From: Fidelibacterota bacterium
Lineage (GTDB): Bacteria > Fidelibacterota > UBA2242 > JAFGTP01
Assembly: GCA_021734005.1 (NCBI GenBank)
Contig: JAIPJV010000001.1
Coordinates: 1-37,877, forward strand
Direction: 5' to 3'
Length of the DNA: 37,877 bases
Below are positions 1-37,877 of the stretch, in pieces. The notes beneath the pieces were generated by a model that had not been told where the DNA came from, searched no databases, and was given only the letters and a program-made list of their open reading frames with translations. The number at the start of each line of letters is the position of its first letter. The first letter of the stretch is position 1. A program made the position numbers and the translations under genes.

Positions 1-295
1 GCATATTTAGTCAATATTGTAATCGACATTCTTTTGGATATCTGTTGTTGTCTATATTTGTAATCAATTGCTCAGAGAAACATTCAAATATATGATAATT
101 TTAGGCAAATTTTATCCGTCATGAATTAATCAGGTTAAAATAGATGGAATAAAAAGTGATATTATATCCTATAAAAATAAAGTAGATAATATTAAATCTA
201 ATATAAAGTTAGGAACCAATAAAATTATAGAAGAATACTCAGGTATACTAGCACAAAAAATATCTACAGAACAAAATATTCTTAAAGAAACGGAA

Positions 296-952
296 ATGAT
301 GATAAACGAAATTAATAGGGAAATAGAAGATGGTTTTAGAAAATTAATAGAAATAGAATTTAAAACGATTGATGGTAATATTGGAAAAATAATAAAATTA
401 AGCCTATCAAATGAAACTCAATCTATTATCCAGATTGCAAAATATTCTTCCAAAGTTGCCACATTCTTAATACTATGGTTGTTAATACCTGGTTCTAGTG
501 CAGCATTAGAAGCAGGGGAAGCCATTGGAGGAGGAGTCGGTACGTTGTTAACTAACATTTCTTCTAATTCCGATAAAGAGGATGTAAAGGAAGGTGAGAA
601 TAAAGACGGGGCTGAAAAAGCGAAAAAGATCAAAAATGCTATAGCAAATTTTATTGAAAAAAATGACATAGTAGGTAAATTAACAAATAATTTAATTTTA
701 CCATTGGCAATAAAAGGTAAAATTAGAAATTCTCTACAAAATCGAATATCCAATAAAATTGAATATATTTTCAAAATAATTGATAATGACGTTAATGAAT
801 TAATAGAAGAAAGATATTTAACAAGACTTGAAGATATTAACAACTCTTTAGAGAAACTTAGACAACAAAGAGATGAAAAGTCTATAAAAGTAGACCAAAA
901 GGCAAAAGAAATAGATAAAAATTTGGGTGAGTTAAAGAATATATCTCTATGA
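296..952 (+). CDS. hypothetical coiled-coil protein with central Gly/Ala-rich hydrophobic hairpin (first gene of dynamin-like cassette)
   Basis: 218-aa ATG ORF. K/E/I/N-rich heptad-like N- and C-terminal parts flank the hydrophobic stretch VATFLILWLLIPGSSAALEAGEAIGGGVGTLL (nt 455-550). It sits 78 bp upstream of the first GTPase gene on the same strand. No family recognised. The frame stays open upstream to nt 125, so the 5' end is uncertain. Confidence 0.6.
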   Translation: MMINEINREIEDGFRKLIEIEFKTIDGNIGKIIKLSLSNETQSIIQIAKYSSKVATFLILWLLIPGSSAALEAGEAIGGGVGTLLTNISSNSDKEDVKEGENKDGAEKAKKIKNAIANFIEKNDIVGKLTNNLILPLAIKGKIRNSLQNRISNKIEYIFKIIDNDVNELIEERYLTRLEDINNSLEKLRQQRDEKSIKVDQKAKEIDKNLGELKNISL

Positions 953-1030
953 CTTCAGATATACTTAGTGACTTGAAATAAAATTTATAATAGTTCAACC
1001 TGAATCATTTTGCAAATCGAGAAGAAAAGT

Positions 1031-2878
1031 ATGAATAAAAAAGTAAATTCCAATAATATATATGATTTTGATAAAATATTAGAATTATTAACAAAATTTA
1101 AAAACTACAGTAAAAATTATAATTTACCCAAAAGGATTGAATTAAATTTTTTAGATAAATTAATCCGTAGATATAAAAAATTATTAAATGAATATAATCA
1201 GATGAAAAAGAGAGGTATTCCTTTAAGAATAGGTATAGTAGGAGAGTTTAGTGCTGGTAAATCTTCATTAATAAATAGTCTAATAGGAGATGAAATTTTA
1301 GGTACTAATATTAATCCAACTACTTCTATAATTTCAAAATTAAAGTATGGAAAAGAGAAAAAATTTGTTGCTGTAAAAGATAGTAAGAAAAAATATATAA
1401 ACCAGGAAACATACGATAAGCTTTCTAGTCATATTAACAAAAATGGCAGTCAGAATAAAAAAATAGATCATTTCGAAATATTTTATCCTAATAAAAAACT
1501 TAAACAATTTGAAATTTTTGATACACCAGGATATAATTCGATAAAAGATAAAGATAATAACCATTTAAAAAAATTTATTAAAGTAATTGATGTTTTTATT
1601 ATTGTAATCAGTGTAGAAAAAGGAATTACTAATAAAGATATAGAATTCCTAAATAATGGATTTGTCGAGAATAAAAAAGTTATTGCAATAATTAATAAAA
1701 CAGACCTTAAGCCCCCAAGTAGTGTAAATAAAATAATGACTGAGATTGGGGGCCAGTTTAATTTTTATAGACTACAAAACTATTCTGCCAAAAAAATACT
1801 TGAGAACATTGAGAGTCAAAAATTTCAATCCAATATGCAGTATCTTAATCTTACCAATATGCTAAAGGAACTTAAAGAAAATTATGAATCTATAAAAGAA
1901 AATACAATTTTAGAAATAAAATCTGAATTAGATAAAGAGTTAAAAACAAAACTCACCAATCTAAATTCAGAATTATTAAAATTATTAGACAATATTAATA
2001 CCAGAGAAAACGTAAAAAAAGATATTTTAAAAAAGGGAAAACAAAAATTAAAAAGTAAATCAACAAGAATTGCAAGAAATATTAGTCGGAATTTATATTC
2101 AAAAATTAAGCATGCTTTTGAAAAATACATTATAATAAAAAAAACTGGAATTTTCCGAAATAAATGTAAAATTGAATTTAAGCACAATAGAGATCGGGTC
2201 AACGAAAAGAAAGAAATAAAAGATATAATTTTAAACATAATTAGTAATTATTATCCAAAGGGGAATAACCCCACTTATAAAATATTTCAAGAATTTATAA
2301 ATGAGTATAATATAGATATAAATTCCAAATTTCAGAGGTCACTTTATACTCCACTTCTTAAAATTTTCGAAACGAAAAATAGGCAATGCATAATTAAAAA
2401 AATTAAATGTATCATTTCTATTCCGGGCAATATGAATCATTCAGAAATATATATGAACTCCACGATCTATTACTGTGGTGTTCACGATTCACTTGATGTA
2501 GAAGAGATTATCAATCAAATTAATTATTCATTCAATATACCTTTAAATGAACAAAAAGTGAAAAACATGAAAAAAGTTAAAGATATAGTTAATTATTTGG
2601 ATAAAGAAAAACAAGTTTCAGGACGCTTCTTCACTAGTAAAAAAATTGAAAGTGGTTATGTTGTGTTACCAGATAAAGTATCAAGTAAGAAGGTGGCAGA
2701 AAGATTTATTAAATTACATATTAATCATATTTTACCAAGAAAAAAAATCCAACAATATATAAAAAAACACTATAACGTTCTATTTGATGAAATTAAGAAG
2801 TGTATTGAAATGGATTTTAAATATAAGAAAAGGGCAATTAAGAAGATAATAAATATCACTAAACAATTTGAGAATTAA
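1031..2878 (+). CDS. dynamin-like large GTPase (bacterial dynamin-like protein, paralogue 1)
   Basis: Ordered GTPase motifs: G1 GEFSAGKS (nt 1241-1264), G3 DTPG (1520-1531), G4 NKTD (1694-1705). About 390 aa of K/E/N/I-rich helical tail follows. The ORF track starts at TTG 1010; ATG 1031 (MNKKVNS...) follows a purine-rich gagaagaaaag stretch and is preferred. Confidence 0.85.
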   Translation: MNKKVNSNNIYDFDKILELLTKFKNYSKNYNLPKRIELNFLDKLIRRYKKLLNEYNQMKKRGIPLRIGIVGEFSAGKSSLINSLIGDEILGTNINPTTSIISKLKYGKEKKFVAVKDSKKKYINQETYDKLSSHINKNGSQNKKIDHFEIFYPNKKLKQFEIFDTPGYNSIKDKDNNHLKKFIKVIDVFIIVISVEKGITNKDIEFLNNGFVENKKVIAIINKTDLKPPSSVNKIMTEIGGQFNFYRLQNYSAKKILENIESQKFQSNMQYLNLTNMLKELKENYESIKENTILEIKSELDKELKTKLTNLNSELLKLLDNINTRENVKKDILKKGKQKLKSKSTRIARNISRNLYSKIKHAFEKYIIIKKTGIFRNKCKIEFKHNRDRVNEKKEIKDIILNIISNYYPKGNNPTYKIFQEFINEYNIDINSKFQRSLYTPLLKIFETKNRQCIIKKIKCIISIPGNMNHSEIYMNSTIYYCGVHDSLDVEEIINQINYSFNIPLNEQKVKNMKKVKDIVNYLDKEKQVSGRFFTSKKIESGYVVLPDKVSSKKVAERFIKLHINHILPRKKIQQYIKKHYNVLFDEIKKCIEMDFKYKKRAIKKIINITKQFEN

Positions 2879-2906
2879 TTATAATCCATAAAAAAATGGG
2901 GAGATT

Positions 2907-4886
2907 ATGAATCGCCAAAATTTAGCGGAACAATATAAAGAAAAGAAAGAACGTTTATTATCTTTGATGGATAAGATGATTAAATTGGATTCTATAGACA
3001 AAGCTGAATCCGATGGAATAATAGATAAAAATCAAATAGATGATATAATAAATGATATAAAACAAGAGAAATTTATAATTAGCATATGTGGGCAGATAAA
3101 ATCAGGTAAATCAACACTATTAAATAATATCATTTTTGAAGGGAGAAAAATATTACCAGTCGATGATACAGTCTGCACTGCATCCTTAACTAGAATTAAA
3201 TATAATAATCGGCCTTATGCTAAAATATATTTCTACAATAGTGAAGAATGGAATAATTTAAAAAACATACAACTCGACGGTAATAAGAATTATTTCAATG
3301 AACATTTTAGGAAAAAATTAAATACTCTTGCAATGAAGGAAGGCATTCAAGCTAAAGAAATAATTAAAGATGAAAGAAAGACAAAAGAAATCAAAATAGA
3401 TGATTTAAAAAATTATATTTCTAAAGAGGGTGATTATACGCTTTTTGTAAAATATGTGGATATTTTTATAAATAATAAAACAATTGAAGATGTTCAAATT
3501 GTGGACACTCCAGGTTTAAATGACTATAATATAATTAGGTCACAAAAAACTCATGACTGGATAAAACGTTCTACAGCGGTAATCATGTTATTCTATGCTG
3601 GTCAACCAATAAGTCAAAATGACTTTAATTTTATTGATAAATATCTGTCCTACATTGATTCTGATAAAATTATATTTGTTTTGAATAAAATAGATACGAT
3701 AGATGACTATGAATCTGTCAAAAACTATATTGAAGTTAACATAAAAAAAAGTGAAGAATTGAGAGATAGAGGTTTGCTTGGTAACGATAGAGAGGTATAT
3801 CCAATTAGCTCCATGGCAGCGAATCTATCTTTGAAAAGTAATCAGAATATTCCTTTTGATAATAATGACAAATTTTACCTTTCTAAAATTGATAATAGTT
3901 TAATAAATAATGACGGAAGAATACATCAACTTATTGTCGCAATTAATAAATATATTATGAATAATAAGGGACAGGCCATACTTGAAAAAGGAGCCCAATA
4001 TATAATAACAACTTACGAGAAACTAATAAAATATAAGAAAAAAATAAGATTACGTCTAGAAGAAGAAAAAAAAGATAAATACAAAGATATTGAGCAGATA
4101 GATAAAAAATTAAACAATATAAACGCTACTATGAAAAATATTAAGAATATAGACAATAATTTCAATGATAAAATTAATAAAGAAACAAGGAAAATAAAGA
4201 ATGGCTTTAGTGAAATTCTTCAACATTGGATCGATGAAGTTAACAAAGATATTAAAAGGTGGATAAAAGATCAAGATATAGAGGAAGCAATTAAGCTTGC
4301 ACTTCGTGAATTAAAAAAGCAAGTTAAAAGGAAAATAACCTATAATATTGAAAATTTTAATACTCGAGAAATTGAAGGGCGAATAGAAGATTTAGTCAAA
4401 GAATATCAAGGAAAGCTGAAAAATGAATCCTATAATAGTTTAAGTGCAAAATATATTAAATGTCTATTACCAGAAGTAAGTATAAACAAACTGATTGAGC
4501 CTATTAAAAATATAGATACTGGCCTTAATAATTATAGAAGCAGATTGTGGGGATTCCTATGGACACAAAAGAAAAAAACAAAAGTCAATATAAAGGAGAA
4601 AGTTGACGATGAATTAGATAAGATTCAACAGCGTATCGAGAACCAGTTAAATTTATATATAAATAATCATCTAATAAATAATTTGAAAGGACTCTCTAAG
4701 GAGTTGAATGATGAACTATCATCTTATAAAAAGATCCTAGAAGAATTTCGTAATAAAAAGAAAAAATCAGTAAATATAGTTGATGACTACCAAGCCAAAA
4801 TCAAAGAAGCAGACAATAATATTAAGTATTTAAAGAAAAAATATAACAAGGCTAAAAAAGAATTATCTGAACTAAATCTTAATTAG
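2907..4886 (+). CDS. dynamin-like large GTPase (bacterial dynamin-like protein, paralogue 2)
   Basis: G1 GQIKSGKS (nt 3090-3113), G3 DTPG (3504-3515), G4 NKID (3684-3695), then a long coiled-coil-like C-terminal half. RBS-like ggggaga lies just upstream. The gap to the previous gene is 28 bp. Confidence 0.85.
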   Translation: MNRQNLAEQYKEKKERLLSLMDKMIKLDSIDKAESDGIIDKNQIDDIINDIKQEKFIISICGQIKSGKSTLLNNIIFEGRKILPVDDTVCTASLTRIKYNNRPYAKIYFYNSEEWNNLKNIQLDGNKNYFNEHFRKKLNTLAMKEGIQAKEIIKDERKTKEIKIDDLKNYISKEGDYTLFVKYVDIFINNKTIEDVQIVDTPGLNDYNIIRSQKTHDWIKRSTAVIMLFYAGQPISQNDFNFIDKYLSYIDSDKIIFVLNKIDTIDDYESVKNYIEVNIKKSEELRDRGLLGNDREVYPISSMAANLSLKSNQNIPFDNNDKFYLSKIDNSLINNDGRIHQLIVAINKYIMNNKGQAILEKGAQYIITTYEKLIKYKKKIRLRLEEEKKDKYKDIEQIDKKLNNINATMKNIKNIDNNFNDKINKETRKIKNGFSEILQHWIDEVNKDIKRWIKDQDIEEAIKLALRELKKQVKRKITYNIENFNTREIEGRIEDLVKEYQGKLKNESYNSLSAKYIKCLLPEVSINKLIEPIKNIDTGLNNYRSRLWGFLWTQKKKTKVNIKEKVDDELDKIQQRIENQLNLYINNHLINNLKGLSKELNDELSSYKKILEEFRNKKKKSVNIVDDYQAKIKEADNNIKYLKKKYNKAKKELSELNLN

Positions 4887-4896
4887 AGGATTTAAT

Positions 4897-5475
4897 ATGA
4901 AGGGACTATTGAAAACAATAATTATATTCATAATTTTTTTAATTATCTCATCTGTGATAGCATTTATTTTTTTTGATAAATTTCGGAACTGGATTTTAGG
5001 CAAGCTTTCTATATTTACAATAAAAAAAGATGACCACGATAATCGTTTGTCTGAAAAAAGTATATACGAAAAGATAAATAGACATTTTAGCGAATTTAAA
5101 AATGACATAAAAAAATACAATCTCTATCAATATTATAGTGAAATATTTAATCTTGATAAATATCGAAAAAAAAATTATCATAGAAAGATAAAAAGAATAA
5201 CTTCTATAAAAGATTTAAATATTGGGTATAATGATAGCAATTCACTAAAAAAAGCACTAAATAAGAAGCTAAAGGCAATCTTCGCTGACAGTAAAAAAAT
5301 GGAATGGTCAGATGCCATCATATTTTTATATAACTGGTTTGAAATTGAGGGGGAAATTGAGGCACTAAACAATATTAAGAAAGATCTCGCAGATGAACAA
5401 AAAGACGACTACAAAGAAAACATAGAAGATCTAAAAAATAGAAAAGAGAATCTTTTAAAGAAACTATCAAACTAA
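4897..5475 (+). CDS. small membrane-anchored coiled-coil protein (last gene of dynamin-like cassette)
   Basis: 192-aa ORF starting 10 bp after the second GTPase gene, with agagga RBS-like sequence upstream. N-terminal transmembrane segment LLKTIIIFIIFLIISSVIAFIFF (nt 4906-4974). The remainder is charged, K/E/N-rich and helical-looking. No family recognised. Confidence 0.65.
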   Translation: MKGLLKTIIIFIIFLIISSVIAFIFFDKFRNWILGKLSIFTIKKDDHDNRLSEKSIYEKINRHFSEFKNDIKKYNLYQYYSEIFNLDKYRKKNYHRKIKRITSIKDLNIGYNDSNSLKKALNKKLKAIFADSKKMEWSDAIIFLYNWFEIEGEIEALNNIKKDLADEQKDDYKENIEDLKNRKENLLKKLSN

Positions 5476-5562
5476 TATCTATTGGACTTTTTCTTTAGCG
5501 AATATCATTATAAAAAAACCCAAAACTAGCACATACAAATATTACCTTATTTACATACTGTC

Positions 5563-5600
5563 TTTTGCAAATTAGAAACCTGGCAGATTGCAAGATAAAA
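5563..5600. repeat. left copy of a 38-bp inverted repeat (partner at 7536-7573)
   Basis: ttttgcaaattagaaacctggcagattgcaagataaaa matches the reverse complement of 7536-7573 at 30 of 38 positions by hand alignment. Two conserved blocks (16 and 12 nt) are separated by 6 variable nt. Confidence 0.7.
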
Positions 5601-5834
5601 ATAGAGCTCCTTACCCAGAAAATATAAGATTCGATATTTTGCATAAATCCTTTTCATAATTCACCTTTTGAAAACCACCTGAAATTTGTTACTATACGTT
5701 GCGCCTAAATTTAAGGTAATTGAGATTATGATGACGAAATTTCAATAATATTGCTTGTTAATTGATTCCAACGTCATATCTACATCTTGTCGGAGAAACC
5801 TATGTAGTTAGAAATATAAATAAGGAATCAGAAA

Positions 5835-6248
5835 ATGCGGAAGGGTATCATAAAAATATTAATAATAACTATTCGTTTCTTTTCCATTAGAAATGCTTCT
5901 GACATGTATTTAACACCTCATTATGGACGAATCTTTAGTTATGATAGAGAATTAAATGATTATTTTACAAAAAATAATTTAAATATATTCGGAGTATCAG
6001 CAGATTTTATATCTAATAAAAACAATATAGGATTATTTGTAGATTTTAGTAGTTTTTCATTCGAAGTAAAAGAAAATATAAATAGATCTAATTTAACAAG
6101 CAATATCGATGGAAAATGGTTTACCTTAGGATTAACCAATCATTTAAATTTTTTTCAACTGCCAATAGAAGTAGTTACAAAAATTGGTCCTACCTTACAT
6201 ATCAATTCCTATACAGAGAAACTAAATTATGATTCATATTTAGCCTAG
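5835..6248 (+). CDS. hypothetical protein, possibly a truncated outer-membrane beta-barrel fragment
   Basis: 137-aa ORF with aagga RBS-like sequence about 9 nt upstream and a signal-like N-terminus. It shows an alternating hydrophobic pattern (GLFVDFSSFSFEV, KWFTLGLTNHL) but lacks the terminal aromatic residue typical of complete barrels. It lies in an otherwise gene-poor AT-rich stretch. Confidence 0.3.
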   Translation: MRKGIIKILIITIRFFSIRNASDMYLTPHYGRIFSYDRELNDYFTKNNLNIFGVSADFISNKNNIGLFVDFSSFSFEVKENINRSNLTSNIDGKWFTLGLTNHLNFFQLPIEVVTKIGPTLHINSYTEKLNYDSYLA

Positions 6249-6383
6249 AAAATTCATTAACATTTCTCATAGAGACCTCCAGGTGGCATTTTCTACCCTC
6301 CGGGCCGAATAATTCCTTCGGAATTTTCCCCGCCTCAGAGAGATCCCTCATGGGAAAAGTGATCGGGATGAATAAATCACGGG

Positions 6384-6506
6384 ATTAACCTTAAAATTAT
6401 GCATAACCTCAAAAAACTCAGTTTTTTCAAAACAGGAGTGCTAAAACTATCATTAATAAAATATTAACCACTATCTTTTGGAGGGTTATGCATAATTTAG
6501 GTTAAT
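6384..6506. repeat. 123-bp long-stem hairpin or MITE-like element with about 26-bp terminal inverted repeats
   Basis: The left arm attaaccttaaaattatgcataacctc (6384-6410) pairs with the right arm gagggttatgcataatttaggttaat (6481-6506): 25 bp with one 2-nt and one 1-nt bulge. Each arm contains the 10-bp palindrome ttatgcataa. The 70-nt loop holds a small aaaaaac/gtttttt hairpin. Confidence 0.7.
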
Positions 6507-6655
6507 ATCAGCTTGAATAAATTAAATAAATTTCGTAATAGAACATATATAGATTTGTATTTTTCACCAATTAATCTAGAGGACTAAACTCAATAAGGTC
6601 AGAGGTTAAGGGGTAATAAGTATGAGAATAATAATAGCATTAGGGGAGGTCTAAC

Positions 6656-6850
6656 ATGGATTTTAAAAAATTATCTATAGGCTTTATTACTATTTTTTTT
6701 ATAACATTAATTGTAAGTAGTGTGGTTACTTATCTGTGGAGTTTATTTTTTCATAATGTTGCAACCATAGATTGGGAAACATCATTCCGTTTTGCAATTA
6801 TTTTTGGTGTTGTTTTTTCAATAATTGATAATAAAGATAAAAAAATTTAG
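6656..6850 (+). CDS. small two-pass membrane protein, hypothetical
   Basis: 64-aa ORF preceded by a strong RBS (aggggaggt, about 7 nt upstream of the ATG). Two hydrophobic segments (IGFITIFFITLIVSSVVTYLWSLFF and FAIIFGVVFSII). A strong terminator lies about 120 nt downstream. Confidence 0.45.
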   Translation: MDFKKLSIGFITIFFITLIVSSVVTYLWSLFFHNVATIDWETSFRFAIIFGVVFSIIDNKDKKI

Positions 6851-6970
6851 CAAGTCCTGAGTGACTAAATTGAATAGAACATTTTTCACCATTATTTTAT
6901 GTCGAAAAATATTGGCCAGGCATAGTAAAAAATCTCCATCCAAAAAATTTTCATAACTCCAATAATAATC

Positions 6971-7005
6971 AAGGCAGGGTTTAGTAACCCTGCCTTTTGT
7001 ATTTT
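6971..7005 (+). terminator. intrinsic (Rho-independent) terminator
   Basis: Perfect 11-bp stem aaggcagggtt / aaccctgcctt (6971-6981 and 6986-6996) with the 4-nt loop tagt, followed by ttgtatttt. Confidence 0.65.
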
Positions 7006-7535
7006 AAGGGGTGGGGATTTTGAAATGATTGATAGGTGTTACCTGAAGTTTAAATTGAAACAGTAAATTTAATCTACATTTTTATAAATAACTTGATATG
7101 AAGAAATATTATAAATTTTGTTAATAACAGTATATTCAATTTCATTGGCCATGAAATCAGGTTGACCAGGTATGCAAAGCCTGATTCCATAGTCAGATTA
7201 CCAAATCCCAAAGGTTAATTTAGATTAGTGATTTAATCTCAGGAAATTATTACTGCCTTAGAGAATCTTACCATCTAATGATTTGCTTTTTTATTTGATA
7301 GATTCACGAGGCGTCTTACTGTTTTAACATATGTGTGCTGGAATACTAGAATATGATCAAATATAACAAGCCATCCGTATAAAATACGAGGACAAGAATT
7401 TGATTAACGAAAATTATAATTACCAGTTGACAACAATTAGAATTCTCTTATCCTCCATGTTTATTTATATGGAGGCAATTTAGTTTATATATAGAAATTT
7501 ATCCTGCAAATTCAGATATCTTCTATGCAAAGGTC

Positions 7536-7573
7536 TCTAATCTTGCAATCTACTGTATTTCTAATTTGGAAAA
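7536..7573. repeat. right copy of the 38-bp inverted repeat (partner at 5563-5600)
   Basis: tctaatcttgcaatctactgtatttctaatttggaaaa. Its reverse complement ttttccaaattagaaatacagtagattgcaagattaga aligns with 5563-5600 (30/38 by hand). Confidence 0.7.
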
Positions 7574-7615
7574 ACACTGATACTAATGGTAAAACTAAAA
7601 AAAATAAAAAAGCTC

Positions 7616-7667
7616 TTGACAAAACTATATAAAAAATGTATGTTTGATTAACGAAAACGATTGTGCA
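7616..7667 (+). promoter_or_regulatory. candidate sigma70-type promoter plus LacI-type operator (upstream duplicate, P1)
   Basis: TTGACA (7616-7621), 17-nt spacer, TATGTT (7639-7644), 8 nt, then GAAAACGATTGTGCA (7653-7667). The layout and spacing match P2 at 7973-8024 exactly. No ORF of 60 aa or more follows before P2. Confidence 0.4.
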
Positions 7668-7972
7668 GAGGAAAAAAAGGTCTCTGAGCACAAAAATACC
7701 CTTGTTTTTGTTTAATAACTAACTTTTTTGCACAGATTTGAAACCAAATTAATTATCAGTCAATGTGACTGACCTGGCGGAGCCATGCCTGGGTTATTTA
7801 TTAATAGTTTTTTACATAATGTAAACAAATGAAAATGACGATGAAATATGAATTTCGTAAAACAAAGTAAAACAATAGTTAAGCAGGGTTAATATTTTGG
7901 TTATAATTTATTGTTGATCAAAAATAAAATGTTATGTTTCAAGTGTTGTTGACATTAAAATAAAAATAACAC

Positions 7973-8024
7973 TTGACAATCTTTTTGATTAATGGTATCT
8001 TTTATGTGTGAAAACGATTGTTCA
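7973..8024 (+). promoter_or_regulatory. candidate promoter plus LacI-type operator directly upstream of the LacI-family gene (P2)
   Basis: TTGACA (7973-7978), 17-nt spacer, TATCTT (7996-8001), 8 nt, then GAAAACGATTGTTCA (8010-8024). The site has outer GAA...TTC symmetry and an AACG core, reminiscent of LacI/PurR/RbsR-type operators. It lies about 45 nt upstream of the regulator start. Confidence 0.5.
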
Positions 8025-8066
8025 AGGTTAATTGAAATTACCCCATAATTTTTGAAAGGTGCTAAT

Positions 8067-9080
8067 TTGGTTACATTAGATGATATTGCAAAAAAGGCTG
8101 GTTTTTCAGTATCTACTGTATCTCGAGTTTTAAACGGGAAGGCTAAAAGATACAGGATAAGTGATAAAACACAAGAGATCGTTAATAAAATAGCTAAAGA
8201 TTTAAATTATCAACCAAATCAGCTTGCGCGTGGTTTGCGTTTAAAAAAAACCCATACAATCGGTCTAGTACTTCCTGATATTTCCAATCCATTTTTTGCC
8301 CATGTCGCCCGCATTATCCAGACAGAAATATATGAACAGGGCTATATTATAATAGTTTGTAATACTGATGAGAATCAAGAAAAAGAGATTGAACAGGTTA
8401 GATTGCTCCGCAGTAAGGGGGTTGATGGTTTCCTCATAATGCCTGTTGGGTTAAGATATGATCATATTGAAGAATTACTAGAGAGTGATATACCTTTGGT
8501 CCTTCTGGATCGTTGTTTTGATGCATTGAATACTAATTCTGTTATAGTTGATAATTATATTGGCACTTATAGGGCTGTTGAATATTTAATTCAAAAAGGA
8601 CATAGAAGAATTGCGATTATTCAGGGTCTGCCTAGAACATCGACTAATACAAAACGTTTGGAAGGATATGAGGACGCATTAAAAAAACATGATATTGCTA
8701 TTGATGAAAAACTGATAGTTGGTAAAGATTTTCGAGAGGATAACGGATATATTGAAAGCAAGTTTTTATTGAATTTATCTAATCCCCCAACAGCAATTTT
8801 TTGTACTAGTGATTTGATTACGCTTGGAACTTTAAAGGCGATTCATGAAGAAAAATTGACAATTCCGAATGATATTTCTATCATTTCTTTTGATGATTTT
8901 GATTTTGCGCCCTATCTTGGTACACCTCTAACAGCAGTTAGTCAACCTAAACAGATGATGGGTAAAATGGCTGTGAAACAGCTTATGGAAGATATTAATG
9001 GAAATGGTGATCAAGAAAAAAATCATATCGTATTAAAACCCACTTTGAATATCCGGCAGTCCGTAAAAACATTAAATTAA
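8067..9080 (+). CDS. LacI-family transcriptional regulator
   Basis: N-terminal helix-turn-helix (HTH) motif TLDDIAKKAGFSVSTVSRVLNG, followed by a periplasmic-binding-protein-like sugar-sensor fold pattern (GLVLPDISNPFF, VDGFLIMP, RRIAIIQG). The ORF track starts at TTG 8052; TTG 8067 (MVTLDDIA...) sits 5 nt after a gaaaggtg RBS and fits family N-termini better. Confidence 0.9.
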   Translation: MVTLDDIAKKAGFSVSTVSRVLNGKAKRYRISDKTQEIVNKIAKDLNYQPNQLARGLRLKKTHTIGLVLPDISNPFFAHVARIIQTEIYEQGYIIIVCNTDENQEKEIEQVRLLRSKGVDGFLIMPVGLRYDHIEELLESDIPLVLLDRCFDALNTNSVIVDNYIGTYRAVEYLIQKGHRRIAIIQGLPRTSTNTKRLEGYEDALKKHDIAIDEKLIVGKDFREDNGYIESKFLLNLSNPPTAIFCTSDLITLGTLKAIHEEKLTIPNDISIISFDDFDFAPYLGTPLTAVSQPKQMMGKMAVKQLMEDINGNGDQEKNHIVLKPTLNIRQSVKTLN

Positions 9081-9183
9081 GTCGGGAAAGAATCTTTCGA
9101 ACCTAACAAGAAAATTTTTGAGGTCTATATATTTTAAATCTTTTAAGCTAAACTGTTACATTTTATTTGGGGGGTAGAATTTC

Positions 9184-10518
9184 ATGTATAAAGAGAAAAT
9201 TGTAGTTATACTAATAATTAGTTTATTATTGTTAAATATAGACTGCGGGCAGAATACAAAGCAAAGAAAAGAGGATGGTAAAGTTACTATAACATTCTGG
9301 CATAGTTTTGTGGCTTCAACCATTCCTGCATTAAAAGATTTGATAAAAGAATTCGAAAAAGAACATCCTAATATTAATATCAAAGCTCAATATGTTCCTT
9401 CTGGTGATGCTCTTATACAGAAGTTAATAACTGCTATTCAGAGTAATACTGCGCCGGATATATCCTGGATTCATTCCCATTTTCTTCCTGATCTAGTCGA
9501 TGCAAAAGCTATTTATAATATGGAGGAATTTGTAAATGGTAAAAATGGGTTGTCCGAACAAACCTATAATAATATTTATGAACCCTTAATTCAATATGCT
9601 TCTTTGAGAGATACATTATATAGCATACCCATGGAGGCTACCAATCTTGCTTTTCTTTATAATAAGAAAATGTTCCGGGAGGTTGATCTAGATGATAGCA
9701 AAGCTCCTCAAAATTGGGGACAGTTACGTAAATATGCCAAATTACTTACCAAGGATAAAGATAATAATGGAGAGTACGATCAAATGGGGCTCTTTTTACC
9801 AATTTATCCAGCCTCAGGGTCACTTAGTGGCTGGATGGTTTGGCAGTGGTTCCCCTTCTTATGGCAGGCAGGAGGACACATCGTAAGCAAAGATCAATCC
9901 CATGTGCTTTATAACAGTACAGCGGGTGTAAAAGCGCTAAATTTATGGAAAGATATTTATAACGAACTTGACCTGGAAAAATTTACTTCTGATTATGATA
10001 TTGCCTTTGCTTCTGAACGTTTGTCAATGGCAATGGATGGCCCCTGGAATCTACCTCGTTATAATCGTCTTTTGAAAGATCTTGATTGGACTTTCGCTCC
10101 TTTGCCGGAAGGCCCTGAAAAAAAAGCAACAATCGTGGGCGGCGAATACCTAGTTATTTTTAAACAAAGTGATTATCCTGATGAAGCCTGGAGTTTTATA
10201 AAATGGATAATACAACCTGAAGTGCAAGCCAAATGGGCTATGAAATCAGGTTATTTGCCGGTTAGAAGAGATGTTGAGAAGGTACCGGAGTTTAAAGAAT
10301 ATCTAAAAAATAACCCCAATTTCAAAGTCTTTATAGACCAGATGGAATTTGCTCAGGTTCAAAGAAAGATTGATTATCATGGGCTACAGATAACCAGGCA
10401 TATTGCCCAGGCTATTGAAGAGGCTACTCTGGGTGGAGAAGATCCTCAAGTGACTCTAGACAGAGCTGCAAAAAAATCTAATGCGCTTTTACAATCAGTA
10501 CCGAAAAATGAGAAATGA
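9184..10518 (+). CDS. ABC transporter sugar-binding lipoprotein (CUT1 / solute-binding protein family 1)
   Basis: 444 aa. Signal peptide with lipobox-like LLLNIDC. The TFWHSF...IPALKDLIKEFEKEHPNI...V start and overall pattern are typical of MalE/UgpB-like binding proteins. Its stop overlaps the next gene start (ATGA). Confidence 0.85.
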   Translation: MYKEKIVVILIISLLLLNIDCGQNTKQRKEDGKVTITFWHSFVASTIPALKDLIKEFEKEHPNINIKAQYVPSGDALIQKLITAIQSNTAPDISWIHSHFLPDLVDAKAIYNMEEFVNGKNGLSEQTYNNIYEPLIQYASLRDTLYSIPMEATNLAFLYNKKMFREVDLDDSKAPQNWGQLRKYAKLLTKDKDNNGEYDQMGLFLPIYPASGSLSGWMVWQWFPFLWQAGGHIVSKDQSHVLYNSTAGVKALNLWKDIYNELDLEKFTSDYDIAFASERLSMAMDGPWNLPRYNRLLKDLDWTFAPLPEGPEKKATIVGGEYLVIFKQSDYPDEAWSFIKWIIQPEVQAKWAMKSGYLPVRRDVEKVPEFKEYLKNNPNFKVFIDQMEFAQVQRKIDYHGLQITRHIAQAIEEATLGGEDPQVTLDRAAKKSNALLQSVPKNEK

Positions 10519-11432
10519 CAATGAAACAATCTGCTAATAATCCGCTCAACTCCAAAAAAGAAAGAAAAAACTTATATACAGGTTTAGCATTTTTAGCTCC
10601 AACTTTGGTTATTTTTACAACATTCATTTTATTTCCTGTATTCTTTTCATTTTTTCTTAGTTTCCATAAATGGAATATGTTCAGTGCCAATAAATCATTT
10701 ATTGGCTTATCGAATTATATAAAATTATTCTCAGACCCTGAATTCTGGCGTGTTTTGAAACATACAGTAATCTACACTTTTGGTACTGTACCTCTTAATA
10801 TGCTGTTTGCATTACTGGTTGCTATAGTTTTAAATCAAAAAATTGCTGGCAAGAAATTTTTACGAACCGCCTTCTTCACTCCAGTCATAATTTCTCCTGT
10901 TGCAGCAGCATTAATATGGCGCTGGATCTATGATCCTAATCTGGGATTATTAAATTATTTTACTGGTCTTTTAGGTATACCTGCAATTAATTGGCTAAAT
11001 GATCCTTCTGCGGCAATGTTTGCTATAATCATTATGGGAGTTTGGAAAACTTTTGGAATTAATATGGTTCTTTTTTCAGCAGGTTTGCAGGCCATACCTG
11101 ACAGTTATTACGAAGCGGCTGATATTGATGGCGCAAGTACCTGGTCTAAATTTAGACATATTACCCTTCCAATGTTAAGCCCTACTACTTTTTTCATTAT
11201 GATAATGTCTATGATAAGTTCTTTTCAAGTATTTGATATTGTTTATGTCCTGACTTCGGGAGGTCCGCTTGGATCGACGAAAGTCATGGTATTCTATATG
11301 TATGAAAAAGCGTTCAAGTTCTTTGAAATGGGATATGCATCAGCAGTTGCTTATATCTTTTTTGCAATTCTGGCTGCATTATGTTTGTTACAGGTCAAAT
11401 ATATGCGTACAAAAATTTATGAGGTAACATGA
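10515..11432 (+). CDS. ABC sugar transporter permease (MalF/UgpA-like)
   Basis: 305 aa with multiple transmembrane segments. EAA-loop motif YYEAADIDGASTWSKFRHITLPML. ATGA overlaps on both sides. Confidence 0.9.
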   Translation: MTMKQSANNPLNSKKERKNLYTGLAFLAPTLVIFTTFILFPVFFSFFLSFHKWNMFSANKSFIGLSNYIKLFSDPEFWRVLKHTVIYTFGTVPLNMLFALLVAIVLNQKIAGKKFLRTAFFTPVIISPVAAALIWRWIYDPNLGLLNYFTGLLGIPAINWLNDPSAAMFAIIIMGVWKTFGINMVLFSAGLQAIPDSYYEAADIDGASTWSKFRHITLPMLSPTTFFIMIMSMISSFQVFDIVYVLTSGGPLGSTKVMVFYMYEKAFKFFEMGYASAVAYIFFAILAALCLLQVKYMRTKIYEVT

Positions 11433-12274
11433 TTTCTAATAACTCTAGTAGGTATTTTAATATTAGCAAAAAGGTCTTGATGCATGTAATTATTTATGCA
11501 CTGGCAATTGTAACTGTGGCTCCTTTTATTTGGATGCTCCTTACATCTGTAAAAGGTATGGAAGAGATTTTTACCTATCCACCAAAATGGATACCCTCTG
11601 AAATACATTTAGAAAATTATAAAGAAGCCTTCCAGGCTGCACCTTTTGGACACTATTATCTGAATAGTCTGGCAGTTGCTATAACGGTTACGATCGGACA
11701 ATTAATAACTTGTTCATTGGCTGCCTATGCGTTTGCCCGTTTAGAATTTTGGGGCCGTGATGTCCTCTTTTATATTTTTCTTGGAACAATGATGATACCT
11801 TATCAGGTAACTATGATTCCAAGTTTTATGGTGCTCCACTGGTTGGGATGGGTTGATACTTATAAGGCTTTGATTGTCCCGGGACTAGCTTCAGCTTTTG
11901 GAACTTTTTTGTTAAGGCAGTTTTTTCTAACCATACCGAAAGAATTGGAAGAAGCCGCATATATTGATGGATGTAGCCGGTTTAAAGTGCTCTGGCGCAT
12001 TATCATTCCACTGTCCAAACCTGCTCTGGCCTCCCTTGGTATATTTACTTTTATGGCTGCTTTTAACAATTTTATGTGGCCTTTGATTGTCACCAATTCT
12101 GAAGCACTGCGCACTGTCCCACTTGGGCTAGCTATCTTCAGGGATAGATACTTAACCGACTGGGATCTCTTAATGGCAGGTTCAGTAACTGCAACTTTGC
12201 CAATATTAATTGTATTTTTCTTTGCACAAAAATACTTTATTAAAGGGATCACATTAAGTGGTATTAAGGGATAA
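11429..12274 (+). CDS. ABC sugar transporter permease (MalG/UgpE-like)
   Basis: 281 aa. EAA-loop motif EEAAYIDGCSRFKVLWRIIIPLSKPAL. Six hydrophobic segments. Confidence 0.9.
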   Translation: MISNNSSRYFNISKKVLMHVIIYALAIVTVAPFIWMLLTSVKGMEEIFTYPPKWIPSEIHLENYKEAFQAAPFGHYYLNSLAVAITVTIGQLITCSLAAYAFARLEFWGRDVLFYIFLGTMMIPYQVTMIPSFMVLHWLGWVDTYKALIVPGLASAFGTFLLRQFFLTIPKELEEAAYIDGCSRFKVLWRIIIPLSKPALASLGIFTFMAAFNNFMWPLIVTNSEALRTVPLGLAIFRDRYLTDWDLLMAGSVTATLPILIVFFFAQKYFIKGITLSGIKG

Positions 12275-13622
12275 GATATATCAAATTTGCATTGTTTCTT
12301 TTCTGATCGGGATCGGTATTTTGTTCGCCCAGTCCGATATTTCTGATACTCCGATTTCCAGTAAAGGTGACATGCAATTTTATATTGACAGGACTTCATA
12401 TCGTGGTAATAATGGTAATAATAAAACTGAATTTTATTTAATGCTTTTCGCAGACCAGTTAGAATATGATAAAGATACTGCCGAATTTAAAGTAACTACT
12501 CATTTAGAGAACAGTACTGGTAAAATTGTTTTTTCTAATAGCTGGAAGAAGAAAGCATTACTACCACAAGACGCAGAAGGAATCGGAAATTTAGCCCTTT
12601 ATGATCAATGGTATCAAATATTAAAGCCCGGCCAATATGAAGGCCACGTAATGATTGAAGGACAAAATTCCGGGAAAAAGGGCCAAGCTGTATTTAATTT
12701 AAAGATACCCAACCTTAAAGCTAATATTAGTCAGGTTCAATTTGCTTCTGGTGTAGGGGAGAGCAATACTATACCTGAAGATCAGTTGGGAAATTTTAAT
12801 AAAAGTGGGAGAAAAGTCTATCCAAACCCTTCTCGAAGATATGGAATTTTAAATCCAACCTTATATATTTATTATGAGCTATATGAACTTAATAATATTC
12901 CAGGTGATTCTATTACAGTTCAATACTCATTGATTAATAGCAATGATAAAAAAGTTGTTAAAATACACCCTCCAATGAATATTGGTATAAAAGATGAAGA
13001 TTTAAGCATAATTCATGGATTAAAAGTTGCTAATGTTCCCTCTGGAATATACTATTTAACCATAAAAGTGTTAAATAAAAATAGGGAAGAGATTGTCTCT
13101 AATTCCCGCAAGCTTGAAATTATCCAAAAAGATTATTTTAATAAAACTACATCATTAACTGAAGAGAAACTGCAAATTTTTGGTAATCTGTTAAAGCATC
13201 TATCTTCATCTAAAATATATCAAAATTATGAAAATATGAATCCAGAAACGAAGACCAACTTCTTAGCAAGATTTTTTAGTAATAAGGATCCCAATCCTGA
13301 TACTCCGCAAAATGAATATGTTAGTGAATTATTAAATCGTTATCAGAATGCTAATAGAAACTTCTCATGGGCGAATAGAGAAGGATGGAATACGGATCGA
13401 GGCCGAGTCTTGATTAAGTATGGAATCCCTGATGAAATAGAAAAGCATGATTTCGAACTTGATCAGGATCCCTATCATGTCTGGTTATATCGACGAGAAC
13501 GGATTATCAGATTTGTTTTTGGGGATTTGCAAGGGAATGGACGGTTTATATTATTGCATTCAAATCTTGAGGAAGAGGTCCAAAATTACAATTGGCAGGA
13601 AAGATTAAAAAATACATTTTAA
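12258..13622 (+). CDS. GWxTD domain-containing secreted protein
   Basis: GTG start overlapping the permease 3' end by 17 nt. Signal peptide. The C-terminal region contains REGWNTDRGRVLIKYGIPDEIE...YHVWLY...FVFGDLQGNGRFILLHSN, which fits the GWxTD domain pattern of FCB-group bacteria. Confidence 0.8.
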   Translation: MVLRDKIYQICIVSFLIGIGILFAQSDISDTPISSKGDMQFYIDRTSYRGNNGNNKTEFYLMLFADQLEYDKDTAEFKVTTHLENSTGKIVFSNSWKKKALLPQDAEGIGNLALYDQWYQILKPGQYEGHVMIEGQNSGKKGQAVFNLKIPNLKANISQVQFASGVGESNTIPEDQLGNFNKSGRKVYPNPSRRYGILNPTLYIYYELYELNNIPGDSITVQYSLINSNDKKVVKIHPPMNIGIKDEDLSIIHGLKVANVPSGIYYLTIKVLNKNREEIVSNSRKLEIIQKDYFNKTTSLTEEKLQIFGNLLKHLSSSKIYQNYENMNPETKTNFLARFFSNKDPNPDTPQNEYVSELLNRYQNANRNFSWANREGWNTDRGRVLIKYGIPDEIEKHDFELDQDPYHVWLYRRERIIRFVFGDLQGNGRFILLHSNLEEEVQNYNWQERLKNTF

Positions 13623-13653
13623 TAAAAAGGTTATGCCAGCAATGAGGGAAGGA

Positions 13654-14604
13654 ATGAAAAAATTATTAAATTTAATGTTTAAATTTTTCATGATTTTGTC
13701 TCTCCTATTTATGGTTCTTTGTGAAGAGGACAAATCGACATTAGCTCCCTACGAGGGACAAACTTATTTGTCAGAGATTACTATCGAAAAAAAGACGTTA
13801 TCGCCAAAGTTTACCTGGCTTGGAGGATACATATCTGCTTTTGGAATTAACCGAGGCCAAGAAGCGGCCCTTGATTCTACCCTTCAATGGTTAGTACATA
13901 CTGATGGGAATAATCTGAGATATCCACTTGAATATGGAGTTGTTCCTGAAGGAGCGGTTGATTTGACCAGTCAATATGGTGGTGAGTTTGAGAGTTTAAT
14001 TGAGGATAGTAATTTTACATTTTGGGTAGTTAAAGCAGAAGGCTGGGATACTATAAAAAATAATACTGGTAAAACCCTGCTTCAGACTGAGATTGATTCT
14101 GCGAAAGAAAGTAATCAGGATACGCTTTTTATTGACAATTATAATTATCTGAAAAAGAGCTTTAGAATTGATATATATACAAATATCGATACTAATAGTA
14201 TAAAACTGAGAGGTGGTCTAGCAAAGATAAATTTAATAGAAACTGATACAAGTAATAGTCCTGTTGTTACCTGGGAAATAATTGACGATGATTTTAATGA
14301 TTCTCTAATATCTGCAACTGGTATATGTGAAGGTGTATCCTATGATCCTACTAAAATTGTTTGGGAAGCCTGGTCGGTGGATACGGTAGATGGTGAAACA
14401 ATGTATGGAAGTAAAAATGTCATTCGCCAACCTCTGATAATGGGGCAAGATCTTCCTGGTACACGAGTCTTTACCCAATTTCCGGAGCAAGGGTTGGAAA
14501 GAAATAAAAATTATCTATTTTGGATTGCAGGCGAGGGGTGGAATGGAGAAGACCATTTGAGGTTTACTAAGTATCATGCCTATATCACATTTCAAACCTG
14601 GTAA
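13654..14604 (+). CDS. hypothetical lipoprotein
   Basis: The ORF track starts at 13633. ATG 13654 (MKKLLNLMFKFFMILSLLFMVLCEED, lipobox-like MVLC) follows a gagggaagga RBS. No family recognised. Confidence 0.6.
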   Translation: MKKLLNLMFKFFMILSLLFMVLCEEDKSTLAPYEGQTYLSEITIEKKTLSPKFTWLGGYISAFGINRGQEAALDSTLQWLVHTDGNNLRYPLEYGVVPEGAVDLTSQYGGEFESLIEDSNFTFWVVKAEGWDTIKNNTGKTLLQTEIDSAKESNQDTLFIDNYNYLKKSFRIDIYTNIDTNSIKLRGGLAKINLIETDTSNSPVVTWEIIDDDFNDSLISATGICEGVSYDPTKIVWEAWSVDTVDGETMYGSKNVIRQPLIMGQDLPGTRVFTQFPEQGLERNKNYLFWIAGEGWNGEDHLRFTKYHAYITFQTW

Positions 14605-14634
14605 AGTGATATTTAATGAATGGAGGAACCAAAA

Positions 14635-15939
14635 GTGTATATCAGTAAAAAATTATTTCTAATTTCAACAATATTTATATCAACAATCTATTTTATCTTT
14701 GCCGGCTCTTCAGACATGGAACCGGTTACAAGTGGGAAATCACTGGCCTTAGGTGGATATTACTTTGCTGGCACAGATGACATAACTTCGGCTTTTAATA
14801 ATCCTGCTAGAATCATGGATTTTACTAAAAATGGTTTTGCTTTTAATATAACCGGCAGGTCTGGTCGTCAGAAATGCAGACAGAGCGAAAACGATCTGCA
14901 CCGTTCATTTATTAGTACTGATTACAGTGGGGCAGCAGGTTTATACTGGATACCATCCTCCAGTTTGGGTTTTGCCCTTGTTTATAATCGAGCAGCTGAT
15001 TACTCTCTTGATTGGCCATGGGCAATCAGTTTTGATCAAAGTGGAACCGAGCGTCTGTATGGATTTCATGTAACAGCTCAGAAGAGAATTGATGTAATTT
15101 CACCAATAGCAGGATTTCGTTTTGGACCACTTGGAATTGGAGTATCGGCCAATTTATACAGAGTGAATAATGAATTTGGATTTCCTGTTGGAAATTATGA
15201 CTGGGAAACTAATCAGGCTGATCCAGTTTATCTGATGGAAATGAATATGCAGGGAAATGCAATAGGCTGGAGTATAGGATTTAACTATGCATTTAATTCC
15301 AATTTTAAAGTAGGCGGCAGTCTAAGAAGCGGCTTTTCACAAAAACTTGATGGCGATGCTAAGAATGATATGTTTTTTGAACTCGATAGTCTGGCAGAAA
15401 CTACAGGTATTGAAAGTGATTTTGAAATGCCTCTAACTGGTGGCATGGGAATTTTATATAAAATCAACAAGAATTTATCTATTAACCTGGATTTTATCAC
15501 TCAACTGTGGGGTAATACTATTACTAGTTATGAATTTAATTATAATGATACAGCCTGGGTAAATAGAATGCCTAAAGCATCAAAGGATAGCCTTACCGGG
15601 TATTATTGGACGGATATGCCAGTCGATTTCAAGAATAATTTTGAGATAGCAATTGGATTAGAATATAAGGCGAATAATGATATGCATTATCGTTTTGGAT
15701 ATCGCTATAGCAAAACTCCTAATTCAGAGCAAACTTATAGCCTTTTATACCCCGATGTTAATCAACATTGGTTCTCTACAGGTATTGGGTTTGAATATGA
15801 AAATTATTTAATTGATATGAGTTGTGCATATTCGAATGGAATTGAAAATGATATAAAAGAAAACAACGATTCATATTTTTATGGCAAATATGATAATTGG
15901 AGTCTTTTACCTTCGATTAATATTGAATATAAATTTTAA
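14635..15939 (+). CDS. outer-membrane beta-barrel protein, FadL/OmpP1-like
   Basis: The ORF track starts at ATG 14620. GTG 14635 lies 8 nt after GGAGG and yields a clean signal peptide (MYISKKLFLISTIFISTIYFIFA). N-terminal GKSLALGGYYFAGTDDITSAFNNPA pattern, alternating beta-strand sequence, C-terminal ...INIEYKF. Confidence 0.65.
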   Translation: MYISKKLFLISTIFISTIYFIFAGSSDMEPVTSGKSLALGGYYFAGTDDITSAFNNPARIMDFTKNGFAFNITGRSGRQKCRQSENDLHRSFISTDYSGAAGLYWIPSSSLGFALVYNRAADYSLDWPWAISFDQSGTERLYGFHVTAQKRIDVISPIAGFRFGPLGIGVSANLYRVNNEFGFPVGNYDWETNQADPVYLMEMNMQGNAIGWSIGFNYAFNSNFKVGGSLRSGFSQKLDGDAKNDMFFELDSLAETTGIESDFEMPLTGGMGILYKINKNLSINLDFITQLWGNTITSYEFNYNDTAWVNRMPKASKDSLTGYYWTDMPVDFKNNFEIAIGLEYKANNDMHYRFGYRYSKTPNSEQTYSLLYPDVNQHWFSTGIGFEYENYLIDMSCAYSNGIENDIKENNDSYFYGKYDNWSLLPSINIEYKF

Positions 15940-16027
15940 TAGAAATTGAAACGAAAGGAGGGGGGTTGATTAAAAGAAGACTATTAGTAGTAAGTGGTGT
16001 ATTTAATAATTTAAAGAGGAGGTTAAG

Positions 16028-17983
16028 ATGAAAACTTTGAGATTTTTGTTTGTTTTAGTATTGCTCCCTTTATTATTTATTTCCTTTATTTGGGGAATGG
16101 ATGAAGGAAGGAAAGAGATTGATGTACCTCATGTGGACAGATCGGATATTAGTATCGATGCGGTTATGGATGAAGCCGCCTGGGGTGATGCAGCTGAAGC
16201 CAACCTTGTAACTGCAACCGGTTACAATATTTGGTACAATCCATATGGCCGAGAAATGGCTGAACCTGACTATGATGAATATTATGGTAGAATGCTATGG
16301 AGTAAAGATACTCTCTTTTTATTCCTTCATATGGATGAATATGTAAACGATAGTACTGGTGTTTGGTTTGGAGATGCCTGGCAAGGGGATCAGATTTTCA
16401 TAGGATTGTCAAATCGTCTGGGTAAAGAGATGATGGGTTGGTATGATGGGAATACTTATGCAGCTCCTGATGGCCCCTATCATTGGCTAGTATTGGGAGA
16501 AAATTTATCACTTAATGGTGATCCGGATACAACCTGGATTCCAGAACCTTATCGATTTAGCTATGCCGATTCCTTTGGAACATTCAAATCAGAATATTAT
16601 GGAGAATGGGCTACCAATATTGATTCTGCAGAGGGGGTGTATGATCTTGAAATAGCAATCCATCACCCAAATGTTAGCGCTCAATCTTCGATAAGTTTCA
16701 ATATCGGTGGTAGTAATGGTTCCGAAAGCCATTATTTGAAAGAGTGGGATGCTTACGCGTATTATTGCTGGCAGCCCAGTGTACCAAATGATCCTTTCGC
16801 TCCAGCAGCTGATGAAGATCCAGGAGCTGAAGTTTTAAAATATTCTAGAAACTGGCCAATTTTAAATTTTATCCCGGATGATCCGGAAGTAGCAGTCAGA
16901 AAAGAAATTAATGTACCCAAAGTGGATCCTTCTGAAATTAATTTTGATGCAGTAATGGATGAAGCAGCCTGGGGTGATGCGGCTGAAGCCAACCTTGTAA
17001 CTGCAACCGGTTACAATATTTGGTACAATCCATATGGCCGAGAAATGGCTGAACCTGACTATGATGAATATTATGGTAGAATGCTATGGAGTAAAGATAC
17101 TCTCTATTTGTTTCTTCATATGGATGAATATGTAAACGATAGTACTGGTGTTTGGTTTGGAGATGCCTGGCAAGGGGATCAGATTTTCATAGGATTGTCA
17201 AATCGTCTTGGCAAAGAGATGATGGGGTGGTACGATGGAAATACTTATGCAGCCCCCGATGGCCCTTATCATTGGCTAGTATTGGGAGACAATATGTCAC
17301 TTAATGGCGATCCAGATACAGTTTGGATCCCAGAGGAATACCGGTTTGGCCATTGGGATTCACTTGCCATAGGTAGTATAAAATCAACCAATTTTGGAAG
17401 ATGGGCTACTAATATTGATTCTGCTGAAGGAGTATATGATCTTGAAATAGCAATTTATCATCCTAATGTTGATTCTCTATCTTCTATCAGCTTTAATATA
17501 GGTGGTAGTAATGGTTCTGAAAGCCATTATTTGAAAGAGTGGGATGCTTATTCTTATTATTGCTGGCAGCCTAGTATACCAAATGATCCGTTTGCACCAG
17601 CAGCTGATGAAGACCCTGGAGCTGAAGTCCTAAAATATTCCAGAAATTGGCCTGTCTTACATTTTGGAGCTAGTGAAACTGGTATTATTGCCTCTGAAGG
17701 AGTAAATAATAAACCTGTTAACTTTAATTTAAAACAGAACTATCCAAATCCTTTTAATCCAAAGACTACAATTCGATTTGAAGTCAACAAAGAATCAGCA
17801 ATCACTCTTAAAGTTTTTGATATGGTTGGCAGGGAAGTCGCTACTTTGATTGAAGAACGACCCTTTTCTAGTGGTATTTATTCAGTTTCTTGGAATGCTG
17901 TTAATTATGCAAGTGGTGTTTACTTTTACCAATTAAGCACAAATGACCATTATGAAACTAAAAAGATGGTGTTACTAAAGTAG
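16028..17983 (+). CDS. secreted protein with two tandem CBM9-like (carbohydrate-binding) modules and a T9SS C-terminal sorting domain
   Basis: Strong RBS (agaggagg) and a signal peptide. A 263-aa unit is repeated twice; each opens with I(D/N)xDAVMDEAAWGDAAEANL, which resembles CBM9/DOMON-like modules. The C-terminus (nt 17726-17980), NYPNPFNPKTTIRFEV...VFDMVGREVATL...GIYSVSWNA...ASGVYFYQL...KKMVLLK, fits the T9SS type A sorting domain. Confidence 0.8.
   Translation: MKTLRFLFVLVLLPLLFISFIWGMDEGRKEIDVPHVDRSDISIDAVMDEAAWGDAAEANLVTATGYNIWYNPYGREMAEPDYDEYYGRMLWSKDTLFLFLHMDEYVNDSTGVWFGDAWQGDQIFIGLSNRLGKEMMGWYDGNTYAAPDGPYHWLVLGENLSLNGDPDTTWIPEPYRFSYADSFGTFKSEYYGEWATNIDSAEGVYDLEIAIHHPNVSAQSSISFNIGGSNGSESHYLKEWDAYAYYCWQPSVPNDPFAPAADEDPGAEVLKYSRNWPILNFIPDDPEVAVRKEINVPKVDPSEINFDAVMDEAAWGDAAEANLVTATGYNIWYNPYGREMAEPDYDEYYGRMLWSKDTLYLFLHMDEYVNDSTGVWFGDAWQGDQIFIGLSNRLGKEMMGWYDGNTYAAPDGPYHWLVLGDNMSLNGDPDTVWIPEEYRFGHWDSLAIGSIKSTNFGRWATNIDSAEGVYDLEIAIYHPNVDSLSSISFNIGGSNGSESHYLKEWDAYSYYCWQPSIPNDPFAPAADEDPGAEVLKYSRNWPVLHFGASETGIIASEGVNNKPVNFNLKQNYPNPFNPKTTIRFEVNKESAITLKVFDMVGREVATLIEERPFSSGIYSVSWNAVNYASGVYFYQLSTNDHYETKKMVLLK
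16112..17689 (+). repeat. intragenic tandem duplication, 2 x 789 bp
   Basis: Unit 1 is 16112-16900 and unit 2 is 16901-17689. Hand alignment shows identical runs 16193-16316 = 16982-17105 (124 bp) and 16325-16419 = 17114-17208 (95 bp). The flanks are more diverged. Confidence 0.9.
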
Positions 17984-17990
17984 AGTTAGA

Positions 17991-18022
17991 ATGGATGCCA
18001 TGGGGAATCCTATGGCATCCAT
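17991..18022 (+). terminator. stem-loop after the T9SS-cargo gene (possible terminator lacking a U-tract)
   Basis: An 11-bp perfect stem atggatgccat / atggcatccat with a 10-nt loop, 8 nt after the stop codon. It is followed by an A-run rather than a T-run, so terminator function is uncertain. Confidence 0.3.
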
Positions 18023-18079
18023 CCCATTGCGAAGAAAAAAAACGATGTGATAATATAAATAAATTTGGGGAAAAATAAA

Positions 18080-19033
18080 ATGAAGATTGCCAAGCTAAGA
18101 GGAGCCCATGATTTTGTGATTGAGAATATGGAAAGTCCCAAAATTGGTAAAAATGAATGCTTGATAAAAGTAAAAGCATGTGGTGTATGTCATTCTGAAA
18201 TTGATCAATGGGCAAATACTTTATCAAATCTGGAATATCCCCGTTTTATTGGGCACGAAGTTTCCGGGGAAATAATCCAGGTCGGAAGCCAGGTAGAAAA
18301 ATTCAATCCAGGTGATCGTGTTGCTGTTTGGGTTGACCAAAAAGGATACGCTTCTGAAGTCGCTGTAGCCTCTGAACGGATATTCCCAATTGATGATTCT
18401 GTTTCTTTCGAAGAGGCTATGGCTGAACCTTTATCCTGTACTACCAATGGAGTGATTGAGGCCGATATTGAGTTAGCCGATACTGTAGCATTAGTTGGAA
18501 CAGGCTTTATGGGATTGATTTTATTACAACAAATAAAATTGAAAGGTGCTACTAAGGTAATAGCTATTGATATTAGAGATGATATATTAGAGGTTGCAAC
18601 CCAACTTGGTGCCGATGTGACGCTGAACCCTAATAGAGTAAATATAGAAAAATGGGTAAAAAAAATCACAGATGGGAAAGGTGTCGATGCAGCCTTTGAA
18701 GTTGGTGGAAAACAGGCAACGCTTGATTTAACTTCTAAAATAATTCGGATGGAAGGTAAACTTATTATTTTTGGTTATCATCCGGGTAGGCGAGAAATAG
18801 AGGACCTTGGATATTGGAACTGGATGGCATTTAAATTAATTAATGCCCATTTCAGAAATATGAAAACTATTCTACAAGGTGCGGATATTGGTATCAAACT
18901 TTTGAACTCTGGTAAAGTTCAGATGAAACCGCTGATTACCCATACATTTCCCCTCGAAGAGATTGAAAAAGCATTCCAGGCTGCAAAGAATAAGCCAGAA
19001 GGATTTATTAAATCTGTAATTACTTTTAGATAA
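18080..19033 (+). CDS. zinc-dependent alcohol/polyol dehydrogenase (medium-chain dehydrogenase/reductase (MDR) family)
   Basis: Catalytic Zn motifs GVCHSEID and GHEVSGEI. Rossmann motif LVGTGFMGL. The ORF track starts at TTG 18065; ATG 18080 (MKIAKLRG...) is preferred. Confidence 0.85.
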   Translation: MKIAKLRGAHDFVIENMESPKIGKNECLIKVKACGVCHSEIDQWANTLSNLEYPRFIGHEVSGEIIQVGSQVEKFNPGDRVAVWVDQKGYASEVAVASERIFPIDDSVSFEEAMAEPLSCTTNGVIEADIELADTVALVGTGFMGLILLQQIKLKGATKVIAIDIRDDILEVATQLGADVTLNPNRVNIEKWVKKITDGKGVDAAFEVGGKQATLDLTSKIIRMEGKLIIFGYHPGRREIEDLGYWNWMAFKLINAHFRNMKTILQGADIGIKLLNSGKVQMKPLITHTFPLEEIEKAFQAAKNKPEGFIKSVITFR

Positions 19034-19265
19034 TACAAGGTTATGTCAATGAAAAATCTATCTACACAAATTATAATTGCTATCTCAAGCTTAGTAAGAT
19101 ACTTTTTGGGAACATCTAAAGCGAATTCGGTTATGCCAATCAATAGCATTCAAGATCATTACAGGATAAAAAAAATATCTATTTTGTATGAAGTTGGATT
19201 ACTCATTACGACTAATTTTAAAGTTTCAGATGTAAATCCTTTTAAATTTTCAAGAGGATAGGTAA

Positions 19266-22133
19266 ATGAATTACAATAAGATTGTTTTAAAATCGATTAA
19301 AAAAATATTAATTATATTAATTCCTATCATTTTATCGTTTTCCTATTTATTAAGGGCCGCTTCAGGAAAAATTGTAGGGAAAGTAGTAGATGCCAAGACA
19401 GGTGAATCACTTATTGGTGCGAACATTGTAATTCTGGGAGAAGATAGGGGAGCCGCAACTGATAAAGAGGGTGATTATTACATCCTAAACCTGCAACCTG
19501 GAGTATATAAAGTTAGAGCTTCAGTAATAGGTTATAAGCAGGTTACAAAAACCGAAGTAAATGTCGATATAAACCACACCACCCGAGTTGATTTTCGATT
19601 AACGAGTGAAGCATTGGAAGCCGGGGAGTCGATTGAAGTTGTTGCTGAAAAACCAATAATAGAAGTCGATAATACTTCTAGTCGTCAGATTATGGAATCA
19701 GCAGAGATTACTGCTCGACCCGTTGCTCAGCTATCTGATATGATGACTTCTATACCCGGTATAGATTTCAATCCGGAAGGTGAATTGACAGTTAGAATGG
19801 GTACCCTTGATCAGGTTTCATTTTTGATTGATGGCATGCGAGCTCGCAATCCGCTTAACTCTCAACCATATTACAATGTTAACCTGATGTCTATTCAAGA
19901 GTTAGAGGTGATTACTGGTGGCTTTGATGCAGAATATGGCGAGGCCCAATCCGGTGTTTTTAATATTATAACTAAGGAAGGTACTGATAATTATTCTGGA
20001 ACAATTGAATTTCGATGGACACCTCCTGGGGAATATCATTGGGGCACACCCTTATATGATTATTCGACAACCCGTTATTGGGAAAATACCCATGCCCGCC
20101 ATTTACAATGGTGGATTGATCACCCTGATATGTGGGTCGATCCCCAAGGCCGCAAAGGTAATGATCCAAATTGTTCATGGACCCCAGAAGAATCATATCA
20201 GCATTATATGGATACGCATCAGCCTCTTACAGATTATACTGAAAGAAGCTCCTACCAAACTGAATTTGCTCTTGGAGGACCAACACCATTTGATAATCTA
20301 AATTTTTTCGTTTCCGGCAGGTATCGTACTGCGCCACCGATTACCGGGAATTCTTATCGAGAAATGGGAAACTGGATTGATGGGACTTTTAAGTTAACTT
20401 ACAATTTCGAAGGAAATAAAAGACTCTTATTCTCTGGTTATTATAATGAAGTAAATTCTTGCCATGGTATGGAATGGATGGGGTTTGAAGGTGATTATGG
20501 AAATAAGTATGCTTATAATGATTTTCAAGGATATCCTGAACAAAGTAGGAACGGACAGACTTTAAAGTTCGTGAATAATATTAAAAGTAATACTTATTAT
20601 GAATTGTCCTTATCACGTGTATTTAGTTATGAAAGTCAGTCGAAATTTCCAAGTGATACGGCCGATTGGACAACCAGTGATATTAGAAAAGATTATTTAA
20701 GGGCTTATGATTCTACTGGGACACCAATTCCTAATGCCTGGAACGAAACTTATGGCCTTCATTATATGGGTTACTGGTATCGAAAGGAAGATTATAACTC
20801 AGAATATAATTTAGAAGGCAAAATAACAAGCCAGATAAATAAAAATTGGCAGATGAAAGGTGGATTTGGTCTCACATATTATCATTTTGATCGCTTTCAG
20901 GAAGCAAGAGCCTGGGATGCAGTAGAAGATAGGATATACAATCCATATCAGGGTAATATATTCTGGCAAAATAAGCTCGAATTTGAAGGCCTTATAATGA
21001 ATGTGGGTCTTCGCTGGGATTTTTACAATCCCAATGATAAAATTTATCTCGACACCTATGATCCTTTTGATGTTATTGCTGCTGAAGAAGAAGGTAGAGA
21101 GCCTGATCCGGAGACTAAAGAGACCTATACTTTTGGTCAGATTTCTCCACGAATTGGAATCTCTCACCCAATAACTGAAAGGTCAGTTTTACATTTTAAT
21201 TATGGTCACTTTTTTCAACGGGCTAATTTTGGCGGGTATGGTGAAGGGGAAGACACCTATAGCATTTTATCAACATATATTATTGATCCCGAAACAGGTA
21301 TTAATGAACCGCGTAATCTAGGTAATCGTGAATTACGACCCCGGAAAACAGTGGCTTATGAACTTGGAATTGAGCAGGATTTTGGGCCTTTTATGGGTGA
21401 CGTAACAGCCTTTTATAAAGATCGAACTGATTTAGTTCGAAGTGTTACAGTCATAATGGATAATGGCCACCAGTATAAGACATCTGGAAATTCCGATTAT
21501 GCTGATGCTAAAGGCGTAGAAATATCTTTGAGACGACCAATAAGAGGCTTCTGGGGTGGATATTTAACTTATACATGGGAAACTGGAATTCGAGGTATGT
21601 CAGGAGATCCTAACACTCTTTATCCACCTGATGCAACGATGCAGGCTAGCCAGGAGCATCAGATTGGTGATAGACTTGCCTATATGAGGCCAAATCTATC
21701 GGCTAATCTAACATTTATAACACCTTCAGATATTTCTCTATTGGGAGGTGTTTTGGCTAATCTACAAATAGCTATGGACTATTATGTATCTTATCCTCAC
21801 TCTCAGATATCAAGTGATGTTTTTCAAGATGTTATTAATATTGAACGACCACCTAATAGAAATGCTAATATTCGTATAAGAAAAGAGATTGAATTAACAG
21901 ACTCCTTTCGCCCGGCTTTTTTCATAGAAATGCAGAACGCCTTCAATAATAAGTGGCATAATACAGATCTGATGGAAGGCGATGTAACAGCCCAGGACAG
22001 AGCTCGATATATTAATTCTAATCTAGAGGTATATCCGGAGAGAACTCCTAATAATGCTCCATTTCCTGACTACAATTCCTATACAAATTTGCCTCGTAAG
22101 ATCACCTTTGGTCTGTCTTTAATCTTTGAATAA
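19266..22133 (+). CDS. TonB-dependent receptor with N-terminal carboxypeptidase-regulatory-like domain
   Basis: 955 aa with a signal peptide. CarboxypepD_reg-like segment GKIVGKVVDAKTGESLIGANIVILG...YKVRASVIGYK. Plug-domain motifs (VITGGFDAEYGEAQSGVFNIITKEG), then a long beta-barrel-type sequence. Confidence 0.85.
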   Translation: MNYNKIVLKSIKKILIILIPIILSFSYLLRAASGKIVGKVVDAKTGESLIGANIVILGEDRGAATDKEGDYYILNLQPGVYKVRASVIGYKQVTKTEVNVDINHTTRVDFRLTSEALEAGESIEVVAEKPIIEVDNTSSRQIMESAEITARPVAQLSDMMTSIPGIDFNPEGELTVRMGTLDQVSFLIDGMRARNPLNSQPYYNVNLMSIQELEVITGGFDAEYGEAQSGVFNIITKEGTDNYSGTIEFRWTPPGEYHWGTPLYDYSTTRYWENTHARHLQWWIDHPDMWVDPQGRKGNDPNCSWTPEESYQHYMDTHQPLTDYTERSSYQTEFALGGPTPFDNLNFFVSGRYRTAPPITGNSYREMGNWIDGTFKLTYNFEGNKRLLFSGYYNEVNSCHGMEWMGFEGDYGNKYAYNDFQGYPEQSRNGQTLKFVNNIKSNTYYELSLSRVFSYESQSKFPSDTADWTTSDIRKDYLRAYDSTGTPIPNAWNETYGLHYMGYWYRKEDYNSEYNLEGKITSQINKNWQMKGGFGLTYYHFDRFQEARAWDAVEDRIYNPYQGNIFWQNKLEFEGLIMNVGLRWDFYNPNDKIYLDTYDPFDVIAAEEEGREPDPETKETYTFGQISPRIGISHPITERSVLHFNYGHFFQRANFGGYGEGEDTYSILSTYIIDPETGINEPRNLGNRELRPRKTVAYELGIEQDFGPFMGDVTAFYKDRTDLVRSVTVIMDNGHQYKTSGNSDYADAKGVEISLRRPIRGFWGGYLTYTWETGIRGMSGDPNTLYPPDATMQASQEHQIGDRLAYMRPNLSANLTFITPSDISLLGGVLANLQIAMDYYVSYPHSQISSDVFQDVINIERPPNRNANIRIRKEIELTDSFRPAFFIEMQNAFNNKWHNTDLMEGDVTAQDRARYINSNLEVYPERTPNNAPFPDYNSYTNLPRKITFGLSLIFE

Positions 22134-22140
22134 AAAGAAA

Positions 22141-24378
22141 ATGGTAATGACTATGAATGTAAGAATTAATCAACTAAAAACACTATTCATTTGGATTTTT
22201 ATATTTACCTCATTTGCAATTAACCCAACTGTTTTAATAGCTCAAAGGAAAGCCACTCATACTAGAGGTAAATTGTGGGAAACTATTAATAATATAGGCT
22301 TTATAGGAGATATGGGGGCCTGGGATTATGAGGAAACATCAGGTATAGGATTTTACCCGGGATTTTCTGGATATTCATTCCCAACTTTTGAAGAAGATGC
22401 TAATGGATGGATCACGGATGCTAATTTTCACAATTTCAGAAGTGGACCTGCTATTATGGTAAAAGGTGGAGAAAAGTTGGTGGCACCAGATTATAGTCCT
22501 CAGCGTCAGGATTATCTATTATATCATAGCGCTTTTGATGGAGCTGACCATGGAATTTTATGGAATAACCCTCCCTTTGAGAAAACTGAAAATTTTGTAG
22601 GTTCAGAGGACTTCAATTCTTCTTTACCTGAGGAGATGAATTATTGTGAATTTCCTACTTCTACGGGTATCTCTGTAAAGATGCGATCTATGTCATGGAG
22701 CTTTCCGAGTTATGATGATTTTATTATTTATGATTACACCTTTGTCAATACTGGAGATATGGTTATCCCCGCTTTAGGAGAGGTGAAACATCATGAACAA
22801 ACTTTTGATTCAGTATGGGTAGTATTCCATAGCGGTATTCAGGTATCTACAAAGGGGCATCTAAATTTTCACTACAATCCGGACTTTATGCAATCAGCAG
22901 CACCTGCTGGTGGTTTTGGAGGCTGGGATCAAATTGAGAAGGGGGGTACCTATACAGATTATTTCGCAATTGAAAATAATGGTAAAGATGGCAAAGGTTT
23001 ACTATTTTACAGCCGGGATTACAATGGAGGCCGTGAACCTCACCCAGATGATACTTATGGTAAAATGCCTAATTGGGAAAATCAATTAAAATATGATCAA
23101 AGTTTTGAAAATATAGCTTTACAGGACCCAGCCTGTTTTGGCTTTGCTTTTCTTTATCGCACCCTTCCCAATGATGGAAGTTCTACTGATCCATTCGAGG
23201 CTGACCCCAATTATGTCAATGTCTATAATGATGAAGGTGATAGCTTCCAGGGTAGGACATTGGATATGAATGAATATTTTTCTACTGCTCGCTTGAGTCG
23301 GAAAGGGATGTATGATTTTATTACCCATAATAGAATTCCGGATGAAAATAATGGGGATATGTACTGCTTCTATACTAATACTTTTGGTCCTTATTCAATG
23401 TCACCCGGTGATACTGTTCGTTTGATATTAGCTGAGGTGGCTGGCAGCCTGGATCTTCATGAGATCATTCGGGGCGACCCGAATCACTATTATCCTGATA
23501 GTTCAATAGTGGATATCAGGCGTAATACAGCAGCAGCAAGGAAGGCAGTAAAATGGGGTTATGGTGCTCAGGTAGAAGGAGTTAATATTGCTGCTGATGT
23601 ACCAGAATCACCACCTGCCCCCAATTGCCTAGCAACTAATGCTTCCATAGGTGCTGATACTGCAATAATTTCAGTAGAGTGGGATAAGTTAGCTGAAGAA
23701 ACTAAAATTGAAGATGGAACGGGTAACATTTTTTATAATGGGTCCGAAGATTTAAGTGGCTACCGTATTTTTAGAGGAAAAGATAAAAGGGGTATCTGGA
23801 CATTATTAGCTGATATCCCGATTGAAGACGCAGAAGAATACTGGAATGAAGAAAGTGGCAATTACCAGTATAAAGATACAGATCTCCAATTTGGTTTTGA
23901 ATCACGATATTATGTCCAGGCTTACTATTCCAATCCTAAGACCTGGGTATCAGCAAATGGTACAGAGGTTCAAGACCTAGGAGAACTAGTTAGTGATGAT
24001 TATAATATGACTGCGTTAATTGGCGCTCGCCCAGGACCGGTCTCAATTGAAGAAGGCTGGGACGTTTTTGTAGCTCCCAATCCTTTTGTAGAGGGAGATC
24101 CTGATCGTAGCTTTGGTGATCCTACGCCTTATAAAATAGAATTTCGAAATCTTCCAGAAAAAGCAACTATAAAAATATTTGCACTCTCAGGTGATCTGGT
24201 AAAAACAATTGAGCATGGCCCTGATGAGTACGGAAACCTATACGGAAGTACAGCCTGGTTCCAAAGGTCTGATTCTGGTTTAAGAGTTGCACCAGGAGTT
24301 TATATCTACGCTATAGAATCTCACACAGAGGCATCTAAAGGTAAACGTACGGTTGGAAAATTAATGATCATTAGGTAA
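22141..24378 (+). CDS. large secreted hypothetical protein with FN3-like module and T9SS-type C-terminal domain
   Basis: The ORF track starts at TTG 22126, overlapping the receptor stop. ATGs at 22141, 22147 and 22153 are alternatives. Signal-like LFIWIFIFTSFAINPTVLIA. FN3-like segment (...DLSGYRIFRGKD...YQYKDTDL...YYVQAY). C-terminus (nt 24067-24375): FVAPNPF...ATIKIFALSGDLVKTIEH...APGVYIYAIE...GKLMIIR. Confidence 0.7.
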   Translation: MVMTMNVRINQLKTLFIWIFIFTSFAINPTVLIAQRKATHTRGKLWETINNIGFIGDMGAWDYEETSGIGFYPGFSGYSFPTFEEDANGWITDANFHNFRSGPAIMVKGGEKLVAPDYSPQRQDYLLYHSAFDGADHGILWNNPPFEKTENFVGSEDFNSSLPEEMNYCEFPTSTGISVKMRSMSWSFPSYDDFIIYDYTFVNTGDMVIPALGEVKHHEQTFDSVWVVFHSGIQVSTKGHLNFHYNPDFMQSAAPAGGFGGWDQIEKGGTYTDYFAIENNGKDGKGLLFYSRDYNGGREPHPDDTYGKMPNWENQLKYDQSFENIALQDPACFGFAFLYRTLPNDGSSTDPFEADPNYVNVYNDEGDSFQGRTLDMNEYFSTARLSRKGMYDFITHNRIPDENNGDMYCFYTNTFGPYSMSPGDTVRLILAEVAGSLDLHEIIRGDPNHYYPDSSIVDIRRNTAAARKAVKWGYGAQVEGVNIAADVPESPPAPNCLATNASIGADTAIISVEWDKLAEETKIEDGTGNIFYNGSEDLSGYRIFRGKDKRGIWTLLADIPIEDAEEYWNEESGNYQYKDTDLQFGFESRYYVQAYYSNPKTWVSANGTEVQDLGELVSDDYNMTALIGARPGPVSIEEGWDVFVAPNPFVEGDPDRSFGDPTPYKIEFRNLPEKATIKIFALSGDLVKTIEHGPDEYGNLYGSTAWFQRSDSGLRVAPGVYIYAIESHTEASKGKRTVGKLMIIR

Positions 24379-24423
24379 AAGTAAGTTAAAGGATTTTTTC
24401 AATAGAATTTTAAGGATTATAAT

Positions 24424-25425
24424 ATGAAGTATATTAATTCAAAAACCGTTAGTATCCTCATAGTTATATTAATATTTTTTAATCTTGGTCAAGCAGGTGA
24501 CGATTTTAATAAAGCTGGAAGAACTTCTTTTCAGTTTCTAAAAATTGGTATTGGGGCCCGAGCTACATCTATGGGTGAAGCATGTATCGCTAATACAAGT
24601 GGTATAAATGCTATCTTATGGAATCCAGCTGGGGTTGCAAGTATCCAAAATTTCGAAACCTCTTTTAGTTATAACCAATGGCTAGGCGATATGAATATTA
24701 TGTCGGGAGCGATTGGGTATAGATTAGGAGGAATTGGCGTTGTTGGGTTAGATTACATATCTTTAGACTATGGAGATATACCTGAAGCCCTTGTAACAAA
24801 TACAACTGGTAAATTAGATACTAGAACAGGGGAATTTTTTACAGGAGGCGACCTTCAGCTAGGGATCGGTTTTGCAAAAAGATTCACAAATAAACTGTCT
24901 ATTGGTATTCATACCAAATATTTACGCGAAGACCTTTTTACATATTCTACTGATCTATGGGCTTTTGATGTCGGCACTTATTATCATACGGGATGGAAAG
25001 GTATTAGATTAGCGATGAGCGCTCAAAATTTTGCTTCTCAAGCACGCTGGTTATATACCCAGCAGAAGATTAAACAACAATATCAATTACCACTTCTCTT
25101 TAGAATTGGTACATCTATCGATCTCATAGGGGGCCCAGACTTATTCTTCGGAGGAAATCCTAATGTACAACGCCTAGCTCTTAATTTTGACGCAATTCAT
25201 TCTAATGATTATGCTGAAAGACTAAATATAGGGGCTGAATATTGGCTGTTTAACAAATTCGCTCTTCGAAGTGGCTATCGCCTAAATAGAGATGAAGGGA
25301 AGTTTAGCGCAGGTGGTGCTATTAATTATAAAACAAATATCATGCATATAATGATAGATTATGCATTTGTTGATTATGATTATCTCAATTCTGTGCATCG
25401 ATTTTCATTAACATTAAAATTTTAA
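24424..25425 (+). CDS. PorV/PorQ-family-like outer-membrane beta-barrel protein
   Basis: Signal peptide. The N-terminal signature GRTSFQFLKIGIGARATSMGEACIANTSGINAILWNPAGVA fits the FLxI..ARxxxMG.A..A.......WNPA pattern of PorV/PorQ/UPF0164-type barrels. C-terminal ...HRFSLTLKF. Confidence 0.7.
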   Translation: MKYINSKTVSILIVILIFFNLGQAGDDFNKAGRTSFQFLKIGIGARATSMGEACIANTSGINAILWNPAGVASIQNFETSFSYNQWLGDMNIMSGAIGYRLGGIGVVGLDYISLDYGDIPEALVTNTTGKLDTRTGEFFTGGDLQLGIGFAKRFTNKLSIGIHTKYLREDLFTYSTDLWAFDVGTYYHTGWKGIRLAMSAQNFASQARWLYTQQKIKQQYQLPLLFRIGTSIDLIGGPDLFFGGNPNVQRLALNFDAIHSNDYAERLNIGAEYWLFNKFALRSGYRLNRDEGKFSAGGAINYKTNIMHIMIDYAFVDYDYLNSVHRFSLTLKF

Positions 25426-25668
25426 CTATTAAAAATTATAGTAGATTTAAGATTTTAAAATGAATTGTCCTTTAGTAATTATTTTTAGGCACATATTTTT
25501 AGAAAATCAAAATTATTATTTGATGGATATTAAGGTCGTTGGGTAAATAGAATTATTTGAGTTATTTTCATATTTTATTAGTGTAAACCGGATAATATAA
25601 TTTAAAATTAGCGAATTAAAAGTGACCAGATTTTGATACAAAAAAACAGAGCAATGTCTATAAAATAG

Positions 25669-25697
25669 TTGACACCAAAGGAATATAACAGTAAAAA
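25669..25697 (+). promoter_or_regulatory. candidate promoter upstream of the large glycoside hydrolase gene
   Basis: TTGACA (25669-25674), 17-nt spacer, TAAAAA(T) (25692-25697), about 40 nt upstream of ATG 25739. It lies in a 313-bp AT-rich intergenic gap. No GAAAACGATTGT operator copy is seen here. Confidence 0.3.
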
Positions 25698-25738
25698 TAT
25701 GAAAAAGTTAATTTGATAAACCTATAAAGAGGAATTGT

Positions 25739-28700
25739 ATGACTATCTACAAGGAATTACTTAAGAAAGAAAAATTAACGAAGGAAAGTTTTCAAACGCC
25801 ACCTGATCGACTAAATATTCTTCCTTTCTGGTTTTGGAATGGAGAACTGGACAAGTCAGAATTGGAATGGCAATTAAAAGAATATCACGACCGTGGAATT
25901 CCTGGTTTGTTTATTCATGGGCGTTTTGGGTTGAAAGTACCCTATCTTTCTGATGAATGGTTTGATAGAGTGGAGTTTGTAGTCCAGAAGGCGCGGGAAA
26001 TTGGAATTGATATTTGGATATATGACGAAATGAACTGGCCGAGTGGTTCAGCTAATAAAGAGGTTATAGAAAAGTATCCTCATTTGGGTCAGAAATATTT
26101 AGAAATGGTTATTCTCTGGATAGATGGACCTCTCTTTACTTATCTTGAGGCCACTGATTCACGCTATATAAATACTAATGATGCCAAACCGATTGCCGCT
26201 TACGCATGTCGCCAGGAAGAGTTTGAAAATGGGATTGAAAATTTGATTGATCTAACGCCCAACCTGTCTTTTGAAAAAGTGATTCCCTGGGAAGCCCCTG
26301 AGGGTAAGTGGGTTATGATGTACTTTTTGGAGAAGGAAATTGATTATTATATAGATGCTCTTAATCCAGAATCTACTTATCGTTTTCTTGAGCTGACTCA
26401 CGAAAGATATAAGGACGCTGTAGGTAAAGACTTTAGTGATATAATTCCTGGCTTTTATACAGATGAACCAGCAATGCATTATTATCAGGTCGGGATGGAT
26501 AACTTTGTAATACCCTGGTCCAGTAAAATGTTTAAAATATTCCGAGATCGAAATGGCTATAGTTTAAAGCCTAATCTGCCCGCTCTTTATAAAAAAATGG
26601 GTTCTGATACTGGCCAAATTCGATTTGATTTCTGGAAAACCTTATCTGATCAATATGATGATAGCTATTATAAGCAGATTCGGAATTGGTGTGAAGATAA
26701 TAATCTAATCTTTACCGGTCATCTAATGTTTGAACATTGGTTAAGAGGCCATGCACGCTGTGGAGGAAATATTTTTAGCCATCTAAAAAATTTGCATATG
26801 ACTGGTGTTGACCATCTTTACCCGAGAATTGGATCTGAAGAAGCACCTCAAGAACATGTAGAATTAAAATTAGCCAGCTCTGCCGCCCATCATTTTGGGA
26901 GTCCACGATTACTTTGTGAATCAATGGGAGGGACCTATTGGGATGTTACCCTGGAAAGAATGAAGTGGATTGCTAATTGGGAATATGTTTTGGGAGTAAA
27001 TATCTTCAATAATCATGGCTATCATTATTCTATTGAAGGAGAAAGAAAGAGGGATTGGCCTCCATCTCAATTTTATCATCATACCTGGTGGAAATATTAT
27101 GATCGTTTTACAACCTATATTTCCCGATTAGGTCATACCCTTAGTGCTGGTCATCATATTGCGGACGTTTTGATACTTTATCCAATGACAAGTATGTGGG
27201 CTAATTATGTCCCACAAGGGCACACTGATATATCAAGTGTAATCGAAGAGGATTATAATGACCTAGCAGATGCTCTATTACGCTTGCATTTTGATTATGA
27301 TTATGTTGATGAGGATATTCTATCCGATGCTACTATTCAAAATGGAAAAATAAGTATCAATGAAGAAGAATACTCAGTTCTTATCCTTCCTCCCCTTACT
27401 CATATCAAACCCCAAACTTTTGAGGTTCTAAAAAAATATATCGAACAGGGTGGAGACATAATAGCCAATAGACTTCTGCCTATAGAACTTGTTGATACTG
27501 ATGATCAAATTGATATAAAAGAACTGGAAGAATGCTTTAATATTAATCCCAAAGTCCTGTTAGAAGAATTCGAAAATGATGATGTAAAGGAAGAAATATT
27601 AAAGACTAAGGAAAATATACATCTACTTAAGGGCAATGAACTATCTGCCAGTCAGAAACGAGACAGGTGGGGAAATGTGCTTATGAATTGCATTGATCCT
27701 GATATAATTATCGACCATGAAGATGTTTTCTATTTGCATCGAAAACAAGAGGATATGCATGTATATTTCATAATTAATTCATTACAGGAAGATATTGGTG
27801 AGGTCTCGATTAGTGTCCGAAATCAATATCAACCTGAATTATGGGACCCAGAATCAGGTGAGAAAAAACCGCTATCAATTTTTGAAGTAAAGGATGGCCG
27901 GGTTAATCTTGATCTAGATTTTAATTCTAGCCAGGGTTATATTTTGATTTTTAAGAATCCTATTCCAGATGAATATATTTCAGAAAGTAATCTATCTATC
28001 GAAAGTATGAAAAATGGAAATATTATAGGAATATCAAGCAATAATGATGAAGATCCATATGTCAGGGTTCAAGGAAAAAATAGTGACAGGATGATAAAAG
28101 AGAAGCCAAAAAAGAACTTGGCACCTATAGAATTGAAACCTTCCTTTCAATTTAATATTGAGGATGATAATACTCTATGCCTCGCTGATTGGAAGATGAA
28201 AATTGAAGAAAATGAATTTAATAATAAATATTATAATACAAATTATGATGATAGTGACTGGCTATCAGTTACTAATGGTGCCTGGGAAATGCAATTACCT
28301 CAGGAACGGGATAAAGAAATTTACCCTCAAACTTTATGGTATAGGACCTGGTTCACTATTGAGGATATCCCATATAATACGCGATTATTAATTGATGGAT
28401 TTAGTGGTAGCGATTATACCCTTTATATAAATGGACAGGAGATCAAGGACAAAGGTACTCGAAGTAAGCTAGATGCAGAGATAAAAGAAGTAAGTATTCA
28501 AGATTATTTGAAAGAAGGGAAAAATTTAATCGCAGTTCGACTTATAGTTAATCGCCGTACTGATGGTATTCTTGATTTACTTAAAATTGTTGGCGATTTC
28601 GCTCTTAAACAAGTGAATCATGGGTATTGTATTGTAAAGAGACCGGTTCAAATTGATTCTGGAGATTGGACTAAGAAAGGCTTTCCCTATTATTCTGGAA

Positions 28701-28999
28701 CAGCAGTTTATTCAACTAAATTTGAATTATCAGATAAATATCTTAGTGATAGGTTGTATCTGGAAATAGACTGTGGAGAAGATGTGTTGGAGGTCAAGAT
28801 AAATGATCATCCTACTATTGTGCAGATCTGGCATCCTTATAAAATTGATATTACAGATCTCGTCCAGGAAGGAGAAAATAGGATAGTAATTAAAGTAACA
28901 AATACTTTGATAAATATGTTGGAAGCAAAACCAAAAGCATCGGGTCTCTTTAAGAATCCGGTAATTATACATAAAAGAAAATTTGAGTTTAAATATTAA
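25739..28999 (+). CDS. large glycoside hydrolase (GH106-like / jelly-roll glycosyl-hydrolase-like) with C-terminal galactose-binding-like domains
   Basis: 1086 aa. The N-terminal pattern LPFWFWNGELDKSELEWQLKEYHDRGIPGLFIHGRFGL...YLSDEWF...IWIYDEMNWPSGSA recurs in a family of large cytoplasmic or periplasmic glycosidases. Two C-terminal beta-sandwich-like segments (WYRTWFTIEDIP...LLIDGFSG.DYTLYINGQEI and YSGTAVYSTKFELSD...LYLEIDCGEDVLEVKINDH). The exact GH family is not determinable by eye. Confidence 0.65.
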   Translation: MTIYKELLKKEKLTKESFQTPPDRLNILPFWFWNGELDKSELEWQLKEYHDRGIPGLFIHGRFGLKVPYLSDEWFDRVEFVVQKAREIGIDIWIYDEMNWPSGSANKEVIEKYPHLGQKYLEMVILWIDGPLFTYLEATDSRYINTNDAKPIAAYACRQEEFENGIENLIDLTPNLSFEKVIPWEAPEGKWVMMYFLEKEIDYYIDALNPESTYRFLELTHERYKDAVGKDFSDIIPGFYTDEPAMHYYQVGMDNFVIPWSSKMFKIFRDRNGYSLKPNLPALYKKMGSDTGQIRFDFWKTLSDQYDDSYYKQIRNWCEDNNLIFTGHLMFEHWLRGHARCGGNIFSHLKNLHMTGVDHLYPRIGSEEAPQEHVELKLASSAAHHFGSPRLLCESMGGTYWDVTLERMKWIANWEYVLGVNIFNNHGYHYSIEGERKRDWPPSQFYHHTWWKYYDRFTTYISRLGHTLSAGHHIADVLILYPMTSMWANYVPQGHTDISSVIEEDYNDLADALLRLHFDYDYVDEDILSDATIQNGKISINEEEYSVLILPPLTHIKPQTFEVLKKYIEQGGDIIANRLLPIELVDTDDQIDIKELEECFNINPKVLLEEFENDDVKEEILKTKENIHLLKGNELSASQKRDRWGNVLMNCIDPDIIIDHEDVFYLHRKQEDMHVYFIINSLQEDIGEVSISVRNQYQPELWDPESGEKKPLSIFEVKDGRVNLDLDFNSSQGYILIFKNPIPDEYISESNLSIESMKNGNIIGISSNNDEDPYVRVQGKNSDRMIKEKPKKNLAPIELKPSFQFNIEDDNTLCLADWKMKIEENEFNNKYYNTNYDDSDWLSVTNGAWEMQLPQERDKEIYPQTLWYRTWFTIEDIPYNTRLLIDGFSGSDYTLYINGQEIKDKGTRSKLDAEIKEVSIQDYLKEGKNLIAVRLIVNRRTDGILDLLKIVGDFALKQVNHGYCIVKRPVQIDSGDWTKKGFPYYSGTAVYSTKFELSDKYLSDRLYLEIDCGEDVLEVKINDHPTIVQIWHPYKIDITDLVQEGENRIVIKVTNTLINMLEAKPKASGLFKNPVIIHKRKFEFKY

Positions 29000-29014
29000 T
29001 AATTTGGACAAGTT

Positions 29015-29953
29015 ATGAAAAAACAAGAAATATTAATTGTTGGTAGTGCTAATATGGATATGGTAGTGACTGTAAATCGGTTCCCTAACCCGGGTGAAAC
29101 AATATTGAGTGAAAAATTTGGCATGTTCCCTGGGGGGAAAGGAGCCAATCAGGCGGTGGCCTGTGCAAGATTAGGTTCTAAGACTCATTTTATAGGTAAA
29201 ATGGGGAATGATTTTTTTAGAGATAAACTTATCCAGAGTATGACCACAAATCAAGTTAATATGGAATATACCCTGATTGATGAGAAAGAATCGACTGGAG
29301 TCGCCCTAATTTATGTTGATGCAGATGGACAAAATGAAATTGTAGTAGTTTCAGGTAGTAATATGAAAATTACGCCAGATGAAATTGAGTCTAATGCTGG
29401 TTTATTTAAACAGGTCAATGTAGTTCTGACTCAGCTTGAAATACCCCTCGAGTCGGTAATATCAGCAGCAAAATTAACAAAGAAAAATGATGGTGATTTT
29501 ATATTAAATCCAGCTCCTGCCTGTGAAATACCAGATGAACTATTTACTATGGTAGATTATTTAACTCCTAACGAGAGTGAGCTTGCTTTATTGTCTGGCA
29601 GGCCAGTAACTGATATTAGTTCTGCCATAAAAGCGGCAAAAATAATATTAAAACAGGGGGCTAAGAATATAGTAGTAACTCTAGGAGAAAAAGGTTCGTT
29701 ATTGGTAAATAATGATCGAAGTGAGTTATTTCCTACAGATAAAGTTGAAGCTAAAGATGCAACGGCTGCTGGAGATGCTTTTAATGGTGCTCTTGCTTTT
29801 GGATTGTCTAATAATTTGGACCTAGATACAATAATACGGACGGCAAATTGTGTTGCAACTTATTCTGTAACTAAAAGAGGCGCTCAGAGCTCATTACCAA
29901 GTATAGAAGACATTGAACCATTAATTGATATTAATTTGCAAAAGGAAAATTGA
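29015..29953 (+). CDS. rbsK: ribokinase (PfkB family)
   Basis: GGKGANQAVA motif, TPNESE, and the C-terminal ribokinase signature DATAAGDAFNGALA. 312 aa. Confidence 0.8.
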   Translation: MKKQEILIVGSANMDMVVTVNRFPNPGETILSEKFGMFPGGKGANQAVACARLGSKTHFIGKMGNDFFRDKLIQSMTTNQVNMEYTLIDEKESTGVALIYVDADGQNEIVVVSGSNMKITPDEIESNAGLFKQVNVVLTQLEIPLESVISAAKLTKKNDGDFILNPAPACEIPDELFTMVDYLTPNESELALLSGRPVTDISSAIKAAKIILKQGAKNIVVTLGEKGSLLVNNDRSELFPTDKVEAKDATAAGDAFNGALAFGLSNNLDLDTIIRTANCVATYSVTKRGAQSSLPSIEDIEPLIDINLQKEN

Positions 29954-29954
29954 T

Positions 29955-30356
29955 ATGAAAAAAGAAGGGATATTGAATTCGAACTTAGCTAAAATTATAG
30001 CAGGAATGGGACACACTGATAAACTAGTTATTTGTGATAGTGGTTTGCCAATTCCCAAAAGTGCAGAATTGGTGGATTTAGCTTTAACTAAAAATATACC
30101 TCGGTTCATTGATACATTGGAAACAGTTCTAGAAGAATTAGAAGTAGAAAGCGCCATTATAACAGAAGAAATGGTTAATGGAAATCCTGAACTCTTTAAG
30201 GGAATTAAGGACCTTTTACCTAAAGTAGATTTCATAAAAGTAGATCATGAAAAGTTTAAAAATATGACAAGAAAAAATGGGAATATCTCATTTATTAGAA
30301 CAGGTGAAGTAACACCATATGCCAATATAATTCTTGTCTCTGGGGTTACTTTTTAA
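29955..30356 (+). CDS. rbsD: D-ribose pyranase (RbsD/FucU family mutarotase)
   Basis: From ATG 29955 the protein reads MKKEGILNSNLAKIIAGMGHTDKLVICDSGLPIP, close to canonical RbsD N-termini. An aaaggaaaa RBS precedes it. It starts 2 nt after the rbsK stop. The ORF-track start at 29925 is an upstream over-extension. Confidence 0.8.
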   Translation: MKKEGILNSNLAKIIAGMGHTDKLVICDSGLPIPKSAELVDLALTKNIPRFIDTLETVLEELEVESAIITEEMVNGNPELFKGIKDLLPKVDFIKVDHEKFKNMTRKNGNISFIRTGEVTPYANIILVSGVTF

Positions 30357-30386
30357 TAAAAATTAGTATATTGGAGATTGTAGTAA

Positions 30387-31877
30387 GTGAGAGTAATATA
30401 TTTTGATGTAGATACTTTGCGTCCTGATCATTTGGGATGCTATGGATATCATCGAAATACCAGCCCCAATATTGATCGAATTGCCAAAAAGGGAATATCT
30501 TTCTCAAATTGCTATACTTCCAACCCCCCTTGTTTACCAAGTCGCACTGCATTATGGAGTGGGAGGTTTGGCATTCATAGTGGAGTTGAAGGCCATGGTG
30601 GCACGGCTGCCGATCCTTTTTTAGAAGGCCCCGAAAGGTGGTTCTTATCTAATTGGGGGATTAGCAATTGGATGCATTTAATGCGAAAGCAAGGATTCAA
30701 AACGATTACATTCAGTCCTTTTGCTGAAAGACACTCTGCCTGGCAATGGTATGCTGGTTATTCAGAAATGCACAATCCTGGAAAAAGCGGGGAGGAAGTT
30801 GCCGATGATATAACTCCATCAGTGCTTGACTGGATTGAAAACAATGCCCAAAAAGATGATTGGTTTCTACACGTAAATTATTGGGATCCCCATACACCGT
30901 ATCGTACTCCTGAAAAATATGGTGATCCTTTTAAAGACGATGCTCTACCTAAATGGTATACTGAGGAGGTACGTAAGAGACATTGGCATGGCTGTGGTAG
31001 CTGGTCGGCTCAAGAAGGTATGGGGTATGGTGGATATCATCCCTATGTTAGTCCGGATTATCCACGACAACCTAATAAAATGTCTTCTCTTAAAGAGGTA
31101 CGCCGAATGTTTGATGGTTATGATACTGGCATCCGCTATGCAGATGAACATATTGGCCGAGTATTAAACGCTTTGAATGAAAAAGGGATACATGAAGATA
31201 CTGCTATAATTATTTCTGGTGACCATGGTGAAAATCTTGGAGAGCTAAATATCTATTATGATCATCAGACTGCTGATCAATTTACAGCACGAGTACCTCT
31301 TATTATTCATTGGCCTGGTATAACTGATTCACTTGCAGGTGAAACTGATACAAATCTTCATTATCAATTTGATTTAGCTGCCACTATTGTGGATTTATTA
31401 GGGGGTAAAATTCCAGATAATTGGGATGCAAAAAGTTTTGCTGGAATGTTTGAAGGTGATCAAGATGCCTGTCGGGATTACCTGGTAATCACCCAGTGTG
31501 CTCATACCTGTCAGCGAAGTGTTCGTTTTGATAATTTTATTTGTATCCGATCCTACCACGATGGCTTTCATAATTTTCCAGATATAATGTTGTTTGATTT
31601 AGAAAATGATTCCCATGAACAAAATAATATAGCAGAAGAGAGACCACAGAAAGTCGGGGAGGCAATGAAAATTCTAACGGATTGGAACAGTAAAATGATG
31701 AGAACCGCAGTCAAACCCTCAGACCCTTTATTTACAGTATTAAAGGAGGGAGGCCCTCTGCATACTCGTGATGGAGTCAAAAAGTATATAGAAAGATTAC
31801 GCGAGACCGGTCGTGCAGATTGTGCTCAAGAATTAATAAAATCACATCCAGAAATATTTAATAAAAATGAAAATTAA
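30387..31877 (+). CDS. sulfatase (formylglycine-dependent, Cys-type)
   Basis: GTG start about 10 nt after ggaga. FDVDTLRPDHLGCYG metal-site motif and CLPSRTALWSG (C-x-P-S-R at nt 30531-30545). GDHGENLGE motif downstream. No signal peptide seen. Confidence 0.85.
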   Translation: MRVIYFDVDTLRPDHLGCYGYHRNTSPNIDRIAKKGISFSNCYTSNPPCLPSRTALWSGRFGIHSGVEGHGGTAADPFLEGPERWFLSNWGISNWMHLMRKQGFKTITFSPFAERHSAWQWYAGYSEMHNPGKSGEEVADDITPSVLDWIENNAQKDDWFLHVNYWDPHTPYRTPEKYGDPFKDDALPKWYTEEVRKRHWHGCGSWSAQEGMGYGGYHPYVSPDYPRQPNKMSSLKEVRRMFDGYDTGIRYADEHIGRVLNALNEKGIHEDTAIIISGDHGENLGELNIYYDHQTADQFTARVPLIIHWPGITDSLAGETDTNLHYQFDLAATIVDLLGGKIPDNWDAKSFAGMFEGDQDACRDYLVITQCAHTCQRSVRFDNFICIRSYHDGFHNFPDIMLFDLENDSHEQNNIAEERPQKVGEAMKILTDWNSKMMRTAVKPSDPLFTVLKEGGPLHTRDGVKKYIERLRETGRADCAQELIKSHPEIFNKNEN

Positions 31878-31896
31878 TTTAAAATAGGAGAGAATC

Positions 31897-33339
31897 ATGA
31901 GGAAGGTAAATTTTGTAATAACAAGTCTGATATTGTTAGTTTTTTTACTTAGTTGCTCTCAGTCTAAAGCACCTGAATATGACCGTTTAATGAAACAAGA
32001 GGGTAAGGAGTTTCATCACGTACCAGTCGGACTATGTGAAGACTATCCCGAAGAAACAACTACTCCTGAATTAATTAAAGGAGATATGGAGTTGCTTAAA
32101 GACACTAATGTAGATCTTTTACGAATTTCTTTTGGATGGGACGCCATTGAAGCTGAGAAGGACAGTTATGATTGGCTATTCTGGGATAAATATGTAAATA
32201 CCGCTGTTGATGATTACGGAATCACACTAGTTCCTTATATTTGTTATACTCCTCGCTGGAATTCAAGAGGAAATTCGTTAATGTTCTGGAACGATCCCCC
32301 CCTAGATTTTGATGAATTTGGTGAATTTATGTTTGATATTGTAACTCGCTACAAAGATAAAATCAAAACCTGGGAATTATGGAATGAGCCTGACCTGGAT
32401 ATTTATTGGGACACTGGAGATATTGGTGCTTTTGCCGAGTTTATTAAAATTGGTTCAAAAGCAGTTAAAAGAGCCGATCCTGAAGCAAAAGTAGTCCTGG
32501 GCGGATTGGCTTATCACCCAGAGTTTTTAAAAGAGTTATTCAAAGATCACGGTTTATCTCCATATATAGATATCGTTAATATTCACAATTACTATGAAAC
32601 ATGGAGTGAACGACCGGTTGAAGATATAGATAAAAACATTAATGATATGTATAATATAATAGAAAAATATGGTGATGGCCAATCTCTCTGGATGGCAGAA
32701 GTTGGTTATAGCACTTTTCGACAGGGTACTTATGTATCCAGCTCCTATTCTGCCTATTATGATTACGAGCATACTCCCCAATATCAGGCTGTTGACCTTT
32801 TTAAAAGGATCGCCCTGGCACTCTCAACTGAGAAGCTATCGGCTCTTACCTGGTATGAAATTAAAGATCTTCCTAAAAGCGAGGAAGTGATAGGTGATAA
32901 TTATAATAACCGGTATCTAGGTATTGTCTATCCGGATTACAAACCAAAACCAACAAAAAAGGCTCTTGTCTTTTTTCGTCAGCTTTTTTCTAAACCCTAT
33001 CGCAGTATTGATGATCAACTAAATGTTAAAAAATCAGAAGGCTCAGACGCTCAGGTTCATGCCTTCGAAATGGAAGATGGAGAGATAATTGTACTTTCCT
33101 GGCTCGCTACTTGTCTCCCCGATGAAAGACCAGCAAAGCCAGAAGAATTGGTACCAGACAATCGTCATGAAGAAGTCAATATTAAAATTAACAACTCTCA
33201 AGCTGAAAATGTCTATCTTTTTGATGAATTAGGCAATAAAAAGAGCTGGCAAAATTTCAAGTTAACTGAGAATGCCACCAGTATAGAACAGGTACAGATG
33301 AAAGGTGGCCAAATTTATATATTTAAAATCAATCAATAG
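31897..33339 (+). CDS. clan GH-A TIM-barrel glycoside hydrolase lipoprotein (GH5/GH39-like)
   Basis: Lipobox LLSCSQS. WELWNEPD (acid/base NEP motif) and LWMAEVGYS (candidate nucleophile Glu), spaced as in (beta/alpha)8 clan A enzymes. aggaga RBS. Confidence 0.7.
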   Translation: MRKVNFVITSLILLVFLLSCSQSKAPEYDRLMKQEGKEFHHVPVGLCEDYPEETTTPELIKGDMELLKDTNVDLLRISFGWDAIEAEKDSYDWLFWDKYVNTAVDDYGITLVPYICYTPRWNSRGNSLMFWNDPPLDFDEFGEFMFDIVTRYKDKIKTWELWNEPDLDIYWDTGDIGAFAEFIKIGSKAVKRADPEAKVVLGGLAYHPEFLKELFKDHGLSPYIDIVNIHNYYETWSERPVEDIDKNINDMYNIIEKYGDGQSLWMAEVGYSTFRQGTYVSSSYSAYYDYEHTPQYQAVDLFKRIALALSTEKLSALTWYEIKDLPKSEEVIGDNYNNRYLGIVYPDYKPKPTKKALVFFRQLFSKPYRSIDDQLNVKKSEGSDAQVHAFEMEDGEIIVLSWLATCLPDERPAKPEELVPDNRHEEVNIKINNSQAENVYLFDELGNKKSWQNFKLTENATSIEQVQMKGGQIYIFKINQ

Positions 33340-33347
33340 GGAGTGAA

Positions 33348-33818
33348 ATGTTGCAAAAAGAGATAGAAAAAATATCAGTCAATAATTTTAGCCAATATGG
33401 GGAATTGGTTAATAAACCAGATACCGTTCCCACAGCTCGATCTGATAAGTTTAAATTTTGGTCAGATTTGGCTCATTATGATATTGGAGGCAAGAGTGAA
33501 ATTGGTATATGCACTGTTTTCTTGCAAACAAAATTGATTATAGAGGAATTGGAAAGACATAATTCTTCACCGGAGATCTTAATTCCCGGAGATGGACCTT
33601 TTTTAATCCCCCTATTATTGAACCAAAACGATACTTCTGAGATTGATATTTTTCGCGTTGAAATTGGGCAGGCAATTATTATCAATAAGGGAGTCTGGCA
33701 TGGTGCCTGCCTCCCAGTTGGTAAAAAAGAAACATCTTATTTTGTGATATTTGAACATGGCACACCAACTAAGGATGTTGAAAAAAAATCGATTCAACCA
33801 GTCGAGGTTTTACAATGA
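33348..33818 (+). CDS. ureidoglycolate-lyase-like cupin-fold protein
   Basis: 156 aa. FSQYGELV...ELERHNSSPEILIP...GVWHGACLPV...SYFVIF follows the AllA-type pattern (F..fG.v, LERH...Q...P, WH). Function in this context is unknown. Confidence 0.5.
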   Translation: MLQKEIEKISVNNFSQYGELVNKPDTVPTARSDKFKFWSDLAHYDIGGKSEIGICTVFLQTKLIIEELERHNSSPEILIPGDGPFLIPLLLNQNDTSEIDIFRVEIGQAIIINKGVWHGACLPVGKKETSYFVIFEHGTPTKDVEKKSIQPVEVLQ

Positions 33819-35494
33819 ATTCTAGAACATTACGGAACGATAACATTGAAATAATTTTTGGTAAAGATCCGTTAGATATAGTAAAAATAATTGACCGGAA
33901 AAGTAATGAAATAATTTGTAAATCTGCCCGACAACGCTTCTTGTGGCGGATTCCCGAAGAGGTCTCTGATCCTGTGTTGCTTAGCAGTGCAAAGTGGACT
34001 GGATTTGATGATAATTCTTTTAGATTTAGTTGTACTGATAGAAATGAAAACTATAGGGTTGATATTGACATGGTTTTAACTGAGTCAGGGGTGCACTTTC
34101 AAGCTGATTGGCAAGCCCCTCAACCAATCTGGTTGGTAGAGTGGAAGATTGATCATCTTCAGCTAAATGATATTTTTATACCTGCTTTAGGAGGTCAGCA
34201 TTTACGCTCTAACATGCCTGTAGGCACTGAACTTTCTTATAAATATCCCTTTTGGTGGAATGCTCAGTTTGCGATTGGAGAATCGAAAAATAATAAAGGT
34301 ATGTGTCTCTATTCCAATGATTCAAGACCGAATTTAAAGTTGTTAAGAGTTGGCAAAGAATCAAGTGGTTTTACTTTGAGCTATGGATATGAAGCCCCAG
34401 CCCCTCTAGATTCTAAACAGGTTAAATGTGATTGGTACCTGAAAACCTACCAAAATGGTTGGAAGAATGTAGTCGAGGAATACAGGGAATGGATGGAGCC
34501 GAATTTTGATTTAGAACCATTAAAAAACAAGTCTGACAATCCTAAATGGCTAAATGATATTAATTTTATTCTTGAAGTATGGGGAGCAAACCGAAGATCA
34601 GAAGAGCCTTTCCATACTTTTCAAGAGATTGAGCAGCGCCTTAAAGATTGGGAAAAGATTCATTCCCCAGATGAAACATTGCTGTATCTTCCCGGTTTTG
34701 CAGAAAATGGTATAGACTCTCATGCCCCTGATTATAATCCTAGTCCTCAAATGGGAGGATCCGAAGGGTTCCATAAGATGATGCATACTGCCCATAAACT
34801 CGGTTATAAAGTAATGATTCATACTAATGTTCTGGCAATGGCATTTTCTCATCCCGCATTTAAGGATTTTAAAAAATATCAGGTTGAAGATCCTTTTGGT
34901 CGACCTGTTTCCTGGGGCCTGGATATGGATGGCGATTGGATTACAGAACCCTATTTTGCTTATATAAATCCCGGGCAGGATAAGTGGAGTAAATTAATGG
35001 CCGATACTCTGGGTGAATTGGTCACAAAATATAACATTGATGGGATTTTTCTTGACCAAACTCTATTGGCTTTCAATGTCAGTAATGGACCTAATTTTAT
35101 TGATGGAATGCGGAGCCATGTAAAAAAGTTGCAAAGAAATTTTCCTGATATTCTATTTGCAGGAGAAGGATTGCACGAGTGTATAACTCAGCCCTTTTCA
35201 TTAGCACAGATCCATGGAATTGATAGTATTTCAAATGTACATGGGATGGAAGGGAAGCAACCATGGAGAGATGTTCATCCTATTTCTACATATCTATTTA
35301 ATCGATATACTCGGTTTATGGCCCATTTGCTTACAAAACATCCTTCTTCCCAGGAGTTCAAGAGACAGGAATCTGCTTACGAAAAATTAGAAGTAATACC
35401 TGCTCTATGTCTATATAATTCTTGTCAGGAGATGGATCTTCCTCAGACTAGAGCGATGGTTGAAAGAGCAAAAACAATTAAATCCTGGAGGTAA
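33815..35494 (+). CDS. hypothetical protein, possibly a glycoside-hydrolase-like TIM barrel
   Basis: 559-aa ORF with an ATGA overlap to the cupin gene and no signal peptide. Segments such as YKVMIHTNV and NIDGIFLDQT resemble beta-strand/catalytic-loop motifs of TIM-barrel glycosidases. No family confidently recognised. Confidence 0.55.
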   Translation: MNSRTLRNDNIEIIFGKDPLDIVKIIDRKSNEIICKSARQRFLWRIPEEVSDPVLLSSAKWTGFDDNSFRFSCTDRNENYRVDIDMVLTESGVHFQADWQAPQPIWLVEWKIDHLQLNDIFIPALGGQHLRSNMPVGTELSYKYPFWWNAQFAIGESKNNKGMCLYSNDSRPNLKLLRVGKESSGFTLSYGYEAPAPLDSKQVKCDWYLKTYQNGWKNVVEEYREWMEPNFDLEPLKNKSDNPKWLNDINFILEVWGANRRSEEPFHTFQEIEQRLKDWEKIHSPDETLLYLPGFAENGIDSHAPDYNPSPQMGGSEGFHKMMHTAHKLGYKVMIHTNVLAMAFSHPAFKDFKKYQVEDPFGRPVSWGLDMDGDWITEPYFAYINPGQDKWSKLMADTLGELVTKYNIDGIFLDQTLLAFNVSNGPNFIDGMRSHVKKLQRNFPDILFAGEGLHECITQPFSLAQIHGIDSISNVHGMEGKQPWRDVHPISTYLFNRYTRFMAHLLTKHPSSQEFKRQESAYEKLEVIPALCLYNSCQEMDLPQTRAMVERAKTIKSWR

Positions 35495-35497
35495 GTA

Positions 35498-36646
35498 ATG
35501 AAAACGATAAAAACGGGTATAATTGGGTGTGGATTTATGGGACAATCCCATATTGAAAATATCCGCCGGATTCCCAATGTTGAGATAACGGCAGTTTCCG
35601 ATATAGTAGAGAATAAAAGGAGGAAGTTAGCTGAATCCTATAATATTTCCAAAGTATATAAGAACTGGCATGAACTTGCTAAAGACCCAGAGATTGATGT
35701 AATCCATAATTGTACTCCAAATCATATGCACTATGAGATTAACAAGTCTGCTATCCAGGAAGGTAAAGCCATTCTATCAGAGAAGCCGCTGACAAATGAT
35801 GAGCAGAGGTCGGAAGAATTACTCAAAATTGCAAAAGAGAAGAATATATTAGCGGGTGTCAATTTTAATTACAGAAACTATCCCTTGATTCAGCATGCCC
35901 GGCAAATGATTAAAAATGGTGAAATTGGTCAAATATATTTAGTTCATGGTCATTATCTTCAAGATTGGCTTTTATATAAAAGTGATTACAACTGGAGAGT
36001 AGATAAAAAAAAGGGGGGCGCATCTCGAGCTATTGCAGATATTGGTTCCCATTGGTGTGATATGCTTCAATTTTTAACAGGTAAAAAAGTAGTCAAAGTC
36101 TTTAGTGATCTGAATATAATTCATAAAACAAGATATAAACCAGCTTCAGAAAGTGAAACTTTCAGAGGAAAAGAAGTAGATAGAAATGGTAATGAAATAG
36201 AAGTCAATACAGAAGATACTGGAACTGTAATATTTCAGTTAGAAGATAATATTAGAGGTGTATTTAACGTCTCTCAGGTTAGCGCTGGCCATAAAAATTG
36301 TTTTGATATTGAAATAAATGGCAGTCAAATGTCAATAGCCTGGACACAAGAAGAGCCTAACAAACTTTGGATGGGACATCGTGATAAACCAAACCAAGAG
36401 CTGGTAAAAGACCCGGCACTCCTTAATTCTGAAAGTAAGTCCTTTGCCCATTATCCAGGAGGACATCCTGAAGGATATCCGGATCTTTTTAAAAATATGT
36501 TTCTTGAATTTTACGAAGCTTTCCGGAATAATAAAACAATTGAAGACAAAGTGAACTTCCCGACTTTTGAGGACGGCTACCAAGAAAATCGAATTGTTGA
36601 AGCCGTATTGAAGAGTAATAATGAAAAATGTTGGATTACATTGTGA
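35498..36646 (+). CDS. Gfo/Idh/MocA-family NAD(P)-dependent oxidoreductase
   Basis: N-terminal Rossmann motif IKTGIIGCGFMGQSHI, the conserved EKP motif (LSEKPL), and a C-terminal alpha/beta domain. ggagg RBS. Confidence 0.85.
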   Translation: MKTIKTGIIGCGFMGQSHIENIRRIPNVEITAVSDIVENKRRKLAESYNISKVYKNWHELAKDPEIDVIHNCTPNHMHYEINKSAIQEGKAILSEKPLTNDEQRSEELLKIAKEKNILAGVNFNYRNYPLIQHARQMIKNGEIGQIYLVHGHYLQDWLLYKSDYNWRVDKKKGGASRAIADIGSHWCDMLQFLTGKKVVKVFSDLNIIHKTRYKPASESETFRGKEVDRNGNEIEVNTEDTGTVIFQLEDNIRGVFNVSQVSAGHKNCFDIEINGSQMSIAWTQEEPNKLWMGHRDKPNQELVKDPALLNSESKSFAHYPGGHPEGYPDLFKNMFLEFYEAFRNNKTIEDKVNFPTFEDGYQENRIVEAVLKSNNEKCWITL

Positions 36647-36679
36647 TAAAATAAAATCGAATAAATTGGAGGATAAAAA

Positions 36680-37606
36680 ATGAAATTAGGATTTTTAACA
36701 GCCTGTCTTCCCCAACTTAGCTTGGAGGAACTTGTTACCTGGGCTTCTGAAAAAGGTTTTCAATCCCTCGAACTAGCTGCCTGGCCAGTAGAATCTGATC
36801 GAGATTATCAAGCTCGTCAAATAGATGCAGATAATTTTGATAAAGATGAGGCCAAAAGAGTAAAAGAACTTTTTAAAAAATATGAACTCGAAATCTCAGG
36901 ATTTGGATACTATGAAAATAATATCCATCCCGATCTAAAGAAAAGAGAATTCTTCCTGAATCACTTGAAAAAAGTGATTAACACTGCATCTTTACTAGAT
37001 GTCGAATTAGTGGGAACATTTGTTGGAGCAAATCCCGATTTGTCACCTGCCGAGAATATTAATGAAATTGGTAAAGTACTGGGAGAAATTGTAAAATATG
37101 CTGAAGATGCAGGGGTAAAAATTATGATCGAAAATTGCCCCATGGAGAATTGGATAAAATTTGGGTTACCAGGTAATTATGCTTTCTCACCTGAATTATG
37201 GGAAGCGTTATTTAATGAAATACCATCTGATAATTTTGGTTTGAATCTTGATCCTTCTCATTTGTACTGGTTGGGGATTGACTATTTACAAATTGTTGAA
37301 GATTTTTCTTCAAAAATATTTCATGCCCATGCCAAGGACGCCGAAATTTTAGTTGATGGAGTAAATCGATTTGGCATATTTGGCGAACAGGTAGATCCCA
37401 CACCATGGAAATCAGGCTGGTGGCGCTATCGTATGCCAGGTACAGGCGAGATTGATTGGGGTAAATTTATTCAGAAACTTCAAGAATTTGGATATGATTA
37501 TGTACTTTCGATTGAACATGAAGACCCTGTATGGGAAGGGTCAGTCGAGAAAGTAAAGAAAGGCCTCCGACTTGGTCAAAAGCATTTAAGACAGTTTGTG
37601 ATATAG
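36680..37606 (+). CDS. sugar phosphate isomerase/epimerase (xylose-isomerase-like TIM barrel)
   Basis: 308 aa. MKLGFLTACLP...GFQSLELA start, IMIENCP and HAHAKD...SIEHED motifs typical of the AP_endonuc_2/xylose-isomerase-like family. ggagg RBS. Confidence 0.8.
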   Translation: MKLGFLTACLPQLSLEELVTWASEKGFQSLELAAWPVESDRDYQARQIDADNFDKDEAKRVKELFKKYELEISGFGYYENNIHPDLKKREFFLNHLKKVINTASLLDVELVGTFVGANPDLSPAENINEIGKVLGEIVKYAEDAGVKIMIENCPMENWIKFGLPGNYAFSPELWEALFNEIPSDNFGLNLDPSHLYWLGIDYLQIVEDFSSKIFHAHAKDAEILVDGVNRFGIFGEQVDPTPWKSGWWRYRMPGTGEIDWGKFIQKLQEFGYDYVLSIEHEDPVWEGSVEKVKKGLRLGQKHLRQFVI

Positions 37607-37740
37607 AATAATTATGATAGATTAGCGAAAATTAGATTTATCCTGATGTAAAAATTCTACTAACTTGAATTATTCAGACCAAAACTGCAAGATTTTAATT
37701 ATCTAATAAAAATCAGCTTTTTTTATAATAGGAGAAACAC

Positions 37741-37877
37741 ATGAATATACCTGGCGTAGATTATATACCTTATGGATCCCAATATTATCGAGCCCCATCA
37801 CCTAAAGAAGAAGATTGGGCAGAAGACCTGAAAAGAATGGCGGATTATGGTTTCAATATGGTAAAGTTTTGGGTTCA
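37741..37877 (+). CDS. 5' fragment of a GH42-like beta-galactosidase (runs off the window)
   Basis: ATG 37741 lies 6 nt after aggaga. The translation MNIPGVDYIPYGSQYYRAPSPKEEDWAEDLKRMADYGFNMVKFWV fits GH42/GH35-type N-termini (Y.PE.W..D...M...G.N.V). It is open to the window end and absent from the ORF track because it is truncated. Confidence 0.55.
   Translation, partial: MNIPGVDYIPYGSQYYRAPSPKEEDWAEDLKRMADYGFNMVKFWV

Follow-up and report, generated by a model that had tools for sequence, protein, structure and literature searches.

An incomplete, probably horizontally acquired copy of a conserved operon of three dynamin-like GTPases and a small membrane protein in Candidatus Marinimicrobia

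Background

DynA of Bacillus subtilis, which consists of two fused dynamins, limits phage spread. The paired dynamins DLP1 and DLP2 of Campylobacter jejuni (Cj0411/Cj0412; structures 5OWV and 5OXF) activate each other's GTPase and tether membranes (PMC6104087), a behaviour that would be expected of the D2 and D3 proteins described here. In the Eleos system, which protects against jumbo phages, the P-loops of both dynamins are required (bioRxiv 10.1101/2022.05.11.491447).

Here, we analyse a locus at the start of a contig from a metagenome-assembled genome (MAG) of Ca. Marinimicrobia ('the window' denotes the whole stretch of 37,877 nucleotides). We consider the best explanation (probability about 0.6, including the mechanism proposed below) to be that it was gained by horizontal transfer and holds an incomplete copy of D1-D2-D3-S4, a conserved operon of four genes. 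This operon, of which no description was found in the literature, appears as a widespread yet undescribed bacterial unit combining three dynamin-like GTPases (D1, D2, D3) with one small membrane protein (S4); an earlier sequence-only reading, which could not match the locus gene for gene to a described system, was right in this respect.

Results

The cassette comprises four ORFs on the forward strand: ORF1 (296-952, 218 aa), ORF2 (1031-2878, 615 aa counted from the ATG, with an alternative TTG upstream at 1010), ORF3 (2907-4886, 659 aa) and ORF4 (4897-5475, 192 aa), separated by gaps of 78, 28 and 10 nt. The coordinates and spacings, re-derived here, are identical to those of the sequence-only reading, while its purine-rich ribosome-binding site before every gene holds to differing degrees: the Shine-Dalgarno-like stretch is clear upstream of ORF3 (GGGGAG) and ORF4 (AGAGGA), moderate upstream of ORF2 and weak upstream of ORF1. 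Arithmetic on the translations likewise confirmed the positions given earlier for the GTPase motifs of ORF2 (G1, G71-S78, nt 1241-1264; G3, D164-G167, nt 1520-1531; G4, N222-D225, nt 1694-1705) and ORF3 (G1, G62-S69, nt 3090-3113; G3, D200-G203, nt 3504-3515; G4, N260-D263, nt 3684-3695), all of which fall in invariant or near-invariant columns of the family alignments. ORF2, ORF3 and ORF4 are free of frameshifts and stop codons. In nt 1-8000 the GC content is 22-27%, and the remainder of the window, whose right flank is a sugar-utilisation cluster, has 32-40% (mostly 34-40%); because of this difference (22-27% versus 34-40%) we regard the locus as probably foreign, as had been suspected from its AT-richness. 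Structure predictions were of low confidence and contribute nothing to the interpretation.

Both ORF2 (91.1 bits, 1.1e-25) and ORF3 (78.7 bits, 6.6e-22) match Dynamin_N (PF00350) far beyond chance, given the gathering cut-off of 27, in agreement with their earlier designation as dynamin-like GTPases. The best matches of ORF2 are D2 orthologues (4.6e-29), followed among solved structures by Nostoc BDLP (6e-10) and C. jejuni DLP2 (6.7e-7, over residues 65-426); the D2 profile matches DLP2 (5OWV chain C) over its full length at 7.4e-25. For ORF3, orthologues are found at 1e-80 to 1e-101 and C. jejuni DLP1 (5OWV_A) at 2.6e-12 (residues 41-618 against 148-700), the D3 profile matches DLP1 (5OWV chain A) over its full length at 8e-40, and the PADLOC LeoBC model matches residues 24-640 at 1.4e-22. 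D3 contains no strongly hydrophobic segment. Judged by these similarities, ORF2 is an intact predicted dynamin-like GTPase of the C. jejuni DLP2 type (D2) and ORF3 one of the BDLP1/Cj-DLP1 type (D3), which fits the heterotypic-pair-like couple that had been proposed.

According to profile comparisons, ORF2 alone carries a putative acyl carrier protein (ACP)-like domain where dynamins normally have the lipid-binding paddle. This domain (residues 452-527, nt 2384-2611, forward strand) matches NCBIfam ACP models near full length (9e-8 to 1.3e-7) and, among solved structures, 32 distinct ACPs and nothing else (best 2.1e-5); it maps to positions ~405-480 of the D1 profile, corresponding to the paddle or trunk tip. 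It aligns with ACPs of the PP-binding fold end to end, including the conserved Ser487 of the DSLD motif (nt 2489-2491), the serine that in ACPs bears 4'-phosphopantetheine. Unlike ACPs, it is embedded in a dynamin stalk, and its ~32 bits fall under the curated ACP cut-offs (66-71 bits). The domain is absent from 19 other D2 proteins, from the best 150 of 9,292 relatives and from all of the roughly 170 related loci checked, and there are no fatty-acid, polyketide or PPTase genes near ORF2.

ORF4 matches the S4 HMM over its entire length (positions 1-187/187, E 1.1e-26) and has no match in Pfam, NCBIfam, PADLOC or PDB. Its hydrophobic segment (residues 8-26, nt 4918-4974, mean hydropathy 3.3), already pointed out from the sequence, constitutes an N-terminal transmembrane helix, and the ~150-aa helical domain that follows is predicted by the positive-inside rule to be cytoplasmic. 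Since in the close clade S4 always lies directly downstream of D3, ORF4 is a dedicated partner, as the earlier reading had it for this gene; its family, which carries no annotation, consists of single-pass membrane proteins encoded immediately downstream of ORF3-type dynamins.

The same reading saw in ORF1 a second small protein flanking the GTPase pair, a claim that did not survive comparison with the relatives. The frame of ORF1 is open from nt 125, and the overlooked stretch upstream of the annotated gene (nt 125-295), which lacks a start codon, is itself homologous to dynamins: together with ORF1 it matches positions 306-568/571 of the D1 HMM (E 4.8e-36). By profile, the remnant (125-952, forward strand; ORF1 begins at its first ATG) thus belongs to a third dynamin, D1, of which it covers the C-terminal 46%, including the helices of the trunk, the hydrophobic paddle and the C-terminal helices; the GTPase domain and the first ~305 residues are lacking. 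Its alignment with D1 is colinear, and BLASTP matches it to the D1 proteins of loci L002, L006 and L004 at 4.5e-16 to 1.7e-9. The paddle (VATFLILWLLIPGSSAALE; ORF1 residues 54-72, nt 455-511, forward strand, mean hydropathy 1.67), which is the one hydrophobic segment noticed earlier in ORF1, aligns to the conserved 'xATFxLxVWLVPG' segment of full-length D1 proteins. The 57 stop-free, startless codons upstream of the ATG at 296 would be expected from composition with p about 0.0025.

The GTPase half of D1 is missing at a breakpoint at nt ~125-140, beside the contig start. To its left (nt 1-139) there is no dynamin coding in any frame: a TGA in frame with the remnant lies at nt 122-124, tblastn with 18 full-length D1 proteins gave no match upstream of nt ~125-140, and the N-terminal half of D1 was found in no frame of nt 1-124. 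The MAG contig begins at nt 1 and a Logan contig at nt 110, with agreeing sequence, and nt 1-139 possibly form one end of an element, multi-copy or strain-variable, at which both assemblies stop. In JGI metagenomes nothing matches this segment (nt 66-95 have no copy there), and it is not repeated elsewhere in the window.

A D1 of at least 500 aa together with D2, D3 and S4 was recovered in 26 of the 38 dereplicated loci of the S4 clade, a further 8 being interrupted by contig ends. The homologous loci, therefore, retain ORF4, while the layout with two small genes fails, a full-length dynamin standing in the place of ORF1. In the wider family, too, dynamin genes as a rule cluster in threes: of the 65 dereplicated loci in which D3 has 4 kb or more of sequence on either side, 50 hold at least three dynamin paralogues and none holds D3 alone. 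Hosts of the operon include Brocadia, Ignavibacteria, Campylobacterota, Aquificota, Elusimicrobia, Kiritimatiellia and Melainabacteria, and D1 has decayed in several lineages. The flanking genes of related loci are heterogeneous and often housekeeping, and no defence family is consistently linked to the operon among them; some relatives adjoin an integrase and ApeA-HEPN, ParE, PDC-S01 or PD-T4-6 genes. The family was not found on viral contigs.

Discussion

We reason that in intact relatives the three paralogues would come together as a heterotypic dynamin complex on the inner membrane, at its cytoplasmic face; in this complex, the hydrophobic paddle of D1 would insert into the membrane, the transmembrane helix and cytoplasmic helical domain of S4 would anchor or recruit the complex, and D2 and D3 would activate each other's GTPase across the G-domain interface, in the manner of Cj-DLP1/2. 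GTP-dependent tethering, fusion or sealing could then protect damaged membranes, most plausibly as an accessory stress or anti-phage function (cf. DynA and Eleos). By analogy, we infer GTP-driven membrane tethering or repair, with a possible anti-phage role. Most likely, the system in the window is either disabled or has shrunk to D2-D3-S4 plus a D1 stub devoid of a GTPase domain; since ORF2-4 have no frameshifts or stops, the cassette may still work without a complete D1. As a counter-possibility, the 5' half of D1 may lie elsewhere in the genome.

It is rather unlikely that D1 was not lost at all but cut by a multi-copy element (perhaps an IS) or by an assembly break, its GTPase half residing on another contig; in the case of an assembly break, the real genome could hold a complete D1-D2-D3-S4 operon. 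Both assemblies do end beside the breakpoint and, with assumed largest k-mers of 31 and 141, start k-1 bases upstream of nt ~140, where D1 homology begins, a pattern typical of contig ends that overlap repeats; moreover, the stop-free state of the remnant points to a very recent event. Nonetheless, nt 110-139, common to both assemblies, contain the in-frame TGA and no D1 homology, which makes a mis-join of an intact gene unlikely, the segment shows no repetition in the window and no copy (nt 66-95) in the JGI metagenome collection, and an IS insertion would have inactivated D1 anyway. To the idea that ORF1 is a genuine, separately translated 'paddle-only' subunit, cooperating from its ATG with both GTPases and ORF4 in a self-contained four-gene module, we give little credence. 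Split dynamins are known (LeoC/LeoB; PMC4159319), D1 is divided into two ORFs in the Campylobacter and L106 loci, and ORF1 keeps the complete paddle and C-terminal helices without internal stops, an ATG preceded by a weak purine-rich stretch, and intact ORF2-4 beside it. Against this, D1 homology extends 57 codons upstream of the ATG without a start codon, as in a truncated gene rather than a designed small one; known splits keep their halves adjacent, whereas here no G-domain half occurs in the 124 nt upstream; related loci have the long dynamin at this position (26/38); and among 5.8 billion clustered proteins the only stand-alone ORF1-like protein is an identical copy.

As to function, we regard it as doubtful that the operon serves housekeeping membrane remodelling (division, vesicles, envelope biogenesis, routine repair) and not phage defence specifically, even if many neighbours are ordinary metabolic genes (e.g., PdxJ, glutamine synthetase, aminotransferases, fabG-acpP-fabF), the nearest relatives of solved structure (Cj-DLP1/2, BDLP1, mitofusins) serve in fusion and tethering, and Streptomyces DynA/B have a role in division and LeoABC takes part in the release of vesicles (PMC6104087, PMC4159319). 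The patchy spread over very distant phyla, the atypical GC of the window copy, the decay of D1 in several lineages, the variable neighbours (integrase, toxin and defence-candidate genes among them) and the match of Eleos models to D1 and D3 are more in keeping with an exchangeable, accessory module than with a core function. That the locus is simply a diverged form of Eleos, the anti-phage system of two genes (LeoBC + LeoA), is very improbable: while PADLOC LeoBC covers nearly all of ORF3, LeoA matches ORF2 (9.6e-9) and full-length D1 relatives match LeoA at 1e-15 to 1e-18, the scores are low for ~600-residue models (17-88 bits), the ORF2-LeoA match is confined to residues 1-87, no PADLOC model matches S4, and the LeoA structure 4AUR is matched marginally and in the G domain only (1.9e-5 for D1, 2.5e-9 for D2), Cj-DLP1/2 and BDLP1 being much closer.

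The D1-D2-D3-S4 operon is accordingly related to Eleos yet distinct. With Eleos and LeoABC of ETEC, to which the sequence-only reading had rightly seen a kinship, it shares consecutive dynamin-like GTPases in one operon, significant matches of the LeoBC and LeoA models to D3 and D1, an accessory character with patchy distribution and, in LeoABC, a precedent for split dynamin genes. It differs in holding three dynamins plus S4 instead of two genes and in its weak similarity (at most 88 bits), and the LeoA-like partner in the window, D1, lacks the GTPase domain that is essential in Eleos.

Triple-dynamin operons without S4 (E. coli IncF plasmid NZ_CP148279.1, with three 'dynamin family protein' genes and a 'CFI-box-CTERM' protein; Veillonella, Fusobacterium, Lachnospiraceae) have the same three paralogue types on one strand (D1-like with paddle, D3-like, D2-like), but usually in the order D1-D3-D2, with a longer D3 (700-780 aa), a shorter D2 (~425 aa) and a protein of ~830-1,050 aa in place of S4; they are likewise uncharacterised. 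DynA, Nostoc BDLP1/BDLP2 and Mycobacterium IniA/IniC are multi-dynamin systems, too, in which a single module binds the membrane via a hydrophobic paddle (here that of D1) for GTP-dependent membrane fusion or repair. Their similarity to the operon is mainly confined to the G domain, they comprise two paralogues versus three and a dedicated transmembrane partner, and the operon's dynamins are separate polypeptides, not fused as in DynA.

The closest likeness is to C. jejuni DLP1/DLP2, where D3 resembles DLP1 and D2 resembles DLP2, the two genes being adjacent on one strand with all GTPase motifs. The order differs (dlp1-dlp2 there, D2-D3 here), there is no HcpA-like third gene, and the tip of ORF2 is the putative ACP-like domain instead of the FVLF lipid-binding loop. 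D3 lacks the 119-residue N-terminal assembly domain by which DLP1 binds DLP2 (alignments begin at DLP1 ~127-148), so that assembly may proceed in another way, and the operon extends the pair by D1, as third dynamin, and by S4, as membrane protein.

Gene content and base composition of the cassette

The four same-strand ORFs of the cassette (ORF1, nt 296-952; ORF2, 1031-2878; ORF3, 2907-4886; ORF4, 4897-5475; all on the forward strand) are separated by gaps of 78, 28 and 10 nt, and ORF calling on the window reproduced the coordinates, spacings and strand proposed in the sequence-only reading. The window spans the whole of a 37,877-bp contig from a Candidatus Marinimicrobia MAG. The GC content is 22-29% in the first ~8 kb of the contig (22-27% over the cassette itself) and 32-40% (mostly 34-40%) elsewhere. 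The ribosome-binding stretches that had been read ahead of each gene proved to be of uneven quality: those of ORF3 and ORF4 are convincing Shine-Dalgarno-like motifs, that of ORF2 is moderate and that of ORF1 weak. A promoter scan of the window was uninformative (66 matches vs. 58.6 expected in such AT-rich DNA), and tRNA and Rfam scans of it returned no matches.

The two central genes encode dynamin-like GTPases, as HMM searches with Dynamin_N (PF00350) placed both ORF2 (91.1 bits) and ORF3 (78.7 bits) above the Pfam gathering score of 27. Their G1, G3 and G4 motifs are intact (GEFSAGKS, DTPG and NKTD in ORF2; GQIKSGKS, DTPG and NKID in ORF3), sit exactly where they had first been read, and occupy columns that are invariant or nearly so in the family alignments. 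Neck and trunk homology to solved BDLP is present in both proteins: residues 41-618 of ORF3 align with residues 148-700 of Cj-DLP1, and residues 65-426 of ORF2 with residues 65-427 of Cj-DLP2 (the heterotypic dynamin pair of Campylobacter jejuni, PDB 5OWV). ORF3, which is devoid of strongly hydrophobic segments (hydropathy maximum 0.74), belongs to the dynamin paralogue type that we designate D3 (1e-80 to 1e-101 against its orthologues), and the best matches of ORF2 are orthologues of a second type, D2 (4.6e-29 and 1.6e-28). The AlphaFold2 model of ORF2 (17-sequence alignment) is of low confidence (pLDDT 57; below 50 in the C-terminal half).

ORF1 as the remnant of a third dynamin

The genomic contexts of ORF3 homologues were fetched and all their genes compared with those of the window. 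The frame of ORF1 is open from nt 125, right after a TGA (122-124), and holds no ATG, GTG or TTG between nt 125 and nt 296. Together with this startless extension, ORF1 aligns to the C-terminal half of D1, the type of dynamin that comes first in a run of three in related loci, with E-values of 4.5e-16, 2.4e-14 and 1.7e-9 against the D1 of L002, L006 and L004, respectively. A D1 profile built from 18 full-length first dynamins matched window nt 125-952 with an E-value of 4.8e-36 (profile positions 306-568 of 571), and the matched part runs colinear with full-length D1 from the trunk helices across the conserved hydrophobic paddle into the C-terminal helices. Nothing similar to the GTPase half of D1 was found in any frame of nt 1-124, and the 5' end of the cassette lacks a D1-type dynamin of full length (550-690 aa, with both GTPase and paddle). 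Given this partial profile match and the missing GTPase half, ORF1 is, as judged by homology, the 3' remnant of a dynamin gene and not a purpose-built small coiled-coil protein. The relationship surfaced only via locus-derived sequences and HMMs; the identical protein was all that a word-indexed search for homologues recovered when ORF1 and its extension served as query. Thus, of the module once read as two dynamins bracketed by two small membrane/coiled-coil proteins, the dynamin pair and ORF4 hold, but ORF1 as a small membrane partner does not.

The upstream extension comprises 57 codons that are still stop-free in ~75% A+T DNA (p about 0.0025 from composition), which indicates that the truncation of D1 is recent. 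The sole other public contig with the cassette genes, a Logan assembly of SRR12088346 (L001), is identical to window nt 110-5662. The MAG contig starts at nt 1 and the Logan contig at nt 110, while the homology to D1 begins at nt ~140; if the largest k-mers were 31 and 141 (an assumption), both starts lie k-1 bases upstream of that point, and under the assumed k this would be the pattern expected where a unique region abuts multi-copy sequence, e.g. the end of an insertion sequence. Exact matches to nt 66-95 numbered zero in the JGI metagenome collection, and nt 1-139 have no repeat within the window. The Logan contig stops just outside the cassette on both sides (the MAG contig reads through on the right), so the cassette behaves as a discrete unit in a k=31 assembly graph.

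Conservation of a three-dynamin operon and its membrane protein S4

An alignment of D3-type dynamins (A1) was used to fetch 80 loci from reference genomes and another 80 from metagenomes, to which further contexts were added from individual homologues (all loci were fetched through D3), and the ORFs were classified with locally built profiles for D1, D2, D3 and S4, the last being a family of small single-pass membrane proteins encoded directly downstream of D3. In the close clade (D3 of ~640-690 aa; 38 dereplicated loci) 26 loci carry a D1 of at least 500 aa together with D2, D3 and S4, nearly always in that order. From the remaining loci, eight are cut by a contig end, three have a truly fragmented D1 (two related Campylobacter MAGs and L106), and one is both rearranged and cut by a contig end. 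The four-gene layout of the sequence-only reading thus holds for ORF4, whose position is taken by S4, but fails for ORF1, at whose position a full D1 (26/38) is found instead of a small gene. The hosts include Brocadia, Ignavibacteria, Campylobacterota, Desulfurobacteriaceae/Thermovibrio, Elusimicrobium, Kiritimatiellia, Gastranaerophilales and Muiribacterium.

ORF4 follows ORF3 after 10 nt and aligns with the S4 profile over its whole length (E = 1.1e-26). The S4 proteins consist of an N-terminal transmembrane helix followed by a helical domain of ~130-150 residues, which should be cytoplasmic by the positive-inside rule, since more positive charges are found after the transmembrane helix than before it. 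No match to S4 was found in Pfam, NCBIfam, PADLOC or PDB.

Flanks of 4 kb or more on either side of D3 were available for 65 dereplicated loci; 50 of these have three or more dynamin paralogues, 15 have two, and in none (0/65) does D3 stand alone. Triple-dynamin clusters are in fact the rule around D3-type dynamins. The window keeps the order of the D1-D2-D3-S4 operon (D2 upstream of D3, D3 directly followed by S4), and the comparison shows, at the level of gene content and sequence profiles, that its dynamin pair is part of a conserved operon, found in many phyla, in which three dynamins are joined by a dedicated small membrane protein. In Firmicutes, Fusobacterium, Veillonella, Brachyspira and E. 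coli IncF plasmids the trio is ordered D1-D3-D2 or D1-D2-X-D3 and has a protein of ~830-1,050 aa after it in place of S4.

The E. coli IncF plasmid NZ_CP148279.1 (L174, 44300-51888) carries consecutive 'dynamin family protein' genes (563, 724 and 405 aa), weakly scored by Eleos models (Eleos being the two-gene LeoBC and LeoA anti-phage system), followed by an 829-aa 'CFI-box-CTERM domain-containing protein'; its D1-D3-D2-X arrangement is found again in loci of Veillonella, Fusobacterium and Lachnospiraceae, and the plasmid operon offers a tractable, apparently uncharacterised relative. In L013, L014, L099 and L101 (Campylobacter MAGs) and in L106, D1 is split into a P-loop fragment of ~112-117 aa and a second one of ~246-309 aa, and L013 and L015 (also a Campylobacter MAG) encode an extra membrane protein (266-271 aa) between D2 and D3 that no profile recognises. 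The operon of the Campylobacter MAG loci adjoins a bona fide acpP gene, probably (from the ORF sizes) within a fabG-acpP-fabF cluster. The order D2-D3-D1-D2-D3-D1-D2 in the metagenome contig Ga0207433_10006823 (L145) represents two tandem triple-dynamin clusters and points to duplication of the whole unit. A multi-dynamin cluster of different arrangement was seen in another genome of the Marinimicrobia group, a Ca. Neomarinimicrobiota MAG (L175, contig JBHPEE010000082.1). It comprises a 314-aa DUF697-like protein, two dynamins (619 and 600 aa), an ORF of 140 aa and a further dynamin that runs off the contig.

An acyl carrier protein-like domain in ORF2

Residues 452-527 of ORF2 matched several NCBIfam acyl carrier protein (ACP) models over nearly the whole model (~1e-7), with scores of 31.6-31.9 bits that lie below the curated cut-offs of 66-71. 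A PDB search with residues 434-540 returned 32 distinct acyl carrier proteins and nothing else (best E-value 2.1e-5), and the 'DSLD' phosphopantetheine-attachment motif and the acidic helix following it are in register with solved ACPs, Ser487 (within HDSLDVEEII) being aligned to the attachment serine. The homology is significant in spite of the scores below the cut-offs. A compositional artefact was considered and rejected, since several independent models and the 32 solved ACPs align end to end, with DSLD in register, and nothing else matches. The segment corresponds to D1-profile positions ~405-480, i.e. to the paddle, and by colinearity (ORF2 residue 426 ~ DLP2 residue 427) adjoins the lipid-binding tip of DLP2. 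AlphaFold pLDDT values in this region are below 55, for ORF2 as well as for the isolated segment, which modelled as a single sequence reached 51 with implausible strands.

None of the 19 other D2 orthologues scanned has the ACP-like domain. It is likewise missing from the roughly 170 loci fetched by then and from the best 150 of 9,292 relatives that an exhaustive search among 1.84 billion representative proteins recovered (the C-terminal half of ORF2 is not matched by any of these 150), and is thus unique to ORF2, a single case among the relatives scanned. A putative covalently acylated tip, in which Ser487 would serve as lipid anchor, is pure speculation; should the residue be modified, it would provide a novel mode of lipid attachment for a dynamin.

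Proposed role and genomic surroundings

In our best reading, D1, D2, D3 and S4 of the intact relatives would make up a heterotypic dynamin machine with an anchor in the cytoplasmic membrane, which would tether or repair membrane under stress, and the copy in the window would be crippled or else have been reduced to D2-D3-S4. A bolder proposal, which we consider unlikely (a probability of roughly 0.15), is that D1-D2-D3-S4 constitutes a distinct, undescribed membrane-defence machine and that the paddle of ORF2 was swapped for an acylatable ACP domain with the acyl chain of Ser487 as lipid anchor or sensor. Under this proposal, the three dynamins and their transmembrane adaptor would act together in a single heterotypic complex, sealing or remodelling the cytoplasmic membrane in response to attack by phage or on the envelope, by a logic different from that of the two-gene Eleos. 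The lipid-binding paddle of D2 would have been exchanged, in the Marinimicrobia lineage, for a phosphopantetheinylatable ACP domain, and the acyl chain on Ser487 would supply a covalent, regulatable attachment to lipid (or a means of sensing it), a dynamin-membrane coupling of a kind not seen before.

The operon family may have an accessory, possibly defensive role. The atypical GC content of the window's copy, the patchy spread across distant phyla, the decay of D1 in several lineages and the kinship with Eleos speak in its favour, as do the absence of the family from viral contigs (in a viral contig scan) and the presence, in some loci, of an integrase and of ApeA-HEPN, ParE, PDC-S01, PD-T4-6 and WYL proteins as neighbours. 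The flanks are, however, heterogeneous and often housekeeping, and the right flank of the window itself is a polysaccharide-utilisation-like cluster. Among 120 flanking ORFs of the 38 dereplicated loci with S4, PDC-S01 was counted four times, PD-T4-6 and WYL twice each, besides ApeA-HEPN and ParE (raw counts), and most of the 120 are unrelated or housekeeping genes. A tblastn search of plasmids and phages with ORF3 produced G-domain matches only and no full-length relatives.

Particular neighbours were seen in single loci: a phage-type integrase and an ApeA-NTD/HEPN protein beside the operon of L004 (7658-9629), and a ParE toxin beside that of L090 (185-499). The flanks of several loci with S4 hold PDC-S01 (AAA_14 plus DUF4143), PD-T4-6-like kinases, and WYL and DUF932 proteins. 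In the window, an imperfect 34-nt inverted repeat (82% complementary, arms at 5563-5596 and 7540-7573) just after the cassette brackets ~2 kb of AT-rich, gene-poor DNA. Within this region (5476-8051), which could be a mobile-element remnant, the sole features are small ORFs that defy annotation (5835-6248, 137 aa; 6656-6850, 64 aa, hydrophobic) and a terminator-like hairpin, strong and bidirectional (6971-6996). The same-strand polysaccharide-utilisation-like cluster that follows (8052-37606) encodes a LacI regulator, a sugar ABC transporter, a GWxTD protein, a FadL-like porin, a T9SS-sorted protein, a TonB-dependent receptor and a GH106 rhamnosidase.

Comparison with known dynamin systems

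Descriptions of bacterial dynamins usually have them acting as pairs, and to our knowledge their physiological roles and the mechanism of Eleos remain unclear. The D1-D2-D3-S4 operon supplies a defined, testable unit for the assembly of heterotypic dynamin complexes larger than a pair, and allows the contributions of a third GTPase and of a membrane adaptor to be asked. Since its copy is truncated, the window locus serves, as a degraded example, to point to the family, whose other members are better suited to experiments; its interest rests on the family-level finding and on the singleton ACP-like domain.

Like the Cj-DLP1/Cj-DLP2 pair, the window has adjacent DLP1-type and DLP2-type genes (D3 and D2, respectively). 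The D3 profile matches Cj-DLP1 (5OWV_A) at 8e-40 over its full length save the N-terminal assembly domain, the D2 profile matches Cj-DLP2 (5OWV_C) at 7.4e-25 over its full length, and the D1 profile matches DLP1, Nostoc BDLP1 and mitofusins at about 1e-19 to 1e-21. Cj-DLP1 binds DLP2 through an N-terminal assembly domain of ~119 aa, whereas ORF3 is devoid of such a domain, having just ~40 residues ahead of the part that pairs with DLP1 from residue 148 on (the D3 profile alignment starts at DLP1 residue 127). GTPase activity of the Campylobacter pair needs both proteins, which together tether membranes (PMC6104087), and bacterial dynamins have mostly been described as paired (PMC6104087, PMC4159319). 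The literature searched, of incomplete coverage that leaves absence unproven, yielded no account of an operon that combines three dynamins with a small membrane protein, and nothing relevant on triple-dynamin operons and 'CFI-box-CTERM'; within this literature and the PADLOC models, the view that the cassette has no gene-for-gene match to a described system is upheld.

Kinship with Eleos is apparent in the PADLOC LeoBC model, which matches ORF3 at 1.4e-22 over model positions 63-596 of 601 (78.6 bits, an uncalibrated score, significant but low). The LeoA model matches ORF2 over residues 1-87 only (9.6e-9) and full-length D1 relatives at 1e-15 to 1e-18. In the window, this LeoA-like paralogue, D1, is without its GTPase domain. 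The sequence of the LeoA crystal structure (4AUR) gave marginal matches only in the D1 and D2 profile searches, and the PADLOC Eleos models none to S4. Membership of canonical Eleos was rejected on its different gene content and the weak scores. Eleos was both defined and tested with two genes, both P-loops of which are required, and defended against jumbo phages (bioRxiv 10.1101/2022.05.11.491447), whereas the conserved unit of the window's family consists of three dynamins and S4. With profile matches to both systems and this gene content, the family is, by sequence homology, a relative of Eleos and of Cj-DLP1/2 with a different gene complement.
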